From: a virus | Lineage: Duplodnaviria; Caudoviricetes | Direction: 5' to 3' (one strand) | DNA: 64,000 nucleotides | Virus record (IMG/VR): IMGVR_UViG_3300034104_001007 | Coordinates: 739 to 64,738 of that record | Translations under genes and position numbers: made by a program | Shown: piece by piece, positions 1 through 64,000 of the stretch | Layout of the letters: each line of letters opens with the position of its first letter | Numbering within the stretch: the stretch's first letter is position 1 | Notes under the pieces: model-generated | Told to the model about the DNA's origin: nothing | The model's input: the letters and a program-made list of their open reading frames with translations, nothing else | Databases searched by the model: none

Positions 1-17
1 ATACGGTTAAAGACGGT

Positions 18-233
18 ATGGTGACCACATCAAATCAGCTTGTATCTATGCAAGAGAAGGTATCTAACGCCATCGGCACTGCTAACGAAGCTAAAGCAAT
101 TACTAACGGCAACGTGCGCGAAACAGCAGCGTCTTTAATGGGTGTCCGTGAGGAAATGAAGGCTACCCGTGAAGGCATTGAATCACAACTTAAAGCACTT
201 AAACGTGCCACTTCTAACCCACTAGGAAATTAA
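18..233 (+). CDS. hypothetical coiled-coil protein upstream of holin (probably 5'-truncated by the window edge)
   Basis: ORF ends 2 nt before the next ATG; helical composition. Confidence 0.55.
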   Translation: MVTTSNQLVSMQEKVSNAIGTANEAKAITNGNVRETAASLMGVREEMKATREGIESQLKALKRATSNPLGN

Positions 234-235
234 TT

Positions 236-733
236 ATGTTATCAATCATATCAGGACTATTAGGCATAGGTTCATCAGCGCTACCCAGTATACTAGGCTT
301 CTTCCAACAAAAGGGAGACCAAAAGCACGAAATGGCTATGGCTCGGTTGCAGACAGAACGTGAAGCTGCGATGGCTGCAGCTGGCTTTGCATCGCAAGAA
401 AAGATAGAAGCTATCAAGCTAGAAGAAATTGAGGTGCAGACTTACGCGCAAGAGCGCGAGGCTTTATATGCCCACGACATGAAAATGATGGACAAGGCTT
501 CGCAAGCTACTGTAGACTTAAATGCTAAGGTTCGTCCTATAATAGCGTTTACCTTTGTTGGCTTGCTTGTATTAGTAGACCTTGTTGGCTTAGGCTGGGC
601 AATATATACTGGTGTTGAGTTTACGACAGCGATGAGCTTAGTATTTTCTGATGATGAAATGGCAATTGTAAGTAGCATAATCGGCTTCTACTTTGGTTCT
701 CGTCAATGGGAAAAGCATCGTGAAGGTAAGTAA
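236..733 (+). CDS. holin-like membrane protein (3TM holin-like)
   Basis: Hydrophobic N-terminus, TM segment VRPIIAFTFVGLLVLVDLVGLGWAIY, C-terminal IIGFYFGSR; overlaps the endolysin start. Confidence 0.65.
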   Translation: MLSIISGLLGIGSSALPSILGFFQQKGDQKHEMAMARLQTEREAAMAAAGFASQEKIEAIKLEEIEVQTYAQEREALYAHDMKMMDKASQATVDLNAKVRPIIAFTFVGLLVLVDLVGLGWAIYTGVEFTTAMSLVFSDDEMAIVSSIIGFYFGSRQWEKHREGK

Positions 734-1214
734 AGAACTAATTAAAATGCTTAAGCACCACGAGGGCGTTAGGTACAAACCGTATCAATGCCCTGCTAAG
801 CTTTGGACAATTGGTGTTGGGCATGTGATGTACCCGGAGCAAGCTAAGATACCGTCTACTCCAGAAGGTATGGCTGCTCGTAAAGCGTACCCACTAAAAC
901 CACAAGATAACCGTAGATGGAGCGAAGAAGAAGTTGACTCAATACTGGCTAAGGATGTCGTACGATTTGAACGAGGGGTTGCCCGTTATCTACCTATACG
1001 ACTTTCACAGAATGAATTTGATGCTCTGGTTAGTTTTAGCTTTAACCTTGGTCTTGGTGTACTTCAGCGGTCAACCCTCCGTCAGGCGCTTTTGCGTGGC
1101 GATAAAGCAGGTGCTATTACGAGTCTTCTCAAGTATAATAAAGCCGGTGGTAAGGTCTTGAAAGGATTAGATAACCGCCGCAAAGACGAAGCAGCACTGT
1201 TCAGGAAAGAATAA
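720..1214 (+). CDS. endolysin, GH24 phage lysozyme
   Basis: HEGVRYKPYQCPAKLWTIGVGH catalytic region, FDALVSFSFNLG, GLDNRRKDEAALF; start set at GTG 720. Confidence 0.92.
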   Translation: MKVSKELIKMLKHHEGVRYKPYQCPAKLWTIGVGHVMYPEQAKIPSTPEGMAARKAYPLKPQDNRRWSEEEVDSILAKDVVRFERGVARYLPIRLSQNEFDALVSFSFNLGLGVLQRSTLRQALLRGDKAGAITSLLKYNKAGGKVLKGLDNRRKDEAALFRKE

Positions 1215-1215
1215 A

Positions 1216-3144
1216 ATGCCATTACAGAAACTAGAATTTAGACCAGGATTAAACCGTGAAGGTACAGACTATGCCAATGAAGGCGGTTGGTACGACGGCG
1301 ACAAGATTCGTTTTCGTTCTGGTTTCCCTGAAAAGATTGGCGGCTGGTCACGCTTATCTAATGATACATACTTAGGTGTTGCCCGAGCATTATGGAATTG
1401 GCAGGCGCTTGACGGGTCAAACTACCTAGGTGTAGGCACTAACATTAAGTACTATATTGAAAAAGGTGGTCAGTATAATGACGTTACACCGTTCAGTTTT
1501 ATCAGTGCGGCCGGCGCCCCTGATTTTGCGGCCACTACAGGGTCGAGTATTCTTACAGTAACTGATGGTTCTTATAATCCAAGCGTTGGCGATTTTGTTG
1601 TGTTTAGTGCTGCTGTAACTCTAGGCGGAAACATCACCGCAGCTGTATTAAACCAAGAATACGCGGTACTTACTGTACCTACATCTACTACCTATACTAT
1701 ATCAGCGCGAAGCGCTACAACCGGTTTACCTGTACTTGCCAACGCTTCAGATGTTGGGGTTGGTGGTTCCGCCACCATTGCGTCTTATGAAGTACCTATT
1801 GGTTTAAATGTATATACACTAGGTGTAGGTTGGGGCGCAGGCCCTTGGAGTCGCGGTACTTGGGGGTCAGGTTATACCTCAGGTATTGGGCAACAACTTC
1901 GTTTATGGTCTAATGATAACTTTGGCCAAGACCTTGTTATTGCTCCTCGTGGGGGCAGTGTATATTACTGGAAAGCTTCATTAGGTGTATCTACTAGAGC
2001 AGTGTCACTAAATACTCTTTCTACTAATGAGGGGTATGCTGGAACCTATGTACCAAATACAACTAACCAAGTAGTAGCTTCCGCTATTCAAAAATTTGTT
2101 ATTGCTATGGGTGCTAATCCTTACCTTTCTGGAACCCCAAACACTCCGTTTAACCCAATGCTTGTTCGTTGGTCAGACCAACTTAATCCGTATGAATGGG
2201 TTCCAGCTATTACAAATCAGGCAGGTGAATTTGCGTTGACTAGCGGGTCATTTATTGTAGGCGCTAAGGCTACTCGTCAAGAGATTCTAATCTGGACTGA
2301 TTCCGCACTATATTCAATGCAGTATCTAGGTGCCCCCTATGTGTGGGGTTTTAATATCTTGATGGATAATATCTCTGTCATGTCACCTAATTCAATGATA
2401 ACTATAAACAACGTAACATACTGGATGGGCGATGACAAGTTCTATATGTATTCCGGCCGCGTAGAAACTTTACCTTGCGCATTACGTCAGTATGTATTTA
2501 ACGATATAAACAAAGACCAATCATTCCAAGTGTTTGCTGGGGGTAACGAAGGCTACAACGAAGTCTGGTGGTTCTACGTAAGTAACTCAAGTGGTGGAAC
2601 TACAGTTGATAAGTATGTAATTTATAACTACGTTGACCGTGTCTGGTACTATGGTTCTATGTCTCGCAGTGCATGGCTAGATTCAGGCATTCGTCAGTAC
2701 CCTATGGCAGCAGATTATAATACCCGGGTTCTTTACCATGAGTCTTCTGTCGATGATAACGCAGGGGATACTAGCCTACCTATTAATGCATATGTACAGT
2801 CTTCTGACTTTGATATCGGGGACGGACACAATTTTGGCTTCGTGTGGCGCATACTACCAGACGTAAACTTTAATGGCTCTAATGTAAATCAACCGTCTGT
2901 AACTATGACTGTTAAACCACGAGTCAACTCAGGTTCTCCCTACGGCGCGGCTAATAACCCGTTAGTGCGAAGTGCAGATAACTTTAGTACAGGTCAGGTG
3001 TATAACATTCAAGAATTTACAGGACAAGTATATACTCGCATACGAGGTCGTCAGATGGCATTTAGAATTGAATCGTCAGACCTCGGAGTGTCTTGGCAAC
3101 TAGGTATGCCTCGTATTGATATTAGACCAGATGGACGTAGATAA
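1216..3144 (+). CDS. virion tail tubular / DNA-stabilisation protein (P22 gp10-like)
   Basis: MPLQKLEFRPG...GWYDGDKIRFRSGFPEKIGGW start, VRWSDQ motif, RIDIRPDGRR end, typical of podovirus tail nozzle proteins. Confidence 0.7.
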   Translation: MPLQKLEFRPGLNREGTDYANEGGWYDGDKIRFRSGFPEKIGGWSRLSNDTYLGVARALWNWQALDGSNYLGVGTNIKYYIEKGGQYNDVTPFSFISAAGAPDFAATTGSSILTVTDGSYNPSVGDFVVFSAAVTLGGNITAAVLNQEYAVLTVPTSTTYTISARSATTGLPVLANASDVGVGGSATIASYEVPIGLNVYTLGVGWGAGPWSRGTWGSGYTSGIGQQLRLWSNDNFGQDLVIAPRGGSVYYWKASLGVSTRAVSLNTLSTNEGYAGTYVPNTTNQVVASAIQKFVIAMGANPYLSGTPNTPFNPMLVRWSDQLNPYEWVPAITNQAGEFALTSGSFIVGAKATRQEILIWTDSALYSMQYLGAPYVWGFNILMDNISVMSPNSMITINNVTYWMGDDKFYMYSGRVETLPCALRQYVFNDINKDQSFQVFAGGNEGYNEVWWFYVSNSSGGTTVDKYVIYNYVDRVWYYGSMSRSAWLDSGIRQYPMAADYNTRVLYHESSVDDNAGDTSLPINAYVQSSDFDIGDGHNFGFVWRILPDVNFNGSNVNQPSVTMTVKPRVNSGSPYGAANNPLVRSADNFSTGQVYNIQEFTGQVYTRIRGRQMAFRIESSDLGVSWQLGMPRIDIRPDGRR

Positions 3145-3839
3145 TGTCTTATAACACCCCTTTAAAATCGTTAACACTGCGCCCATCAAAAGCGCCTAAC
3201 TTACCCATTGCGCCAGTTGAGTATAACCAACAGTACGTAGACCAACTATCCAATGCACTGCGTCTTTATTTTGCACAGGTCGATAACTTTTCACAGGGGT
3301 TATCAGGGGGTAACGGCGGTAGTTTTTTACAGCTTCCTCACATTGCAGCGTCATATAATGCGATTCAATATGCTACTGCGGCTAATACCCCTACGATTGT
3401 TAAGTGGGATACTATGGAGTCGGGTAGTGGGTTTACCCTGAATGTAGATAACACAGCTACAGCGCAATTCCCCGGAATATACAAAATAACATACAGCATT
3501 CAATTTGCAAATGACGACAATGCAATACACGATGCTCATGTATGGCTTAGAATCAATGGGTCTACTTCAGCTGCTGATGTGGCAAAATCAGCTACTATCT
3601 TTTCATTACCTCCTCGCAAAAGTGCAGGGGTTCCTTCTTATGTATGTGGGTACTCAGAAGTAGTATTTACACTTAATCCGGGTGACAAAGTGGGATTATG
3701 GTGGGGTGTTGACCAAGCGGCTACATCAGGTGGGGCTACAGGAATCTATATGTTCTATGAAGGAGCGCAAACAACTCCCTTGGCGCACCCGGCTGTACCG
3801 TCTGTAATTGGCTCTATAACATTTGTATCTGCGTTATAA
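3144..3839 (+). CDS. virion structural protein (hypothetical)
   Basis: Coupled to previous gene; PNLPIAPVEY...LRLYF N-terminus, beta-rich C-terminus. Confidence 0.6.
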   Translation: MSYNTPLKSLTLRPSKAPNLPIAPVEYNQQYVDQLSNALRLYFAQVDNFSQGLSGGNGGSFLQLPHIAASYNAIQYATAANTPTIVKWDTMESGSGFTLNVDNTATAQFPGIYKITYSIQFANDDNAIHDAHVWLRINGSTSAADVAKSATIFSLPPRKSAGVPSYVCGYSEVVFTLNPGDKVGLWWGVDQAATSGGATGIYMFYEGAQTTPLAHPAVPSVIGSITFVSAL

Positions 3840-3881
3840 TAATGATAATATTCAGTAAACTAAACAAAGGTTTAAAAGCGA

Positions 3882-4370
3882 ATGCAGATAGAGCCTACAG
3901 AATTATCTAAAATAGTATCTAAAGAAGTACCAAGTAGAGTACAAATAGACAAGTTACAAGCTGAGATGGCATCAATGCCTATAGCAATGAGCTTTAAAAC
4001 AGAGCATTATTTCTCTGGTGGCATGTATGGTAGAAAGATGACGTTACCTGCTGGAGTATTGCTTGTTGGAAGAGTACATAAGACTGACCATTTATTTATC
4101 TGCGCGCAAGGTGAAGCAATAGTGTGGACTGAAAATGGTATGCGTAAGATACATGCAGGCGATGTAATCCCTACAAAAGCGGGGACAAAGAACGTAGTGT
4201 TAGCTATTACTGAGACTATAGGGTTCACTGCACTTAAAACAGATAAAACAGACGTAGCCGAAGCCGAAGATGAGTTGGTTGAGAATGACCCTGACTCTCC
4301 TTACGGAGTAGGTAATGAATTAAAAGACTGGGCGGTGGCCCTTAAAGCAACTCAGATTGAGGGTATATGA
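3882..4370 (+). CDS. cupin-like hypothetical protein
   Basis: EHYFSGGMYGRKMTLPAGVLLVGRVHKTDHLFI pattern of a double-stranded beta-helix. Confidence 0.6.
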   Translation: MQIEPTELSKIVSKEVPSRVQIDKLQAEMASMPIAMSFKTEHYFSGGMYGRKMTLPAGVLLVGRVHKTDHLFICAQGEAIVWTENGMRKIHAGDVIPTKAGTKNVVLAITETIGFTALKTDKTDVAEAEDELVENDPDSPYGVGNELKDWAVALKATQIEGI

Positions 4371-4371
4371 T

Positions 4372-6252
4372 ATGACTTTTGCAACATCAGCAGTAGTAAT
4401 GGGTCAAGTAGCAGCGGCACAAGCGGCGGCAACGGCGGCAACAATGGCTGCAACGGCGGGAGGAGCAGCAACGGCAGCGTCAGCGGCGGCTAGCGGATTA
4501 CCGGCGGCAGCACAACAAGCAATGGCGCAATCTGCAATGACTGGCGCAGGTGGGGTATCGGCGGCGGCACCTACAACAGCACTTACAACTGCGGCACCAA
4601 CGGCAACGGGTGGTATACAAGGTGCTAACCTAGCTAACTTCTCCGGAAACACTATGATAGATGCGGGAGGGTCTTTAATGGGTCCATCAGGCGGCCCAAT
4701 GGCTTTATCCTCAACCCCAGTAACTCCAGAAGTAGCGGCGCCAGCTCAAGTAGCGACACCGGCAGCAGTGCCAGCACCAGCAGCGCCAACAGGTATAGAG
4801 CAAATTGGTACAAACCAGCTTAACCCTTATACAGGTGCGCCTGACTATTCAGCGGCAAACAACGCGTCGCAATATGAAAAAATGATTGCTAGAAACAACG
4901 CTAGTGGAATGCCAGGCATGCCTTCTACTGCACCTTACGGCGCCAACTACGAACAACTATCTAGCGTAACTAACCAAGCTCCTAGTGCGTTTAATACTTC
5001 AGCTGGACAATTTACAGGTGTTCAAGGTACTCCACCTAGCGCGTTAGAACGTGGTTTTGGTAAGGTGATGGACTGGGCCGAGAAAAATCCTCTAACTTCC
5101 CTATACGCTGCGTCTACTATGGCTAATGCGTTACTTGCACCTGACGACGAAGAACCTAAGAAAAAACCTAGCTCGTTGAGTAAGTACAAGTTATCGCCTG
5201 ATTTCCAAGCATCTAGACCAACGCCTAATGTATATAAACCTCAATACCAAAGCTTCGCTGAAGGCGGCATCGCTGCTTTAGCTGGTGGAACTTACCCAAT
5301 GGGTAGACAAGATAACACTCAATTTGCAACTCCAACTCAAATGCCTATGAGTGCGGAAGTAGTCAATGCTGATTATGAGCCAATTGAAATGGCGAGTGGT
5401 GGTCTGGGGCGTCTTACCGCGGGGAATGAAGAAAATAAGTTCTATAACCCAATATTCGGTAAAGGCGGTGGTCAAAGTGTAGAGCCAGTAGACCCACTAG
5501 CCAAGTTTGTACGTGCTCCTAATGTAGCACCTAACCCATATAAACCTAGTTATGTTCCTGAATCAAGAACGCCAGTAGGTCCTCCAACTAACGGCCCAAT
5601 ATTAGATTACGCTGCTAAATGGGGTGGGGCTCAAAATCTTTTAAGCGCTTATGCTCCTAATTTATCACCTATGGCGCAAGCGCCTACTGGTCCAGCAATG
5701 ACACAAGCAGCGCCAGCGGCTAGCGGTCCTGGGTTTAAATCAGGTGGCATGCCGTCTCCAGGAATTGATGTGGGCATTGTAAGTGAAGACGACCCAGACT
5801 TTGCATTTACTTCACCATTCAAAACAACTGCAGGTAAATTAGACAAACTATATAAAAAGACTCATGTTTCACAAAAATCAATGGCGACAGCTCCTGAACT
5901 AGGTGCGATAGACCTAAACCCTGCTATGGTAAAAAGGGGAGCGCAAGGTGGCATTATGGGCGCTGATTCAAGTTTGGGTGGGTATGCAGCTGGAGGTAAT
6001 CCTCGCTTGTTAAAAGGTCCGGGTGATGGTATGAGTGATGATATTCCTGCTACAATTGCCAATAAACAACCTGCTCGTTTAGCCGATGGTGAGTTTGTAA
6101 TCCCGGCAGATGTGGTTTCTCATTTAGGTAATGGGTCTACCGAAGCAGGCGCTAAACAATTGCACGGCATGATGGACAAAGTGCGCACGGCTCGCACAGG
6201 CAGGAAATCACAAGGTAAACAAATTAACCCTAAGAAATTCATGCCTAAATAA
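4372..6252 (+). CDS. internal virion (ejection) protein with xAxGG motifs
   Basis: Ala/Pro/Gly-rich; C-terminal GPGDGMSDDIPA...ARLADGEFVIPADVVSHLGNGST domain common in phage virion proteins; start set at ATG 4372. Confidence 0.7.
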   Translation: MTFATSAVVMGQVAAAQAAATAATMAATAGGAATAASAAASGLPAAAQQAMAQSAMTGAGGVSAAAPTTALTTAAPTATGGIQGANLANFSGNTMIDAGGSLMGPSGGPMALSSTPVTPEVAAPAQVATPAAVPAPAAPTGIEQIGTNQLNPYTGAPDYSAANNASQYEKMIARNNASGMPGMPSTAPYGANYEQLSSVTNQAPSAFNTSAGQFTGVQGTPPSALERGFGKVMDWAEKNPLTSLYAASTMANALLAPDDEEPKKKPSSLSKYKLSPDFQASRPTPNVYKPQYQSFAEGGIAALAGGTYPMGRQDNTQFATPTQMPMSAEVVNADYEPIEMASGGLGRLTAGNEENKFYNPIFGKGGGQSVEPVDPLAKFVRAPNVAPNPYKPSYVPESRTPVGPPTNGPILDYAAKWGGAQNLLSAYAPNLSPMAQAPTGPAMTQAAPAASGPGFKSGGMPSPGIDVGIVSEDDPDFAFTSPFKTTAGKLDKLYKKTHVSQKSMATAPELGAIDLNPAMVKRGAQGGIMGADSSLGGYAAGGNPRLLKGPGDGMSDDIPATIANKQPARLADGEFVIPADVVSHLGNGSTEAGAKQLHGMMDKVRTARTGRKSQGKQINPKKFMPK

Positions 6253-6255
6253 ATT

Positions 6256-6678
6256 ATGGAGATTTCAATCGTACCTGTCGAGCATATCGACAGTGTTTGG
6301 CCTTCGGTAGAGCAATATTTAAAAGGCGCTGCCGATTACACTTACGGTAGGTTTACCGTTGAGGATATAAAAAATAGGTTATATACAGCGCCTCAACAGT
6401 TGTGGATAGCTTATGACGAAGAAATTGTATATGGGGCGGTTGTAACTGAGATAACTCAGTATCCTCAAATGCGTACTTTGGTTATGCATTTTACTGGTGG
6501 GGTAGAGTTACCTAAGTGGAAAAACGAAATGCTACAAATGCTGCAACGATTTGCTAAAGACCAAAGATGTAGCGTTATAGAAAGTTATGGCCGTATTGGC
6601 TGGGAAAAAGTATTTAAAAATGACGGGTTTAAATCGAGGTTCATGTTTTATGAGCTTCCTGTGGAGAAAGAAGTATGA
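6256..6678 (+). CDS. GNAT-like fold hypothetical protein
   Basis: QQLWIAY...GAVVTEITQYP...FAKDQRCSVIESYGRIGW, like the acetyltransferase-like genes that precede ejection proteins. Confidence 0.5.
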   Translation: MEISIVPVEHIDSVWPSVEQYLKGAADYTYGRFTVEDIKNRLYTAPQQLWIAYDEEIVYGAVVTEITQYPQMRTLVMHFTGGVELPKWKNEMLQMLQRFAKDQRCSVIESYGRIGWEKVFKNDGFKSRFMFYELPVEKEV

Positions 6679-9485
6679 GATATAATCATCTAGATATGTT
6701 ACCTGAAGAGGCATTCCAAAAAGTTGGAAAGTCTATAAAACTATACGGTAAAGGTGGAGGTACCACTCAGTCTACAGGTACCACATATACAACTAACGTA
6801 CCAGAATATGCTCAGCCGTATGTTGAGACGATGTTGGGTGCAACCCAAAAACAACTATTTAATATGACCCCAGCAGGGGAAATAACTGGTTTTCAACCCT
6901 ACATACCATATAGCACAAACGCACAAGACTACGTTGCTGGGTTCTCCCCCATGCAACAACAATCTTTCCAAGGCGCGGCTAACTTACAGACTCCAGGTCA
7001 ATTTGCAGGTGCCACAGACTTAGCAGGTGCAGCGGGTTTAGGTTCATTAGGTGCAGCTGGACAAGCCGCTAACTTAGGGCAACAAGCAACTAACGTAGGT
7101 TTAGGCGGTTTAGGTTATGGTGCTATGGGGGCTGATTACGGTGCTTTAGGTGCTCAACAAGGTCAACAAGCTGCGGGTTACGGGGCTATGGGTGCGGGCT
7201 ACGGGGCTCAAGCAGGTCAAGCTGGTGCTAACTTTGCTCAACAAGCGACTAACCCTAACGCTGTTCAAGCGTACATGAACCCATACTTACAAGCTTCTCT
7301 TGCCCCTCAAATAGATACGATGCGCCGTCAGTATGGCATTACTGGTACTAAACAACAAGGGCAAGCAACTCAAGCCGGTGCGTTCGGTGGCACTCGTGAA
7401 GCACTTATGGCGGCTGAAAATAATATGGCTATGAATGCTGCTATAGACCAAGCCATTGCTCAAGGGTACAACACTGCGTTCCAAAACGCTCAGCAGCAAC
7501 AACAGTTCGGTGCTAACTTGGGTCTACAGGGTCAACAAGCTGCTATGCAAGGTGCCGGTATGGGTATTCAGGGTCAACAAGCAGCAATGCAGGGTGCTGG
7601 TATGGGTATGCAAGGTGCTCAAACAGGCTTACAAGGTGTTGGTACCGCTCTACAAGGTTATGGCCAAGGCCAACAAGGTCTCAATACAGCCCTACAAGGT
7701 TTAGGTCAGGCTGGTCAAGCTGCAGGTACATTGGGTCAGTTAGGTACTCAACAACTAGGTGCGCAAAAAGATATTATTGGTCTTCAAAGTCAGCTAGGCG
7801 CACAACAACAAGCGCAACAACAAAATATGATTAACCAATCTATCCAAGACTACGCTACACAACAACAATACCCAATGATGCAACTAGGTATGATGTCTAA
7901 TATGTTGCGCGGTTTACCTATGCAAGGCGTTACAACTCAGTCTTACCAAGCTACTCCTAATGCATTAACTCAAGGTATCGGTGCACTTGGTACAGGCTTA
8001 GCGCTATCTAACGCGCTAGGCGGCGGTAAGGCAGCAGGTGGCGAGATTAAGTCTTATGCTAAAGGTGGGATTACTTCATACGATATTGGTGGCGAAGTTA
8101 AAAACGATTTATACGACTACTCTCCAGAAAAGTTAAAAGAAGTTATTAAATCATCACAAAGTGAGACTGTTCGTAAAATAGCTAAAGAAGTATTGCAGGA
8201 TAAAAGCCAAAGCTTTGCTCCCGGTGGCATCATTGCGTTTAAAGCGGGTGATAAAGTAGAAGAAGAGAACCCTGACTATGGTAATTTTCTCGGTGATGTA
8301 GTTTATGCCGCAAGCGAATTAGACCCAATTAAATATATATCTGGTCAAGGTAAACGGCTTGGTGAAAGAGCTGTAGAAGGTGCGGGCGTAGCAAAAGGCA
8401 TTGCTGATAAGTTAGTTACAGGTGCAGGATATAAAACACCAGCACCAGCAGCACAGCCACAATTAAATGGCCCTTATGCACCAAATGTAGACCCTGCAGT
8501 AGTTGCAGATAAACAAGCGCAGTTGTTAAAAGCTAGAATGGCCGCAGAAAAACCAGCTAAAGAAAAACCAGTGGGCCCACCGCCAGAAAACGCGGCTCCT
8601 GCTCAATCAGCAGCTTACATGCCATCAGAGCAAACTACCGCAGCAGGTATATTGGCAGGTGCACCTCAATCTATTCAAGACTACATGAATAAAAATCCTG
8701 ATACAGGTGAGACAGTAGCGCAGCTTGCAGCAAAACGTCAGCTCGAAAAAGAAGCGTTCTTAGGTCCCGATACCGCAGGTGCTGAATACCGTAAATCAAT
8801 TATGGCTCAAAAAGCCAATGCTAAAGACGAAGCTGAACGATTACAACAAATGCGTCTAGCTGAATTCTTTGCTACATGGGGTTCAACTCCTGGCCCTACT
8901 TTGGTTGCAGGTATGGAAGCAGCGAAGAAAACTATCCCTAATATAATCGCTGATAAAGCCGACCAGAAGAAAGCAGCTGCAGAATTAGATAAAATTATCT
9001 ATGGTTTAGACCATGCAACTCGCTTAGAGAAAGCAGGCAACTGGGAAGAAGCAGCTAAAGAGAAAGAAGCGCTAGCTAAAGCCTCACAAACATGGGGCGG
9101 TAAATGGATGGACTTAGCTGCACAAGCTTCTCAAAATGCCACCTCATTACAACGTGAAGAGATGTCTAATAAGAGTGCGGAAAAACGTCAAGCAATGGGC
9201 GATAGGGCACAGATTGAAGCAGCAGGAATAAGAGCATCAGCCGATAAAACCGAGCAAAACGCGTTGAAAGCACAATCTATTTGGTCTTCTGTGTATAATA
9301 GTGCTTTAGGTAAATACTCAGCGATTGACCCTGAAACCGCAGATGAAAAAGCAACCGCAGCTGCGGATGCAGCATTAACACCAGCACAACGCGAAACATT
9401 AGGTAGGGGAGCTACTTCATCAGGCCCAACTACAGGAAGTGTTGTGATGGATAAGTCAGGGAAAAAAGTCTGGCAGCAACACTAA
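6675..9485 (+). CDS. internal virion / DNA ejection protein
   Basis: Gln/Gly/Ala-rich repeats, YMNPY and AGAFGGTR motifs, coiled-coil C-terminus. Confidence 0.75.
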   Translation: MRYNHLDMLPEEAFQKVGKSIKLYGKGGGTTQSTGTTYTTNVPEYAQPYVETMLGATQKQLFNMTPAGEITGFQPYIPYSTNAQDYVAGFSPMQQQSFQGAANLQTPGQFAGATDLAGAAGLGSLGAAGQAANLGQQATNVGLGGLGYGAMGADYGALGAQQGQQAAGYGAMGAGYGAQAGQAGANFAQQATNPNAVQAYMNPYLQASLAPQIDTMRRQYGITGTKQQGQATQAGAFGGTREALMAAENNMAMNAAIDQAIAQGYNTAFQNAQQQQQFGANLGLQGQQAAMQGAGMGIQGQQAAMQGAGMGMQGAQTGLQGVGTALQGYGQGQQGLNTALQGLGQAGQAAGTLGQLGTQQLGAQKDIIGLQSQLGAQQQAQQQNMINQSIQDYATQQQYPMMQLGMMSNMLRGLPMQGVTTQSYQATPNALTQGIGALGTGLALSNALGGGKAAGGEIKSYAKGGITSYDIGGEVKNDLYDYSPEKLKEVIKSSQSETVRKIAKEVLQDKSQSFAPGGIIAFKAGDKVEEENPDYGNFLGDVVYAASELDPIKYISGQGKRLGERAVEGAGVAKGIADKLVTGAGYKTPAPAAQPQLNGPYAPNVDPAVVADKQAQLLKARMAAEKPAKEKPVGPPPENAAPAQSAAYMPSEQTTAAGILAGAPQSIQDYMNKNPDTGETVAQLAAKRQLEKEAFLGPDTAGAEYRKSIMAQKANAKDEAERLQQMRLAEFFATWGSTPGPTLVAGMEAAKKTIPNIIADKADQKKAAAELDKIIYGLDHATRLEKAGNWEEAAKEKEALAKASQTWGGKWMDLAAQASQNATSLQREEMSNKSAEKRQAMGDRAQIEAAGIRASADKTEQNALKAQSIWSSVYNSALGKYSAIDPETADEKATAAADAALTPAQRETLGRGATSSGPTTGSVVMDKSGKKVWQQH

Positions 9486-9501
9486 TTAGTTAAGGATTAT
9501 C

Positions 9502-12500
9502 ATGCAACCAGTAGAAATTCCTGGAGTCGGTACTGTTCACTTTCCAGATAATATGTCCGATGCTGATATTGGGCGTGTAATCGAAAAGCAAATTATTCCG
9601 CAACATCAAGCTGCTCAAAAAGAGCATGAAAAGAAAACCGGGTTTGTTGCAGCTACTAAGGCTGGTTTTTATAGTTCATTAGGCGCAGCTGAACGGGCTA
9701 TTGGCGAAGCAACTGGTAGCAATAAGCTCAAACAATTAGCTAAAGAAAATGAGCTAAAAGCCCAAACTACATTTGAGCCAACAACCGAAGAAGATGTAGC
9801 TAATGCCCAAGGCGTGATGTCAACTGCGGCCAAATGGTTACGCAAAAACATAGCTGAGCCCGGTGGTGGTATCGTCGGTGGTTATGGTATACCTATTGCT
9901 GCAGCCCCTATTGCAGCTGCTATTGCCCCTGAAGCTGTTGGTGGCGCTGCATTAGCAGGATTAGCCGGTGAAGAATTATTAGCTGCTACTGCAGCACGGG
10001 CTGCTGCAAACGAGGCCCGTAAACGTTTAGTTGGTGCAGCTGCATCATCCACTATCGCAGCCCCTGCCGAGATGGGTTATAACATCCAAGCCCAAGAACA
10101 AGCACATCCAAACGAAGCAATTAATTTAACTGCCGCAGCCCTATCAGCTATTCCCCAAGCTGCGTTAGTTGGTTTTGGTATGCCCGGAACAAGCTACATT
10201 AATAAATTAGTGCCACAACTGGCGCCGATTGCAGAAAAGACACTGGTTCCAAAAGTTCTATCTGGTGAGCTTACGCGCGAAGAAGCCGCAGCCCAGCTAG
10301 CTGGTAAACTCCCACAATATCTAAGAGCCATGGCTGCGAATACGGCTGCTGGTACTGGCATGATGGTTGGTACTGAGACTATCCGCCGTGCGCAAGCTGG
10401 TCAAGACATGATGAGCTTAGGTGAAGTAGGTGAGGCAGCAAAAACAGCAGGTCTATTATCCCCATTCTTTGCAGCTATGCATGGTTCAGACCGTGGTGTG
10501 GCAGAAGGAAAACTAACCGCAGCATCCGAGCAGCGTGCAGCACAACTGCGCCAAGAACAAGATGCGATTGATATAGCGGAACAACGAGCTGCTGACTTAG
10601 AAGGGTTGCGCCAGTTGGATGTGACCTATGCAAAAGTCTACGAAGAGCTTGGTGCAAGGAAAGAACAGACTGCCAGCTTATTAAAAGAAACTAAGTTAGC
10701 CGAACGCATCGGTAAATCAATTGAAGACCATCCTGATATTCAAGCGTTAAATACCCTTGAAGGTACTAAAGCATTCCTTAAAGATTTAAAAGCTAATAAG
10801 AACTATACTGAAGAAGAGAAGCAAGCACTACGCCCACAACTCCAACAGTACATGCAGAAGTTCAAACAAAAAGACACTTCCTATAACAAACTAAATGAAG
10901 AGCAACAAAAATACGTAGGTCAGATTGAAGCGCTTGAAGACTTGCGTGAGATTGGTGTACCTACTACAGCTAAGTTATTAGATGTGCCACTTGAAGAATT
11001 ACAAGCAATGCGTCAGACAGTTGATGAGAAAGCCGCGGACAGCTCCACACCTAAACGCGACATCAACAAGCTTGACCACATGGCAACACTAATTGCTGAT
11101 GCTATCGCAAATCATCCTACGACTGTAAACGCGGCTAAAGCCGCTCAACGCATTGCCGATGAAGCTGATTTTAATCGTGTACTTGAAAGAAAACATGCGG
11201 AAGAAGCGGCGTTAACCAAAGCACAAATCGCTGAAAATGAGCAACGAATCAAGTTAGCTTCATTGAAAACACCTGAGTTACGTAAAGCATACTTAGAAGA
11301 CCAAGCCCGCCAAGAAGCCGCAAGAACTAAAGAAATCCCTGCAGAGCCCAAGCTTACCGCTGAACAAAAAATGGCGCAGTTGGAAACTACACTGCCAGAA
11401 GGCATCAATCGCGAAGATTTTAGAGCGCAACAGCTAGCTGAAGAAGCACGATATAAAGCAGAACAGCAACAACTTGAAGCCGATAAGTTCTATTTGGAAC
11501 GCCAAAAACCGCCAAGAAATGAAGTGGTTAAACCAATTGAGGAGCCTGTAAATGAGCCGACTATCAACGATGTCAAAGGACAAGGAAACCTCTTCACCCC
11601 AAGAACAGGAAAACCCACAGCCGAAGCCATGCGTGGTAATGAAAGTGGACCAGTCGGTGGTGTCGCTGAGCGACCAAGAAGTGAGTCAGGCGTGGAAGTG
11701 CCTGCAGGACAACCAGCTGCCGTTGTCCCCAAAACTGGAAGAGCTGGAGCAGGAGCACTGGGAGATGTTGCTGGAGTACCTGTTAGAAACGCAGGACGAG
11801 ATAAAGGAAATGTGGCTGCAGAAAAGGTTACATTAAAAGAAGCTATTGCAAATCGCATGAACGATATCTTTGGTATAGCCAGAGAGATGCATAAAAATGA
11901 TGTTGTACTTCCTGAAGAACTATCCGATATGCTTCACGAGTTAAGGGCTAACCCACCTAAAGCAGCAGAGTTTGCTGATTGGGCTGCCAATGTAGAAGCT
12001 CGCGTTAAAGAAGCTAAAGCATATATTAAAAGTACTACAAAAGAATCGGTTAAAAAATCCATTGAAAAAGATACAGATGTACAGAAAAAAGCGGCTGAAG
12101 TACATACACTAAAAAAATTAGATGCTGATTCAGAACAAGCAATAAAAGACCTTCAAGATGCTGTCTATGGTCCTGAAGGTATTATGGAATCAAAAGGCAA
12201 ACGTAAAGGCGAGCGCGCACCTAAAGAAGCTAAAGAGCCTACGACCGTTGATGCGATGGAGCAAACAATTAAAGATTGGTTTAATCCAGTATGGTTGGCT
12301 CGCGCGCTTAAGAATGGCTCAGTGCGTATTTCGGAATCTATTGCTAATACAGACTTACCTGAAAAAACTAAAGCCGAATTTGATAAGAGTAAGGCTCTAT
12401 ACTTTGGTCGTGACGGTTCAATCTACTTCTTCACAGACAACATTCCTAAAGGAAATGAGCTAGGGGTTATCTTACATGAGATTGGTGAGCATAAAGGTCT

Positions 12501-15500
12501 TGATAACTTAATAGGAAAAGACCGTGTAACAATGATGTCAAACCGTGTTCGTGATATGGCTACTGGTAAAGGTGGTAAGTTAGACGTCATTATTGCTAAG
12601 AAAGCTTTAAAACGCATTGAGGGTATGGAGGGTGAGAAGGCTAATAAAGAACTAATTGCATACTTCGCTGAGATTGCTGTCAATGAACATAAGATTATTC
12701 CGGGCGGTAAAACTGAAGAACCATCCAAGCTAACTAAGACTTGGATTACAAACCTATGGAACTCTATCAACAAAGCGCTAGAGAAACTCCACCTGAATAT
12801 TAAAGACTTCAGTGCACAAGATTTGGTTGATGTAGTGCATGGTGCAGCCCGTTTAGAAATGGGTCGTGAAGGTGAGATGGGTCCGCGTAATCAGAAGTTT
12901 GATTCACAGTCTAAACTATCCGAAGCTGAAGAAGCCGCAATGAAGGCCAAGGGGTACACTGTATTTAAGACCCCACCAAAAGAAACCTTTGCTCAGTCCA
13001 TGAAAAACTATGCTAATGCCGACACAGGTAAATTGCGTGGGATGTTGGATACTATCGGCAACAAGATGGTTGGTCCTTTGTTCTCAGCACACCGCAAGGC
13101 CAACGCATACTACGGACCTGAAAGTTTCTACACCAAGACTACTAACAAGATTCGCGGCACGATGTTAATGCAGCATACCCTGAACTCAATGAACTTTATC
13201 ATTCAGGCTATGAAAGAAGGTTATGTTCGTATAGACAATAAAGGTTTCTTTGATGTAGCCATTGATAAGGTTAACAACATTCCTCAGCTAGCGGTTAAAT
13301 GGAAAGCTATCGATAACGCTATGAAAGCCAAAGGCATGTCTGACGGTATGGTTGAACAAGCTAAAAAGACTATGGCTTACGCTGACCGTTATAAAGAACT
13401 TAAAGATAAGAACATCAAAACACCAGCTGAATTTACTGATGCGTCATACAAATGGGGTAAAGAACTTCAGAGAGAGTATGCTGCGGAGTTTAAAGAGTGG
13501 CGTGATATGTACAACGTGATTCGTAAAAATAACCGCGAAACGCTTATTAAATCAGGTTTGAAAACTGCTAAAGAAGCAGACGAATGGTTAGACCGTGCAG
13601 AGTACTTGCCTTTATATCGTATCACAGAGAGCGAGGGTATGGACGCGGTATTCATGAACAACTTAACTGCCGCTGTACGCGAACAAAAATTGGGATTTAA
13701 AACAGAAGAATTTGATGTTGGCGACCCAATGGAGAACATTGTTAAGAATCAAATGTGGTTAGGTCAACGGATGATGCGCAACCATACTGCATTACGTTTA
13801 GCTGAAGAGTTTAGTGAGGTTGGTCTTGGTCGTTGGGTTAAAGGCGGTCAAGCTAATGGCAAGAATGTATTCTCCGTTCTTAAAGACGGTGTGGTTGAGC
13901 ACTTTCAAGTAGATAACCCTAACGATGCGGCAGTCTTTATCTCTGCTCCAGTATTCCAAAGTGGTGCACTAAACATAGCTCGTGCTGTTACCGGTACATT
14001 ACGCCGTGGTGTTACTATTACTCCATCGTTTGCGTACCGTCAGATGTGGGCCGATGCTGAGCGTACATGGATGCAGTCAGGTGGTCAACATAGCTTTGCA
14101 AAAACAGTAGCGTCATCTATTAGCCATCAAGGTAAGAACTTATTAAATGATTCTGAGAAAGCTAAAGAGCTAGCTCGTCACGGTATTGTTGGTCAAGTGG
14201 ATATTCAAGAAGGTTTTGACCGCATGGTTCAGCATTTGATGGGTACGCACAATGACACATGGCTAGGTAAAGCAGAGTCTGTACTTGAGCGCGGTGAGCG
14301 CATAGCCCGAAACAGTGACTTATCAGCTCGTGCTACTGTGTATGATTCAGTGGTTGCGCAGGGTATGAAAGAAGGTCGCACGGATTTAGACGTGCTTAGA
14401 AAAGAAGCGGCGCTTCGTGCACAGATGATGATTAACTTTAATCACAAAGGTACTTCTGCGTTTGCTCGTATGATGATGTCTTCAGTACCGTTTATTAACG
14501 CGCGTATTCAATCTGACTGGCGTTTAGTAGATGCATTGAAGGGTAACATCCCGGGTATTACAAAAGAACAAGCACGTAAAATGCTTGCAATGAAGGTAGG
14601 TAAGTTCGCCACATTTACCGCTGTATATGCGATGGCCCGTAGCGGTGACGATGATTATGAAAATGCAAATGATGAAGTCCGCAATCGTAACTTCCTAATC
14701 AATGCTGGTGGTGTACCATTAAAAATACCTGTCGCACCTGAGTACTTAGCACTTAAGGCAGCATCTGAACATACCTATAGGTTGTTAACAGACCAAGAGT
14801 TTGAGGATGGTGAGAAAGCGCGTAAAGCGATTGGTGCTGGATTACGTAACATGCTAATCACTCCAACAGACATGATGCCTACAATCGTGACGCCTATGAT
14901 AGAGAACATAACTAATTACTCGTTCTTTAATGACCGCGCGTTGGTAAGTCCTACACTACAAAACTTGCCAGCCAATGAGCAGTATGTTGAAGGTCAATCA
15001 TCTGAAGCCGCTAAGTATATAAGTAATCTCGGTATGGATATGTTTGGCGATTCATTCAGCCCAATTAAGATTGACAACGTACTCCGTGGCACCCTTGGTA
15101 CTGTGGGTCAAGATGCTATGTTCTTAACTAACTGGATTGCAGGTAGTGTATCAGGTGAAGAGCGCCCCGACGTTAAGTTAAATCAAATCCCTGAGCTTGG
15201 CGCGGCATTCTATGATACCGAAGGTAGCCAACGTAAAAACGATTACTATGATTTACGTAATAAAATAATGCCAATCCATCAAGCACTATTGAAGTATCGT
15301 AGTGAAGGGGATTATGAAAGAGCAAGAGAGTATCAAAAAGAGCATGCGGCTGAACTGCGCCTTGTTCCACAACTTAATGCGATTAACAATCAACTTGAGA
15401 TTACTCGTAAAGCTAAACATCGTATCATGAGCCCAACTAGTACATTGACTGGTGCAGAGAAACGCGAAGCGTTGGATAAGATTGCTGAGAGAGAAAGAAA

Positions 15501-15552
15501 TCTAATTAACAATCGTATCGTTAAAATGAAAGACCAATTAGAAGAGGAATAA
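9502..15552 (+). CDS. giant internal virion protein (polyvalent type: zincin-like HExxxH domain plus LPD38-like C-terminus)
   Basis: 2016 aa; LGVILHEIGEHKGL; C-terminal LKIPVAPE...ENITNYSFF...SPIKIDNVLRGTLG resembling LPD38. Confidence 0.7.
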   Translation: MQPVEIPGVGTVHFPDNMSDADIGRVIEKQIIPQHQAAQKEHEKKTGFVAATKAGFYSSLGAAERAIGEATGSNKLKQLAKENELKAQTTFEPTTEEDVANAQGVMSTAAKWLRKNIAEPGGGIVGGYGIPIAAAPIAAAIAPEAVGGAALAGLAGEELLAATAARAAANEARKRLVGAAASSTIAAPAEMGYNIQAQEQAHPNEAINLTAAALSAIPQAALVGFGMPGTSYINKLVPQLAPIAEKTLVPKVLSGELTREEAAAQLAGKLPQYLRAMAANTAAGTGMMVGTETIRRAQAGQDMMSLGEVGEAAKTAGLLSPFFAAMHGSDRGVAEGKLTAASEQRAAQLRQEQDAIDIAEQRAADLEGLRQLDVTYAKVYEELGARKEQTASLLKETKLAERIGKSIEDHPDIQALNTLEGTKAFLKDLKANKNYTEEEKQALRPQLQQYMQKFKQKDTSYNKLNEEQQKYVGQIEALEDLREIGVPTTAKLLDVPLEELQAMRQTVDEKAADSSTPKRDINKLDHMATLIADAIANHPTTVNAAKAAQRIADEADFNRVLERKHAEEAALTKAQIAENEQRIKLASLKTPELRKAYLEDQARQEAARTKEIPAEPKLTAEQKMAQLETTLPEGINREDFRAQQLAEEARYKAEQQQLEADKFYLERQKPPRNEVVKPIEEPVNEPTINDVKGQGNLFTPRTGKPTAEAMRGNESGPVGGVAERPRSESGVEVPAGQPAAVVPKTGRAGAGALGDVAGVPVRNAGRDKGNVAAEKVTLKEAIANRMNDIFGIAREMHKNDVVLPEELSDMLHELRANPPKAAEFADWAANVEARVKEAKAYIKSTTKESVKKSIEKDTDVQKKAAEVHTLKKLDADSEQAIKDLQDAVYGPEGIMESKGKRKGERAPKEAKEPTTVDAMEQTIKDWFNPVWLARALKNGSVRISESIANTDLPEKTKAEFDKSKALYFGRDGSIYFFTDNIPKGNELGVILHEIGEHKGLDNLIGKDRVTMMSNRVRDMATGKGGKLDVIIAKKALKRIEGMEGEKANKELIAYFAEIAVNEHKIIPGGKTEEPSKLTKTWITNLWNSINKALEKLHLNIKDFSAQDLVDVVHGAARLEMGREGEMGPRNQKFDSQSKLSEAEEAAMKAKGYTVFKTPPKETFAQSMKNYANADTGKLRGMLDTIGNKMVGPLFSAHRKANAYYGPESFYTKTTNKIRGTMLMQHTLNSMNFIIQAMKEGYVRIDNKGFFDVAIDKVNNIPQLAVKWKAIDNAMKAKGMSDGMVEQAKKTMAYADRYKELKDKNIKTPAEFTDASYKWGKELQREYAAEFKEWRDMYNVIRKNNRETLIKSGLKTAKEADEWLDRAEYLPLYRITESEGMDAVFMNNLTAAVREQKLGFKTEEFDVGDPMENIVKNQMWLGQRMMRNHTALRLAEEFSEVGLGRWVKGGQANGKNVFSVLKDGVVEHFQVDNPNDAAVFISAPVFQSGALNIARAVTGTLRRGVTITPSFAYRQMWADAERTWMQSGGQHSFAKTVASSISHQGKNLLNDSEKAKELARHGIVGQVDIQEGFDRMVQHLMGTHNDTWLGKAESVLERGERIARNSDLSARATVYDSVVAQGMKEGRTDLDVLRKEAALRAQMMINFNHKGTSAFARMMMSSVPFINARIQSDWRLVDALKGNIPGITKEQARKMLAMKVGKFATFTAVYAMARSGDDDYENANDEVRNRNFLINAGGVPLKIPVAPEYLALKAASEHTYRLLTDQEFEDGEKARKAIGAGLRNMLITPTDMMPTIVTPMIENITNYSFFNDRALVSPTLQNLPANEQYVEGQSSEAAKYISNLGMDMFGDSFSPIKIDNVLRGTLGTVGQDAMFLTNWIAGSVSGEERPDVKLNQIPELGAAFYDTEGSQRKNDYYDLRNKIMPIHQALLKYRSEGDYERAREYQKEHAAELRLVPQLNAINNQLEITRKAKHRIMSPTSTLTGAEKREALDKIAERERNLINNRIVKMKDQLEEE

Positions 15553-15577
15553 AAAAATCCCCAGCGGGGACTGGGGA
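15551..15577 (-). terminator. intrinsic terminator at the convergence of late and early/middle transcription
   Basis: TCCCCAG/CTGGGGA stem (15558-64/15571-77) next to A7, which reads as a U-tract on the - strand. Confidence 0.65.
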
Positions 15578-15634
15578 CTTAGTCACTACAAGGAGAATGA
15601 GCACGATTAAGTGCAAAAGAAGTATAGCATCATG

Positions 15635-15823
15635 TTATTCAATGCGCCATACCCTAACACCAAATAATCCATTATATACAACACTTTCTATGCGCAATCT
15701 ATATTTATACTGGCGCGCAATCTTTCTAGCCTCATCCTTAACTTCAGTCTCATCCACGCAAGGGACAAAGAAACTATCCCCCACCATCATGCTACTTATG
15801 GGTAATTCAATCGGTTGTTTCAT
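15635..15823 (-). CDS. small conserved phage protein
   Basis: MMVGDSFFVP...GVRVWRIE motif; overlaps upstream gene. Confidence 0.7.
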   Translation of the reverse strand: MKQPIELPISSMMVGDSFFVPCVDETEVKDEARKIARQYKYRLRIESVVYNGLFGVRVWRIE

Positions 15824-16262
15824 AATTTACTACAAACGTTTCCGAATCGAGAACATCGGGACCGCCATAATTAACTGCATAATGACTGTACTCATGGAAA
15901 GTACTCCATGCATCTTGAACGGCCATAAGAAACTCTGTATCAGGCGGACCATCCCAAAATGAGGTTAATATCCCTTTATGGTCATGCAGCCCTAGTAGCG
16001 GGCATTTATCTAGCTGAAGAAAATCTAATTGCAATTTTCCCATTAGATACCCAAGCAACATATTAAGTCGGCTGTTATCATAACTTGCCTCGTCATAGCG
16101 TTTTACTATCGGCATATGTTCCATTGCATATCCATCATCGTTGTTGAATAACTTAGCAACCATTCGGTTTGTGTATGCCTCATCGATTTTCTTGACAAAA
16201 TCTGCCTCAGCAAACCCAAAATGCTCACCGGTTTCTGTTAAGCTAACTGTTTGAATACTCAT
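15807..16262 (-). CDS. hypothetical protein
   Basis: 151-aa ORF with GGAGG RBS, overlapping the primase end. Confidence 0.65.
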   Translation of the reverse strand: MSIQTVSLTETGEHFGFAEADFVKKIDEAYTNRMVAKLFNNDDGYAMEHMPIVKRYDEASYDNSRLNMLLGYLMGKLQLDFLQLDKCPLLGLHDHKGILTSFWDGPPDTEFLMAVQDAWSTFHEYSHYAVNYGGPDVLDSETFVVNYETTD

Positions 16263-19140
16263 GGTCTGCCTCCGTAACTGTTAATCCAAGATTGCCTTGA
16301 TACCACAACACCGGAACTGATGGTGCATCGATACCTGTACCTTTCATAATGCGTACATTCTTTTTACCTAAGAACTTCATGCCGTCAGTAACGCCAGTAA
16401 TAGCCGAGTTGTATGGTATTTGACGTTTAACGCAGAACTCTTTAAAGGTACTTTGTAATAAGAACAACTGCATCTTATCGGGCTCATACCTACCCACAAT
16501 CCTAACATTCGGGTTAAAGATAGGTGCTTGCTCAATACCACTACGGGCGTCTGCGTTACCATTGATTTGAAGGATTGCGCCCTTGTTCTCTGATAAGAAT
16601 TCACCGATGACAGTATTAAAGCTAACCTTCTCTGCCGCCGCCTCACCGCGTTTATCACGAATGACTTCCATAGATAACTTAAACAAAGCATCAATATCCC
16701 AGTCGATAATACCTAATGACTTAGCGATGTACCCGCCAGTAATCATGCTACAAAACCCTGATACCCATACCCGTTCACTTGATAAAGAACCTAGCTCACG
16801 GTTAAGAATTTTACGCACTTTTGTCTGTAGGGTTTTTGTCCCTACAACATCTTTAACTACTGCGTTCATATAGATATCGCCTGCATGACCGTAGTTTTGC
16901 ATCAATATGGTGACTAGGTTTTGTGCAAAGTCAGGGTCTAGTTCTTCAGGCTTCTCAAATGGAAACTCCATAACCCGATGCAACTCACCATCAGCCATTG
17001 ACTTAGATGTGGTTAGTTTATCTACCATTGATGCGTTAGATGACACGGCTACAAGTGTTTTCCACCATGCAGTATTAACGCGCTCTTTGTTAGCGCTGGC
17101 CTCTAAACGATTCTTGGCGCGGCCCTCAGATATGCTGTATGACAGTTCTGATGTCTCGGGTGCTGTTAGGTTGGTCAGCTCGTCAAAGCAAAGAGGTAGA
17201 TTGCAGTGCACCCCTAGGCGGTCATAACGTGAGTTTAGTGTATCGCTTCTACGCATCATCATGTATTTAGAATTACCATACACAGAGTTGATGAAGTGTT
17301 GTACTAACGTCTTACCTGTACCAGCGTTCTCGCTCACGAAGTTAAACATCATGCCTGATTCAGACGTGAACTCCATAAGTGGCGCACCAAACGCAATCAA
17401 TGCCCCTAACTGATGGTACTCCCAGCCTTTACGACCTAGCACATCACGCACAATTTTCCATTCCTCATAGTTCCCAGTAGGTTCCATGTACCCAGCAAGT
17501 GATGCGGTTTTTGTTGAAGGCGCGCTGTATGTACTACCCTTCGCTGAAATCTCGCGCTTACCAAGAACAAATACTGATGCGTTATCATGCCACCCAAAAT
17601 TAGGGCGGGACATTTCTATTTTTGTGAACCGTTGTAGTTCGTTGTTAGCTGTAACTATATAAGCCAAAATAGACTCCATTTGTTTCCTGTAAGTAACGGC
17701 TACCCCATGAAAGGCTAGCGCATCACGCAATTTATCAATCGACGCTATACTCTTTAAGGGAATAGCAAACTCAATTAACCCGTCCTGTGGCATGATAAGG
17801 TTTAGTATTAAGACCTCGCCTTCGTTCACATCCTTAACCCGCTTAGTAACAAACAAGTCATTGAGGTAAACTACGTCGTCTTCAGATTCCCCATCCTCAC
17901 CCTTTACTTTCTTATAGATACCACCCTCCAGTCCACGGAAATATGGAAATGGTAGTTTAGGTATCTTGTATGCCTTCGGCGCTTCGTCGGTTACTAAGTT
18001 AGATAAAGCAGACGTGCTCTCGGGCACCACTGCTGGTGCAGATACCTGATTAGGGAGAATAATTTCTTCGGCAGTTGATTCCGCAACATACTCGCCTAGT
18101 TTAACAGGGGTGGCAATTTGCCCTGCATGTTTGCATCCGGTACAGCCATGAGGAAAATTATCTTGAAACCACCCGCATGTTCGCGGACCGTTGTTAAATT
18201 CAAGAGCCTTGTCTTCGGTTGCTTCAAAAGTGTAGCCATCATGTCCCCTTGATAATTTGTGGATAGCGACATCACCATCATCACATACATTTGCTATTGA
18301 TAAACCCGCACACCACAAGTCGTAGTGCACTGAGTTAGGCTTTTCTAGCATGCTTTTGATTTGCATGCAGCCCTCACCCTTGAGACTTTTAATCGCAATG
18401 GTTGAGAATTTCTTGGCTTTGTTGCCAGCTAGATGGGCAGTTGTGGCGTCCATCTCGAATTTGATTTTTGGTCTAGCAATAATTTCACTAATCCCACGCT
18501 CTGCACAACTCGCGCGCACAGGGGATTCAAACTGGGTTAAGGCAATAGGCCTAGGGATTTCAATGCCCTTAAGGAACTTAGCCTCAACACCGTATTTGGT
18601 GTTGTTCGTACCGACAACGCGTAACACGCGCGCGCTATCCGCTGGCACTCGTGGGTCAATATGTAACCCCGATTTTAAGCACAGCTGTTTAAATAAGTCT
18701 GCTATTGGTTGCCATTTTTCAGGAGTGATAGCCGTATCTAAAATCCAATACAGATGCCATCCACCACCGGAATCCACGACAGCAGGCAATGGTAATCCTG
18801 TGTCATCAATAAATTTACGAACAATGCTTAGGGCGTCTGCTTTATTAGCATAGGCTTGTTTTGTTTCAAGCTTTTCAGGGTCGCTACTTATATCAATGTC
18901 GAGAAAGAAAGATTTAATCTCTTTGACATTGGTTTTTCTTCTTGAGCTATTATCCTTGAATGAGCTTAATGCAAAATAGGTGTTGGTTGAAGATTGGTCT
19001 ATTGAATCTATTATCTTCTTAACATCAGCTAAGTTGTTTGCGAATCTTTGATTGGGTTCCTTTTTCGTTGGATTGACGCCGATAATGCAGTAGGTTCCCC
19101 CACTAGGCACAACGGCATCAATAAAGTCTAATGCGTTCAT
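16243..19140 (-). CDS. primase-helicase (RepB/AEP-like primase, Cys-rich linker, DUF927/ATPase helicase)
   Basis: SFFLDID, VDSGGGWHLYW and RVLRVVGTNN primase motifs; CxxF...CxxCxH cluster; Walker A GTGKT, Walker B LCFDE. Confidence 0.85.
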   Translation of the reverse strand: MNALDFIDAVVPSGGTYCIIGVNPTKKEPNQRFANNLADVKKIIDSIDQSSTNTYFALSSFKDNSSRRKTNVKEIKSFFLDIDISSDPEKLETKQAYANKADALSIVRKFIDDTGLPLPAVVDSGGGWHLYWILDTAITPEKWQPIADLFKQLCLKSGLHIDPRVPADSARVLRVVGTNNTKYGVEAKFLKGIEIPRPIALTQFESPVRASCAERGISEIIARPKIKFEMDATTAHLAGNKAKKFSTIAIKSLKGEGCMQIKSMLEKPNSVHYDLWCAGLSIANVCDDGDVAIHKLSRGHDGYTFEATEDKALEFNNGPRTCGWFQDNFPHGCTGCKHAGQIATPVKLGEYVAESTAEEIILPNQVSAPAVVPESTSALSNLVTDEAPKAYKIPKLPFPYFRGLEGGIYKKVKGEDGESEDDVVYLNDLFVTKRVKDVNEGEVLILNLIMPQDGLIEFAIPLKSIASIDKLRDALAFHGVAVTYRKQMESILAYIVTANNELQRFTKIEMSRPNFGWHDNASVFVLGKREISAKGSTYSAPSTKTASLAGYMEPTGNYEEWKIVRDVLGRKGWEYHQLGALIAFGAPLMEFTSESGMMFNFVSENAGTGKTLVQHFINSVYGNSKYMMMRRSDTLNSRYDRLGVHCNLPLCFDELTNLTAPETSELSYSISEGRAKNRLEASANKERVNTAWWKTLVAVSSNASMVDKLTTSKSMADGELHRVMEFPFEKPEELDPDFAQNLVTILMQNYGHAGDIYMNAVVKDVVGTKTLQTKVRKILNRELGSLSSERVWVSGFCSMITGGYIAKSLGIIDWDIDALFKLSMEVIRDKRGEAAAEKVSFNTVIGEFLSENKGAILQINGNADARSGIEQAPIFNPNVRIVGRYEPDKMQLFLLQSTFKEFCVKRQIPYNSAITGVTDGMKFLGKKNVRIMKGTGIDAPSVPVLWYQGNLGLTVTEADHEYSNS

Positions 19141-19216
19141 TCTCGCCCCGATTCGATACAAAAGAGTACGCTGGGATTAGCCAACGTACTCTCAACAGAA
19201 GGATACTATTCTGACC

Positions 19217-20152
19217 TTATTCGTCCCATTCGTCAATGAGAGAAGCAAGTTCTGTTTTCTCTACTAACGGTGGGGCTTCCTTCTCGACCTTGACAGGCTC
19301 CTCAATCACTGAATCTTCCTCATGGATTTCAGGTGCTGGGGTTGGTTTTGGTTCTGCTTTCTTAGTTGCTGGTGGTGCAATTACTTGTTGTGCTACTGGT
19401 GCAGGTGCAAACTCTTGCTTATCTTTCACACCATCTACTTGTGAAACTGTCATAGTAATAGCGCGCAATGCTGAATCAGATTTACCTTGTGCAACACTGA
19501 TGTTGTACTCGGCTTCTTCTAATGGGCGAATGCCACGGAATACTAACTTAGGTGTAGCTGATGCTGTATCGAAACGCATCTCGGTAACTACTGCACTGAT
19601 TGGCATTTTCAATGCACCGATAGATTGTGCATAGGCTTGCATAGGTAGTTTTTGACCGTCTACACCCTTACCAAAGATTGAAGTGGATGGTAATGACAAC
19701 TGATACACATCACCGCTCAAATCACCTTCTAATATAACTGCAAGGCGTTGGGTATAACGACAAGCACGGCTTTCACCTTGACCTGAACCCTTGATGTTTT
19801 TCTCGCATGACATACAAGTATTAGCTTGTGGGTCTACTACATCTGCATTTGGTTTAGTACCGTCAGCTGACCAGCATGAAGGACCTTTTGGCGCAGCTTC
19901 TGAATCATATGTACCTTCGTAGTATGTACGACCTAGTGGTGATGAGGCTACGATAACTACATTCATAGCGCGCTCTTCATTAACCATTAGCTCTTCGCCA
20001 TTAACCAACATGCGGAACACACCGCCCTTGATTGAAATACGTTTGCTACCGCTACCACTGTTACCTGCTAAGTTCTTGGTGGTTGCATCTAACTCAATAC
20101 CTTTTAAGTATGATGGTAAGTTGCTACCTTGAAATATCGCCATGTTACTCAT
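19217..20152 (-). CDS. conserved replication-module protein (putative ssDNA-binding)
   Basis: RISIKGGVFR...CWSADG...CxxC, acidic C-terminal tail LIDEWDE; lies between helicase and primase. Confidence 0.6.
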   Translation of the reverse strand: MSNMAIFQGSNLPSYLKGIELDATTKNLAGNSGSGSKRISIKGGVFRMLVNGEELMVNEERAMNVVIVASSPLGRTYYEGTYDSEAAPKGPSCWSADGTKPNADVVDPQANTCMSCEKNIKGSGQGESRACRYTQRLAVILEGDLSGDVYQLSLPSTSIFGKGVDGQKLPMQAYAQSIGALKMPISAVVTEMRFDTASATPKLVFRGIRPLEEAEYNISVAQGKSDSALRAITMTVSQVDGVKDKQEFAPAPVAQQVIAPPATKKAEPKPTPAPEIHEEDSVIEEPVKVEKEAPPLVEKTELASLIDEWDE

Positions 20153-20483
20153 TTGTTTCCCCTTCGTTGTGATTATAAATTGCTTCTACTGCATCCCCGT
20201 ATGTTTCAACTAGCGTTCTTTTTTCCATACGCTTCTTTGCTTCTGTATGTGCCAAAGTTTGTATCTCCACCATTACGTCATGGGGTAATTCGTTATCCAT
20301 AGTAAAATCTAACACATCAAAACTATTGTTCATGTATGACTCTAATGATGTCTTACGAATACGGAAACCATTCCCAATTTTCTTAGCAGGGATTTCACCT
20401 GTATTAATAAGCTTGTACAACAACTTAGTTGAGATTTTTAAAAACTGTGCGGCACCTTGCGCCGTTAGAATTTCGTCACTCAT
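20145..20483 (-). CDS. excisionase-family HTH DNA-binding protein
   Basis: ILTAQGAAQFLKISTKLLYKLINTGEIPAKKIGNGFRI, an HTH_17-type pattern. Confidence 0.8.
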   Translation of the reverse strand: MSDEILTAQGAAQFLKISTKLLYKLINTGEIPAKKIGNGFRIRKTSLESYMNNSFDVLDFTMDNELPHDVMVEIQTLAHTEAKKRMEKRTLVETYGDAVEAIYNHNEGETNE

Positions 20484-20875
20484 TCCAGCTCCTTTCTTGG
20501 TTTAGTAAATCTGATTGAATATGCCCTATCACAATTAAGTGCGGGCGGGTAATCGGTTGGGTGGTCTGCCAGCCATTCTTTCATAGCTGAATCAGATACC
20601 CGACGTTGAAGTAAATGCAAAGCATCGTGTTCTTTTACATACTCTGCAAATGGTTGCCAGTCATTAACCCAATACCTATCACTAACAACCCGTGACACAG
20701 TACCAAATTTAGTTTTCAGGCTGTTTAACCCTTGCGCCTTGCATATTTCTAATAGCTCATGGGCAACTAAGTCTTCTTGCTCTTTCAACTTAGAATCTTG
20801 TTGTGATAGTTCTGACCGTTTAGCCTTAATCTTTGAATAGACTGAAGCTAACTTTTCTGCTGTGATTTCGCTCAT
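20480..20875 (-). CDS. conserved hypothetical replication-module protein
   Basis: 131 aa, AAAGGAG RBS; coiled N-terminus, DW..F...LLQRRVS motif. Confidence 0.7.
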   Translation of the reverse strand: MSEITAEKLASVYSKIKAKRSELSQQDSKLKEQEDLVAHELLEICKAQGLNSLKTKFGTVSRVVSDRYWVNDWQPFAEYVKEHDALHLLQRRVSDSAMKEWLADHPTDYPPALNCDRAYSIRFTKPRKELE

Positions 20876-20906
20876 CGAATTCTCCTTTCGTGTTAAGCAG
20901 GGTATA

Positions 20907-20935
20907 ATCTTATATGTATTTTAAATCCCTGTCAA
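20907..20935 (-). promoter_or_regulatory. sigma70-type promoter
   Basis: TTGACA-17nt-TAAGAT on the - strand, intergenic. Confidence 0.75.
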
Positions 20936-20959
20936 GCGTTCTTACGTACATTCGTGTAT

Positions 20960-22519
20960 TTACATCTGCAATACTTCTTTATAAAGATTAATTAATCCTT
21001 CGTGGCTTTCGATTCGTTTGTCCAGCATGTCGTACATTTTCTCTTCTGCTGGGCTACCTTGAATCATAAAGATGGTTACCTTCGTATCTTGACCATTACG
21101 GTGAGCACGAGAGTTAGCTTGTAGAAACGTTTCTACACTTGAGGTTGGTCCAAACCAAATAACCGATGATGCCGCGGTTAATGTAATACCATGGGATGCT
21201 GCTTGTGGTTGGATAACAATGACGCGTGTATCAGGACTATTTTGAAAGTCGTTAATAATATCACCCCGTTTTGAGGGACTTACATCACCATGGATAAATG
21301 AAGTTTGAATACCTCGTGCGGCTAGGTGGTCTTTAATTAACTCAATCACATGTCTGAACGGAGCAAATATGATAGTCTTTTTATCGGACTCGTCAATGAT
21401 TTCATCCATAACATTTAGCCGATTGGATGCGTCGAACCGTAACACTTCTCCATTATCTGAATAGACTGCGCCACATGATATTTGTAATAGTTTATTAAGG
21501 TTAGCTGCCGCGTGGACTGCACTAACTTCTTCCCCTGCGGCTGACATCAACATGTCTTTCTTCATCTGACGATAGTAGGATAGTTGTTGTGGGGTTAGCT
21601 CTACATCACGGCGGGTGAACATCATCTCGGGCAAGTCCAAGCATTGTTCTTTAGTAAACCGAATGGCTGGCTGTAATGCGTTGAATACGATGTCCTTAGC
21701 TTGTGGGCGTGGCACCCATTTAAACTGAGTTAGCCTTTGCATAACCATATCGCGCCATTGAGTAAAGTATTTGGGGACACGGTCGGGGCATACTAACTTA
21801 GCCAAACCATATGCATCCTCGGGTGATTGTGCGGCGGGTGTACCTGTCATCATCCATAGCCTTGGCTTAACTGCGCCCATGATTTTGTTAAAGGCTTTCC
21901 ATCTACGGGTCGATGTGGACTTAAGGTTATTGGCCTCGTCTACGATAATCAAATCAAACCCACCTGCTATGATGTCATCCATGACTATCTCAATCCCGTC
22001 ATAGTTAATTATCACAAACTCTGTATCTGATTGGATAACCCGTTTGCGTTGTTCTTTAGTGCCGTGGGCTATACCTACCTTGCGATGCATTACTGAACGG
22101 AATAAGTCATCCTTCCATGCGGCATGCATAATAGAAATCGGGCATACAACAAGCACTCGCTTAACTTCTCCTAACTTCATAAGGTAGTCTGCCGCCCAAG
22201 CCGCAGAGCAAGTCTTGCCTGTACCTTGTTCAGATAGTAGGAAACATCGGTCGTATGTGGATAGGAATTCTGCGGTGGTTGTTTGGTGAGACATTGGCTT
22301 GTACATGCCAGTCCAAGTATATCGCATAGGGGCTGGAGGTACGGCTTTGAACCCAAGGGCATGAAGGGCACGAACTTCGTCGCGCCCCCAGTAAACCAAT
22401 ACCTCATCGATGTCGGTATTCGCTATTCTCCCTATGAGCTTGCTCTTAGGAATTGCCTTTAGTATGTTGCTGGTTAATCTAGTTTTTAGCTTTACTGCGC
22501 GGTTTTCTACCAGTTCCAT
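20960..22519 (-). CDS. SNF2-family DNA helicase
   Basis: EQGTGKT, IIVDEA, MTGTP, ASHGITL, QANSRAHRNGQ motifs; start set at ATG 22519. Confidence 0.92.
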   Translation of the reverse strand: MELVENRAVKLKTRLTSNILKAIPKSKLIGRIANTDIDEVLVYWGRDEVRALHALGFKAVPPAPMRYTWTGMYKPMSHQTTTAEFLSTYDRCFLLSEQGTGKTCSAAWAADYLMKLGEVKRVLVVCPISIMHAAWKDDLFRSVMHRKVGIAHGTKEQRKRVIQSDTEFVIINYDGIEIVMDDIIAGGFDLIIVDEANNLKSTSTRRWKAFNKIMGAVKPRLWMMTGTPAAQSPEDAYGLAKLVCPDRVPKYFTQWRDMVMQRLTQFKWVPRPQAKDIVFNALQPAIRFTKEQCLDLPEMMFTRRDVELTPQQLSYYRQMKKDMLMSAAGEEVSAVHAAANLNKLLQISCGAVYSDNGEVLRFDASNRLNVMDEIIDESDKKTIIFAPFRHVIELIKDHLAARGIQTSFIHGDVSPSKRGDIINDFQNSPDTRVIVIQPQAASHGITLTAASSVIWFGPTSSVETFLQANSRAHRNGQDTKVTIFMIQGSPAEEKMYDMLDKRIESHEGLINLYKEVLQM

Positions 22520-22763
22520 GTTTGTTGTCTGCCTCGTTAGCACTTGGGTCTCGCAATCGTAAATTACCCGATGTCGTTTTACCACCAGCGCGTATTGGTT
22601 TTATGTGGTCAATATGTTTACCAGCACGGTCAATACCTTTCTTATCGTATTCACGTCGTGCCTTTTGTCTTTCTAGTTGGTCTTTTGTTTCGCCACGAGC
22701 CTTTTGCATCTCGTATTGTTTTTTCCAGTATTCCGGAGGGAGTGGTCCTTTTTTGCGGGGCAT
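22479..22763 (-). CDS. small HNH-type nuclease-like protein
   Basis: HIDHIKPIRAGG...NLRL...N motif. Confidence 0.65.
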   Translation of the reverse strand: MPRKKGPLPPEYWKKQYEMQKARGETKDQLERQKARREYDKKGIDRAGKHIDHIKPIRAGGKTTSGNLRLRDPSANEADNKHGTGRKPRSKAKN

Positions 22764-22765
22764 AG

Positions 22766-23419
22766 TTATTTCCTTTTCGGTCGCCAATATTCACAGGTTT
22801 TATGCGGACACCAGCTACACAATCCTGTTGGGTTAGGATTCCATACACCGACATCCGCGCATAACATAATACTATCGCGTTTTGCCAACCACTGCTCAAG
22901 TAAATGTGCAAAGTCCTTGCGGTCATACTCACGCTTAATCATTACATCGTGTAAAAGAAATAACAGAGCGCCCTTAACTGTCATCACTGATGGGAACTTA
23001 GCAAATACCATAAGCGCCATCAGCTCTAACTGCTTAGGCTCGGGGTACTTAGCGCTACCAGTCTTATAGTCCACAACTCTAGCAGTCTCGCCATTGACAA
23101 TAACTAAGTCAGCAACCCCACGGAATGTTCCATCATCTGAATCGAACGGTAAGCATTGACCATTTGAATCAATCGACATCTCTAGCTCACAATACTTCTC
23201 ACCTGGATATGAATTCAGTTTATCCAGTATATCCTTGAACCGCGCGTGACCGCCCAAGTCCTTACCATCTCTGATGTATTCCTCGCAGGCTAAGTGAACT
23301 TCTTTACCGTACAGCGTCGCAGTAGAGTCTTCGTGTGGGTACGATTTTAATATACGAACTTGATAATACTTGCGTGGGCAGTTATCAAACTCTTTCATTG
23401 CGCTGAACGATAATCTCAT
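22766..23419 (-). CDS. PD-(D/E)xK Cas4/RecB-like exonuclease
   Basis: CPRKYY, GVADLV, VVDYKTG, QLELMA, C-terminal CxxC...C cluster. Confidence 0.85.
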   Translation of the reverse strand: MRLSFSAMKEFDNCPRKYYQVRILKSYPHEDSTATLYGKEVHLACEEYIRDGKDLGGHARFKDILDKLNSYPGEKYCELEMSIDSNGQCLPFDSDDGTFRGVADLVIVNGETARVVDYKTGSAKYPEPKQLELMALMVFAKFPSVMTVKGALLFLLHDVMIKREYDRKDFAHLLEQWLAKRDSIMLCADVGVWNPNPTGLCSWCPHKTCEYWRPKRK

Positions 23420-25300
23420 TTACTTAGCATCTCCGTAGCTATCTGCTACGCCCCCTTCGCCATCAAGTGGTAAATCGGGTGCCCATTCGGGTGGCGTTCG
23501 CATCAAGGTTAGTAATTCTTCAAGTGCTTGTTCTGCACAATCTTCTTTAACAAGTAGCAATACCTCATCGTGAACTGTCCCCACAACATGATACTTCTTG
23601 CTTATCTCTAGAATAATCTCAGCCATAATATCACGCGCAAGCGATTGTGTACACCTTTGGAACACCTTTGCACCATAAACTTTATCGCGCCCATTGCGTT
23701 GCGCATAGGTATATTCGTTCTTACCCGATTCTTTGTTTTTACCATTGACTAGGTTTGGGTAGGTTAGTATAAGGCCGTTTGGTTTTTTCAATCCCTCGGC
23801 GGTAACTTGAACCACACCATTTTTACAAAAGCTCATCGTTTGTTTTTTGAGCAGAGCCTCAAGGACATTAGTTCCTTGCCCCCAAGTTTCCACAACTTTG
23901 TCATAGCCTGTGCGGTATAGTGTCGTTAGTGATTTAGCTTCGCCATCGGTAACTGTTTGAGCGCCCTTACTTTGAATACGAATAGTGCCCTGCAACTTAA
24001 CCGCACCTGTGCCATAAATCAATGACAGTGATGCGCACTTACCTACGAATCGTTTTGGGTCTTTCTTTCCAATAGATTCATATGGAATCTGATACGCTTG
24101 TGATGCGAAGTCACGATACAAGTCTTTACCCTCGCGGATTAACTCGAGCTTGTCTTCCTGTCCCGCAAGCCATAGTCCTAGTCGCAACTCAATGTTACTT
24201 AAGTCGGCAACAACAAGCTTATAGCCCTTGGGGGCGTGTAACGCGTAACGAAGTGCATCTGAAGGCTTGGGTCGGTCAGGGTCAATTCGTGATAAGTTCT
24301 GCGGGTTAACATCGAACCCCGACCACCGATGGGTAACACAAGCCCCACTATACTTGAGCGGGAACGGAAAGGTCCCTCTTTCAGCAATAGATAAGAACGC
24401 CTCCGACCGAGTGATACCGATAGTAGACTTGAACCCCATACGAGCCGCGAAAAGAGCCTGTATAATTGGGTTTGGGTGGTCTTCAAGTATCGTAAATTCC
24501 TCATCCGTTTTTGCAAAAGCGTATGTTTCTTTACCCGTGGTTGGGCTAATTTTCCGTGGTGGCTCAACTCCGTTCTCCTTAAGTAGTTTAGCAAACTGTT
24601 CATTACTCATGAGTTGCTTCTGTAATGTTTCCTCGGTCTTTACTCCAAGCTCATTCATTAGTTTAAGCATAAGGCTACGGCGCTCAACACCAATCTCATA
24701 CAGGGCTTTCTCTAATAGCCTCTTGTCTAGCTTGAGTGCAGGCTCAGTAAACATTCGCACAGTCAAGTCAATTAGTTTTAATTCTTTCTTAGGGAAAGAG
24801 GGTAGCATCATAGTGAGTAGCGTGTATGTCAGCTCCACATCATTCATACAGTATTCACCATAAGCATCTATCTCGGCCTGTGTAAAATCTAGCCTGCGTT
24901 TACCCAGCGCATTAAGAACTTCTGTTCCCTTTTCGCCGATGTTGTATAGCTTGGCTAGGTTCTTTAATGATACGGACTCACTGATACCATGCAACACATT
25001 GGCCATTGATAGCGTGTCTAGTATTTTGGCGGGTCGTATGTCGTATATCCAGTTAAGGATTGCCATATCAAAGTGCGCGTTCTGTGCACACACTGCGTTT
25101 TTTGGGATGTCATACTTCTTTAAGAATGATTTGATTGTTTTGAAATCCCCTGTGCACCACTCGGTTGGGCCGTCGTTAACCTTGACAGCTACGCCTATGG
25201 TTTCAAATAGGGGTGACCTAATGTATTCCTCGGTCGTTATTTTAGATAGACTGAATGCCCTGTCGTAAAAGGTTTCAAAGTCTAGTGTGATGATGTTCAT
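23420..25300 (-). CDS. DNA polymerase family A with 3'-5' exonuclease
   Basis: LDFET exo I, ADLSNIELR motif A, KCASLSLIYG motif B, TVHDE motif C. Confidence 0.93.
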   Translation of the reverse strand: MNIITLDFETFYDRAFSLSKITTEEYIRSPLFETIGVAVKVNDGPTEWCTGDFKTIKSFLKKYDIPKNAVCAQNAHFDMAILNWIYDIRPAKILDTLSMANVLHGISESVSLKNLAKLYNIGEKGTEVLNALGKRRLDFTQAEIDAYGEYCMNDVELTYTLLTMMLPSFPKKELKLIDLTVRMFTEPALKLDKRLLEKALYEIGVERRSLMLKLMNELGVKTEETLQKQLMSNEQFAKLLKENGVEPPRKISPTTGKETYAFAKTDEEFTILEDHPNPIIQALFAARMGFKSTIGITRSEAFLSIAERGTFPFPLKYSGACVTHRWSGFDVNPQNLSRIDPDRPKPSDALRYALHAPKGYKLVVADLSNIELRLGLWLAGQEDKLELIREGKDLYRDFASQAYQIPYESIGKKDPKRFVGKCASLSLIYGTGAVKLQGTIRIQSKGAQTVTDGEAKSLTTLYRTGYDKVVETWGQGTNVLEALLKKQTMSFCKNGVVQVTAEGLKKPNGLILTYPNLVNGKNKESGKNEYTYAQRNGRDKVYGAKVFQRCTQSLARDIMAEIILEISKKYHVVGTVHDEVLLLVKEDCAEQALEELLTLMRTPPEWAPDLPLDGEGGVADSYGDAK

Positions 25301-25302
25301 TA

Positions 25303-25602
25303 CTACTCCCCTAATATTTGTTTAATAACGAACTCTAGCGTATCTAAGTTGTTCTCATTGATAACCATCGCATGTCCACCGCATGCTTGTATTTTGGATA
25401 TCTCACGCTCTTGTAGTGCGGTGGGTTTGTTGTTGCCTGCCTTGGCTTCGATTGCTATAAAGCGTCCCTTGAAACAGGCGATGATATCGGGAACTCCAGA
25501 CCTACCCATTCCCGCCATATACGGGGAGAAGTGATATATCTGATTCGCATCCAATAGTTTCTTGATTTGGTCTTTCACTTTCTTTTCGGGCGTCATTGCC
25601 AT
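25303..25602 (-). CDS. VRR-NUC domain nuclease
   Basis: GVPDIIAC...FIAIEAKAGNNKPTALQ motif. Confidence 0.88.
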   Translation of the reverse strand: MAMTPEKKVKDQIKKLLDANQIYHFSPYMAGMGRSGVPDIIACFKGRFIAIEAKAGNNKPTALQEREISKIQACGGHAMVINENNLDTLEFVIKQILGE

Positions 25603-26038
25603 GATTCATTCTCCATATAATACTTATGTGCTGGGGTGTTATCCCTGCCGATACTAACTGTATCTGTCCGCTCAATATTGCGTCGGCTTCTCGTTGACTA
25701 TCCATGCGGCGCTCTAGTGCCTTGACACTTCTGAGGTCGTCTGCACCCGCATTAATCTTATCTGTTATCTGCTTAATACGGGCTCGGTTTGATATAGTAA
25801 ACTGTTTGTGTTCACGATGCAACTGCTCTATTTTATTTTCCAGTATGCGTGTGTGTTGGGCTCTGTCCTGTTTAGACAGCTCTTTGATAATCTTACGGCG
25901 TGAGTAGTAAACCTTATTGTATTGTTTCTGATGGGCTATCTTACGGCAAGTCTTGCATATCTTGCTCCACCCTGTTTTGTTCTCGGCATGAAATGCCTCA
26001 TCCTCTTGTTGCTTATTACAAGCAGTACAGCAACGCAT
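25502..26038 (-). CDS. hypothetical zinc-finger protein
   Basis: CxxC...CxxC N-terminus; coupled to upstream gene. Confidence 0.55.
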   Translation of the reverse strand: MRCCTACNKQQEDEAFHAENKTGWSKICKTCRKIAHQKQYNKVYYSRRKIIKELSKQDRAQHTRILENKIEQLHREHKQFTISNRARIKQITDKINAGADDLRSVKALERRMDSQREADAILSGQIQLVSAGITPQHISIIWRMNHGNDARKESERPNQETIGCESDISLLPVYGGNG

Positions 26039-26232
26039 TATTTCCCCCTTCGTTTCTCCCAGTCCCCTCGGCAGTCTGCATCACACCAACGCATACCGAA
26101 ACCCACAGGCTCAAAGCAATTCAAACATTCTCCTGTTATGTCTGCTTCGAGTATGGGTTTCTTAGTATACTTCTTGCGGATAATTTCCTCCGCTTCCATA
26201 TGCGCTTGCGCTAAATCTGCATCATCACTCAT
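26038..26232 (-). CDS. DksA/TraR-like C4 zinc-finger small protein
   Basis: MSDDADLA N-terminus (DxxDxA) plus CLNC...CDADC. Confidence 0.65.
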   Translation of the reverse strand: MSDDADLAQAHMEAEEIIRKKYTKKPILEADITGECLNCFEPVGFGMRWCDADCRGDWEKRRGK

Positions 26233-26511
26233 CTACTTCTGTTCCTCATAATGGTCACCCGTCGGGCCGTTCTGCCCTATAACATCAACGCGAGACTCGT
26301 TCCAGTTTAGTGGACATCCTGTCCATGCGCATTCTATATTAGGGTCTAATGGCTTACCGCAAATATCGCATGCTAGTTCCTCACCAAAGTCTAATTCTAA
26401 CTGCACGGGGTCTTTGTCTTTCCTAAAGATGTTATCGAAGTTGTCCTCGAACTGTTTGTTGTTTACTCGGCTTTTAATTACGTCGCCTGTTATATCATTC
26501 TTTGATGCCAT
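26233..26511 (-). CDS. hypothetical protein (NinX/zinc-ribbon-like small protein)
   Basis: KNDITGD...FDNIF N-terminus, CxxC...C...C. Confidence 0.6.
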   Translation of the reverse strand: MASKNDITGDVIKSRVNNKQFEDNFDNIFRKDKDPVQLELDFGEELACDICGKPLDPNIECAWTGCPLNWNESRVDVIGQNGPTGDHYEEQK

Positions 26512-26668
26512 TTTCTTTCTCCCTCTTAGCCCTATCTAGTCCTCGCCTTATCAGCGTTTCAAATCCCAACTGCATAAGATACATCTTGCCTTCCTCGTCT
26601 ACATCTAACTCGGCTATTGCACTGCCGTCGGGCTGGTCAATCAAGTCACCAATCAGTTCTATTTTCAT
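26495..26668 (-). CDS. small hypothetical protein, not in ORF track (MKIELIGDLIDQPDGSA...)
   Basis: 57-aa ORF with AAGGGG RBS, overlapping the next start. Confidence 0.55.
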   Translation of the reverse strand: MKIELIGDLIDQPDGSAIAELDVDEEGKMYLMQLGFETLIRRGLDRAKREKENGIKE

Positions 26669-26920
26669 GTTGTCCCCTTAAAAATGTAAAGCATAGTTTA
26701 CTTTTTTGCCTGTTTGTACACTATGTGAGCGCTTTTAGTTCAAAACTAAACTAATAGTGTAGACTTGTGTGTAATTTTAAACCATTTATTCAACACAAAC
26801 TTTTTTGTCTCACAAGAATTAAACACAAAAAAGTGATATATCACTTGGCTAACTTCTCCGCGTTCTCTTTCATCTTACTGAGTATTAATAAAAAGCGTAG
26901 TTCATCTATCTCGGTGGCTG

Positions 26921-27160
26921 TCATACGCTTTGCCCTATGTATGTAGCCTTGCTGTCCTTAAACTGCACCTCGACAGCGCACTCTTGCCCTTTGTTTCCAC
27001 TTAAAAGGTTATAAAACCCGAAACACATGGAAACAATAGCTATAAGTAGCAACGTTACTACAATTACTACTGCTCTATCTGATTTACTACCACCGCAGTC
27101 ACACTTACGGCCTTGCTCACAGTTTTGATTACACGGCATCATAACCTCCATAATATTCAA
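26921..27160 (-). CDS. small membrane protein
   Basis: One TM segment AVVIVVTLLLIAIVSMCFGF; Cys-rich N-terminus; the true start may be downstream. Confidence 0.55.
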   Translation of the reverse strand: MNIMEVMMPCNQNCEQGRKCDCGGSKSDRAVVIVVTLLLIAIVSMCFGFYNLLSGNKGQECAVEVQFKDSKATYIGQSV

Positions 27161-27329
27161 TTAGTACATCGTAGGCTTTCTTTATTTTCTTTTGCATCTT
27201 TACATCATCGGGGTGCACAGCTATCCATTCGGCCATGCCCTCTCTACTGCTTTTTAAATGAGACAACACGATAGCGTCCAGTGCGTCGGCTAATTGTATT
27301 GAATCTGTTAGGTCAAATGTAATTTTCAT
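27129..27329 (-). CDS. hypothetical protein
   Basis: Tightly packed ORF with RBS. Confidence 0.55.
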   Translation of the reverse strand: MKITFDLTDSIQLADALDAIVLSHLKSSREGMAEWIAVHPDDVKMQKKIKKAYDVLIEYYGGYDAV

Positions 27330-27535
27330 ACCTCTACTCCTTCGTTATGCAAGTCTAGCTCGTCAATGTCTATCTCGGATTCTTTTCCGCTAGGTAGCTT
27401 ACCTATGATGGATGTTGGGAAGTGTCCTGTTTTAATTACTTCAACTACGCACTCGCCTTTTTTCCACCATACCCACCTTGGCATCGTTCGTTTGCTTTTC
27501 ATGTTGTTACCCTTTCTTTGGTTGTCTGAATCCAT
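27326..27535 (-). CDS. hypothetical protein
   Basis: Tightly packed ORF; start probably internal. Confidence 0.5.
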   Translation of the reverse strand: MDSDNQRKGNNMKSKRTMPRWVWWKKGECVVEVIKTGHFPTSIIGKLPSGKESEIDIDELDLHNEGVEV

Positions 27536-27731
27536 TGGGCACTTGACCCGCAGTAAGATTTTGCATTACTAACATAAGCTGTTCGATTACTTTCTCGTGG
27601 TCGTCAAGCCGTTCCTGTAAATTAAGTATGCCATGATGCATTGCTGATAAAGCCTTACGTAGTTCTTCGTTAGTTATTTCTAATTGCTTTACTTCTTCTA
27701 CTTCGGGGTGTGTCTTATCCATTTTATTCAC
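27507..27731 (-). CDS. hypothetical coiled-coil protein
   Basis: Packed ORF with heptad pattern. Confidence 0.55.
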   Translation of the reverse strand: MNKMDKTHPEVEEVKQLEITNEELRKALSAMHHGILNLQERLDDHEKVIEQLMLVMQNLTAGQVPNGFRQPKKG

Positions 27732-27918
27732 CTTTTAAGAATTCAATCGTTGGGGTTTCTTTACGCAAGGCATAATATTCAAGCTGAACCTTTGCGCTGT
27801 TAATCATCTTGCCTGCTACATTAGCAAGTTCACCTGCTTCTTTTGGTTTAATATCACCAACCATAAGTAAGTCAAATACTTCTGCTAATTCATTTCGTAG
27901 TGTTGTTATCGTTTTCAT
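27724..27918 (-). CDS. hypothetical protein
   Basis: AGGAG RBS; ANVAGKMINSAKVQLEY motif. Confidence 0.6.
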   Translation of the reverse strand: MKTITTLRNELAEVFDLLMVGDIKPKEAGELANVAGKMINSAKVQLEYYALRKETPTIEFLKGE

Positions 27919-28297
27919 TTTTGATTCTCCTGTTGATTAAGATTTGTAACCGTTTTGCTTCTATAAGTTGTTGTGGTACGTCTACTTTTACACGCATTAA
28001 TTGTTTTACGTATGCATCGGATAGCCTTTCTACTTTTCGTTTAGAATTACGAATATCGTTTGCTCTCACCTTATCAATATTTTTTACTCTGTATTCTTTA
28101 ACGTATTCGCATTTTTTCTTGCGCCCCTCAATACTATACCTTCCCGTTTCTCTAACTTTAACTTGGTTATCTTTTGCCCATTTAGTTGCTAACTCTTTGG
28201 TGCATGTTTTGCACCTGTAGTATCCCCCTTTATACTTTGGGTATGGGTAAAATTCCGTAAGCTCTTTAGTCACATTACATTTTGGGCACATTTTCAT
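27890..28297 (-). CDS. zinc-finger protein (N-terminal domain type seen in HNH/endo VII homing nucleases)
   Basis: KMCPKCNVTKELTEFY...CKTC; no nuclease motif seen; start set at ATG 28297. Confidence 0.6.
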   Translation of the reverse strand: MKMCPKCNVTKELTEFYPYPKYKGGYYRCKTCTKELATKWAKDNQVKVRETGRYSIEGRKKKCEYVKEYRVKNIDKVRANDIRNSKRKVERLSDAYVKQLMRVKVDVPQQLIEAKRLQILINRRIKNENDNNTTK

Positions 28298-28298
28298 A

Positions 28299-28541
28299 TC
28301 AGTCACCGTATTTAGTCTGCAACAACAACTCGCAGTAGTGTATTGCTTTCTTGATATCCTCTGCGCCATTCTTTGCGTGGTGTCGGCATACATACTTAAC
28401 TATGTTGCCCTCTAAAAAGCCCAACTCATTAGCCACTATAAACTCGACTGGTTGTATTGCCATCTCAGCATAATGACTGCCACCCACCTGCCTAGCTAGC
28501 GCGTTTTCCTCATCATACATGTCTGTCATTCCGTCGCTCAT
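28299..28541 (-). CDS. DUF3310 / SaV-like protein
   Basis: QVGGSHY...IQPVEFI...FLEGNIVKYVCRH..KNG.EDIKKAIHY. Confidence 0.85.
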   Translation of the reverse strand: MSDGMTDMYDEENALARQVGGSHYAEMAIQPVEFIVANELGFLEGNIVKYVCRHHAKNGAEDIKKAIHYCELLLQTKYGD

Positions 28542-28609
28542 TCCATTCTCCTATTAAAAACATACATATCATACCTAACCCAAAGGCTTGCCAGTAGCAC
28601 TGGATATAC

Positions 28610-28792
28610 TCAATCACCATGTTTACCATTAGCCATGTCCCTCGCATCTCGTTCTGCTTCTCGTTGAAAGCGTAGGTATACATTCTCTACTAGCTGACCC
28701 AAATTATTGTTCGTCGTGTTAGGCAAACTCAGAACTATTCTACGCACTGATTCCCCAAAGCTTTCAACATTCTTATTGTCTAGTTTTTCCAT
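28610..28792 (-). CDS. hypothetical protein
   Basis: Coupled to upstream stop codon. Confidence 0.5.
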   Translation of the reverse strand: MEKLDNKNVESFGESVRRIVLSLPNTTNNNLGQLVENVYLRFQREAERDARDMANGKHGD

Positions 28793-29274
28793 TAGAAATT
28801 ACCAAACAATGCCATGCTACTGCCAATGCCCACTTTAGTTGTTCGCCCACGGCGCTCTGATTTTGTCGCAGGAATTTGTTCTCGGTCTAATAGATTAATA
28901 ACCCTAGTAACACTTTGCACAAGTTTTTCGTTATTTGTAGGTATCACAACTGGTAGGTCAGATACAGGTTTTACATAAGGTTTTGCCGCGTTGTATACAT
29001 ACTGCCGTTTACTATCAACTATGCGTTTCATACGGACTAAGTGCCCATTCAGTGATAGCCATTCCAAGTATCGCTTACCCTTTTCAAATAACTGTAGGTC
29101 GGTTACGCAAACACTACCTAAAACATCTTTACGCGCCGCGACATAGTTATACACAATCTCTCTGTTGTTATTTACTTCGGCATCAATCTCGGCTTTCTTT
29201 CTAGCTGACCGTTCTCTTTCTAACCCATCTGATTTTTTACTCATCATCCCCTCCATACGCAGTAATACCTGCAT
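28792..29274 (-). CDS. hypothetical protein (possible winged helix)
   Basis: 160-aa ORF in packed operon; the true start may be at 29247. Confidence 0.55.
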   Translation of the reverse strand: MQVLLRMEGMMSKKSDGLERERSARKKAEIDAEVNNNREIVYNYVAARKDVLGSVCVTDLQLFEKGKRYLEWLSLNGHLVRMKRIVDSKRQYVYNAAKPYVKPVSDLPVVIPTNNEKLVQSVTRVINLLDREQIPATKSERRGRTTKVGIGSSMALFGNF

Positions 29275-29419
29275 CTCGTTTTCGTTTCTCGTTCATCAAT
29301 GCGTCTGCTATATCGTAAGCAGACTTTGCGCATCCTAGGTAAGTGCTATACCCTTCTCTTACTACCAATCCATTCATAGCAAAAGCCGCAAACAAATCCC
29401 GTTCGTTAAACTCCTCCAT
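29237..29419 (-). CDS. small conserved phage protein
   Basis: RDLFAAFAMNG...AYDIADALM motif. Confidence 0.65.
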   Translation of the reverse strand: MEEFNERDLFAAFAMNGLVVREGYSTYLGCAKSAYDIADALMNEKRKRDAGITAYGGDDE

Positions 29420-29591
29420 CTGTCTTCCTTTCTATCGGCTTCGCCAGCAAATACTTATCACCCATACTATCAATCACCGCCTGCACTCGCTTTGCGCGGT
29501 TAGGGTCGGGCTCAACCTGTATGCCATATAAGTTTTTGTATGCCAGTCCATGGCCGTATTCGTCTATTAGTTTGTTTAGATAGTCAAACAT
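29406..29591 (-). CDS. hypothetical protein
   Basis: Packed ORF with AAGGAG RBS. Confidence 0.55.
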   Translation of the reverse strand: MFDYLNKLIDEYGHGLAYKNLYGIQVEPDPNRAKRVQAVIDSMGDKYLLAKPIERKTDGGV

Positions 29592-29878
29592 TACTTGTTC
29601 TCCTTTTCTGACACTGGTTCTTTTCGTCTTAGCTCTAGCAATTCTTTTGCTTCGTATAGCATTGCTATCAACCGCTTGCCTTTCCCCTCATGAAACCATG
29701 CCGCATTGGTCCAGTATACTAGCGAGACCATTAACAACGCGGGGGCCCACTGGCTTGAGTAAGCGAATACACCGATGCCTACTAAGTAAACTAGCATGAG
29801 ACCCACTCGCGCCCAACTTAACTTTACTGTTACTTCCATATCATTCTCCTTAATCATATATCCAAAAGATTGTATCAT
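29591..29878 (-). CDS. small membrane protein
   Basis: Two hydrophobic segments; start probably at the internal MEVTVK. Confidence 0.55.
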   Translation of the reverse strand: MIQSFGYMIKENDMEVTVKLSWARVGLMLVYLVGIGVFAYSSQWAPALLMVSLVYWTNAAWFHEGKGKRLIAMLYEAKELLELRRKEPVSEKENK

Positions 29879-30071
29879 CCACGCGCTGACCTATCTCCTC
29901 ATACCCATCGGGTGGTGTTAGCATCTTAAGCGCCGATAGCTTTGTTCGTAAATCATCGGGCATATTAGCTTCGCTTGCATAGACAGTCGTGGATGAATTC
30001 GACCCTTTGAATTCCGTGCTGAATTGTTTCAGCTTAACTGTCATATCATCGTTCAACTGGATTTCATACAC
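29850..30071 (-). CDS. hypothetical protein
   Basis: GGGGAG RBS; ORF in early operon. Confidence 0.6.
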   Translation of the reverse strand: MYEIQLNDDMTVKLKQFSTEFKGSNSSTTVYASEANMPDDLRTKLSALKMLTPPDGYEEIGQRVDDTIFWIYD

Positions 30072-30114
30072 ATAATTCTCCCCTTGTTATGTTGGTTAAC
30101 CATACTACACTCAT

Positions 30115-30882
30115 TTATCGCCCTTGCCTAGTCCCCATTGGTAGTGGAATTTCGTCATAGACTGTGCCCTCTTTATATATTTGTGCTTTTATTTGAGGGT
30201 ATGTGTATGGCCAATAGCGTTGATACACTATAGCCGATAGTAGTGATAAGTAATTATCCTCGGGGAATGCTTCGGGGTTAGTGTAAAATTCATGTCTTAT
30301 TCTTGCGCCCTCTCCCCAAGCAAGGCTATTATCTTTAGGCACTTCCATACCTAATACTTCCATAAACCCCCGAGCAAATGTAAGAAATGGTTGATACTTT
30401 GCACGAGCTGCCTTTGATTCTACCCGATTGACCTTATTCTTGGTGGGCACTACCGCATTCGTTACCTCATACGGCCCACCTCTGCAATCACTAATAATTA
30501 ATGAGTTATCGCCTACGATATAGTATTTCCGTAACGCCCTATCGTATAAATGAACCATTGATTGTATTCTGTATGCCTGCCACCACATCGGCATACACGC
30601 ATTGATAAATCCAGTCGTTGATTGGGTAGCATACCCACCTGTTTTAACTTCTAGCTCACCATTACGATGATATATCACACACTCCGTGCCATAAAACACA
30701 CATGCATATGTATCGGCATCAATCTTTGCTACTCGCACATGCTTTTGATTACGGCTATTGATTGGGCGAATGTCGCGCTGTGTGCCACGGTCTTTCTCCC
30801 TAATAGGTTTAACCTTATTGTATAAAGTTTCTAACTGCTCAAAACTTTCGATATTAAAATCAAATGAATTTCCAAATGCCAT
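30115..30882 (-). CDS. hypothetical early protein
   Basis: 255-aa ORF with AGGAG RBS. Confidence 0.75.
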   Translation of the reverse strand: MAFGNSFDFNIESFEQLETLYNKVKPIREKDRGTQRDIRPINSRNQKHVRVAKIDADTYACVFYGTECVIYHRNGELEVKTGGYATQSTTGFINACMPMWWQAYRIQSMVHLYDRALRKYYIVGDNSLIISDCRGGPYEVTNAVVPTKNKVNRVESKAARAKYQPFLTFARGFMEVLGMEVPKDNSLAWGEGARIRHEFYTNPEAFPEDNYLSLLSAIVYQRYWPYTYPQIKAQIYKEGTVYDEIPLPMGTRQGR

Positions 30883-30883
30883 G

Positions 30884-31102
30884 TTATTCTCCTAATATAA
30901 TTGATTTAACGATACGCTCTGCGTTGTCTCTTGCACCCCGTTCAGTGAGGTGATACTGTGCTACGGAATATACAGCGTCTACCCCATCGATAGTAAATGT
31001 CCATCCTTCCGAATACTTATCATCACTGATGTCATCAAGTCGGGCAACCCTAATATTAATTCCCCTTAGTTTCATTACTGATTCCAACAATTCTTTATCC
31101 AT
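30884..31102 (-). CDS. hypothetical protein
   Basis: Packed ORF with GAGG RBS. Confidence 0.55.
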   Translation of the reverse strand: MDKELLESVMKLRGINIRVARLDDISDDKYSEGWTFTIDGVDAVYSVAQYHLTERGARDNAERIVKSIILGE

Positions 31103-31656
31103 TCCTCATACTCCTCTGTTGATGTGCGAACTTCATCCTCTGATTGTAGTGCCCGCAATATGTCATGAAAATAATCCTTGATGATACTTAGTAACTCCTC
31201 CTCAAATGCTTCGTTTACTTCATCAGGCTCGGCGGTATATAGCGGGCTCACTTGCATACCCTTAAAGAACCCTTGAGTAAACTCAAAGTCATCGTTCCAG
31301 TAGTCGGTCGTGTCATACTCTCTTACTGTTAAGTTATCATTGCGAGTTACTGTCCACTTAAACTTAATCATGTCATCGCGTAGCATCTCTGTATAAACGA
31401 ATGACACCTTAGCTAATCGGTCGTAGTGCGCATTAACAAACTTAGGATAGTCCTCGATATACCCATTGCCTGCACATTGGTTATGATACAAATCAAAGTA
31501 AATTTCCCTAGGCTCAATCGCTATTCCTAAGTCGTTACTGGAATACTCACACTCTGATTGTAGTAACCAATCCCACCATCCATCATCTGCCCACTGCATC
31601 TCAAGCCATTCCTCATAGCTTGGTGGTTTAACTGCTAACTCTGCGGTCATATCCAT
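31075..31656 (-). CDS. acidic hypothetical protein (possible DNA mimic or antitoxin-like)
   Basis: 193 aa, strongly Asp/Glu- and aromatic-rich. Confidence 0.65.
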   Translation of the reverse strand: MDMTAELAVKPPSYEEWLEMQWADDGWWDWLLQSECEYSSNDLGIAIEPREIYFDLYHNQCAGNGYIEDYPKFVNAHYDRLAKVSFVYTEMLRDDMIKFKWTVTRNDNLTVREYDTTDYWNDDFEFTQGFFKGMQVSPLYTAEPDEVNEAFEEELLSIIKDYFHDILRALQSEDEVRTSTEEYEEWIKNCWNQ

Positions 31657-31757
31657 ACCCTCCCATAATCCATGCTTTGATTGAATGCGTGGGCTTATCT
31701 GCCCTACGCGCTATCCGTTTATAACTAATGCCCTCGAACTGTAACTTAATCAGTCGG

Positions 31758-32024
31758 TTAGGTTCTATGTTCATTTTCTTTTCTCCATTGCCTTAAGTCG
31801 GCTTGAACTAAATCAGTAACCTCACTGCCCGCGTTTAGTTTTGCCATTGCTTCAAAGAACTCAAAGCATTCATTCGGTGTATTAAACCCCCGCGCTTTGT
31901 AGTATTGATGCAATGTATAGTTTGCTTTAATAAGGTTCTCTGATTGAATTCCCTCTATCCCCGCCAACCATGTCGATGCTACATTTGATGGTGCGGAAGT
32001 TGTCAGTGTGATTGTTGATGCCAT
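31758..32024 (-). CDS. hypothetical protein
   Basis: Coupled ORF with RBS. Confidence 0.55.
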   Translation of the reverse strand: MASTITLTTSAPSNVASTWLAGIEGIQSENLIKANYTLHQYYKARGFNTPNECFEFFEAMAKLNAGSEVTDLVQADLRQWRKENEHRT

Positions 32025-32245
32025 TATGCTGTCTCCCTAATTGCTTGTAATGCGAGGTCGGTTAGGCTGTATGAACTGACACCTTTAGTAGGTTCGCGCT
32101 TTAGATATCCCTTTGTCTCATATTCAGTTAATACAAAGAAACGAAGCATTTCAGCTTCAATTAGTTCATCGAAGTTTACGCAATTCTGCCCCCATAACAT
32201 TGCCCATATGCGTAGCCCCTCAAGAGCGGATGATGGTATATACAT
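32024..32245 (-). CDS. hypothetical protein
   Basis: Coupled ORF with GGAGG RBS. Confidence 0.55.
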   Translation of the reverse strand: MYIPSSALEGLRIWAMLWGQNCVNFDELIEAEMLRFFVLTEYETKGYLKREPTKGVSSYSLTDLALQAIRETA

Positions 32246-32246
32246 A

Positions 32247-33485
32247 TTAGATATCCTCCATTCTTACAGTCTTGCCATGCTCGGCTACGATATCGGTAGT
32301 CATAACCCACATCGCGGGGATAGAAAATACAGGGAAGCTGTCTACATAACCATCGGATAACAACACCACGCACTCATGGTTGAGGTTCTTATTTAAGGAC
32401 AACCAATCCGCTACGCATTGTGGTCTTGTGCCACCACCACCTACTGGCTTAAGATAACTCTCGATATTATCTAATTGGTCTTGCTCGAACGATTGCACAC
32501 TGCATACTTCCATATCCCACCATAGGATATCAATTCCAGCAGGCTTGAGCTCCGCGCATAACTTTTTAATCTCGCCCATGAACCTAGCCAACTGTTCACC
32601 CCAAATAGACCCCGATGTATCGGGTGCAATCGCTAGTCTGCCCGTGGTATTTGATATCGAGCCGGGGAAATAACCTACATCAAACATACGGCGATTGAGT
32701 TTAGACCAACTGCTTTCGTCGCGCCCCGCCATACGCTCTTTAATAAACTCGGCTAACTCACTTGCCCAATCAACCTTGCCCTCGAGTAGGCCATCTATCA
32801 TGCGTGGCTTATCCCCACCCATCTTACCCGCTAGCTGTCTACCTTGCCGTATCGCTATCTCGATGTCTTTCTCTATCGTGGCCTTGTCATCGTCTGACAA
32901 ACTATCCCAGTCATGTTCATCCATGCCACCGCCTTGAGGGTAACCCTCCGTAATTCGATTGCCTTGACCATCCCTATCCACCACTCGACACTGGTTCTGA
33001 CTGTTTTCACCGTCGCCCTCACCCGCATCGTCGCCCTCGCTATCTTGAGGTTGTTGCTTATACTGCTCGAGGTCTTTGAATATCTCAACGACAGTCATCT
33101 TGTCATACTTAGGATTGTATAACCCACCATCAATCATCTTAATGAAGCCTGTCTTATTGTCCTGTTTGATTAACTCATTGTTAATCCAGTAATCACAAGC
33201 CGCATTAGCGCGCTGACCATCTAGTGTGTGTAACTGTTTGTATATGAACATATGCATAGCTGCTTTGTGCATTGTCTCATGTAAGATTAGAAAGCGTAGT
33301 TCCTCGTCGGATAACGGCTCACAAAACTCACGGCCATACCACACATTCTTACCATCGGTGCAAGCGGTCGGCATGGTCTCTGATACTTCCCATTTACCAA
33401 AACACATCACACCACCCAATGCCATCCATGCCTTGTTACCCATGATGGCAATGTTTTGTTTCTTAATTCGTTTTACTAAGTCCAT
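32247..33485 (-). CDS. DUF2201-type metallopeptidase plus vWA domain protein
   Basis: TACTDG, LHETMH (HExxH), NAACDYWIN; MIDAS-like DTSGS; GGGGT; LSDGY; start set at ATG 33485 after AAGGAG. Confidence 0.85.
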   Translation of the reverse strand: MDLVKRIKKQNIAIMGNKAWMALGGVMCFGKWEVSETMPTACTDGKNVWYGREFCEPLSDEELRFLILHETMHKAAMHMFIYKQLHTLDGQRANAACDYWINNELIKQDNKTGFIKMIDGGLYNPKYDKMTVVEIFKDLEQYKQQPQDSEGDDAGEGDGENSQNQCRVVDRDGQGNRITEGYPQGGGMDEHDWDSLSDDDKATIEKDIEIAIRQGRQLAGKMGGDKPRMIDGLLEGKVDWASELAEFIKERMAGRDESSWSKLNRRMFDVGYFPGSISNTTGRLAIAPDTSGSIWGEQLARFMGEIKKLCAELKPAGIDILWWDMEVCSVQSFEQDQLDNIESYLKPVGGGGTRPQCVADWLSLNKNLNHECVVLLSDGYVDSFPVFSIPAMWVMTTDIVAEHGKTVRMEDI

Positions 33486-33523
33486 CTCTATCTCCTTAAT
33501 TAAGGTTCTTAAATAAGAACCGA

Positions 33524-34384
33524 TTACCAACCTAACTTATCAGACAACTCGTCTACCTTTGCTTTCACTGCCTTGCGCACACCATCACTCTCGCGCACAT
33601 CTTTCATATCCACACCATGCAAGGCTTCCTCTAACTCTTTACGAGCCCAGTCAAGGTCTTGGTTATGTGTTACATTCATAACAGAAAGCAGGCTACATAA
33701 CTCAAGCGCGTTATCAAGCACGCTGTCCCTAAGAACTTTCTTTTGTCCATCGTCGTTATCGCTGAACCTGTCGCTGATATGCTTAGTTACTTTATACAAC
33801 CTAGTCCATAAGTCCTCCATCGCTTGGGTTGTGCGCTCACTGTATACACGCTCATACTCGGCCTCTAACTCTGTGGCTATCTCGTGGCCTACATCTACGC
33901 GGAAATCACCACGCTCGGGTAATGGTGTAAAGAAAAAGGTAAAGCCAAACCGCCTAGCTATATCATTAACATCGGGGTATTCTGTGCGGTCAAACATCGT
34001 GCCCATCTTAAAGGCTTGCGCTGATACTAGGTTGGGATACATTGCAACGAAGTCATTGGATAACTTATTGAACTCGGTCGTCATGTCGTTGAGCCAATCC
34101 TTTACCGCTATGAAGTTACGGATATCTACTAGGCGCTGACCGCTATCAGACCACGGCAATGTCTTTGTGTAGAACTCCACACGCGCTGATGCTACCCACT
34201 TCTGTATCTTTTCTAACTGCTCAACACCCGCAAGTAAACTCTTATTGAACCTACCCGCGCCATCATCTGCGCCCTTTGCGGTCGTTACTTCTTTTGATAC
34301 TTTCTTATCCAGTTTACGAAAGCTAGGCACACGAATGTTTAGCTCTACTAGAATTGCTTGGTTGCTTAGGTTAATTTTGTCCAT
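33524..34384 (-). CDS. conserved early protein (DUF3150-like)
   Basis: TLPWSDSGQRL...FDRTEYP...GDFRVD; typical neighbour of AAA/vWA genes. Confidence 0.65.
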   Translation of the reverse strand: MDKINLSNQAILVELNIRVPSFRKLDKKVSKEVTTAKGADDGAGRFNKSLLAGVEQLEKIQKWVASARVEFYTKTLPWSDSGQRLVDIRNFIAVKDWLNDMTTEFNKLSNDFVAMYPNLVSAQAFKMGTMFDRTEYPDVNDIARRFGFTFFFTPLPERGDFRVDVGHEIATELEAEYERVYSERTTQAMEDLWTRLYKVTKHISDRFSDNDDGQKKVLRDSVLDNALELCSLLSVMNVTHNQDLDWARKELEEALHGVDMKDVRESDGVRKAVKAKVDELSDKLGW

Positions 34385-34552
34385 CTCTATTCTCCATTGT
34401 TAATACGATTTATCATTTGATTGTAACTATCCTCATTACTATTCCAGTCAGTATGGTCTAGCAAGTCGGGCTCTAATTCATACAACACATCAAGCAAGCG
34501 CATAAATACATCAAGTCGTGCTATGCGTTCTTTCTTACTCATGATGTTCTCC

Positions 34553-34957
34553 TTAGTAATCACAATAAATGTTAGTGTCTGTTGATAAAAAATACTGCAC
34601 ATCCTCACCACCACTTTCGTTCTCGATGTCGCCCGCCTCCTCACCGATACGAACGAACTCCCAGTTAAGGCCTGCCTCCTCGGCATCATGTATGAACTTA
34701 TCCCACGCTTGAACATCGGGGTAACTGTCATACCACTTCCAGTCATCCCCTTGTAAGTCTAGGATTTTAAATACTTGCTCGGTGCTACCATTCGCGAGGG
34801 GTTGACCATAGGTATATTTCTTTTCAGTAAACTTAAGGCTTTCACCGAACCCATCCCATATGATGTTATTGATTAACTTCTGCCCCGCTATGAACGCATC
34901 AAACAACTCGGCATCGGTGCCATACACGCAACTTCTTACTTGACTTCTGTAACCCAT
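34553..34957 (-). CDS. conserved hypothetical protein
   Basis: MGYRSQV...WKWYDSYPDV...FVRIGEE.DIE motif; AGGAG RBS. Confidence 0.75.
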   Translation of the reverse strand: MGYRSQVRSCVYGTDAELFDAFIAGQKLINNIIWDGFGESLKFTEKKYTYGQPLANGSTEQVFKILDLQGDDWKWYDSYPDVQAWDKFIHDAEEAGLNWEFVRIGEEAGDIENESGGEDVQYFLSTDTNIYCDY

Positions 34958-34958
34958 A

Positions 34959-35144
34959 CTATTCTCCTAGTTTAAATACATCGTAACCAATATCACTTTC
35001 AAGGTTGGGCACTATCTTTAGGTTTGTTTCCAATGCCACATTGAAATCATCGAGGAACTTACGCGCCTCTGTATACCTAACCTTGTCATTGCCATATCGC
35101 ATTTTCCACATGGCTTCGAAGTCCTCCTTGTTAGCGATACTCAT
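34959..35144 (-). CDS. hypothetical protein
   Basis: Coupled to the AAA ATPase stop. Confidence 0.55.
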   Translation of the reverse strand: MSIANKEDFEAMWKMRYGNDKVRYTEARKFLDDFNVALETNLKIVPNLESDIGYDVFKLGE

Positions 35145-36214
35145 TATACGAACTCCTTAGTGAATGTTTGAACCCAGTCGCGCATACCTTTCGAACGCAT
35201 TGCAACTGTCGGCTTGGATTTAAAGATTAGTCTACCTGTTACCGCTTGTATCTCGGCCTCAAGTCTAGTCATATACTTTGTTGTGGCATCCGCATTGTCG
35301 TCAGCTAAACCCGATGCAAGCCGTGTCGATAATAACAACTGACTTGCTAGGCTATCGGGGATACGCGCATTGTTGGGGTCGGAATAAATAGACTTGCGGG
35401 TAGGTAAGCTGTCGGCCAATTCTACTGTCGCCCATAACTCTGCAGTAGCGGGTGCACCTATCGCACCACATATATGAGCCATCGCTTGTTCCTTATTTAA
35501 GAACCCTGCTTCCATCTTGTCTAGCGTATTACTTGCAAACCAAAACGAACGATTGGAACAGAACTGCTTGGTGTTAGTCTTGGGATTGAATATATATTTG
35601 TTTGTGGCTAACTGCTCTGCATCAAGGTCGCGGTATGACTGGCACACCTCGGGGTTCTCGCCTATGAAATAGATTAGCGTTCCGTTCATACCATATGTTG
35701 TGCCGAACTGAACCACCTCGGAATGGCTAGGCTTACGCACTTCCAATGTAGATACGCGGTTATTCATGTGAGCGGGGAATGTATCGCCAACACCATCTGT
35801 TGATAAGTTACTGGTAGAAAACACCACCGAACCCTTAGGGATTGGCATGCTTGATACTGTGCGCTCTAATAAGAACCTAGTAACCATTGGCTTTGCCACG
35901 CCTTGCACCTTGCCTATCTCGTCAATCATGTATAGCTGTGGCTTATCGCTATCTAAATGCCATTCATCCGCGAATGCTTTCTTTGTCTTGCCATCTACTA
36001 CGCTAGGCATATAGAAGTCGGGGAAGTCTAGCAATGGTGCATCGATATACACGCACTGGTCTTGCCCCCAACCTAGCTTGGCTAGGATGTCATTACGCAA
36101 ACTAGACTTACCAATTCCCGGCTCGCCTACTAAGATTGTTGTTGTGTGGTCGCCTGTTGCCGCGATGATTGCACTAGCATCGGCTAGTGATACTACATTA
36201 CTGATACCTTCCAT
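35144..36214 (-). CDS. AAA+ ATPase (MoxR-like)
   Basis: Walker A GEPGIGKS, Walker B MIDE, sensor-1 STSN, Arg finger NNR. Confidence 0.88.
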   Translation of the reverse strand: MEGISNVVSLADASAIIAATGDHTTTILVGEPGIGKSSLRNDILAKLGWGQDQCVYIDAPLLDFPDFYMPSVVDGKTKKAFADEWHLDSDKPQLYMIDEIGKVQGVAKPMVTRFLLERTVSSMPIPKGSVVFSTSNLSTDGVGDTFPAHMNNRVSTLEVRKPSHSEVVQFGTTYGMNGTLIYFIGENPEVCQSYRDLDAEQLATNKYIFNPKTNTKQFCSNRSFWFASNTLDKMEAGFLNKEQAMAHICGAIGAPATAELWATVELADSLPTRKSIYSDPNNARIPDSLASQLLLSTRLASGLADDNADATTKYMTRLEAEIQAVTGRLIFKSKPTVAMRSKGMRDWVQTFTKEFV

Positions 36215-36216
36215 TT

Positions 36217-36444
36217 CTATTCTCCTTGGTTAAAGTCTGATGGTGTTACTACTGGTTGTGTTAATGCTTTCTGCAATCTATCTATTAGTTCTTGCATTTC
36301 CTCGGGTGTGTTGCCTAACAAGAACGGCTCACCATAGCCTGTTGGCTTGCCTTTCTTATCATAGTGAACCTCGACAAATCGGTATGTTGAAAAGTCGGGG
36401 TCGTCGTTCGCTTGAAAAAGCACTCTGTGGTTCCATGTAAACAT
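36217..36444 (-). CDS. small conserved phage protein
   Basis: WNHRV...EVHYD..G.P motif; AGGAG RBS. Confidence 0.65.
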   Translation of the reverse strand: MFTWNHRVLFQANDDPDFSTYRFVEVHYDKKGKPTGYGEPFLLGNTPEEMQELIDRLQKALTQPVVTPSDFNQGE

Positions 36445-37010
36445 TGCTATTCTCCTATCGTTTAATTGATTTAGTGTTATGTGGTTTAGCTCTTGTAAGT
36501 CCTACAAGTCGGGACACCACCATTCCCTCCTGCGCTATGTATTGAGGTTCCTTGCTACACATGCCAGTTCAAGTAGCTCGTTCGCGTGTGGTTTATACCC
36601 ACTCCAGACCTCTCTGTCCGATGGACTACGCACCATCGTTTGCGTTACTTCAATTCCTCCTCGTATGCTTGTATTACCAACTGCGCGAACTTGTCCAACA
36701 CCTCAATGGCATTGTTTTCTGTCCAGTATGTTGAGTTATCAGTTACATCAATAACCCCCGCTTGTATTGCCAACTGTTCTATGTTCATTCTGTTTCCTCC
36801 TCGTCATCGTCGTTTACTTCCTCGGTTTTGTAGCTAACACCTACTAAGTATTTCTCAACCATGTCTTTTATCATCTCAGTCGCTTGTTCCTCTGACTGAG
36901 CATACCATGTAGCCCTAACTCTAATCATTTGCTATCCTCCTAAGTTAAAGTAAACAACTACTACTGCTATCACTACACATACCCAAAAAACTACTACATC
37001 TAACTGGTCA

Positions 37011-37235
37011 TTAGTCATTTTTTACCTCCTCGATATCTGTTATTTCAAAAAAATTACCATCGTAAATATCTTTTAGATAAAACCCTTCATCGCTAGCTAC
37101 TGTCTCTGCGTCAGCTTCATCGTATGCCCATACACGCTTGGAATAATAGACTTTTTCTGATGCCAGCACTTCATACTGTTTTTTGCCTAGCAGTTTCTGA
37201 ACTGCATGTTCTGTTGTTTGGTCGCTCATAGCCAC
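37011..37235 (-). CDS. hypothetical protein
   Basis: Packed early ORF. Confidence 0.55.
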   Translation of the reverse strand: MAMSDQTTEHAVQKLLGKKQYEVLASEKVYYSKRVWAYDEADAETVASDEGFYLKDIYDGNFFEITDIEEVKND

Positions 37236-37483
37236 ATCACCTTATAGTTTAAGTCCTCATATTTTCGTAATGCAACGGCAGACTTTAGCCAGCATGCACC
37301 ACCACCGCGCGAGGGTGGGAACTCAACGATACCAAGGTATGGCTTAAGTGCGTGGCGACCTGTATGGCGCTTTGTTTTTATCGTGATTGTGTCGAGTGAT
37401 GCTGTGCTTGTTTTTCCAAGGTTCTTATTTAAGAACTCGGGGTTGTTGGCATATGCCGTGAGTAATGCTGATTTCAAATCCAT
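37226..37483 (-). CDS. first ORF behind the structured early leader (hypothetical)
   Basis: ACAGGAGAATAGCCATG start at 37483; contains one palindrome copy (FLNKN). Confidence 0.6.
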   Translation of the reverse strand: MDLKSALLTAYANNPEFLNKNLGKTSTASLDTITIKTKRHTGRHALKPYLGIVEFPPSRGGGACWLKSAVALRKYEDLNYKVMWL

Positions 37484-37499
37484 GGCTATTCTCCTGTTA

Positions 37500-38016
37500 A
37501 GTAAATAATACAAAGGTGCTATGTTATACAGACTAGAAAAACTAATCTAATCCATATAATAAGGCACTTTGTCCCCGCGTTTAGGCTTGTGCATTTTCTA
37601 GGGATTGTTACTACACAATAGTCCTATACTTACACGCGTTCGTGCCATGCGCGGGGTGTGCTTATCGGTTACCGAAAATATCTAAGTGCTTGAGCGATGT
37701 CGTGATACAGGTTTTTGTCTTATGGGGTAGCGCGCCTGCATAGTAGCGCGGGTTTATTATTAGTAGATGCTGTCGTGAATACTGACCGTCTCACCCTTTT
37801 GAGTTCATCCCAGTCCGCACGATTTACTTGATAGGCTTTGCTTACTGCCCGTTACTATATCTACTATGACTACTTACCTGTATGCGGTTCATCCGCACCA
37901 TGTAGGCTGTCGCCTACACTTAAGTTCTTAAATAAGAACCTTTCGGTAACCATCCAAACTGTTAAAGAGCGGTGGGCGTGTGTTCTGCCCTTACTTACTA
38001 ACTTACTAACTTACAA
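37500..38016 (-). ncRNA. candidate long structured RNA / 5' leader
   Basis: Five nested helices (37667-77/37941-51; 37683-88/37917-22; 37705-12/37876-83; 37761-68/37859-66; 37773-77/37818-22) plus hairpins; no credible ORF. Confidence 0.65.
37960..37990 (-). promoter_or_regulatory. boxA antitermination element preceded by a boxB-like hairpin
   Basis: CGCTCTTTAACA on the - strand (37960-37971), preceded by the hairpin GGGC-agaacacac-GCCC. Confidence 0.75.
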
Positions 38017-38022
38017 AACACC

Positions 38023-38051
38023 ATTGTAGCACACTTCGGAACGAAAGTCAA
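38023..38051 (-). promoter_or_regulatory. strong sigma70 early promoter
   Basis: TTGACT-17nt-TACAAT with extended -10 TG. Confidence 0.8.
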
Positions 38052-38086
38052 GGCCCTTCCACGCTATTACTCGATAGTAGCCGTTC

Positions 38087-38368
38087 TTACTTAAAGTTGC
38101 TCCAGTAATTGTTCGTGTATATGAGGGGTAATCCTTGCTTGCGTCGCTCTATATTGTCATGCCTTTGCACATAGGGTTTGTGTTCGCCTTTCATATACAT
38201 CCATATGATTGATGCCGTGGTGTAGTTATAGGTCTTGCCGTCTATCGTTACATGCACATAGCGTGATGTGATGGGTTTGCGTGATTTGTGCTTACCAAGT
38301 TTGCGAAGTATGCCTTGATAGGGTAGGTATTCGAACATGGCTAGAACTTGTCTTTGAGTTAAACGCAT
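38087..38368 (-). CDS. degenerate HNH-associated / hypothetical protein
   Basis: AGGAG RBS; resembles the N-terminal part of HNH_3 homing nucleases but lacks the catalytic motif. Confidence 0.55.
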   Translation of the reverse strand: MRLTQRQVLAMFEYLPYQGILRKLGKHKSRKPITSRYVHVTIDGKTYNYTTASIIWMYMKGEHKPYVQRHDNIERRKQGLPLIYTNNYWSNFK

Positions 38369-38438
38369 TTGTATCTCCTATTAATTAAATATTACGAGGT
38401 TCTTATTTAAGGACTTTCTACTAAAGTATACATTTTAG

Positions 38439-38913
38439 CGGATAGTTGTATATTTGTGAACGGATAGAAGTATATTTGTGAGAGAAATTTTCACAATATA
38501 AGGGCCTGTATATAAAGAGAAAAATGTGGTAGATGTATATCTGTGAAAAAGTGAATGGATTTTAAAAGTATGAACTGGGCAGAATAAGCAAACAGTCTTT
38601 TTCACAATATAAAAAGCACAAGAAAAATTATTATATTCTTTTATTAAAATATTTAATAACTTACTACAAATGAAGCTACTTTCGGCCATGGGCTTGGGTT
38701 TCAGAGCATTCACAAATTGAAAATGAAACTTTCACATTTTCACAAATATACTATTAGGCCTACGATTATCCGCGTTCGTCTTAAATGTATCCGTAAACTA
38801 CCCGAAACATAACCTTTCACAAATATACTTTTAGCAGTTCTTAAATAAGAACTTCATTTTCCTCTTGACACGAAACGCATAGTATGTATTCGATTGTCTT
38901 AAATGTCTCCGTA
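38439..38913. repeat. AT-rich iteron-like region (TTCACAA(A)TATA repeats), putative replication origin
   Basis: About 7 copies in both orientations; 22-nt-period tandem at 38439-38481; 18-nt direct repeat at 38778 and 38896. Confidence 0.6.
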
Positions 38914-39124
38914 TGTTCCACGATAAGGTTCTTAAATAAGAACTTCGCTATGTTTTGTCGCGTTACGCGCGCGTCTTACGCAGGCTAGCTTTTAGGAACC
39001 AGTGTCCCACTGGCCTTCAATTCTACGCAGTCAGTTCAGCTACGCAAAACCATAAAGCTTAGTTTTGCTCCGCAGCCCCGCCTGCTGAATTGACACTGGT
39101 TCCTGACCCCCAAAAATTAGGGGC

Positions 39125-39149
39125 AAAAAAATACCCCGCTTTCGCGGGG
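39125..39149 (-). terminator. intrinsic terminator
   Basis: CCCCGC-tttc-GCGGGG with an A-run on its left. Confidence 0.65.
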
Positions 39150-39246
39150 CTTGTTGGTTATAAGTTATAAATTGTTTCGTATAATTGTTTTCGCATCATC
39201 TGAAAGCAAGCGTATTGATAAGGCCTAAGTTTTTTCATGGTGTGTT

Positions 39247-39270
39247 AAAAGCCCCTTGCGGGGCTTTTTT
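39247..39270. terminator. bidirectional intrinsic terminator after the first early gene
   Basis: AAAAGCCCC-ttgc-GGGGCTTTTTT. Confidence 0.8.
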
Positions 39271-39284
39271 CCTTAATTAAGAAC

Positions 39285-39935
39285 CTATTTAGTTTCTGTT
39301 TCGGCATCTAACACGATGCCGTCATCTGATGCTAACGCCTTGATTTTGGCCACGCGGTTTTGCGCTTTTTTGTTGTCTTTAAATTCTAGTGAATTTAAAT
39401 ACATTGCCTTAACCAATTTTTCGTGAATTTCAGCTGGTGTTGGCTCTTCTTTTTCGCCGTTGATAGCGGCGCGCGCACCTTTCAGAATGTAGCTAATGTT
39501 TGGCTCGGTCTCGCGTTTTGCCGTTTTGCCTTTTGCATTCCAAAAAACTAAGGCATCAAATTTGTGATTTGTTTCGGCCTCGCGGATTTTGGCAATGTTG
39601 TTAAACATTTGATAAAGCGCGCCATAGCCTGCTGTTTTGGCTGTTGGGATTTTTACGCGGTCTTTTACGGCCGCGGCCTTGTTGCTAGCCTTTACGCTTT
39701 CCTGAAAGCCTTTGAAAGTAGGCAATTCCGCACCGCTAAACAAGGCCATAATGGCGTTATGTTCTACTGTTGCGCCTACCTTGCCCGCTTGCTGGGCTTC
39801 GTTATAATCAAACGCTTTTGTTTCAACAGCGCGCTGGGTTGTTTCGTTTACATAATACATTTGTTGCACAGCCTTAGTGGCTGTTGTGTTGCGAGGTGCG
39901 CGAGGTGCGCGGGTTTTAACTGATTGTGTAGTCAT
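39285..39935 (-). CDS. first early gene, hypothetical protein
   Basis: 216 aa with own promoter, GGAG RBS and terminator. Confidence 0.75.
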   Translation of the reverse strand: MTTQSVKTRAPRAPRNTTATKAVQQMYYVNETTQRAVETKAFDYNEAQQAGKVGATVEHNAIMALFSGAELPTFKGFQESVKASNKAAAVKDRVKIPTAKTAGYGALYQMFNNIAKIREAETNHKFDALVFWNAKGKTAKRETEPNISYILKGARAAINGEKEEPTPAEIHEKLVKAMYLNSLEFKDNKKAQNRVAKIKALASDDGIVLDAETETK

Positions 39936-39985
39936 TTTCTATTCTCCAATTAGGTAGGCGCGTCGCGCCCTTGAACCTGACAACC

Positions 39986-40013
39986 ATTATACTGGATTTT
40001 CTAAGAAAAGCAA
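39986..40013 (-). promoter_or_regulatory. sigma70 early promoter
   Basis: TTGCTT-16nt-TATAAT on the - strand. Confidence 0.65.
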
Positions 40014-40024
40014 GGATTTTCTAG

Positions 40025-40238
40025 CCCTACCGCGCCCCTCACCCCCTACCCCCCAAAACTAAAATGGGTCCCATCTGCGCGCTAGTGCGCTCTATTCCAC
40101 ACAAATAATCACCAATATTTTCAAAATCGCACCTCGTTTTCACAAGGAACACCCCCCGTCAGCCAAAAAAGACCCCCACCCCCCATATAAATTTTGCGGT
40201 ATATATGAAAAACGCGCTATAGGGAACACCCCCCGTCA
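40025..40238. repeat. C-tract region with a 16-bp direct repeat, putative packaging/terminus region
   Basis: GGAACACCCCCCGTCA at 40146 and 40223; several C4-C6 runs; lies between divergent early and late promoters. Confidence 0.6.
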
Positions 40239-40246
40239 CAAATAGA

Positions 40247-40275
40247 TTGCCTTTACCCAAAAAATTTGCTATATT
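40247..40275 (+). promoter_or_regulatory. promoter of the terminase/late operon
   Basis: TTGCCT-17nt-TATATT with extended TG. Confidence 0.6.
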
Positions 40276-40309
40276 CCCCCCACATTTGCTGATAACCCTT
40301 TGGTAACTA

Positions 40310-40909
40310 ATGCAAAACATGAATGAACTACTGGATTACAGTCCAGACGAACCCGAATTATTTATTCCTGCCCTTGAACGGGTCGACGAAGACGACATAC
40401 TCTTCGCTAAAGAACTTACCTACCGTGAGGAAATCAGAGCACGAGCAAGGTCAGCACTAGAACTCATGCAACATGGCATGCAGATTGACGACACCCCCGA
40501 AACTGACAAGATAGCCACTGCGGTATTCTCAGAAAAGCAAGAACTTGGTGCTAATAGAGAGAAACCAGACGTGATTTTGCGACTCGAAGCATTAATGACG
40601 GAGTATGACCACGAGGTTGTGCAGGATGTGGTGCAGGTTCGTCGGTTTATCATGAACAGATTGATGGAAGAGTCCCAACTTGGGACTAAATCGAGTGAAA
40701 GACTGAAGGCATTAGAGCTTTTAGGTAAAGTAACCGAGGTTGGCATGTTCACGGAACGCCAAGAAATCACAATTACCCATAAATCCACGGAAGAATTAGA
40801 GCAGGAACTCGAGAAAACATTGACGCTACTGCTAAATCCAGATACACAGACATACGAACCATCCCCAAAGGACGTAAAACCCATTAAAGACATAAAGATT
40901 AATCTCTAA
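40310..40909 (+). CDS. terminase small subunit (putative)
   Basis: Directly upstream of the large terminase; RLKALELLGK...GMFTER motif. Confidence 0.7.
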   Translation: MQNMNELLDYSPDEPELFIPALERVDEDDILFAKELTYREEIRARARSALELMQHGMQIDDTPETDKIATAVFSEKQELGANREKPDVILRLEALMTEYDHEVVQDVVQVRRFIMNRLMEESQLGTKSSERLKALELLGKVTEVGMFTERQEITITHKSTEELEQELEKTLTLLLNPDTQTYEPSPKDVKPIKDIKINL

Positions 40910-42433
40910 ATGAAGTTTACTCCTGAACAGTTGGTGCAGATTAAGGCAAACATCCACAAGTTACCCCCAGATAAGAAGGGTAAAGCCTTAGAAATACTAA
41001 AAGAACTACAAGCCCGTGGCGAAAACAAGATTGCTCACACCAATTTCTTGGATTTCGTTAAAAAAGTGTGGCCGGCATGCATACTGGGTAGGCATCACAT
41101 CATCATGGCGCAGAAATTTGAGGCGGTAGCCAAGGGTGAGATAAAAAGATTAGCCATATCACTCCCACCACGACACACGAAATCAGAGTTTGCGTCATAC
41201 TTACTACCGGCATGGTTCCTTGGTAACTACCCAGAGAAGAAAATCATGCAGGCGTCACACACCGGAGAGCTAGCGGTTAACTTCGGTCGTAAAGTACGTA
41301 ACTTAATTGACTCAGAAATATACAAAGAGATATTCAGGGACGTCACACTGCAGACCGACTCTAAAGCTGCGGGTAGGTGGGGTACGAACAGAGGTGGGGT
41401 ATATAACGCCCTCGGTGTTGGCGCCGGTGCAGCCGGTATGGGTGCGGACATATTCATAATCGATGACCCCCACAACGAGCAGGACATCATTAACGGGAAC
41501 TTAGATGTTTTCGATAAGGCATGGGAATGGTATCAGTCAGGTCCACGTCAACGGCTACAACCAGGCGGCGGTATCATCGTGGTTCACACACGCTGGTCGA
41601 AGAAAGACTTGATTGGCAGACTGCTAGACTACGCAGAGAAGAACCCAGAAGCTGACCAGTGGGAATACATTGAGTTTCCAGCTATTGTTGGCGAGGATAC
41701 AGACGAGGAAGAGTCGTTGTGGCCAGAGTTCTGGCCGCTACCAGAGCTGCAAAAGATAAAGAACACCATCAGTCCACACTTGTGGAACGCGCAGTACATG
41801 CAATCACCGACGTCAGAAGGTGGGGCACTGATTAAAAAGAATTGGTGGCAGATATGGGATAAGGAGTCACCACCCCACTGTGAGTTTGTGATTATGTCAT
41901 TGGACGCGGCACAAGAGGCGACAAATCGTTCTGACTATAATGCCTTGACAACTTGGGGAGTTTTCTTTAACGAAGAAGTCAATAATTATAATATAATATT
42001 GCTAAATTCAATTAAAAAGCGTATGGAGTTTCCAGAACTGAAGCAAATGGTACTGGAAGAGTATAAAGAATGGCAGCCAGACGCCTTCATGGTTGAAAAG
42101 AAATCTAACGGAGCGGCGTTATATCAAGAGCTTCGTAGGATGGGTGTCCCCGCAGGGGAATTCACTCCAGGAAAAGGGCAAGACAAGATAAGCCGGGTCA
42201 ACGCGGTGACAGACTTGTTTTCTTCTGGTATTGTGTGGGCTCCTGATAGACGTTGGGCTAGAGAAGTAATCGACGAGTGCAGTGACTTTCCTAATGGCGA
42301 GCACGATGACTTGGTCGACTCTACTACTTTGGCGCTAATACGATTCAGGCAGGGTGGCTTTATTAAACTACCAAGCGATGAACCAGATGATGATGTACTA
42401 TACAGGTACAAGAAAAAGGCCGCATACTATTAA
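40910..42433 (+). CDS. terL: terminase large subunit
   Basis: PPRHTKS Walker A, IIDDPH Walker B, HTRW, C-terminal nuclease with HDDLVDS. Confidence 0.95.
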   Translation: MKFTPEQLVQIKANIHKLPPDKKGKALEILKELQARGENKIAHTNFLDFVKKVWPACILGRHHIIMAQKFEAVAKGEIKRLAISLPPRHTKSEFASYLLPAWFLGNYPEKKIMQASHTGELAVNFGRKVRNLIDSEIYKEIFRDVTLQTDSKAAGRWGTNRGGVYNALGVGAGAAGMGADIFIIDDPHNEQDIINGNLDVFDKAWEWYQSGPRQRLQPGGGIIVVHTRWSKKDLIGRLLDYAEKNPEADQWEYIEFPAIVGEDTDEEESLWPEFWPLPELQKIKNTISPHLWNAQYMQSPTSEGGALIKKNWWQIWDKESPPHCEFVIMSLDAAQEATNRSDYNALTTWGVFFNEEVNNYNIILLNSIKKRMEFPELKQMVLEEYKEWQPDAFMVEKKSNGAALYQELRRMGVPAGEFTPGKGQDKISRVNAVTDLFSSGIVWAPDRRWAREVIDECSDFPNGEHDDLVDSTTLALIRFRQGGFIKLPSDEPDDDVLYRYKKKAAYY

Positions 42434-42444
42434 AAGGTTAAGTT

Positions 42445-43365
42445 ATGGCAGGAATAGATGATATCATAAATAAACATCCGTCATTAGCGCCAATAGCTAA
42501 TTTCATAGGCATGCGCAAGCAAGTTGAAGTTCCAGCGGAATTGCCGGATGCAGATTTAAGTGAATATGGTGGAGTATTAAGTAAAGCTAATTATAAAGAT
42601 ACTAATCCTTTATTTGGTATTCCTAAATCTACATTACCTAAACAATTACCAACTTCAATTCCTGTATATAGAGCAGACCCCGAAGGAAAATACGGCGGAA
42701 AAAACGGACTTGAAACGTTACCACAATCTCGGTTTCTTAAAGGTGGAGACCAACATTGGGAACAAACTAATGACCCTAATAAGGCTTCGGCATACAATAA
42801 TTCGGAAAAAGCCATACAACAATTGTACAATTACGCTAGATTAAATGGTGCAGCACAGAAGTACGGATATCCAGCTTTATCACCCGAGGAAGCCGCAGCA
42901 TTTGTATTAAAAGAAGGCCGAGCTGATTTAGGCCATAACTATGTCGCAGCTGGAAATAAAGCAGAAAAAGCGTTTGAGAAAACACTTATGGATACCTACA
43001 ATCTATCAAAAAGCGATGCAAATTTTTTAACAGCTTTGTATATTAAAAAACAAACAGCAGATAGATTAAAGATTCCATTAGCAGAAGCTTGGAATGGCAC
43101 AGGAGTTAATGAACTTGGGCAAACAGGAAAAGATTACGCGAGTAATTATCAACACCATTTAAACGCAGCGCGACACCCTAAAAATGCTCAATTATATGCG
43201 ATAATACAACAAGGTATAGCCGACGGGTATAAACATGGGTTACCGTTAAAGAAAAATGCGGTACAGGATTCATTAAGTCATACAAAAGAAGAAAAGTATA
43301 AAAAAGGTGGCAAAGTTAAATTGCCTAGTGGACATAAAAAGGGCGGAAGCTCAAGTTTAATTTAA
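42445..43365 (+). CDS. hypothetical virion cargo protein, possibly lysozyme/transglycosylase-like, with C-terminal KKGG motifs
   Basis: Lies between terL and portal; LKEG...AEAWNGTG...YA; ends YKKGGKV...HKKGGS. Confidence 0.55.
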   Translation: MAGIDDIINKHPSLAPIANFIGMRKQVEVPAELPDADLSEYGGVLSKANYKDTNPLFGIPKSTLPKQLPTSIPVYRADPEGKYGGKNGLETLPQSRFLKGGDQHWEQTNDPNKASAYNNSEKAIQQLYNYARLNGAAQKYGYPALSPEEAAAFVLKEGRADLGHNYVAAGNKAEKAFEKTLMDTYNLSKSDANFLTALYIKKQTADRLKIPLAEAWNGTGVNELGQTGKDYASNYQHHLNAARHPKNAQLYAIIQQGIADGYKHGLPLKKNAVQDSLSHTKEEKYKKGGKVKLPSGHKKGGSSSLI

Positions 43366-43375
43366 GGATTAAGAC

Positions 43376-45979
43376 ATGGCAATTGACAAAAGTTTATCAC
43401 AAGCCCCACAAGGACTTGACCAATTAGATGAGTTAGATAATAGCCCAGCTCTGGAAATTGAGATTGAGGACCCAGAAAGCGTCACTATTGGCGTGGATGG
43501 CAAACCTATTCTTACTATTGAAGAAGAGATAGACGAGGATGCGTTCAATGAGAACTTAGCGGAAAGCATCGATGAGCGTGTCTTAGCAACCCTAGCGTCA
43601 GAACTTATTGGTGACTTTGAGAACGATGTGTCTTCTCGTAAGGATTGGATACAGACTTATGTTGATGGCCTAGAGCTATTAGGATTAAAGATTGAAGAAC
43701 GCAGTGAACCTTGGGAAGGCGCATGTGGTGTGTATCACCCGCTATTGAGCGAAGCCGTCGTTAAGTTCCAAGCAGAGACAATGATGGAAACGTTCCCAGC
43801 TATGGGTCCGGTAAAGACCGAGATTATCGGTAAAGAAACACAAGAGAAGAAAGAAGCTGCACAACGAGTTCAAGATGACATGAACTATCAGCTGACAGAT
43901 GTAATGAAGGAATACCGCCCTGAGCACGAGCGTATGTTGTGGGGCCTAGGTTTAGCAGGTAACGCCTTTAAGAAGGTGTATTTTGACCCATCACTAGACC
44001 GTCAAGTATCTATGTATGTGCCAGCAGAAGATGTGGTGGTTCCATACGGCGCATCCAGCTTAGAGTCAGCAGAGCGCATTACCCATGTAATGAGGAAATC
44101 AAGCAACGATATCCGTCGATTACAACATGAAGGCTTCTACCGTGACGTCGAGTTAGGTGAGCCAGCAATGGTTATGGACGAGGTAGAGAAGAAGATTGCT
44201 GAGAAGTTAGGCTTCCGCGCTACTACCGATGACCGCTTTAAGCTATTAGAAATGCATGTTGACCTTGTGTTAGAGGGCGATGAGCATGTGGATGACGACG
44301 GCGAGCCAACAGGTATTGCACAACCGTACATTGTTACTATAGAAAAAGGCACTACCACTATATTAGCTATCCGCCGTAACTGGAGACCGGACGATGACCG
44401 CCAACAAAAACGCAATCACTTCGTTCATTATGGATATATTCCTGGGTTTGGTTTCTACTGTTTTGGGCTTATCCATCTTATTGGGGCTTTTGCTAAGTCT
44501 GGCACTTCTCTTATTCGCCAGCTTGTTGATGCAGGTACACTATCTAATCTACCGGGCGGTTTTAAAACTCGTGGCTTACGTGTAAAAGGCGATGATACTC
44601 CTATTGCCCCAGGTGAGTTCCGTGATGTAGATGTACCATCAGGCACTATGCGTGACAACATCATGCCACTACCATACAAAGAGCCTTCACAAGTTCTTAT
44701 GGGCTTATTAGGCCAAATCGTAGAAGAAGGTCGTAAGTTTGCTGGCGCAGCTGAACTACAAATGTCGGACATGTCAGCTAATGCCCCAGTAGGTACAACC
44801 CTAGCGGTATTGGAAAGAACATTGAAAATGATGAGTGCAATTCAAGCACGTATTCATTACTCAATGAAACAAGAGTTCCGTTTACTTAAAGACATCATCC
44901 GTGACTACACACCAGAAGAGTACAGCTACGAGCCATCAGAAGGCGACCGCCGTGCTAAACAGGCTGATTACGACATGGTTTCAGTTATACCTGTATCTGA
45001 CCCTAATGCAGCTACAATGGCTCAGAAAGTGGTTCAATACCAAGCAGTTCTACAGTTAGCACAATCAGCACCGCAACTATATGACATGCCGTTATTACAT
45101 CGTCAGATGTTAGACGTATTAGGCATTAAGAACTATCAGAAACTTGTCCCATCACAAGACGATATGAAACCGCGTGACCCAGTCACAGAGAATCAAAACA
45201 TCTTACAAAACAAACCAGTTAAAGCGTTCTTATACCAAGACCATCAAGCGCATATCGCCGTGCACATGGCCGCAGCGCAGGACCCGCATATACAGCAATT
45301 AGTTAGCCAAAACCCACAAATGGCACAAGCTATTCAAGGCGCGTTATCTGCTCATATCGCAGAACACTTGGGTTATGAGTATCGCAAACAAATTGAGCAA
45401 ACAATGCAACAAGCGTTACCGTCATACAGTCAACCAGGGCAAACCGAAGACGACAATCAAATTGGTATTCCACAAGAGATTGAAGTTCAAGTGTCTCAAT
45501 TGGCAGCTAAAGCCGCTCAACAGATATTGGCACAGAAACAACAACAGGCTCAACAAGCTCAAGCGCAGCAACAAGCACAAGACCCAATTATCCAAATGCA
45601 ACAGCAAGAGGTTCAAATTAAAGCTCAAGATTTGGAACGTAAAGCGAAGAAAGACGCCGACGACTTTGCTATTAAGCAAGCACAGTTGGCTGTGGAACGC
45701 GAACGAATTGCTGCACAACAAGAAACAGCTGGCGCTCAAATGGTAATTAAAGCGCAGGAAAGCAGACAAAAACTTGCCCATTCAGGCGAAGCAGAAGGCG
45801 CTCGTATGGGGATGGACATACATAAATACCGTATGAATTTACAACAACAACGTGAAAACGCGACTAATCAAGCTGAACATCAACGTAAGCTAGAAGAGAT
45901 GCGTCAAAACGTACAACAAAAACTAGCGGAATCTTCCGCACAACCCAAACCAAAACCAAAACCACAGAAAGGTGAGTAA
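43376..45979 (+). CDS. portal protein
   Basis: Follows terL; EPWEGACGVYHPLL, GFYCFGLIHLIG, LVDAGTLSNLP; Gln-rich tail. Confidence 0.85.
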   Translation: MAIDKSLSQAPQGLDQLDELDNSPALEIEIEDPESVTIGVDGKPILTIEEEIDEDAFNENLAESIDERVLATLASELIGDFENDVSSRKDWIQTYVDGLELLGLKIEERSEPWEGACGVYHPLLSEAVVKFQAETMMETFPAMGPVKTEIIGKETQEKKEAAQRVQDDMNYQLTDVMKEYRPEHERMLWGLGLAGNAFKKVYFDPSLDRQVSMYVPAEDVVVPYGASSLESAERITHVMRKSSNDIRRLQHEGFYRDVELGEPAMVMDEVEKKIAEKLGFRATTDDRFKLLEMHVDLVLEGDEHVDDDGEPTGIAQPYIVTIEKGTTTILAIRRNWRPDDDRQQKRNHFVHYGYIPGFGFYCFGLIHLIGAFAKSGTSLIRQLVDAGTLSNLPGGFKTRGLRVKGDDTPIAPGEFRDVDVPSGTMRDNIMPLPYKEPSQVLMGLLGQIVEEGRKFAGAAELQMSDMSANAPVGTTLAVLERTLKMMSAIQARIHYSMKQEFRLLKDIIRDYTPEEYSYEPSEGDRRAKQADYDMVSVIPVSDPNAATMAQKVVQYQAVLQLAQSAPQLYDMPLLHRQMLDVLGIKNYQKLVPSQDDMKPRDPVTENQNILQNKPVKAFLYQDHQAHIAVHMAAAQDPHIQQLVSQNPQMAQAIQGALSAHIAEHLGYEYRKQIEQTMQQALPSYSQPGQTEDDNQIGIPQEIEVQVSQLAAKAAQQILAQKQQQAQQAQAQQQAQDPIIQMQQQEVQIKAQDLERKAKKDADDFAIKQAQLAVERERIAAQQETAGAQMVIKAQESRQKLAHSGEAEGARMGMDIHKYRMNLQQQRENATNQAEHQRKLEEMRQNVQQKLAESSAQPKPKPKPQKGE

Positions 45980-46170
45980 TGGACAAAATATTCGACGTTC
46001 TACTATCAGAATACAAAGACCGAATGGACATGCTATCAGACGCATTGCTACGCGGTAATTGTCCAACCATAGAAGAATATAGATACATATGCGGTCAGCT
46101 ACGAGGTCTCGAAGCTGCATGTGCCATAATTGCAGACCTCAAACATAGACAGGAGCACTCGGATGAGTAA
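45979..46170 (+). CDS. small conserved head-module protein
   Basis: EYRYICGQLRGL motif; coupled to the portal gene. Confidence 0.65.
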   Translation: MDKIFDVLLSEYKDRMDMLSDALLRGNCPTIEEYRYICGQLRGLEAACAIIADLKHRQEHSDE

Positions 46171-46597
46171 CCTTAACTCAGCCCAAGCTATTGACCTTTC
46201 GGGGATAGTTAGCAAGGCGAGACAAGAAGCAGCAATAGAGTTAGAAGAAGGTGATAAAGAAAAAGCAGCCCAACTACCAAAACCAACTGGGTACCATATT
46301 CTTTGCGCAATTCCAGAAATGGAAAAGGAATTTGAAAGCGGCTTAGCAAAAGCCGATATGACGATTCAACGCGAGGAAACACTAACTACAGTCCTATTTG
46401 TAGTAGACCTTGGCCCAGATTGTTATGCCGACCAGGAAAAGTTCCCAACAGGTCCTTGGTGCAAGAAAGGCGATTTTGTACTTATTCGTCCTAATTCTGG
46501 CAGTCGACTGTTAATACACGGTCGTGAATTCCGTTTAATCAATGATGATACCGTAGAGGCAGTAGTAGATGACCCGCGTGGTATCAGCCGTAAATAA
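46163..46597 (+). CDS. groES: GroES-like co-chaperonin
   Basis: LPKPTGYHIL...VVDLGPD...GDFVL...FRLINDDTVEAVV matches the cpn10 pattern. Confidence 0.8.
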   Translation: MSNLNSAQAIDLSGIVSKARQEAAIELEEGDKEKAAQLPKPTGYHILCAIPEMEKEFESGLAKADMTIQREETLTTVLFVVDLGPDCYADQEKFPTGPWCKKGDFVLIRPNSGSRLLIHGREFRLINDDTVEAVVDDPRGISRK

Positions 46598-46608
46598 AGG
46601 AAACAATA

Positions 46609-47577
46609 ATGACTAAACCAAATTTTAAAAAAGATGAGTTTGCATTTCCGGACGAAATCGAAGATAACATAGAAATTGAAGTAGAAGGTGACGAAGTTGA
46701 CATTGAAGTTGTCGACGATACTCCTGAAGATGACCGCAACGTTGAACCACTAACTGAAGACGTTGTAGAAGAATTAGAGACCGCAGACGAAAAAGCTGAG
46801 TATTCTAAGAACGTTAAAACCAAGTTTAAACAATACAAGAAAGCTTGGCATGACGAACGTCGTGAAAAAGAAGCAGCTTTACGGGAGCAACAAGAAGCCT
46901 TAACAATGGCCCAAAAGATTTTAGACGAGAACAAGCGTTTAAAAACTATGTTGCAATCTGGCGAAAAAGAATTAATAACCACATATCAAACTTCAGCTGA
47001 CTTAGAGCTAGAAAAAGCCAAACGAAACTACAAAGAAGCCTATGATTCAGGCGATTCTGACAAGTTATTAGAGGCTCAGGAAGAAATGTTAGCTGCATCT
47101 TTTAAAGTAGATAAAGCAAAAAATTTCAAACCTACTGTACAAGTCGAAGAAAATGATGTACAAATAGCACATAAACAGGTCCAACAACCTCAAATGGATT
47201 CCAAAACAGCTGAATGGCTGACGGAAAACCCTTGGTTTGTAGACCCGGATAAAGATTACATGAGTGCATTTGCTCGTCGAGTGCATAATAAGTTAGCTGA
47301 GCAATATGGCCAATCCTACGTAGGGACTGATGCATATTACAAAGCAATCAACAAAGAAGTACAACGCAAATTCCCCGACGAATTTGACGACATTGAACCA
47401 CAAAACGATGAGCCTAAAGCTCAACGCACACAAAAACTTAGCACGGTTGTCGCTCCAGCTAAACGGAGTACCGCCTCAAAGAAAGTGGTTTTAACAAGAA
47501 CGCAGATAGCTTTGGCAAAAAGATTTAATCTTACCCCTGAGCAATATGCTCGTGAACTAACTAAATTGGAGGCATAA
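46609..47577 (+). CDS. capsid scaffold protein (putative)
   Basis: Acidic N-terminus, long coiled coil, C-terminal LT..Q.ALAKR..LT.EQYA. Confidence 0.7.
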   Translation: MTKPNFKKDEFAFPDEIEDNIEIEVEGDEVDIEVVDDTPEDDRNVEPLTEDVVEELETADEKAEYSKNVKTKFKQYKKAWHDERREKEAALREQQEALTMAQKILDENKRLKTMLQSGEKELITTYQTSADLELEKAKRNYKEAYDSGDSDKLLEAQEEMLAASFKVDKAKNFKPTVQVEENDVQIAHKQVQQPQMDSKTAEWLTENPWFVDPDKDYMSAFARRVHNKLAEQYGQSYVGTDAYYKAINKEVQRKFPDEFDDIEPQNDEPKAQRTQKLSTVVAPAKRSTASKKVVLTRTQIALAKRFNLTPEQYARELTKLEA

Positions 47578-47581
47578 TAAA

Positions 47582-48031
47582 ATGGCTGAAAACAGAACAC
47601 CCCGTGAAATTCAAACTCGTATCGCTGATGAGCGCCCTAAGCAGTGGCAAGCTCCTGAACTCTTACCAGAGCCAGATAAACAATCAGGTTACGCGTACAG
47701 ATGGATTCGTGTTTCAACTCTAAATAATGCAGACCCACGTAACCTATCAGGCAAATTGCGTGAAGGCTGGGAACCTGTAAAAGTTGAAGAACAACCTAAA
47801 TTCCAACTGCTAATCGACCCGAATAGTCGTTTTAAAGACAATATCGAAATCGGTGGATTATTATTATGCAAGACTCCAGAAGAGTTTGTGCAGCAACGTA
47901 CGGACCATTATACGAAGCAAACACAAGCGCAAACAGAGGCTGTAGATAATAATCTTATGCGCCAAAGTGACCCTAGAATGCCTATTTTCCAAGAACGAAA
48001 ATCCTCTAGCTCATTTGGCAAAGGTAGTTAA
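47582..48031 (+). CDS. conserved head-module protein
   Basis: YRWIRVS...KLREGWEPV...GGLLLCK motif. Confidence 0.7.
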   Translation: MAENRTPREIQTRIADERPKQWQAPELLPEPDKQSGYAYRWIRVSTLNNADPRNLSGKLREGWEPVKVEEQPKFQLLIDPNSRFKDNIEIGGLLLCKTPEEFVQQRTDHYTKQTQAQTEAVDNNLMRQSDPRMPIFQERKSSSSFGKGS

Positions 48032-48055
48032 TTTTAATTTTATTAGGAGATTTAT

Positions 48056-48646
48056 ATGGCATATCCAACCGTATCCGCTCCCTATGGCTTTAAACCGATT
48101 AACCGTTTAGATGGCTTACCATACGCAGGTGCTGTTCGTCAGTACCCTGTAACATCAGGTCAAGCAATCTACAATGGTCAACCAGTTGTATTAGTTATAG
48201 GCGGCACAGTATCAGGTGATTCAGATTTAACAGCAGGTGTTATTCTTGGCGTTGCAGTAGGTGTTCAATACACAAACTCATCTGGTCAAACAGTACAAGC
48301 GCAATACGCACCAGCTTCAGGCGTAACTAACGTTATCGCTTATGTAGTTGATGACCCATTTGCGTTATACAAAGTAGCACTTACAGGTAACAACTCAACC
48401 ATTACAGCTGCAGGCAAAAACATCGTCGGCACAAACGTAACAGGTATTGTTGGTACTCCTGATGCAAATACTGGTAACGCAACTTCATCTATATTTGGCG
48501 CTTCAGCTGCTGTTACAGCAACTTTCCCGTTCCGTGTAGTAAGTGTAGTTCCAGAAACAGCGACAGGCGCAGATGCATTCGTAGAATGTATTGTTAAGCT
48601 TAACTTGTCACAACTTCTATCAACCACTGGCCTTGCTGCCGCCTAA
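48056..48646 (+). CDS. capsid decoration/cement-like protein (putative)
   Basis: Beta-rich, directly upstream of the major capsid gene; strong AGGAG RBS. Confidence 0.6.
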   Translation: MAYPTVSAPYGFKPINRLDGLPYAGAVRQYPVTSGQAIYNGQPVVLVIGGTVSGDSDLTAGVILGVAVGVQYTNSSGQTVQAQYAPASGVTNVIAYVVDDPFALYKVALTGNNSTITAAGKNIVGTNVTGIVGTPDANTGNATSSIFGASAAVTATFPFRVVSVVPETATGADAFVECIVKLNLSQLLSTTGLAAA

Positions 48647-48661
48647 TTAAGGAGATAATAT

Positions 48662-49576
48662 ATGGCTATTTCACGCGCACAGCTCCTTAAAGAGCTACTA
48701 CCAGGTCTTAACGCATTATTCGGTTTAGAATATGCCCGTTACGGTCAAGAACACGAAGAGATTTACGAAACTGAATCTTCAGAGCGTTCATTCGAAGAAG
48801 AAACAAAATTGTCTGGCTTCTCAGCCGCACCTGTTAAAAACGAGGGTTCTGCCATCGCTTATGACAATGCTCAAGAAGCTTGGACTGCTCGCTACAACCA
48901 CGAAACAATCGCGTTAGGCTTCAGCTTAACCGAAGAGGCTATTGAAGATAACTTGTATGACTCATTGTCTGCTCGTTATACAAAAGGCTTGGCTCGTGCT
49001 ATGGCATACACCAAACAAGTTAAAGCCGCAGCTGTATTAAACAACGGTTTCAACACCTCTGGTTCATACAACGGCGGTGATGGTGTTCCATTGTTCTCTG
49101 CTTCACATCCACTTGTTGCAGGTGGCAATAATAGTAACATCCCATCAACCCCAGCAGACTTGAACGAGACTTCTCTAGAAGCAGCCGTAATTCAAATCGC
49201 AGCTTGGACTGATGAGCGTGGTCTATTGATTGCAGCTAAACCGAAGAAATTGGTTGTTCCACCAGCATTGCAATTCGTTGCTACTCGCTTGTTGGAAACT
49301 GAACTTCGTGTTGGTACTGCTGACAATGACATCAACGCCATCAAGAATAACGGTTCTGTAGCCGAAGGTTACACAATCAATCACTTCTTGACTGACACAA
49401 ATGCATGGTTCTTAACTACTGACGTGCCAAACGGTATGAAACACTTCGTTCGTACCCCATTGCAAAACTCAATGGATGGTGACTTCGATACAGGTAACGT
49501 TCGCTACAAATCTCGTGAGCGTTATTCATTCGGTTGGTCTGACCCATTAGGTATGTACGGTTCAGCTGGTGCTTAA
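48662..49576 (+). CDS. major capsid protein (Mu gpT-like)
   Basis: MAISRAQLLKELLPGLNALFGLEY...DFDTGNVRYKSRERYSFGWSDP; strong codon bias; followed by a terminator. Confidence 0.92.
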   Translation: MAISRAQLLKELLPGLNALFGLEYARYGQEHEEIYETESSERSFEEETKLSGFSAAPVKNEGSAIAYDNAQEAWTARYNHETIALGFSLTEEAIEDNLYDSLSARYTKGLARAMAYTKQVKAAAVLNNGFNTSGSYNGGDGVPLFSASHPLVAGGNNSNIPSTPADLNETSLEAAVIQIAAWTDERGLLIAAKPKKLVVPPALQFVATRLLETELRVGTADNDINAIKNNGSVAEGYTINHFLTDTNAWFLTTDVPNGMKHFVRTPLQNSMDGDFDTGNVRYKSRERYSFGWSDPLGMYGSAGA

Positions 49577-49596
49577 TAAACACTAGGTAAGATAAG

Positions 49597-49618
49597 AGGG
49601 AGCTTCGGCTCCCTTTTT
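49597..49618 (+). terminator. intrinsic terminator after the major capsid gene
   Basis: AGGGAGC-TTCG-GCTCCCT-TTTT. Confidence 0.9.
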
Positions 49619-49632
49619 AATGGTTTTCTGTA

Positions 49633-49660
49633 TTGCATCATGTTTATAAAAGCGCAGAAT
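49633..49660 (+). promoter_or_regulatory. putative promoter of pqqA
   Basis: TTGCAT-16nt-CAGAAT just after the capsid terminator. Confidence 0.4.
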
Positions 49661-49712
49661 GTGTACATGTGCACATCAATGTGTACACTCAATCGACTTA
49701 AGGAGATTCATC

Positions 49713-49784
49713 ATGTGGACAACACCAGCAGCTACAGAAATGCGTTTTGGCTTTGAAGTAACTATGTACGTAATGAACAAATAG
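49713..49784 (+). CDS. pqqA: pyrroloquinoline quinone precursor peptide PqqA
   Basis: MWTTPAATEMRFGFEVTMYVMNK (23 aa) with the E-x-x-x-Y core (EVTMY); AAGGAGA RBS at 49700; too short for the ORF track. Confidence 0.95.
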   Translation: MWTTPAATEMRFGFEVTMYVMNK

Positions 49785-49804
49785 TCTAAACATTTGTTTA
49801 AACA

Positions 49805-49894
49805 TAGGCGGTTAAGCCGACACTAGAGGATGTAGTAAGTAACGAGTTTTTCGGCTTTCTGCGTTACATGTAACAACTACCAAATCTACGCCTA
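49805..49894. ncRNA. candidate pseudoknotted structured RNA between pqqA and the HNH gene
   Basis: Four nested stems plus a crossing 7-bp AAGCCGA/TCGGCTT pairing. Confidence 0.55.
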
Positions 49895-50263
49895 CCTTTC
49901 TGTAATTTGTTCTGCTTTCAATTGACGTTCTTCGTGATGGTGTTTGCGATGGCAATTGGCGCATAGTACTATGCATTTGGCTTCTATTTCTTCACGGGCT
50001 ATCTTGTAGGCTCCGTTTTGTACTAATTCACTTATTTTTCTATTGGCCGGGTCTGGCACTACATGATGAAAATCTAATGCTGATGGATGGTTCTCTCCGC
50101 AGTTGGCACAAGCAAGTGTAGATTTATAGGCTTCCCATTGGATTCTTTTCTTTATCTTACCTAATCTAACTCGTTCAATCTGTGCAGGCTTGTTATCTTC
50201 ATAATGTTTCTTAGAATATAGCTTTGCTTTTGCCTTGCGAACAGCTGGGTCTTTGTATGGCAT
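49892..50263 (-). CDS. HNH endonuclease
   Basis: CANCG...LDFHH...CIVLCANCHRKHH; GGAG RBS; start set at ATG 50263; antisense within the late operon. Confidence 0.88.
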   Translation of the reverse strand: MPYKDPAVRKAKAKLYSKKHYEDNKPAQIERVRLGKIKKRIQWEAYKSTLACANCGENHPSALDFHHVVPDPANRKISELVQNGAYKIAREEIEAKCIVLCANCHRKHHHEERQLKAEQITER

Positions 50264-50281
50264 GAATACTCCATTAATTAG

Positions 50282-50310
50282 TTGACACTTAAACAATAAC
50301 ATAGTATAAA
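50282..50310 (+). promoter_or_regulatory. sigma70-type promoter restarting late transcription
   Basis: TTGACA-17nt-TATAAA. Confidence 0.7.
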
Positions 50311-50321
50311 TGCCATATCAA

Positions 50322-50398
50322 CCGGGAATATTAAATCCGGCCCATTAGACTGTCCCGGCAGACGCATACAAGACTAATGAGCTTACTTTGTATGGAGA
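50322..50398 (+). ncRNA. candidate pseudoknotted 5' leader RNA
   Basis: Three interleaved helices, the last abutting the RBS; three AGAC motifs. Confidence 0.45.
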
Positions 50399-50405
50399 AA
50401 TTCAA

Positions 50406-50861
50406 ATGGCTAACACCACATTCAGCGGTCCAATACGTGCAGGTAACATCCGCGACACAACAGGTACTACAGTAGGCACTAACATTGCTAACGTAGGTCA
50501 AGTTGTAATGGCACAATCACAAGCAATCACACAAGCTTCAGCAGTAACGACAATCGTAATCCCAGCAAACAGCCAAATCGTCGAAATGACTTTGTATGTA
50601 ACCACTGCTTGGGACGGCGTAGCCTCAACCCTAGGTCTAGGTAACACAGCATTAGCAACTGCATACACTGCAGCTAACGCAGTAGCCGGTGGCACCGTAG
50701 GTATTGTTTCAGTAACCCCAGGCACAGATGCAACTCGCACATTGGCTTTTGTTGATGTAGGTACTACAGACGTTAAAATCGTAGTTACTTCAACTAACAC
50801 TGGCGCTGGCGAAGGCTACTTAACAGTTCGTTACGTACAAGCTAACAACTTAGTTGCTTAA
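50406..50861 (+). CDS. virion structural protein
   Basis: MANTTFSGPIRAG start, Thr/Ala/Val-rich; GGAGA RBS. Confidence 0.75.
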   Translation: MANTTFSGPIRAGNIRDTTGTTVGTNIANVGQVVMAQSQAITQASAVTTIVIPANSQIVEMTLYVTTAWDGVASTLGLGNTALATAYTAANAVAGGTVGIVSVTPGTDATRTLAFVDVGTTDVKIVVTSTNTGAGEGYLTVRYVQANNLVA

Positions 50862-50907
50862 TTAATCTAGGGGCTTCGGCCCCGCTTACAATCTAAGGAG
50901 ATTAATT

Positions 50908-51192
50908 ATGGCAATGCAATATGATGTAAAAGGTACATATCTAGCTGCTGGCGCTACCGCCGCAGTCTTCGCAGGTCCAGCTCGGATTAAAGGTATTGTA
51001 ATTAGTCACCCAGTTGGTGGCGGTACACTTACACTTAAAAACGGTTCTGGCGGTACTACTGTATTCTTATTTACAGCTCCAGCTATAGAAGGTTCTATTA
51101 ATATCATTGTTCCTGGCGAAGGCATACGTTGCGAAAACGGTATTTATGCTACGACAGCAGCTGGTGTTACGGCAACTGTATTTTACGGCTAA
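50908..51192 (+). CDS. virion structural protein
   Basis: AAGGAG RBS; IVPGEGIRC...TVFYG motif. Confidence 0.7.
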   Translation: MAMQYDVKGTYLAAGATAAVFAGPARIKGIVISHPVGGGTLTLKNGSGGTTVFLFTAPAIEGSINIIVPGEGIRCENGIYATTAAGVTATVFYG

Positions 51193-51200
51193 GGTGAAAC

Positions 51201-51428
51201 ATGAGTATAGAACGCGAACTAGCAGTACATGGAACTGAGATTAAACATCTACAAGCTGATATGGATAAACTGGTCCAGGATATGGAATCAATTAAAGCTA
51301 CGCTTAATGACATTAACACTACCCTTGCGGAAGCTCGCGGCGGTTGGAAAGTCTTAATGATGGTTGGCGGTGCTGGCGGTGCGTTAGGCGCTTTAGTTAC
51401 TCAATTTGCACATAAAGTATTTGGTTAG
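51201..51428 (+). CDS. coiled-coil plus C-terminal TM protein (XhlA-like)
   Basis: Heptad N-terminus, hydrophobic GGWKVLMMVGGAGGALGALV. Confidence 0.6.
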   Translation: MSIERELAVHGTEIKHLQADMDKLVQDMESIKATLNDINTTLAEARGGWKVLMMVGGAGGALGALVTQFAHKVFG

Positions 51429-51436
51429 GAGTTAAT

Positions 51437-51538
51437 ATGATAGTAAACGAAAATGGTCATGGTAATAAGCCTGTAAAGCAAGAAAAACCGGTGGAAACAC
51501 CGGTGAAGAAAGACAAGAGCAATGCCGAGCAAAAGTAA
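51437..51538 (+). CDS. small basic peptide, not in ORF track
   Basis: AGGAG RBS; MIVNENGHGNKPVKQEK..., 33 aa. Confidence 0.45.
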   Translation: MIVNENGHGNKPVKQEKPVETPVKKDKSNAEQK

Positions 51539-51905
51539 AACTCAGCGAAACTTTATGGCAGCTGCAGCACATAACCCTAAATTTGCTAAGAAGGTGGGTA
51601 TCCCTACTAAAGTAGCAAAAGAGTTTAACGATGCTGACAAGGGCAAGACCTTTAAAAAAGGCGGTGTATCATTAGCCGTTGGTCGGGGTGAAAAATTAGC
51701 TACAGATAAAGGTGCTGGACTTACTGCCAAAGGACGCGCAAAATACAATGCAGCAACAGGGTCTAACTTAAAAGCCCCTCAGCCAGAAGGTGGCCCTCGT
51801 AAAAAATCGTTTTGTGCCCGTATGTCAGGTATGCCAGGCCCAATGAAAGACGAGAATGGCAAACCTACTCGTAAAGCAGCGTCGCTAAGACGTTGGAAAT
51901 GTTAA
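51522..51905 (+). CDS. small basic virion protein
   Basis: MPSKSKTQRNFMAAAAHNP...FKKGG...KSFCARM...LRRWKC. Confidence 0.75.
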   Translation: MPSKSKTQRNFMAAAAHNPKFAKKVGIPTKVAKEFNDADKGKTFKKGGVSLAVGRGEKLATDKGAGLTAKGRAKYNAATGSNLKAPQPEGGPRKKSFCARMSGMPGPMKDENGKPTRKAASLRRWKC

Positions 51906-51917
51906 TAAGGAATTATT

Positions 51918-52142
51918 ATGGCTAAAGAAAATACAAAGATGGACATGGCGCAAGACAAAGCGATGGTTAAATCTGCAATCAAACAACACGATGACCAATT
52001 ACATGGTGGTAAAAAGACTACATTAAAACTAGCTAAAGGTGGTTCAGCTTCAGCCCGTGCGGATGGTTGCGCTACTAAAGGTAAAACAAAGGGTACAATG
52101 ATTGCCATGTGTGGTGGCGGTATGTATAAAAAGGGTAAATAA
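51918..52142 (+). CDS. small basic virion protein
   Basis: LAKGGSASARADGCATKGKTKG motif. Confidence 0.7.
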   Translation: MAKENTKMDMAQDKAMVKSAIKQHDDQLHGGKKTTLKLAKGGSASARADGCATKGKTKGTMIAMCGGGMYKKGK

Positions 52143-52144
52143 TC

Positions 52145-52381
52145 ATGGCAGACAATAAAGCAAAACCAGTAATAAAACCTGTAAAGCCTGTAAAGCCTAA
52201 AATGGACGAAGAGGATTACGGCCCTATTCCGCCAGAGGCTGTGGATAAAAAACAAGACTGGACTAACCAAAAAGCTGCAGAGCAATACGAAAAAACAAAG
52301 AAATTTGCTAAAGGTGGTTCAGCTTCAGCCCGTGCTGATGGTTGTGCTGTTAAAGGCAAAACTCGCGGTAAGATGGTGTAA
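52145..52381 (+). CDS. small basic virion protein
   Basis: FAKGGSASARADGCAVKGKTRG motif, shared with the previous gene. Confidence 0.7.
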   Translation: MADNKAKPVIKPVKPVKPKMDEEDYGPIPPEAVDKKQDWTNQKAAEQYEKTKKFAKGGSASARADGCAVKGKTRGKMV

Positions 52382-52383
52382 TC

Positions 52384-52557
52384 ATGCGAGCGTCTCGTGG
52401 TATGGGTGCAATAGCCCCTTCTAAAATGCCTAAGAAAAAGATTATCAAACGCAAAGATAATCCTGAAGACGTAGAGATGTTTAAAAAAGGTGGGAAGGTA
52501 AACTTACCCGCGAGTAAAAATGTCAATAAGGTTAAGCCTTATAGGAAAATTAAATAA
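52384..52557 (+). CDS. small basic virion protein, not in ORF track
   Basis: MRASRGMGAIAPSKMPKKK...FKKGGKV, 57 aa. Confidence 0.65.
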   Translation: MRASRGMGAIAPSKMPKKKIIKRKDNPEDVEMFKKGGKVNLPASKNVNKVKPYRKIK

Positions 52558-52682
52558 TGCGATGCTACTTTAGCTTTATTACTGGAGTGATGGTTGGGCT
52601 AGAGTTAGAGCAGGACAATGATTATAATTATTTAATTGTAGAGTTATTCATTGTGCAATTCGTATTTGAATGGGATAGATAA
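52557..52682 (+). CDS. small hypothetical protein, not in ORF track
   Basis: 41 aa, MRCYFSFITGVMVGLE...; fills the gap with coupled start and stop. Confidence 0.5.
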   Translation: MRCYFSFITGVMVGLELEQDNDYNYLIVELFIVQFVFEWDR

Positions 52683-52683
52683 A

Positions 52684-53610
52684 TTGGCAACTACAGGTAC
52701 CACATCTTTTAATTTAGACCTCAACGACTTAGTAGAAGAAGCGTTTGAGAGGTGTGGTCACGAGCTAAGAACAGGCTATGACTTACGCACTGCAAGACGC
52801 AGCTTAAACTTACTTACTGTTGAGTGGGCTAACCGTGGCATAAATCTTTGGACAATCGAACAAGGCGCGATTGTGATGGCTACTGGACAGGCAGTATACC
52901 CGCTACCATCTAATACAATTGACTTGCTTGACCAAGTAATACGCCAAAACAACGGTACTACAAACCAGATTGATATCAACATCAACCGTATATCCGAGTC
53001 AACATACTCTACAATCCCTAACAAGTTAACACAGGGTCGCCCTATACAGGTGTGGATTAACCGCCAGTCAGGCGCATCAAACGCTACGACAGTGACTTTG
53101 AACGGTGGCATATCTGCTACAGACACTACAATTACAGTAAGCTCTACAGCTAACCTATCCTCATCAGGGTTTATACAAATTGATAACGAGGTTATTAGCT
53201 ACCCAAATGTAAGTGGCAACCAGCTTATCAACTGTGCCCGAGGCCAGAACAATACTACCGCAGCGACTCATATAACAGGCGCTTCGCTAACTACTTTAAA
53301 CCTCCCGTCAATTAATGTATGGCCAACACCAAATGCTCAGGGTAATCAGTACACCTTTGTTTACTGGCGTTTACGTCGTGTCCAAGATGCTGGTGATGGC
53401 GTTAATACACAGGATATACCGTTCCGGTTCTTAAACTGTATGGTTGCTGGCTTAGCTTATTACTTGTCAATTAAATTGCCGAATGTACCCATAGAGCGTA
53501 TAACAGGTCTTAAAGCAGACTACGAACAACAATTCCAACTAGCGGCGGACGAAGATAGAGAAAAGGCATCAATACGATTTGTTCCTCGTAACATGTCATA
53601 CACGAGGTAA
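52684..53610 (+). CDS. head-tail adaptor-like virion protein
   Basis: TTSFNLD...EEAFERCG...ARRSLNLL..EWANRGINLW; start probably TTG 52684. Confidence 0.7.
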   Translation: MATTGTTSFNLDLNDLVEEAFERCGHELRTGYDLRTARRSLNLLTVEWANRGINLWTIEQGAIVMATGQAVYPLPSNTIDLLDQVIRQNNGTTNQIDININRISESTYSTIPNKLTQGRPIQVWINRQSGASNATTVTLNGGISATDTTITVSSTANLSSSGFIQIDNEVISYPNVSGNQLINCARGQNNTTAATHITGASLTTLNLPSINVWPTPNAQGNQYTFVYWRLRRVQDAGDGVNTQDIPFRFLNCMVAGLAYYLSIKLPNVPIERITGLKADYEQQFQLAADEDREKASIRFVPRNMSYTR

Positions 53611-53612
53611 TC

Positions 53613-54002
53613 ATGCCTAGTAAATACTCTAGTGGTAAACATAGTATTGCAGAGTGCGACCGTTGTGGTCAGCGCTATATGCTTAAAGAGCTTAAAAAGC
53701 TTACGATTAAAACAAAGCAAGTAAGTATTAAGGTATGCCCAGAATGCTGGGACCCTGACCAACCGCAGTTACAACTAGGTATGTACCCAGTTAATGACCC
53801 ACAAGCGGTAAGAGAACCCCGTCCCGATACTAGCTACTTAGTGTCAGGTATTGGCCCAGATGGTAATCCAGAGGGCGGTAGTAGAGTATTCCAATGGGGA
53901 TGGAACCCTGTAGGTGGGGCAAGAGGTCCAGATAGTGGATTAACACCAAATAACTTGATTGCTCAAGGACAAATTGGTACAGTAACGATACAAATAACTT
54001 AG
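53613..54002 (+). CDS. conserved virion-module zinc-binding protein
   Basis: CDRC...VCPECWDPDQPQL...DPQAVREPRPD. Confidence 0.7.
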   Translation: MPSKYSSGKHSIAECDRCGQRYMLKELKKLTIKTKQVSIKVCPECWDPDQPQLQLGMYPVNDPQAVREPRPDTSYLVSGIGPDGNPEGGSRVFQWGWNPVGGARGPDSGLTPNNLIAQGQIGTVTIQIT

Positions 54003-54012
54003 GAGTATTATC

Positions 54013-54207
54013 ATGGCATACAAATCAGGCGCCGATGGCGTAGCAAAACAAGGTAAGACAAAAGGTAGAAACTTAGGTGATTCAGGTCCAAACGTAGCAA
54101 TTGAAAATGGCCCTAAATCTACAGGTAGTAAAGGTGGCAAAACTAATGCTGACATGAAGAAAATGGGTCGTGGCTTAGCTAAGATTGCTGCACAGAAAAA
54201 GGGATAA
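54013..54207 (+). CDS. small basic virion protein
   Basis: ADGVAKQGKTKG motif; AGGAG RBS. Confidence 0.65.
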   Translation: MAYKSGADGVAKQGKTKGRNLGDSGPNVAIENGPKSTGSKGGKTNADMKKMGRGLAKIAAQKKG

Positions 54208-54211
54208 TATC

Positions 54212-54481
54212 ATGGGTAAATCAGCACAAGACTCAACAGGGTTTGTTTTTCCTACAGGCGGTGGTAGCGATATTGGCGTATATAAACAGCCAATGCCAAA
54301 TGCGGATACGCAGCCAGAAAGCATTATCTCTAAACCAGGTAATGGCGTAAACGAACTAAACATTGCTGTAGGCAATACAAGCAAAGGTAATGTTAAAGGT
54401 ATGAACCCTTACGGTACTGGCGAAATGCGTGGCTATGGTGCTGCAACTAAAGGCCGTAAAATTAGTGGAAAAATGGGCTAA
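54212..54481 (+). CDS. small basic virion protein
   Basis: C-terminal MRGYGAATKG motif; start set at ATG 54212. Confidence 0.65.
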   Translation: MGKSAQDSTGFVFPTGGGSDIGVYKQPMPNADTQPESIISKPGNGVNELNIAVGNTSKGNVKGMNPYGTGEMRGYGAATKGRKISGKMG

Positions 54482-55398
54482 TGAACTACATAGAGCTTAG
54501 TCAAGCAATCCAATCATACGCGGAAAACACGGAGTCTCTATTTGTAGAGAACATTCCTACATTCGTGCAAGAAGCGGAAAGACGTATATTTAATACTGTT
54601 CAACTACCCTCACTACGTAAAAATGTGACAGGCACAATGACTAACGGTAACAAATATGTTGCGCTTCCTAATGATTGGTTGGCTAACTATTCTCTTGCAG
54701 TTATCGATGCAGCGGGTGCGTACAGTTATCTTCTAAATAAGGACGTTAACTTCATTCGTGAATCATACCCGACTCCTACATCAACTGGTCAGCCTAAGTA
54801 CTATGCGGTATTTGGCCCTAGAATAGATGAGTTAAATGAGCTGTCTTTAATTTTAGGACCTACACCAGACTCAGCCTACGGCATGGAGCTTCATTACTTC
54901 TATTATCCAGTATCTATAGTTCAACGTCCTATAACTTTACTAGGTACGATAACAGGCGGTTCAGGGTACACTAACGGTACTTATTTTAATGTGCCACTAA
55001 CAGGCGGTTCAGGTACTTCTGCATATGCTACAATTACGGTATCAGGTGGCGCAGTTACTGCGGTTACACTAGTAACCGGGGGGTCATTCTATGTTATTGG
55101 CGATATACTAACTACAGCAAATACTAATATCGGTGGTTCTGGTACAGGGTTCTCAATCCCAGTATCTAATGTAAATAACACTACTGGCACTAGCTGGCTA
55201 GGCGATAATTATGACCCTGTGTTGTTCTATGGTGCTATGCGGGAAGCAATTATTTTTATGAAAGGTGAACAAGATATGGTCACTTATTATGAAAAGATGT
55301 TCCAAGATGCTTTAGGTCAATTGAAACGCCTTGGTGATGGTCTAGAACGCGGAGACGCATACCGTGACGGGCAAACAAAACTTAGAGTAACTACTTAA
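54481..55398 (+). CDS. tail adaptor / tubular protein A-like
   Basis: MNY.EL...FVQEAERRI...GQPKYYA...GPTPD...YFYYP...SWLGDN motif. Confidence 0.7.
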   Translation: MNYIELSQAIQSYAENTESLFVENIPTFVQEAERRIFNTVQLPSLRKNVTGTMTNGNKYVALPNDWLANYSLAVIDAAGAYSYLLNKDVNFIRESYPTPTSTGQPKYYAVFGPRIDELNELSLILGPTPDSAYGMELHYFYYPVSIVQRPITLLGTITGGSGYTNGTYFNVPLTGGSGTSAYATITVSGGAVTAVTLVTGGSFYVIGDILTTANTNIGGSGTGFSIPVSNVNNTTGTSWLGDNYDPVLFYGAMREAIIFMKGEQDMVTYYEKMFQDALGQLKRLGDGLERGDAYRDGQTKLRVTT

Positions 55399-55412
55399 TT
55401 TAGGAGTAAGAC

Positions 55413-55850
55413 ATGGCAATTTCACAAGCAATGTGCACGAGCTTTAAAGTTCAATTATTGAGCGGCGCACAAAATTTTAATACGGGTACAACAAAGGTTT
55501 ACAAAATCGCACTGTATACATCATCTGCAACATTAGGTGCGGGTACAACTACATACTCAGGTTCTACAACAGGGGAAGTAGCTAACGGTGGCGGGTATAC
55601 TACAGGCGGTGAAATCTTAACTGTATCTCAAATCCCGACATCCTCTGGTACTACAGCGTTCATTGACTTTGCAGATGTTACTTGGTCAGCGGCAACCATA
55701 ACTGCTCGCGGTGCATTGATATATAACAGTACTGATGACACTGCAGTTGCAGCATTAGACTTTGGTTCAGACAAGACATCAACTTCCGGTGACTTTACAA
55801 TCATATTCCCAACAGCGGACGCAACAAACGCAATCATCCGTATAGCCTAG
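55413..55850 (+). CDS. virion structural protein
   Basis: MCTSFK...KIALYT...TARGALIYN...LDFG.DKTS. Confidence 0.75.
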   Translation: MAISQAMCTSFKVQLLSGAQNFNTGTTKVYKIALYTSSATLGAGTTTYSGSTTGEVANGGGYTTGGEILTVSQIPTSSGTTAFIDFADVTWSAATITARGALIYNSTDDTAVAALDFGSDKTSTSGDFTIIFPTADATNAIIRIA

Positions 55851-55864
55851 AATAGGAGTCTCAA

Positions 55865-58800
55865 ATGGCTCTAGTTCTTAAAGACCGGGTTAAAGAAACC
55901 TCAGTATCGACTGGTACTGGGGCAATTGCGCTTGATGGCGCTACAGGTGCATATCAACCATTTAGTACAATCGGTGATGGAAACATCACGTATTATGCTA
56001 TTGCAGGGCAAACCACATCTGAATGGGAAGTCGGATACGGCACATATACATTAAGTACTAATTCTATTTCTCGTGATTTTATCTATTCCTCATCTAATAG
56101 CAATACGATTGTTACGTTCTCTGCCGGTACTAAAGACGTATTTTGTACGTATCCGTCTGAGCAAGCGGTTTATCAAGAGGTAGATGGTAGCCTTAAACTT
56201 ATTGCGGGGGTTATTGAAGTTTCTTTAGATGGAACTCATGGCACAACTTTAGCTAACACCGCATTCCAAGCGTTTGCTACTACTAATAGCTTCCTACAAA
56301 ACAACATACAAAACTTAGATAGCGGTTCAGATGCATCAGGGGATTATGTAGCTACTAATGATGTTGGGGATGATACTAAGAATTATGTAGACTTAGGGAT
56401 TAATAGTAGCGGGTTTACTTCCGTTAGTTTTCCTATATACACCCCCAACTCAGCCTATCTATATAGCTTAGGGGATGGAGTTTCTAACGGAGATTTGTTT
56501 GTAGGTACTGGGGATTTAGGCGATGTAGTATTACATGCTGGTGGGTTTACTACGGGTGATGTTGTAGCAACCATTAAATCAGACACTAAGAACTTACTAA
56601 TCGGAACAACTACCGATACAGGGGAAAAACTCCAAGTTGCAGGCGATGCCCTTATTACTGGGGCTACGGAATTTGGAAGTACAGTTCTATTGGATGCGAA
56701 CCCGACCACAGCCTTACAAGCCGCAACAAAACAATACGTAGATAGCCAGGTCACTGCAGGTCTTCACATCCACGCCCCTGTACGCGTTGAGACAACAGGT
56801 AATCTGACTGCTACATATGTGCAGGGTGGTACAACATTTAACATTACAGACATTACTTCGACTACTACGGTTACGACTTCTGTAAACCACGGTCTAGTAG
56901 TAAACGACCAAATATGGCTAACTACCACAGCGGGTAATGGACTATCAACTAATACAGCTTACTTTGTATACTCAACACCAGCGTTAAATCAGTTAACCCT
57001 TTCACTAACCTTTGACGGCATCCAAATAACAGGGCTAACTAATGCCTCTGGTTTAACCTATGCTACACGAGCAAACTCAGGTGTAGGGGCTACACTAACA
57101 AACGCGGGTACTCAAGTTGCACTAACAGTTGATGGTATTGCATTAAGTGTAGCAAACCGAGTAATGGTACGACTACAAACCAATGGGGCTGAAAACGGGG
57201 TATACGTAGTAACTACTGTAGGTAGCGGCTCTACTAACTGGGTGTTGACCCGTTCGGATGATGCGAGTGTAGTAATTCCAGGGGACCCAGACGGGCTAGG
57301 TACTGGCGACTACTTCTTTACACAAGAAGGTGTACTTAACGCTGGTGATTCACACGTATTGACCACCGAACCAAACACAATGATTATCGGCTACACGACG
57401 TTAACATACACACAGTTCAGTGGTGCGATTACTTACACGGGCGGCACAAACATTGACGTTACAGGTCAGACTATATCTCTTACAGGTACAGTTGCCCCTA
57501 CAAACGGCGGTACTGGCACAGCTACAGTCACTACAGGCGACTTACTATATGGGTCTGGCACAAACGCGTGGTCTAAATTAGCTAAAGGCTCTGCATACCA
57601 ATCGTTAATGATGGATGCAAGTGGTACAAATGTTCAATGGAATGCCTTAGCACTTAACCAATCAAATGCAGTGTCAGGTACCCTAGGGGCTACAAACGGT
57701 GGTACAGGGACAAATAATTATGCTACTGGGGACATGCTTTATTCTTCCGCGGCAAATACAATCGCTAAGTTGTCCGGAAATACCTCTACTACTAAACAAT
57801 ACCTATCTCAAACGGGCACAGGCGCAGTTTCTACAGCTCCTAGCTGGGCTACTATATCGGCGGCGGATATCGGTGCAGGCACACTTCCTGCTACTCGTGG
57901 TGGTACAGATAATAGCTCTTATGCAGTTGGTGATTTGCTCTATGCGAACACAACGACTTCACTAGCTAAACTAGCTGATGTAGCTACAGGCAATGCGTTG
58001 ATATCTGGTGGTGTAAGCGCGGCTCCAGCTTGGGGTAAAATTGGGCTAACTACGCATGTGTCAGGCACACTAGGTATTGCTAACGGCGGTACAAATTCAA
58101 CCGCTACTCCTACAGCTGGTGGTGTAGGTTATGGTACTGGAACGGCCAATGCATATACTAGTGCTGGAACATCTGGACAAATACTAACCTCTGCAGGAGC
58201 CTCCGCACCTGTATGGGCAAATAACCCGCCAGCGTTTCCTTCTGGAACTAGGATGTCATTCCAGCAAACAACAGCGCCAACAGGTTGGACTAAAGATACT
58301 ACAGCAGCAATAGATAATAGTGCATTACGTTTTGTTACTGGGGCAGCTAGTTCAGGGGGTTCAGTAGCGTTTACCACAGCGTTTGCAAGCCAATCTGTTA
58401 CAGGTAGCGTGGCGGCAACGGCAACGGCAACGGCAACCAATCAGGCTACAACCGCAGGTGGTAGTGTTGGCGCAACGGCGGCGGCAACGGCAACTAACCA
58501 AGCAACAACGGCAACTAACCAAGCAACAACGGCTGGTGGTAGTGTAGGTGTAACTGTAAGTGCAGGCACATTAGCAGTAGGGGCAGGAACATTTGCGGTT
58601 GCCGCAACAACATTAGCAACAACACAAATCCCTAGCCATACGCACTCCTATTCAACAATGCAAAACCAAGCCCTTGCAGGTCGCGTTTCGCTTAATGATA
58701 GATATCCAATACAACCTGCAACAACAGGTGCAACAGGTGGCGGCGGTTCACATACGCATAGTTTATCAGGCGCACCAAGTTTAAGTGGTTCACCAAGCGT

Positions 58801-59014
58801 AACAGGCACATCCTTTACAGGCACAAGCCATAACCACACGCAAGACGCGCACAGCCACACGCAAGACGCGCACAGCCACACTTCAGGCGCATTTACAGGA
58901 ACAAGCCACAACCATACGCAAGATGCACACAGCCACACTTCAGGTGCGTTTACAGGAACGGCGATTAATTTAGCGGTTAAATACTACGACTTTATAATAG
59001 CGAGCAAAGACTAA
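55865..59014 (+). CDS. long tail fibre protein
   Basis: MALVLKDRVKET anchor; repeated NGGTG...GDLLY units; His-rich tip repeats; QIPSHTH. Confidence 0.85.
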   Translation: MALVLKDRVKETSVSTGTGAIALDGATGAYQPFSTIGDGNITYYAIAGQTTSEWEVGYGTYTLSTNSISRDFIYSSSNSNTIVTFSAGTKDVFCTYPSEQAVYQEVDGSLKLIAGVIEVSLDGTHGTTLANTAFQAFATTNSFLQNNIQNLDSGSDASGDYVATNDVGDDTKNYVDLGINSSGFTSVSFPIYTPNSAYLYSLGDGVSNGDLFVGTGDLGDVVLHAGGFTTGDVVATIKSDTKNLLIGTTTDTGEKLQVAGDALITGATEFGSTVLLDANPTTALQAATKQYVDSQVTAGLHIHAPVRVETTGNLTATYVQGGTTFNITDITSTTTVTTSVNHGLVVNDQIWLTTTAGNGLSTNTAYFVYSTPALNQLTLSLTFDGIQITGLTNASGLTYATRANSGVGATLTNAGTQVALTVDGIALSVANRVMVRLQTNGAENGVYVVTTVGSGSTNWVLTRSDDASVVIPGDPDGLGTGDYFFTQEGVLNAGDSHVLTTEPNTMIIGYTTLTYTQFSGAITYTGGTNIDVTGQTISLTGTVAPTNGGTGTATVTTGDLLYGSGTNAWSKLAKGSAYQSLMMDASGTNVQWNALALNQSNAVSGTLGATNGGTGTNNYATGDMLYSSAANTIAKLSGNTSTTKQYLSQTGTGAVSTAPSWATISAADIGAGTLPATRGGTDNSSYAVGDLLYANTTTSLAKLADVATGNALISGGVSAAPAWGKIGLTTHVSGTLGIANGGTNSTATPTAGGVGYGTGTANAYTSAGTSGQILTSAGASAPVWANNPPAFPSGTRMSFQQTTAPTGWTKDTTAAIDNSALRFVTGAASSGGSVAFTTAFASQSVTGSVAATATATATNQATTAGGSVGATAAATATNQATTATNQATTAGGSVGVTVSAGTLAVGAGTFAVAATTLATTQIPSHTHSYSTMQNQALAGRVSLNDRYPIQPATTGATGGGGSHTHSLSGAPSLSGSPSVTGTSFTGTSHNHTQDAHSHTQDAHSHTSGAFTGTSHNHTQDAHSHTSGAFTGTAINLAVKYYDFIIASKD

Positions 59015-59328
59015 TGGCAAAAGATATGAAAATAATCTGCCCTATGATGGGTGGAAAACCTTGTGTTGAAGATGGAACAATTATAGATGGTGAATTAGTG
59101 GCTTGCCGATTTTGGGTTTCAGTTCAAGGAATGAATCCACAAACAGGTGAAATTACAAATAATAATGATTGTTCTTTTGCTTGGATTCCTATTTTAATGA
59201 TTGAAAACAGCAAAGTTAATCGTGAAACAGGTGCGGCAGTTGAATCATTTAGGAATGAAATGGTTAAAAATAATGATTTAAATACAAAAGTTTTAATTGC
59301 AACGGCAAATAAAAATTTAATAGAATGA
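59014..59328 (+). CDS. tail fibre-associated small protein
   Basis: Cys-rich; ETGAAVESFRNEMV motif; coupled to the fibre gene. Confidence 0.65.
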   Translation: MAKDMKIICPMMGGKPCVEDGTIIDGELVACRFWVSVQGMNPQTGEITNNNDCSFAWIPILMIENSKVNRETGAAVESFRNEMVKNNDLNTKVLIATANKNLIE

Positions 59329-59858
59329 TATACGAATTTCCAAATTATATTGATGATGAAACTATTGAATATATTAAACAACAAGTTTATCCAACAATTG
59401 ATTACACAAAAAAGAAAACATATAACAGAACAGGGCAAACCGTTCCAATTAACGAAGATGAAAAACATCCTGAATTAGATTTAAAATTGTTTAGTATTTT
59501 TTCAAAAATACAAAAAGATATAGCGCAAGATTTATTTAATCCGCAATTTGAATCAGGTGATAGTGGTTATGAATTCCATAGATATAATCCAAATGAAACT
59601 TGCGACAAACATTCAGACGGTGAAGTAGTTTGTGGTTTATTAAGATATGCAACTGTAATAATTTTTTTAAATACAGTAAATCAAGGTGGCGAATTAGTAT
59701 TTGATAGATTAAATAAAAAGGTAAAGCCCGAAAAAGGAAAATTAGTTTTATTTCCACCATACGGAATGTTTGAACATTACACTTTACCATCCCCTGAAAC
59801 TAGGGAAATAATAATGACATGGTTTGTTTATAACAATGTTAATGTAAATTTTTTGTAA
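59325..59858 (+). CDS. 2OG-Fe(II) oxygenase (prolyl-4-hydroxylase-like)
   Basis: HSD...IIFLNTV.QGGEL.F...LFPP...H...R jelly-roll motif; AT-rich. Confidence 0.85.
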   Translation: MIYEFPNYIDDETIEYIKQQVYPTIDYTKKKTYNRTGQTVPINEDEKHPELDLKLFSIFSKIQKDIAQDLFNPQFESGDSGYEFHRYNPNETCDKHSDGEVVCGLLRYATVIIFLNTVNQGGELVFDRLNKKVKPEKGKLVLFPPYGMFEHYTLPSPETREIIMTWFVYNNVNVNFL

Positions 59859-59867
59859 GGAATAAAT

Positions 59868-60338
59868 ATGCGATTAACTATTATCGTGGAAGATGGCGCA
59901 GTTTATAAAGATGGAATAAACTTTCTAGAATTAGTTTGGGAAGGAACGCCACTTGACGTTCACGCATTGCAATGGCCAGATGTTGCTGGGTGGATAGAAT
60001 ATATTGGCGATAAACCAAATGAAACTATTACAGAATTGCCACAATGGGCTTATAACGCTTTAGATGCTTGGCAAATTGCGTATGATGCAGCTGTAAATCC
60101 ACCACCTCCAGCTCCACCTAATGCAGAAGCTAATCAAGCAACCGCTGCAAGTTTGTTACAACAGACAGACTGGACAACTATTGCTGATGTAGGTAATCCT
60201 CAAATGTCAAACCCTTACCTTGCAAACCAAGCTGAATTTATTACGTACCGTAACGCCGTACGTCAGTATGCGGTATACCCCATAGCTGGCTTTATTGATT
60301 GGCCTGTCCTACCAGATGAAAACTGGGTACAAGATTAA
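59868..60338 (+). CDS. tail fibre assembly chaperone-like protein
   Basis: LLQQTDWT...YRNAVR...DWP C-terminus. Confidence 0.7.
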   Translation: MRLTIIVEDGAVYKDGINFLELVWEGTPLDVHALQWPDVAGWIEYIGDKPNETITELPQWAYNALDAWQIAYDAAVNPPPPAPPNAEANQATAASLLQQTDWTTIADVGNPQMSNPYLANQAEFITYRNAVRQYAVYPIAGFIDWPVLPDENWVQD

Positions 60339-60347
60339 GGCTAAATA

Positions 60348-61316
60348 ATGTTTGGATTTACCCCCTTTGCCGCTGCACCCTTTGCTGATTTAGGCAGCAC
60401 AGCGCAGGATAATATAATTATCTTCCCGTTAGGGGTTGAGGGTATAGGGCAGATAGGGGACGCTAGTGTTGAAGCCACTGCAAATGTTCCGGTAACTGCG
60501 GTAACTGCGCAAGCCCTATTAAACAGCATATTAGTTAACGCTGCAGCTAATACTACAGTAACAGGCGTTGAAGGCCAAACCTTACTAAATAGCGTAACAA
60601 CAAGCGCAGCAGCGAATACTACAGTAACAGGGCTATATGCAACGGGGTATATAGGCAGTGTAGTAATTAATGCAGATGGTAACATAGAGGTTACTGGGGT
60701 TTACGGCGAAGGGTTTGTAGGTAGTGTAACAACATCTTCTGCGGCTAACGTATTCCCAACTGGAGTATTTGGCACAGGTGAAGTTGGCGATGTAACATTC
60801 TCGCTAGGCGCTACGGTATTCCCTACAGGTGTATACGGTACTGGGTTTGTTGGCAATGTTACGATTAGTGCTGATAGTAATGTATATGCAACCGGCAATG
60901 CAGCGACAGGATATGTAGGCTCTGTATCAATAGCAGGTAAAGCCAACGTCTACCCAACCGGTGTCTTTGGTACAGGACAGGTAGGAACGGTATCAACGAG
61001 TGCCACAGCAAATGTAACGGTATTAGGAAACCAAGGTACTACGTTCTTAGGAACAGTATCAGTAACAGGTAAAGCTACGGTATTCCCGCTAGGCGTTGAA
61101 GGCGTCGGCGTTGCAGGGTTTGTACTAGTATGGGGCTTAATTGATGACTCACAAAATGCTAACTGGACTAATATAAACAATGCACAATCTACTACATGGG
61201 ATGCAATAAATAATTCACAAACAATAACATGGACTAATATAAATAATACTGACGCTACAGCATGGTCAGATATTAACAACGCACAATCAACAACATGGAC
61301 AGGAATAGAAACATGA
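60348..61316 (+). CDS. repetitive beta-structured virion protein
   Basis: MFGFTPFAAAPFA start; V.PTGV.GTG.VG.V repeats; Trp-spaced repeats at the C-terminus. Confidence 0.75.
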   Translation: MFGFTPFAAAPFADLGSTAQDNIIIFPLGVEGIGQIGDASVEATANVPVTAVTAQALLNSILVNAAANTTVTGVEGQTLLNSVTTSAAANTTVTGLYATGYIGSVVINADGNIEVTGVYGEGFVGSVTTSSAANVFPTGVFGTGEVGDVTFSLGATVFPTGVYGTGFVGNVTISADSNVYATGNAATGYVGSVSIAGKANVYPTGVFGTGQVGTVSTSATANVTVLGNQGTTFLGTVSVTGKATVFPLGVEGVGVAGFVLVWGLIDDSQNANWTNINNAQSTTWDAINNSQTITWTNINNTDATAWSDINNAQSTTWTGIET

Positions 61317-61465
61317 CAGACTCAACAAACATTACACCAAATAATGAAGATGCGGTAAAATGCAATAACAATGAAACACAAGCAAACGAGGCTCCACAAG
61401 TAGAATCGCAAAGCGTCACGGTGACGGTTACTGGGTTTTCCTTATTTGCAACTACTTTAAAATAG
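61313..61465 (+). CDS. small hypothetical protein, not in ORF track
   Basis: 50 aa with ATGA overlap on the previous stop. Confidence 0.4.
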   Translation: MTDSTNITPNNEDAVKCNNNETQANEAPQVESQSVTVTVTGFSLFATTLK

Positions 61466-61476
61466 AGGATTAAACC

Positions 61477-62742
61477 ATGGCAAGCACCTATTCAACGAGT
61501 CTAAAGCTCGAACTTATTGGTAATGGCGACCAGTCAGGTACGTGGGGTACTACTACAAACACAAACCTAGGCACTTTACTAGAACAAGCCATTACTGGTG
61601 TTCAAGCTATTACGATGGCCAATGCGGACTATACTCTGTCCAACCTTAATGGGGCATCGGATGAAGCCCGCAATGCGGTTCTTGTCATAGGCGGCACAAA
61701 CTCCGCTATTAGAAACGTAATTGCGCCAGCAGTAAAAAAAACATACATTATAAAAAACAACACTTCTGGTGGCTACGCAATTATAATTAAGACATCTTCT
61801 AGCACAGGGGTGTCTATAGCTAACGGTACAACAGCTATTGTGTACTGTGACGGTACCGAATTTTATTTTGCTGTTCCTTCATATGCGTCTACAAACACAG
61901 CAAGTACTTTAGTATTCCGTGACGGGTCAGGTAACTTTGCAGCGGGAACGATAACAGCAAACTTGACAGGCAATGCAAGCACTGTAACAACCAATGCCAA
62001 CTTAACTGGCGCAATAACTTCTATAGGCAATGCTACCTCACTAGGCTCATTTACTTCAGCTAACTTAGCATCAGCGCTAACAGACGAAACAGGTACTGGC
62101 GCAACCGTATTTGCAAATAGCCCAACACTTGTTACTCCGGCACTAGGTACACCATCTGCGTTAGTTGGCACGAACATTACAGGAACTGCAGCAGGTCTTT
62201 CAATAGGCGGCAATCTTACTGGCGCATCGCCAACCGCGGCTACTCAAACTACTGGCACAAATAATACAACAGTTGCTACAACAGCTTTTGTTCAGACAGC
62301 GTTGCAACTTTTATACCCAGTAGGTTCTATCTTTTCATCTACCAGCGCAACTAATCCTGGTACGTCATTCGGATTTGGTACTTGGGTTGCATATGGTGCT
62401 GGACGAGTATTAATTGGTAATGGCGGTGGGTATTCTGCGGGGGCTACAGGCGGCAGTGCAGATGCTGTTGTTGTAAGTCATACCCATACAGCGTCATCAG
62501 CTGTTACAGACCCAGGCCACGCACATAATGTCCAATTAAAATATAATAATGGTAGTGGAGATGGCTATAGTGTTGCAGCAGGGGCATTAACAGGTTCAAA
62601 TCTAACACTTCTTTCGCCCGGAACTAATACAGCAACTACGGGTATTTCAGTTGGAACTACAATTACTTCATCAGGTGTAAGTGGTACAGGTGCAAACTTG
62701 CAACCGTACGTCGTTGTGTATATGTGGAACAGGACTGCATAA
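61477..62742 (+). CDS. tail fibre / baseplate-wedge-like protein
   Basis: MASTYSTSLKLELI...GTWG; YPVGSIF...GTWVAYGAGRVLIG; NLQPYVVVYMWNRTA. Confidence 0.8.
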   Translation: MASTYSTSLKLELIGNGDQSGTWGTTTNTNLGTLLEQAITGVQAITMANADYTLSNLNGASDEARNAVLVIGGTNSAIRNVIAPAVKKTYIIKNNTSGGYAIIIKTSSSTGVSIANGTTAIVYCDGTEFYFAVPSYASTNTASTLVFRDGSGNFAAGTITANLTGNASTVTTNANLTGAITSIGNATSLGSFTSANLASALTDETGTGATVFANSPTLVTPALGTPSALVGTNITGTAAGLSIGGNLTGASPTAATQTTGTNNTTVATTAFVQTALQLLYPVGSIFSSTSATNPGTSFGFGTWVAYGAGRVLIGNGGGYSAGATGGSADAVVVSHTHTASSAVTDPGHAHNVQLKYNNGSGDGYSVAAGALTGSNLTLLSPGTNTATTGISVGTTITSSGVSGTGANLQPYVVVYMWNRTA

Positions 62743-62743
62743 A

Positions 62744-63226
62744 ATGCGGAATACCTTTTACTTCATAGTAGGATTTTTACTTGGCGGCTTACTAGCAGCG
62801 GGGTCAGCATATGCGGACGAAACAACAATTAATTATAAAGGTCAACCTGTCCCCTCTGCTATGGCTCCTTCAATGTCGGCTTTCAGTCAAGATGTTTGCG
62901 GTATTGGTGTCAGCGGTGCTGTTAACGGGGGCGTATTTTCTGTAGCTGGTGGCACTATGATTACCGATAACAACTGCGTTCGCTTGCGTTGGGCTAAGTT
63001 CTTAAGTGATAGCGGCCTAAAAGTTGCGGCAGTATCACTAGCTTGTGCGGCTACGCATGAAAACTGGGTTGCAATGGAAATGTCGGGTTCGCCCTGTCCT
63101 ATAGGCGGGGCTATTGGCGATGCAGCAAGAAAGGCGTGGTATGACTTACACCCAAATTGGTTTGAGGAAATTTATGGTAAAGACTTCGTTCTTATCACTC
63201 CTCTTCCTGATTCTCATAAGGAGTAG
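62744..63226 (+). CDS. secreted Cys-containing protein
   Basis: Signal peptide ending AYA-D; PSAMAPSMS..QDVC...CVRLRWAK; start set at ATG 62744. Confidence 0.7.
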   Translation: MRNTFYFIVGFLLGGLLAAGSAYADETTINYKGQPVPSAMAPSMSAFSQDVCGIGVSGAVNGGVFSVAGGTMITDNNCVRLRWAKFLSDSGLKVAAVSLACAATHENWVAMEMSGSPCPIGGAIGDAARKAWYDLHPNWFEEIYGKDFVLITPLPDSHKE

Positions 63227-64000
63227 CTATGTTTATGCGTATTGTGCAGCGAGTCAATGGACTAATTATGGCCCAGTATATTCGAGCCTCTATGTGGGTC
63301 AAGGAACGACTCTTGCAGCTTGCCAGCAAATTGCTTGCCAGTATTACCCGGGTATACCAGAATGTGGCCAACCTACAGCTCCTGAACCTCCTGCGTGTTC
63401 CGACAGGGTCGAGTACCAATCCCTTGCGTGTGAGCCTAACCACAGCGGGTCAGTTAATCAAAGCCGCACTTATCAGTGCCAAAGCCAAAGTTATACTCCT
63501 TGGGAAACAACTTCTAACAACTGTACGCCAAATCAGCCAAGCTGCACTTACAGCGTTCAAACAGACGAAAGACAAGCTTGTGGAGTTAATCAAATTGGTT
63601 CCGTCACGTTTAAAAGAGAACAAAACTGTCCAGACCCTTACGGTTCGCCAGTTGATTCAGGCTGGTTCGAAATTAGCAGGTCTTGCCAAGCAGCTCCCCC
63701 AACGTGTACGTCAAGTATTCAAGAAAGGCCAGTAGCATGTCAGCAGGGGTTTGTGGGAACGATAACAGAACAACAGACAACGACTTGTCCTACGCCATAC
63801 AGTCCGCCTGTGATATCGCCTTGGGTGGAAACAATGAACTCATGCGTGAAGAGTCCAACCAACGTAACGAACATGAGCAGTCCGTTGAATCCAGTCAGTC
63901 CAATAGCGCCAGCGATGCAGGAAGCAGCGCCACAACAACCAGAACCCCCTCCACCAGAAGCGCCGAGCACACCAGCTTCCCCTGCGCCCACTGCGGAGAC
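63174..64000 (+). CDS. secreted Cys-rich repeat protein, runs off the window end (not in ORF track)
   Basis: GAGG RBS, MVKTSFLSLLFLILIRSSYVYA signal peptide, three C..C..G...C...W...C repeats, Pro-rich tail; no stop codon to 64000. Confidence 0.75.
   Translation, partial: MVKTSFLSLLFLILIRSSYVYAYCAASQWTNYGPVYSSLYVGQGTTLAACQQIACQYYPGIPECGQPTAPEPPACSDRVEYQSLACEPNHSGSVNQSRTYQCQSQSYTPWETTSNNCTPNQPSCTYSVQTDERQACGVNQIGSVTFKREQNCPDPYGSPVDSGWFEISRSCQAAPPTCTSSIQERPVACQQGFVGTITEQQTTTCPTPYSPPVISPWVETMNSCVKSPTNVTNMSSPLNPVSPIAPAMQEAAPQQPEPPPPEAPSTPASPAPTAE
63229..63735 (+). CDS. basic amphipathic protein nested in the +1 frame of the Cys-rich gene
   Basis: AAGGAG RBS 5 nt upstream, 168 open codons, Lys/Arg/Leu/Gln helical periodicity. 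Confidence 0.5.
   Translation: MFMRIVQRVNGLIMAQYIRASMWVKERLLQLASKLLASITRVYQNVANLQLLNLLRVPTGSSTNPLRVSLTTAGQLIKAALISAKAKVILLGKQLLTTVRQISQAALTAFKQTKDKLVELIKLVPSRLKENKTVQTLTVRQLIQAGSKLAGLAKQLPQRVRQVFKKGQ

What the first reader, a model, noticed from the sequence alone, without database searches (positions are those of the whole stretch)
37500..38051. ~530-nt deeply nested structured RNA leader with boxA at the head of the early operon
Seen: a near-consensus leftward promoter (TTGACT-17-TACAAT, 38023-38051), then GTAAGTTA tandem repeats, a small hairpin and an exact boxA (CGCTCTTTAACA). Then ~290 nt closed by a perfect 11-bp helix (37667-77/37941-51) with four further strictly nested helices (6, 8, 8 and 5 bp) and side hairpins (37731-50, 37883-97, 37902-17, palindrome 37924-39). 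Two more stem domains follow (CCCCGCG/CGCGGGG 37573/37650; 37510-37572) before the first RBS at ~37490. There is no credible ORF in this stretch, although the genome is otherwise tightly packed. Known: boxA recruits NusB/NusE in rRNA operons and lambda nut sites. Inference: a large phage ncRNA or an RNA-based antiterminator/processing scaffold for the ~22-kb leftward operon. I do not recognise it as tmRNA, RNase P RNA, tRNA or an intron, and no N-like gene is recognisable.
Basis: partly seen in the sequence, partly recalled or inferred. Interest (0 to 1): 0.85.

Follow-up and report, generated by a model that had tools for sequence, protein, structure and literature searches.

The report
Structured boxA leader RNA in phage
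A group of uncultured freshwater phages starts its early gene block with a long, conserved, intricately folded untranslated RNA that carries the same short signal bacteria use to keep ribosomal RNA transcription from stopping early; no RNA family library matches it.

Summary
On the minus strand a near-consensus sigma-70 promoter (38051-38023, with TG) is followed by about 533 nt without a conserved ORF, then an RBS and ATG at 37483. It folds better than all 100 shuffles (z -4.43). Homologous leaders of 305-652 nt occur in 19 other phage or metagenome contigs in six lineages. All complete copies keep the promoter. All keep a boxA: 7 of 10 distinct sequences match GYTCTTTAANA exactly and 3 differ by one base. 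All keep a long-range helix starting right after boxA, an ~84-nt 3' stem domain and a long terminal hairpin. In the 3' domain 13 of 24 pairs show compensatory changes. A ~260-nt central domain is optional. Rfam gives no match.

My best reading (about 0.5) is a cis-acting leader like an rRNA operon or lambda nut leader. BoxA would recruit host Nus factors to protect the long untranslated RNA and the 22-kb operon from Rho and to help it fold, with added regulatory or processing modules. A processed stable phage RNA is not excluded.

The "palindrome hairpin" is one of 10 copies of a lineage-specific 16-bp inverted repeat in the early region, probably a protein-binding site. No function was tested.

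The parts
38023..38051 (-). Sigma-70-type promoter TTGACT-17-TACAAT with extended -10 TG; transcription start inferred near 38016
   Evidence: The same TTGAC[AT]-17-TA[CTG]AAT is found in 17 of 18 homologous sequences; the 18th is cut at its 5' end.
37991..38014 (-). C-free GTAAGT/AGTA repeats with stop codons in all frames; present in lineages A-E, absent in F; function unknown
37974..37990 (-). Small hairpin (GGGC/GCCC) just 5' of boxA. A hairpin of variable sequence and size sits here in the relatives. Its position is like boxB of rRNA operon leaders.
   Evidence: hairpin-then-boxA order in rrn leaders from PMC13753749 and PMC10250234
37960..37970 (-). boxA GCTCTTTAACA, an exact match to the gammaproteobacterial consensus GYTCTTTAANA
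   Evidence: 7 of 10 distinct leaders exact, 3 of 10 one mismatch; conserved island 0.93 against flanks 0.43 and 0.58
37941..37959 (-). 5' arm of the long-range closing helix, starting directly after boxA
   Evidence: a helix between this position and the stretch before the 3' domain exists in all lineages with different sequences
37923..37940 (-). Hairpin formed by the 16-bp inverted repeat GTTCTTAnnTAAGAAC, one of 10 copies of CTTAWWTAAG in 32388-39281
   Evidence: 4 of 7 pairs compensated between lineages
37678..37922 (-). Optional central domain. It holds hairpins 37919-37900 and 37898-37882, the long-range helix 37866-59/37768-61, and hairpin 37750-37731 with a conserved 10-nt loop.
   Evidence: absent in L075, L004/L080 and L056
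37660..37677 (-). 3' arm of the closing helix, followed by the conserved A/C-rich linker (GATAAGCACA type)
37573..37656 (-). Conserved 3' stem domain P1-P5 (7+3+5+4+5 bp) with invariant unpaired motifs (ATGGYA, GTGTARTARC, CCTAARC)
37510..37572 (-). Long terminal hairpin (lower stem, internal loop, 13-15-bp upper stem, variable tip) next to the RBS
   Evidence: 13 consensus pairs, 8 compensated
37481..37495 (-). AGGAG (37495-91) and ATG (37483-81) of the first ORF (85 aa, 37226-37483, no family match)

Best explanation
The region is the cis-acting 5' leader of the phage's early/replication operon, built like an rRNA-operon leader or a lambda nut leader. Host sigma-70 RNA polymerase starts at about 38016. 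The nascent RNA then shows a hairpin followed by a single-stranded boxA. I infer that boxA binds host NusB/NusE and assembles the Nus complex on the polymerase. That would do two things. First, it would make elongation resistant to Rho through 305-652 nt of untranslated RNA and on into the 22-kb operon. Second, by holding boxA at the polymerase, it would help the long-range helix that begins right after boxA to close, as proposed for the 16S leader-trailer helix. Inside and after that helix sit further modules: a hairpin or DNA site that is a copy of the phage's multi-copy, lineage-specific inverted repeat (a site for a phage-specific protein); an optional ~260-nt domain; a conserved 84-nt stem domain; and a long irregular hairpin next to the RBS. 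I take the last hairpin to be a processing or stability signal of the RNase III kind. Shown here: the anatomy, conservation, covariation and strand. Inferred: Nus binding, Rho protection, processing and protein binding.
For: Leader homologues were found in all 7 close ATPase relatives and in 0 of 41 distant ones. More came from pattern scans, and 19 of 19 family loci carry exactly one 3' domain. The promoter is kept in 17 of 17 complete copies. BoxA sits 17-126 nt after the inferred start, is exact to GYTCTTTAANA in 7 of 10 distinct leaders, and is far more conserved than its flanks. L056 carries the full E. coli consensus quoted in PMC13753749. A hairpin precedes boxA and the 5' arm of a long-range helix follows within 0-8 nt; that helix exists in every lineage with different sequence, dG -9.8 to -27.8. 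[quoted passage not shown] For the 3' domain, 89.8% of cells pair against 28-41% for slid controls, and 13 of 24 pairs are compensated. RNAalifold finds the same fold on its own. In the terminal hairpin 8 of 13 pairs are compensated. G-U cells number 38 on the sense strand against 7 that would form on the antisense strand. There is no conserved ORF. C-rich, G-poor 60-nt windows occur in the leaders, C 0.23-0.33 and G 0.08-0.20. One 151-nt contig of a freshwater metatranscriptome is identical to 37801-37951.
Against: No function was tested, and the host is unknown, so it is not known that the host's NusB/E read this boxA. Three of 10 distinct leaders have one mismatch to the consensus. In the window's MFE, boxA is partly paired with the 5' repeats. 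Intrinsic terminator-like sites in the operon are not enriched, 20 found against 16.2 expected, so any need for antitermination rests on Rho alone, and the C-over-G bias is modest. Nothing explains why a plain antitermination leader needs an 84-nt domain with invariant loops or a 260-nt optional domain. Nus-bound boxA can also repress, as in suhB (PMC5725501). The single RNA-library contig may be DNA carry-over.
Confidence: 0.5

Rival explanations
1. The leader is the precursor of a stable, trans-acting phage RNA. Like an rRNA operon, it is transcribed under boxA/Nus control. The closing helix and the terminal hairpin are processing stems that release a folded RNA (central domain and/or 3' domain), which acts on a host or phage factor.
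For: The architecture is boxA, then the 5' arm of a long-range helix enclosing a folded domain, as for 16S rRNA. Invariant loop motifs in the 3' domain and in the central hairpin suggest tertiary or protein contacts. Optional domains inserted in a helix are typical of large non-coding RNAs (recalled). The only RNA-library contig found lies inside the central domain.
Against: No terminator or defined 3' end lies before the RBS. The RNA is always directly joined to the first cistron. The enclosed part shrinks to one or two hairpins in lineages E and F. No read-level evidence of processing exists.
Confidence: 0.2
2. The conserved 3' stem domain plus the terminal hairpin form a put-like element. 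The nascent RNA itself would bind RNA polymerase and make it terminator-resistant, without a phage protein.
For: Two adjacent irregular stem-loops with conserved bulges lie a few hundred nt downstream of an early promoter, ahead of a long operon. HK022 putR lies ~270 nt downstream of PR, and put RNAs are two stem-loops with bulges (PMC9378689, passages).
Against: The size is about 147 nt (84 + 63) against ~70 nt for put. A conserved boxA is present, and put does not need one.
Confidence: 0.1
3. The 3' domain is a sensor (riboswitch or protein-binding operator) that sets translation or stability of the first cistron or the operon.
For: It has conserved internal loops, sits next to the RBS, and its stems covary.
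Against: No Rfam riboswitch matches. No conserved alternative pairing with the SD was seen, and the local fold near the SD differs between lineages. The first gene differs between lineages, so autoregulation by its product is unlikely.
Confidence: 0.1
4. The conservation reflects DNA functions (an operator cluster or replication origin at the divergent control region), and the RNA folds are incidental.
For: The inverted repeat in the leader is multi-copy, orientation-free and lineage-specific. GC skew turns at about 38-42 kb. An invariant 13-bp inverted repeat lies upstream.
Against: Compensatory changes keep helices whose sequences differ completely between lineages. G-U pairs are strongly strand-biased, 38 against 7. 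Slid-partner controls fall to 28-41%.
Confidence: 0.05

Closest known systems
rRNA operon leader (boxB-boxA-boxC, rrn antitermination complex, leader-trailer helix)
   Same: A strong sigma-70 promoter, a small hairpin, then a boxA of the E. coli type, then within a few nt the 5' arm of a long-range helix enclosing a folded RNA. All of it is untranslated.
   Different: It heads a protein-coding phage operon. The enclosed RNA is 40-290 nt, not 1.5 kb. No boxC was identified. It has an extra 3' stem domain and terminal hairpin, and it carries a phage-specific inverted repeat.
Lambda nut site and N leader (boxA, boxB, then a large hairpin before the N start; the leader layout is recalled, nut components from PMC10250234)
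   Same: An early promoter, boxA, a lineage-specific hairpin 18-25 nt downstream (48 nt in L008), a long hairpin, then the RBS of the first early gene of a long operon.
   Different: No N-like protein is recognisable. The hairpin is a 16-bp perfect inverted repeat present 10 times, also outside any boxA context and inside ORFs. The leader is 2-3 times longer with conserved multi-helix domains.
HK022 put RNA (PMC9378689)
   Same: A cis-acting folded nascent RNA downstream of an early promoter; two irregular stem-loops.
   Different: About twice the size, it comes with a boxA, and no sequence relation could be tested.
T7 early leader
   Same: A long untranslated stretch between strong host-type promoters and the first early gene: promoters at 498, 626 and 750, gene 0.3 at 925. 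From recall, irregular hairpins with an internal loop serve as RNase III sites in T7 early RNA.
   Different: No homology. The record examined annotates no boxA or RNase III site in that stretch. T7 has no known conserved multi-domain fold there (recalled).
Large ornate phage-associated RNAs in Rfam (such as GOLLD and ROOL; names recalled)
   Same: A several-hundred-nt RNA with many covarying helices encoded by phages.
   Different: No Rfam model matches at gathering score or at E up to 10. This one is a leader fused to an operon with a boxA.
Mycobacteriophage stoperators (PMC9283540, PMC6550527; abstracts in a search listing) and T4-type PeSL cassettes (PMC2839356; passages read). These are compared with the inverted repeat only.
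   Same: A short, multi-copy motif that is identical within a genome, differs between lineages, and is often in short intergenic gaps of the early region.
   Different: It is symmetric, whereas stoperators are asymmetric by the title of PMC9283540. It is confined to ~7 kb. It has no attached promoter, unlike PeSLs. Its binding protein is unknown.

Membership tests
boxA-dependent (Nus factor) antitermination leader, rrn or nut type | BoxA sequence matching the consensus (GYTCTTTAANA for gammaproteobacteria; E. coli UGCUCUUUAACA) | tested here: met
   The window 11-mer is exact. 7 of 10 distinct leaders are exact and 3 of 10 have one mismatch.
boxA-dependent (Nus factor) antitermination leader, rrn or nut type | BoxA lies in the transcript shortly downstream of the promoter and upstream of the region to be protected | tested here: met
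   17-126 nt from the inferred start in all 10 distinct leaders. The start itself is inferred from the promoter, not mapped.
boxA-dependent (Nus factor) antitermination leader, rrn or nut type | Adjacent boxB-type hairpin | tested here: inconclusive
   A hairpin of variable sequence precedes boxA, and the inverted-repeat hairpin follows it at 18-25 nt (48 nt in L008). Neither can be equated with boxB without its binding partner.
boxA-dependent (Nus factor) antitermination leader, rrn or nut type | NusB/NusE binding and resistance to Rho or intrinsic terminators | not testable with these tools
   No experiment was possible; the host is unknown.
boxA-dependent (Nus factor) antitermination leader, rrn or nut type | Phage N-like protein (nut type only) | tested here: not met
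   No family match for the small early ORFs in PHROGs or Pfam. This does not exclude an unrecognisable N analogue.
HK022 put RNA | ~70-nt element of two stem-loops that acts without Nus factors or boxA | tested here: not met
   The two stem domains total about 147 nt and always come with a boxA. Put features are from PMC9378689. Sequence likeness was not tested.
Any Rfam 15 family (riboswitches, large ncRNAs, leaders) | Covariance-model score at or near the gathering threshold | tested here: not met
   0 hits at gathering in the whole window. At E up to 10 in 37400-38100 there was one chance-level hit, 9.6 bits against a threshold of 70.
RNase III processing hairpin | About two turns of mostly paired RNA with an internal loop, between a leader and a cistron | tested here: met
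   Terminal hairpin: lower stem 8-9 bp, an internal loop, and an upper stem of 13-15 bp in lineages A, B, D, E and F. Lineage C folds differently.
RNase III processing hairpin | Cleavage by RNase III | not testable with these tools
   No read-level RNA data; contigs cannot show ends.
Leader peptide or small ORF | A conserved reading frame with a start and RBS | tested here: not met
   The ATG inside the invariant ATGGYA opens 16-20 codons in some lineages. It stops at codon 3 in L003 and L006 and is in another frame in L005. No SD precedes it.

The most novel reading that the evidence does not exclude
These phages carry a miniature rRNA-operon-like unit: a strong promoter, hairpin, boxA and a processing helix that together make, fold and release a new class of stable structured phage RNA (the 84-nt 3' domain, with or without the 260-nt central domain). 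That RNA would act in trans on the host early in infection. The same transcript would continue, Nus-modified, into the replication operon.
Probability: 0.2. Interest if true: 0.8.

Novelty: new variant of a known kind. Interest (0 to 1): 0.62.

Why it matters
Outside lambdoid phages and rRNA operons, boxA-dependent control has been documented for only a few targets (suhB and others, PMC5725501). Here a non-lambdoid, uncultured freshwater phage group appears to have taken the rRNA-type signal and joined it to 300-650 nt of covarying RNA structure that no library describes. If the reading is right, it gives a compact natural system for studying how Nus-modified polymerase protects and folds long untranslated RNA. 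It also adds a new structured RNA family with a modular, optional domain. The lineage-specific inverted repeat scattered through the early region, which even overrides protein sequence inside ORFs, points to a specificity system of the immunity or nut type that could be worked out by comparing lineages.

Tried and rejected
A blastn of the leader against 50,697 phage records found no match.

The first downstream ORF used as a probe in viral contigs gave 15 pattern hits, none a relative.

The pattern scans also returned non-members: 3 of 11 viral stretches (L055, L058, L059), 19 of 31 metagenome stretches and 2 of 2 genome stretches. These matched neither the leader HMM nor model R1 (best E 0.33).

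The 41 distant ATPase loci have no 3' domain.

The three nearest deposited phages by terminase (about 51-53% identity; DSL-LC04, HTVC027P, 023Pt_psg01) have no R1 hit. Among them there is only one consensus boxA string, at control level.

The T7 record was checked for an annotated boxA or RNase III site in its early leader; none is annotated.

A second viral scan with a central-domain pattern added only one more lineage-B contig, L100.

The 216-aa upstream ORF was tried as a candidate regulator. It has no Pfam or PHROG family. Its AlphaFold model (pLDDT 74, helical) has no PDB fold match at E up to 0.001.

The ATGGCA mini-ORF was rejected as a leader peptide.

Intrinsic terminators in the operon are not enriched.

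The duplex search for L075 used overlapping segments and its output is an artefact. By eye L075 has a 4-bp closure.

The MFE pairing of the 5' repeats with the pre-SD stretch was not pursued, because lineage F lacks the repeats.

A possible pairing of the P5 loop with the UUAUUAU stretch of the terminal hairpin was considered by eye only and is not claimed.

RNA evidence: the one run offered held 5% of the sampled words. Laid out, it gave one 151-nt identical contig at 37801-37951 and one 128-nt piece about 91% alike at 36801-36928. The rest of the 3 kb had no cover, which shows nothing.

Host identity was not obtained. The idea that the boxA type points to beta- or gammaproteobacteria rests on recall. 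Supplementary tables of PMC5725501 (boxA variants) could not be seen and may bear on how damaging the one-mismatch variants are.
Full report
WHAT IS THERE. The window is nearly all of a 64,738-bp IMG/VR virus record. It has a leftward early/replication block, roughly 16.2-38.4 kb. That block encodes a MoxR-like ATPase, DUF3150, a DUF2201 metallopeptidase/VWA protein, family A DNA polymerase, a PD-(D/E)XK nuclease, an SNF2 helicase and a DUF927 protein. A rightward structural block starts with the terminase at 40.9 kb.

These are the TTGACT-17-TACAAT promoter with an extended -10 TG (38051-38023), the GTAAGT-type repeats (38014-37991) and a small hairpin. They also include CGCTCTTTAACA (37971-37960), the perfect 11-bp helix 37951-41/37677-67, the side hairpins, the CCCCGCG/CGCGGGG helix (37656-50/37579-73) and the 37572-37510 hairpin. 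AGGAG (37495-91) and ATG (37483) follow.

The 528-nt RNA folds at -159.4 kcal/mol. The mean for 100 dinucleotide shuffles is -129.3, z = -4.43, and none folds as well. The longest sense ORF in the leader is 27 aa.

IT IS CONSERVED. With the ATPase 1.3 kb downstream as a probe, 48 viral loci were fetched: 7 close (76-81% identity) and 41 distant (30-34%). nhmmer with the window's leader found a homologue at the syntenic place in 7 of 7 close loci and in none of the 41 distant ones.

A pattern made from three invariant unpaired motifs of the 3' part was then scanned. It found one further viral contig (8 of 11 stretches were members). It found 12 of 31 metagenome stretches and 0 of 2 genome stretches. 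A second pattern from the central part added one truncated contig.

A covariance model of the 3' domain (R1) hits exactly once in the window. It also hits once in each of 19 of 19 family loci, one of them cut by a contig end. It hits nothing at E below 0.3 in the 41 distant loci or the 24 pattern-only loci.

The copies fall into six lineages:
- A: the window.
- B: L003, L005, L065, L078, L081, L085, L100.
- C: L006-L009, L068.
- D: L077, L091.
- E: L075.
- F: L004/L080 and L056.

Leader length from the inferred start to the ATG is 305-652 nt.

WHAT IS COMMON TO ALL.
(i) The promoter is kept in 17 of 17 copies that reach that far.
(ii) BoxA is kept. Seven of 10 distinct sequences match GYTCTTTAANA exactly. 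That is the consensus derived for gammaproteobacteria in PMC5725501 (passages read). Three differ at one position. Column identity is 0.93 over the 11-mer against 0.43 in the 30 nt before and 0.58 in the 25 nt after. L056 has the 12-nt E. coli consensus quoted in PMC13753749.
(iii) Directly after boxA comes the 5' arm of a long-range helix. Its 3' arm lies just before the 3' domain. The helix exists in each lineage with unrelated sequence, for example GGTTACCGAAA/TTTCGGTAACC, GGTTTTTGGT/ACCAAAAACC and GTATGCC.CCC/GGG.GGCATAC.
(iv) Inside this helix, 18-25 nt after boxA (48 nt in L008), sits a hairpin made by a 16-bp inverted repeat.
(v) An A/C-rich linker follows the helix.
(vi) An 84-nt stem domain comes next.
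(vii) A long hairpin and then the RBS close the leader.

The ~260-nt central domain that makes the window's leader 'deeply nested' is present in lineages A-D. It is absent from E and F, where one or two hairpins take its place.

COVARIATION.

3' domain, 11 distinct sequences. I proposed five nested helices (7+3+5+4+5 pairs) from the alignment. 89.8% of 255 cells pair. Thirteen of 24 pairs have changes on both sides, in 44 cells. No column shuffle out of 500 reaches these values. Sliding the 3' partners by 1-3 columns drops pairing to 28-41%. RNAalifold, run blind on the same alignment, returns the same helices: 19 pairs, 12 compensated. The homologues were collected through unpaired motifs, not stems, so the stems were free to vary.

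Terminal hairpin, 8 sequences of lineages A, B, D, E and F; lineage C was left out because it folds differently. There are 13 consensus pairs, 8 of them compensated.

Central part, 9 sequences of lineages A-D. RNAalifold gives 41 pairs, 15 compensated. The window's own MFE projected on the alignment pairs in 76.9% of cells, against 35-41% when slid, and 25 of 81 pairs are compensated.
- Well supported: the inverted-repeat hairpin, the UGCG...CGCA hairpin (37898-82), the long-range helix 37866-59/37768-61, and the hairpin 37750-31 with its conserved loop.
- Window-specific or unalignable: the hairpin 37919-00, the 6-bp helix 37881-76/37712-07 and three small inner helices.

G-U pairs number 38 on the sense strand in the two best alignments. 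Only 7 cells would be G-U on the antisense strand. The fold therefore belongs to the leftward transcript.

NOT CODING, NOT A KNOWN RNA. The invariant ATGGYA opens a 16-20-codon frame in some lineages. That frame stops at codon 3 in L003 and L006 and is shifted in L005, and no SD precedes it. No antisense ORF is shared. Rfam 15 gives nothing at gathering score in the whole window. At E up to 10 in the region it gives only a 9.6-bit chance hit. ARAGORN finds no tRNA or tmRNA.

My literature searches were on boxA with Rho and Nus, on processive antitermination in phages, on boxA with CRISPR arrays, on the lambda N leader, and on boxA with phage early promoters or leader RNA. None turned up a description of such a phage leader.

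THE 'PALINDROME HAIRPIN' IS A GENOME-WIDE MOTIF. CTTAWWTAAG occurs 10 times in the window against 0.47 expected, and none of 100 shuffles reaches 10. All copies lie between 32388 and 39281. Eight extend to GTTCTTAnnTAAGAAC or one mismatch from it.

Each lineage has its own outer four base pairs on the constant TTAWWTAA core: GGTG/CACC, CCTC/GAGG, AGTC/GACT, TTCC/GGAA, GGGC/GCCC and GGTC/GACC. Each has 4-9 copies per 7-14-kb locus, or 2-5 in loci shorter than 3.5 kb.

Many copies sit in short gaps between ORFs. Some sit at the same place inside homologous ORFs, about 60 nt into the first ORF and about 710 nt into the ATPase gene, so the encoded residues differ with the lineage. The central two bases point either way with no strand bias. 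Imperfect copies carry non-wobble mismatches on the sense strand.

Identical copies within a genome and different ones between genomes indicate sequence-specific recognition by a lineage-specific factor. I lean towards a dimeric DNA-binding protein (a stoperator-like arrangement) over an RNA hairpin reader (boxB-like), roughly 45:35. Neither is tested, and the candidate 216-aa upstream protein gave no clue.

HOW IT MOST LIKELY WORKS. The order hairpin, boxA, 5' arm of a long-range helix is that of the rRNA leader (boxB, boxA, leader strand of the leader-trailer helix; PMC10250234). For rRNA it has been proposed that Nus factors tether boxA to the elongating polymerase and so promote closure of that helix (PMC4807359). 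The complex also resists Rho (abstracts of PMC4807359 and PMC6614801 in the listing).

A leader of 305-652 untranslated nucleotides with C-rich, G-poor stretches ahead of a 22-kb operon is the kind of RNA Rho would act on (general knowledge). I therefore read boxA as the device that lets the polymerase cross the leader and the operon and fold the leader on the way.

The terminal hairpin has the form of an RNase III signal (recalled from T7 and lambda). The 3' domain, the best conserved and most covarying part, has no assigned role. A direct polymerase-binding (put-like) role or a sensor role remains open. Intrinsic terminators are not enriched in the operon, which limits the antitermination argument to Rho.

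EXPRESSION. The one RNA run offered, a freshwater metatranscriptome held as contigs, contains a 151-nt contig identical to 37801-37951. This is compatible with transcription of the leader but does not prove it.

NOVELTY AND VERDICT. The parts list overlaps known kinds (boxA/Nus leaders, nut sites). The family itself is not in Rfam or in the literature I could search: a 300-650-nt modular, covarying leader in a non-lambdoid phage group. The nearest deposited phages by terminase lack it. I class it as a new variant of a known kind. There is a one-in-five chance that it is a new stable phage RNA made in an rRNA-operon-like way. The family is small (20 contigs, six lineages) and uncultured, which tempers its immediate usefulness.

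Noticed in passing
window 32388-39281 (10 sites: 32388, 33495, 33508, 35492, 37424, 37927, 38402, 38840, 38931, 39272): A multi-copy inverted repeat CTTAWWTAAG / GTTCTTAnnTAAGAAC is confined to the early region: 10 found against 0.47 expected. Every related lineage has its own outer 4 bp on the same TTAWWTAA core, with 2-9 copies per locus.
   Followed up: partly
window 37424-37433 and 35492-35501; L003 4699 and 5711: Copies of the repeat sit at the same positions inside homologous ORFs (first ORF, ATPase) in different lineages, each with the lineage's own sequence. The motif therefore overrides amino-acid conservation there.
   Followed up: partly
window 38985-39160 (- strand): This is a second conserved non-coding element upstream of the leader. 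A terminator hairpin with T7 (39150-39125, stem covaries) is followed by a 13-bp inverted repeat, AGGAACCAGTGTC ... GACACTGGTTCCT. The repeat is identical in 9 of 9 sequences from five lineages and encloses about 85-100 nt. The fold z-score is -4.86. Rfam gives only a sub-threshold hit (26.8 bits against 114).
   Followed up: partly
window 38440-38830 (- strand): An AT-rich stretch has repeated TATAT(T)TGTGAAA / TTCACAAATATAC motifs and several promoter-like sites. The listed 92-aa GTG ORF 38435-38713 is probably not a gene.
   Followed up: no
window 38087-38368 (-): A 93-aa ORF with a weak HNH-endonuclease match (PHROG 99, E 6.5e-5) sits between the upstream control region and the leader promoter. 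It may be a mobile insertion.
   Followed up: no
window 39285-39935 (-): A 216-aa ORF is conserved in relatives (22-43% identity) and is followed by a repeat copy in lineages A, B and F. It has no Pfam or PHROG family. Its helical AlphaFold model (pLDDT 74) has no PDB fold match.
   Followed up: yes
L091 versus L077 (terminal hairpin tip); L008 versus L006 (around the repeat hairpin); L009 versus L006 (central domain): Near-identical leaders differ by clean insertions at helix tips: an A/T-rich tandem repeat in L091, a ~50-nt extra helix in L008 and a ~28-nt insert in L009. The scaffold evidently tolerates insertions at its tips.
   Followed up: no
window 9502-15552 (+): A 2016-aa ORF in the structural block was not examined.
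   Followed up: no

Follow-up and report, generated by a model that had tools for sequence, protein, structure and literature searches.

A stand-alone pqqA gene in a freshwater phage genome as a probable auxiliary metabolic gene for host PQQ synthesis

A phage genome recovered from metagenomic DNA carries, directly behind its major capsid gene, a self-contained pqqA gene that in our assessment is, with a probability of about 0.77, an auxiliary metabolic gene (AMG) feeding PQQ synthesis in the host. This reading is built on comparative analysis of the gene, of its counterparts in other phages and in bacteria, and of the regulatory DNA in front of it. The window, by which we mean the whole stretch of DNA that was analysed (64,000 nucleotides), covers bases 739-64738 of a linear, 64,738-bp IMG/VR virus record with a CheckV completeness of 100%. 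Viral pqqA was already published in 2020, and the gene described here is a further instance; the promoter box shared by phage and host copies of pqqA is new here.

Results

The phage genome and the surroundings of pqqA

A PHROG profile search of 63 ORFs identified a large terminase, a portal and a major head protein, along with a DNA polymerase, a primase/helicase, a helicase, an exonuclease, an endolysin, tail fibres and several HNH endonucleases. The search gave no integrase match in these 63 ORFs, only a small excisionase-like HTH gene at 20145-20483, and the window yielded no tRNAs and no Rfam families. The pqqA gene has the capsid gene upstream, HNH, structural and tail genes downstream, and a homologue in the putative host, the setting by which an AMG is recognised. 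An 8-kb stretch around it occurs in lake-water and freshwater metagenome runs, with 0.99-1.00 of the sampled words present in five runs and at least half in 13 runs; five of these 13 may be the source of the record.

The features around the gene are as follows.

48662-49576, + strand: major capsid gene, 304 aa (PHROG major head protein phrog_371, E 1.7e-22)
49594-49617, + strand: intrinsic terminator of the capsid gene, a 10-pair stem with 5 G-C pairs, a 4-nt loop and a T run
49618-49634, + strand: "pqqA box" TAATGGTTTTCTGTATT, putative regulator site centred near -42, the top viral-motif match in the window
49633-49638, + strand: weak -35-like hexamer TTGCAT, with a 16-nt spacer to CAGAAT
49655-49660, + strand: putative -10 hexamer CAGAAT, 37 nt after the start of the box
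49661-49688, + strand: 5′ leader stem-loop with a 10-bp stem, present in both the MFE and the centroid fold
49700-49706, + strand: Shine-Dalgarno sequence AAGGAGA, read from the sequence, six bases before the ATG at 49713
49713-49784, + strand: pqqA, 23 codons plus TAG, encoding MWTTPAATEMRFGFEVTMYVMNK, with PF08042 and TIGR02107 matches
49892-50302, - strand: HNH endonuclease gene (PHROG HNH endonuclease, E 3.4e-21), between pqqA and the next late gene

Compared with the capsid genes of Pelagibacter phage HTVC023P and phage 023Pt_psg01, that of the window shows about 65% nucleotide identity. The HNH gene is an optional insertion that lies outside the function of pqqA: in one relative (L049) the capsid gene, pqqA and a homologue of orf 50388 follow one another with no space for an HNH gene, and one contig of run X23 fuses 49894 to 50335 and skips it. 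HNH homologues lie near pqqA in four of the 120 viral loci among the matches listed (L053, L093, L105 and L052). As a free-standing homing endonuclease, the product of this gene could carry the adjoining pqqA between co-infecting phages.

Two further observations concern other parts of the genome. A 2016-aa ORF at 9502-15552 (+ strand) and the 936-aa ORF preceding it at 6675-9485 had no PHROG match at E 1e-5, and they probably encode large virion or injected proteins of a podovirus-like lineage. Among the tail genes, a 2OG-Fe(II) oxygenase-like gene at 59325-59858 (+ strand; phrog_61, E 1.9e-22) is a candidate for a second auxiliary gene.

Identity of the gene and its product

A preliminary description of this DNA, made from its letters and ORF translations, had proposed a capsid terminator followed by an AAGGAGA ribosome-binding site and a 23-codon ORF for PqqA, with pqqBCDE missing from the window. 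Terminator, ribosome-binding site and ORF were all found where the feature list places them, and the assignment to PqqA was confirmed by both curated models: the peptide scored 40.3 bits against PF08042 (cut-off 21.1, E 3e-10) and 38.8 bits against TIGR02107 (cut-off 20). The 64,738-bp record contains no other PqqA match, and the 14 control genomes all stayed below the cut-off. The absence of the other genes held as well, since tblastn with pqqB-E was negative in the window; models of pqqE and pqqC matched nowhere in the whole 64,738-bp record.

The 23-aa peptide, within the length of about 20-30 residues usual for PqqA, contains W2, P5 and E15-V-T-M-Y19, so that both the expected Glu-X3-Tyr and the N-terminal W-x-x-P leader are there; Glu15 and Tyr19 form the E-x3-Y pair from which PQQ is known to be built. 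The ORF caller opened the frame at an earlier ATG (49659), giving 41 aa. This extension falls within the promoter and leader and lacks a ribosome-binding site, and relatives do not conserve it: their in-frame translation upstream of the pqqA start differs or stops immediately. The conserved product is therefore the 23-codon form. AAGGAGA was the commonest 7-mer upstream of pqqA in both the viral and the host sets of matches listed.

Host copies of pqqA

A search of genome_contigs with the longer pattern EMRFGFEVTMY returned at least 125 host loci, a non-random sample. Nearly all were titled Methylotenera, Methylophilus, Methylobacillus, Methylovorus, Ca. Methylopumilus, Methylophilaceae or a coarser betaproteobacterial label, and one of the listed loci was an "Acidovorax" MAG. 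The peptide of the window, which the preliminary description had assigned to the Methylophilaceae, proved to be the commonest host form, with 52 of 128 distinct host copies identical to it among the matches listed; the best DNA identity to a listed host copy was 70/72.

The window gene is not at the head of a pqqBCDE operon, and neither is such a position a defining trait of the host family: pqqB-E were found in the flanks of 26 of the 125 listed host loci (flanks of up to 2 kb for 80 loci and shorter for the rest), and in Ca. Methylopumilus universalis all three pqqA copies are orphans far from pqqCE. Three host genomes carried 3, 4 and 7 copies of pqqA compared with a single pqqC and pqqE, and the available text of Beck et al. 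(2014; PMC4109929) gives 3-12 pqqA copies per genome for the Methylophilaceae. A freshwater member of the Methylophilaceae is thus the likely host of the phage, an assignment that the sequences support well.

pqqA in other phages and viral contigs

The preliminary description had suggested a tblastn search of phage records, and the search recovered orphan pqqA genes from cultured Methylophilales phages. When the window peptide was compared with 50,697 phage records, 12 matched. Phage P19250A encodes a peptide 100% identical to it and a spring-water Caudoviricetes genome one of 95.7% identity; MEP301 and Venkman follow with 91.3%, MEP401 and MEP402 with 82.6% and four Melnitz isolates with 72.7%. 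Orphan pqqA is thus present in 10 GenBank records of cultured Methylophilales phages, which fall into six types, and in one spring metagenome phage; these are the only true phage matches among the 50,697 records. Two matches labelled "Acinetobacter phage MD-2021a" were dropped as a bacterial pqqABCDE contig rather than phage DNA. There was no tblastn match to MEP431-434, HIM624-A or Venkman EXVC038S, whose presence in the searched collection is uncertain.

All of these phage records leave pqqA unannotated. Nothing is annotated at the gene in P19250A, Venkman, MEP301 and MEP401; in Melnitz (MZ577097.1; L006, locus 2961-3056) and in the spring phage (MW202481.1; L007, locus 2067-2195) an opposite-strand "hypothetical protein" is annotated over it. 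The flanks are unrelated between phage types, and DNA similarity extends across the ribosome-binding site and the ORF and no further. Across the GenBank phages the core EMRFGFEVTMY is invariant despite many synonymous changes.

In IMG/VR, a degenerate DNA pattern for GFEVTMY retrieved at least 120 loci, again a non-random sample. Each of the 120 matches listed contained a true PqqA ORF. Together they encode 52 distinct peptides, the commonest of which is that of the window (21 of the 120 listed), and all 120 are complete peptides ending at a stop, one of them with two ambiguous residues. No pqqB-E were found in the flanks of these 120 listed loci (up to 2 kb of flank for 80 and about 300 bp for the rest). 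In 17 of the 120, a capsid gene product 74-91% identical at the amino acid level lies directly upstream of pqqA. Since these loci keep the order of capsid gene and pqqA, the junction is no assembly artefact and the position of pqqA is old within the lineage. One of the viral loci (L101) shares 71/72 nt with the window pqqA and has the same upstream leader.

Two members of the lineage (L025 and L031), whose capsid proteins are 74-79% identical to that of the window, carry a different PqqA allele at the same place and lack the Methylophilaceae box. This suggests that the lineage may swap its PqqA allele to suit another PQQ-making host; in a sample of 401 genomes from the class to which Ca. Methylopumilus universalis belongs, no host of that allele was found.

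A promoter box in front of viral and host pqqA

The preliminary description had also placed a candidate promoter just after the capsid terminator. This was borne out in part: a sigma-70 consensus scan called no promoter upstream of pqqA, but comparative data back a box and a -10 hexamer at this place. De novo EM on 111 viral upstream regions of the matches listed returned the motif TAATGATTTTC..TA, with an information content of 12.8 and a log-likelihood of 495, compared with 47 for shuffles. When the 64-kb window was scanned on both strands with this motif, the 17-bp site at 49618-49634 scored 18.1 bits and the runner-up 15.0; because this site tops the whole window, the box is not a general promoter element of the phage.

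Some 120-135 nt ahead of the start codon of host pqqA genes among the matches listed stands a palindrome of the type TCATGA-AAA-TCATGA, and EM on 120 listed host upstream regions gave a motif of 16 bits with a log-likelihood of 812 (48 for shuffles). The viral motif resembles this palindrome and may be related to it. Sites above the 99th percentile of shuffles were found in 78 of 111 viral and 102 of 120 host upstream regions among the matches listed; in a crosswise comparison of the same sets, the viral matrix passed on 96 of the 120 host regions and the host matrix on 37 of the 111 viral regions. In the viral set, a -10-like hexamer lies at +36 to +38 from the box in 52 of the 78 listed regions that have a box, while other non-overlapping 3-nt windows hold such hexamers in 3-24 of them. 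The main host box, centred near -64, precedes the -10 by 59-61 nt in 99 of 102 listed cases, with a weaker repeat visible by eye about 23 nt downstream, and relative to the main host box the phage box is thus shifted towards the -10 by about 22 nt. Because the host matrix recognises 37 of the 111 viral regions and the spacing differs, we infer, rather than observe, that the two boxes are equivalent and that the same factor may bind both.

The box also turned up in phages outside the motif training, upstream of pqqA in five of six GenBank phage types. In P19250A, MEP301, Melnitz and the spring phage no other site of the 5-6 kb locus scored higher, and Venkman had a good match to the host matrix upstream of pqqA; in MEP401 no box was found upstream of the gene. 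The ORF is kept without the box in MEP401/402 and in the L025/L031 lineage.

Seven exact copies of the palindrome are spread over three Methylophilaceae genomes, six of them before pqqA, and a reversed control gave none. With up to one mismatch allowed, Ca. Methylopumilus has six intergenic sites, which precede pqqA (two), pqqB and the genes for rhodopsin, cytochrome b561 and an M48 peptidase. In Ca. Methylopumilus universalis (G001), one-mismatch boxes stand 78-128 nt upstream of the pqqB, bacteriorhodopsin-like, cytochrome b561 and M48 peptidase genes (L272, L273, L274 and L277). This set hints at what may be a small energy-related regulon. The box resembles the Fur-type palindrome; a Fur reading was not adopted, as none of the six Ca. 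Methylopumilus sites precedes an iron-uptake gene. Ge et al. reportedly studied pqqA promoters of Methylovorus in 2015. In the portions of the literature on pqqA promoters and on Methylophilaceae pqqA that were surveyed, the box is not described.

One contig from the genome_contigs set (L236), 69/72 nt identical to the window pqqA, has the layout of the phage copies in front of its pqqA: a terminator-like T run, then TTCATGGTTTTCT and then a close -10 hexamer. This MAG contig may derive from a phage and have been binned with bacterial sequence.

The leader and RNA contigs

The leader stem-loop of the window gene starts directly after the -10 hexamer, at or beside the presumed transcript start. 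Leaders of 42 viral homologues, which differ in sequence, fold better than dinucleotide shuffles (mean z -2.95; z < -1.64 in 81%), which suggests that the 5′ stem-loop may stabilise a short, heavily used mRNA. The whole 246-nt region folds no better than shuffles (z 0.23), and the 5′ hairpin is its one notable structure. No terminator was called after the window pqqA.

Four metatranscriptome runs contain a small share of the 8-kb stretch. The assembled RNA contigs over pqqA, from two runs, carry foreign flanks and therefore come from other pqqA loci; such contigs show neither transcript starts nor strand nor level. Run X21 has a high summed depth at the pqqA bin, with loose ends at 49701, 49710, 49713 and 49783 that mark other pqqA loci.

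Selection on viral pqqA and alternative explanations

Among 101 distinct 72-nt viral coding sequences of the matches listed, pN/pS was 0.27 when computed in codons outside the constraint of the search pattern. Arg11 is invariant through five codons, and W2 and P5 are invariant as well. On this comparison, viral pqqA is under purifying selection.

These data bear first on the alternative that survives best, namely that the cassette serves the phage in some way other than by supplying precursor: numerous box copies on phage DNA as it replicates might titrate the host regulator, surplus peptide might occupy PqqD or PqqE, or the small, stable, highly translated RNA might itself act. The box and leader hairpin are conserved together with the ORF, as such roles would lead one to expect, but selection acts on the protein, with synonymous turnover at invariant residues, and MEP401/402 and the L025/L031 lineage retain the ORF where the box is gone. 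The peptide, moreover, is identical to the host substrate and is not an enzyme-blocking variant. We consider this explanation unlikely.

Somewhat less probable still is that pqqA was picked up from host DNA not long ago as a moron and is carried along neutrally, of no benefit to the phage. The gene is tiny, its protein is identical to that of the host and its DNA matches listed host copies at up to 70/72 nt, and the adjoining HNH homing endonuclease could move flanking DNA between phages. A chance capture sits poorly, however, with the presence of pqqA in unrelated phage types with unrelated flanks and in all 120 listed IMG/VR matches, with a place that is kept across capsid divergence down to 74% aa identity, and with ORFs that are complete in 120 of 120 listed cases and under purifying selection.

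That the pqqA sequence is an attachment or recombination site, for integrating into or recombining with a host pqqA locus, we regard as very improbable. Small conserved genes are common integration targets and the hosts offer 3-12 copies, yet the 63 ORFs include an excisionase-like HTH gene and no integrase, and the nucleotide similarity is confined to the ribosome-binding site and ORF and broken by synonymous differences (70/72 at best among the listed copies). What the phage has kept is a complete ORF with its own promoter, not a 3′ fragment.

That the viral contig is chimeric or contaminated with host DNA, a concern for any metagenome assembly around so conserved and multi-copy a repeat as pqqA, can practically be dismissed, given phage genes on both sides, 17 other listed contigs with the same junction, a relative with 71/72 nt and the same leader (L101), at least half of the words of the 8-kb stretch in 13 runs, and cultured, sequenced isolates that carry pqqA.

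Discussion

We favour precursor supply to the host as the role of the phage pqqA. In the established PQQ pathway, the PqqA peptide is bound by PqqD and cross-linked by PqqE, after which PqqF, PqqB and PqqC trim and oxidise it; one peptide is consumed per cofactor. If the phage gene works as we propose, host RNA polymerase would transcribe the cassette, aided by a putative host factor that recognises the box, and read-through from the late operon may add transcript. The phage peptide would then be bound by host PqqD, cross-linked at Glu15-Tyr19 by host PqqE, and trimmed and oxidised to PQQ by host PqqF/B/C, with export likewise left to the host. The amplification of pqqA in the hosts' own genomes suggests that precursor supply limits their PQQ output. 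Because the peptide is consumed one to one and host genomes hold 3-12 copies of pqqA to a single pqqBCDE set, further copies on phage DNA as it replicates could maintain or raise this supply, and PQQ-dependent methanol dehydrogenase, and hence energy, would be sustained during infection. The OM43 media of one study contain added PQQ (PMC9004378).

A more tentative proposal, to which we give slightly less than an even chance, is that the phage cassettes are wired into an undescribed host regulon through the box, as the site of a Methylophilaceae transcription factor. The same factor would control the host pqqA copies and pqqB, and possibly rhodopsin and cytochrome b561 in Ca. Methylopumilus, and phages would have shifted the box to about -42, the usual spot for an activator that touches RNA polymerase. 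If this were so, the phage copy would be switched on by a host signal of cofactor demand or energy, and the conservation of the box in unrelated phages would offer a handle for finding the regulator. The available text of one article calls the regulation of PQQ biosynthesis unclear (PMC9851590), and the promoter box shared by host and phage would be an entry point to it in the Methylophilaceae.

At 72 bp for a single consumable part of a pathway, pqqA is about the smallest type of metabolic gene that a phage can carry, and it has been overlooked by gene callers as well as in the GenBank entries of those cultured methylophages in which it occurs. Being so tiny and overlooked, it could serve as an inexpensive marker by which to recognise, in viromes from fresh and coastal waters, phages of methanol-oxidising Methylophilaceae.

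The closest published case is PqqA in the Lake Baikal viral population VP_266, for which the same role was proposed (Coutinho et al., 2020; 10.1101/2020.04.02.019802; PMC7678222); an earlier guess that viral pqqA might already have been noted in metagenomes was thereby borne out. As far as the available text of that study goes, VP_266 is likewise a freshwater phage with a predicted methylotroph host, and its pqqA was read as an AMG for methanol oxidation. The same text reports that VP_139 and VP_266 also encode methanol dehydrogenase and that VP_139 has radical SAM proteins, whereas the window phage, whose capsid is akin to that of pelagiphage HTVC023P, has pqqA alone. Neither a promoter box nor a leader is described for the Baikal phages in that portion of the study.

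Cultured methylophages offer a second comparison. In P19250A, Venkman, MEP301, MEP401/402 and Melnitz, pqqA likewise stands alone with its own ribosome-binding site and a peptide 72.7-100% identical to ours, and in P19250A, MEP301, Melnitz and Venkman the box is also found upstream. These phages are of unrelated types, in which pqqA has other neighbours such as recombination genes or tRNAs. The terms "pqq" and "pyrroloquinoline" are absent from the published descriptions of Venkman, MEP301 and MEP401/402, and the Melnitz paper mentions PQQ solely as a medium additive.

With the orphan pqqA genes of the Methylophilaceae, the phage gene shares a stand-alone unit of box, -10, structured leader, ribosome-binding site and 23-codon ORF, and in 52 of the 128 listed host copies the peptide itself. 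The units differ in spacing, since the main host box usually stands 59-61 nt from the -10, with a second, weaker repeat closer in, whereas the phage box usually lies 36-38 nt away, and in that host copies end in a strong terminator whereas none was called after the window pqqA.

Cyanophages that carry psbA encode a copy of a rapidly consumed host component and thereby sustain the energy supply during infection. The two genes have no sequence or mechanistic kinship, psbA encoding a protein subunit and pqqA a sacrificial cofactor substrate. By analogy, the phage pqqA would nevertheless follow the same logic, in which the phage provides the one consumable component of a host energy system and relies on the host for the machinery.
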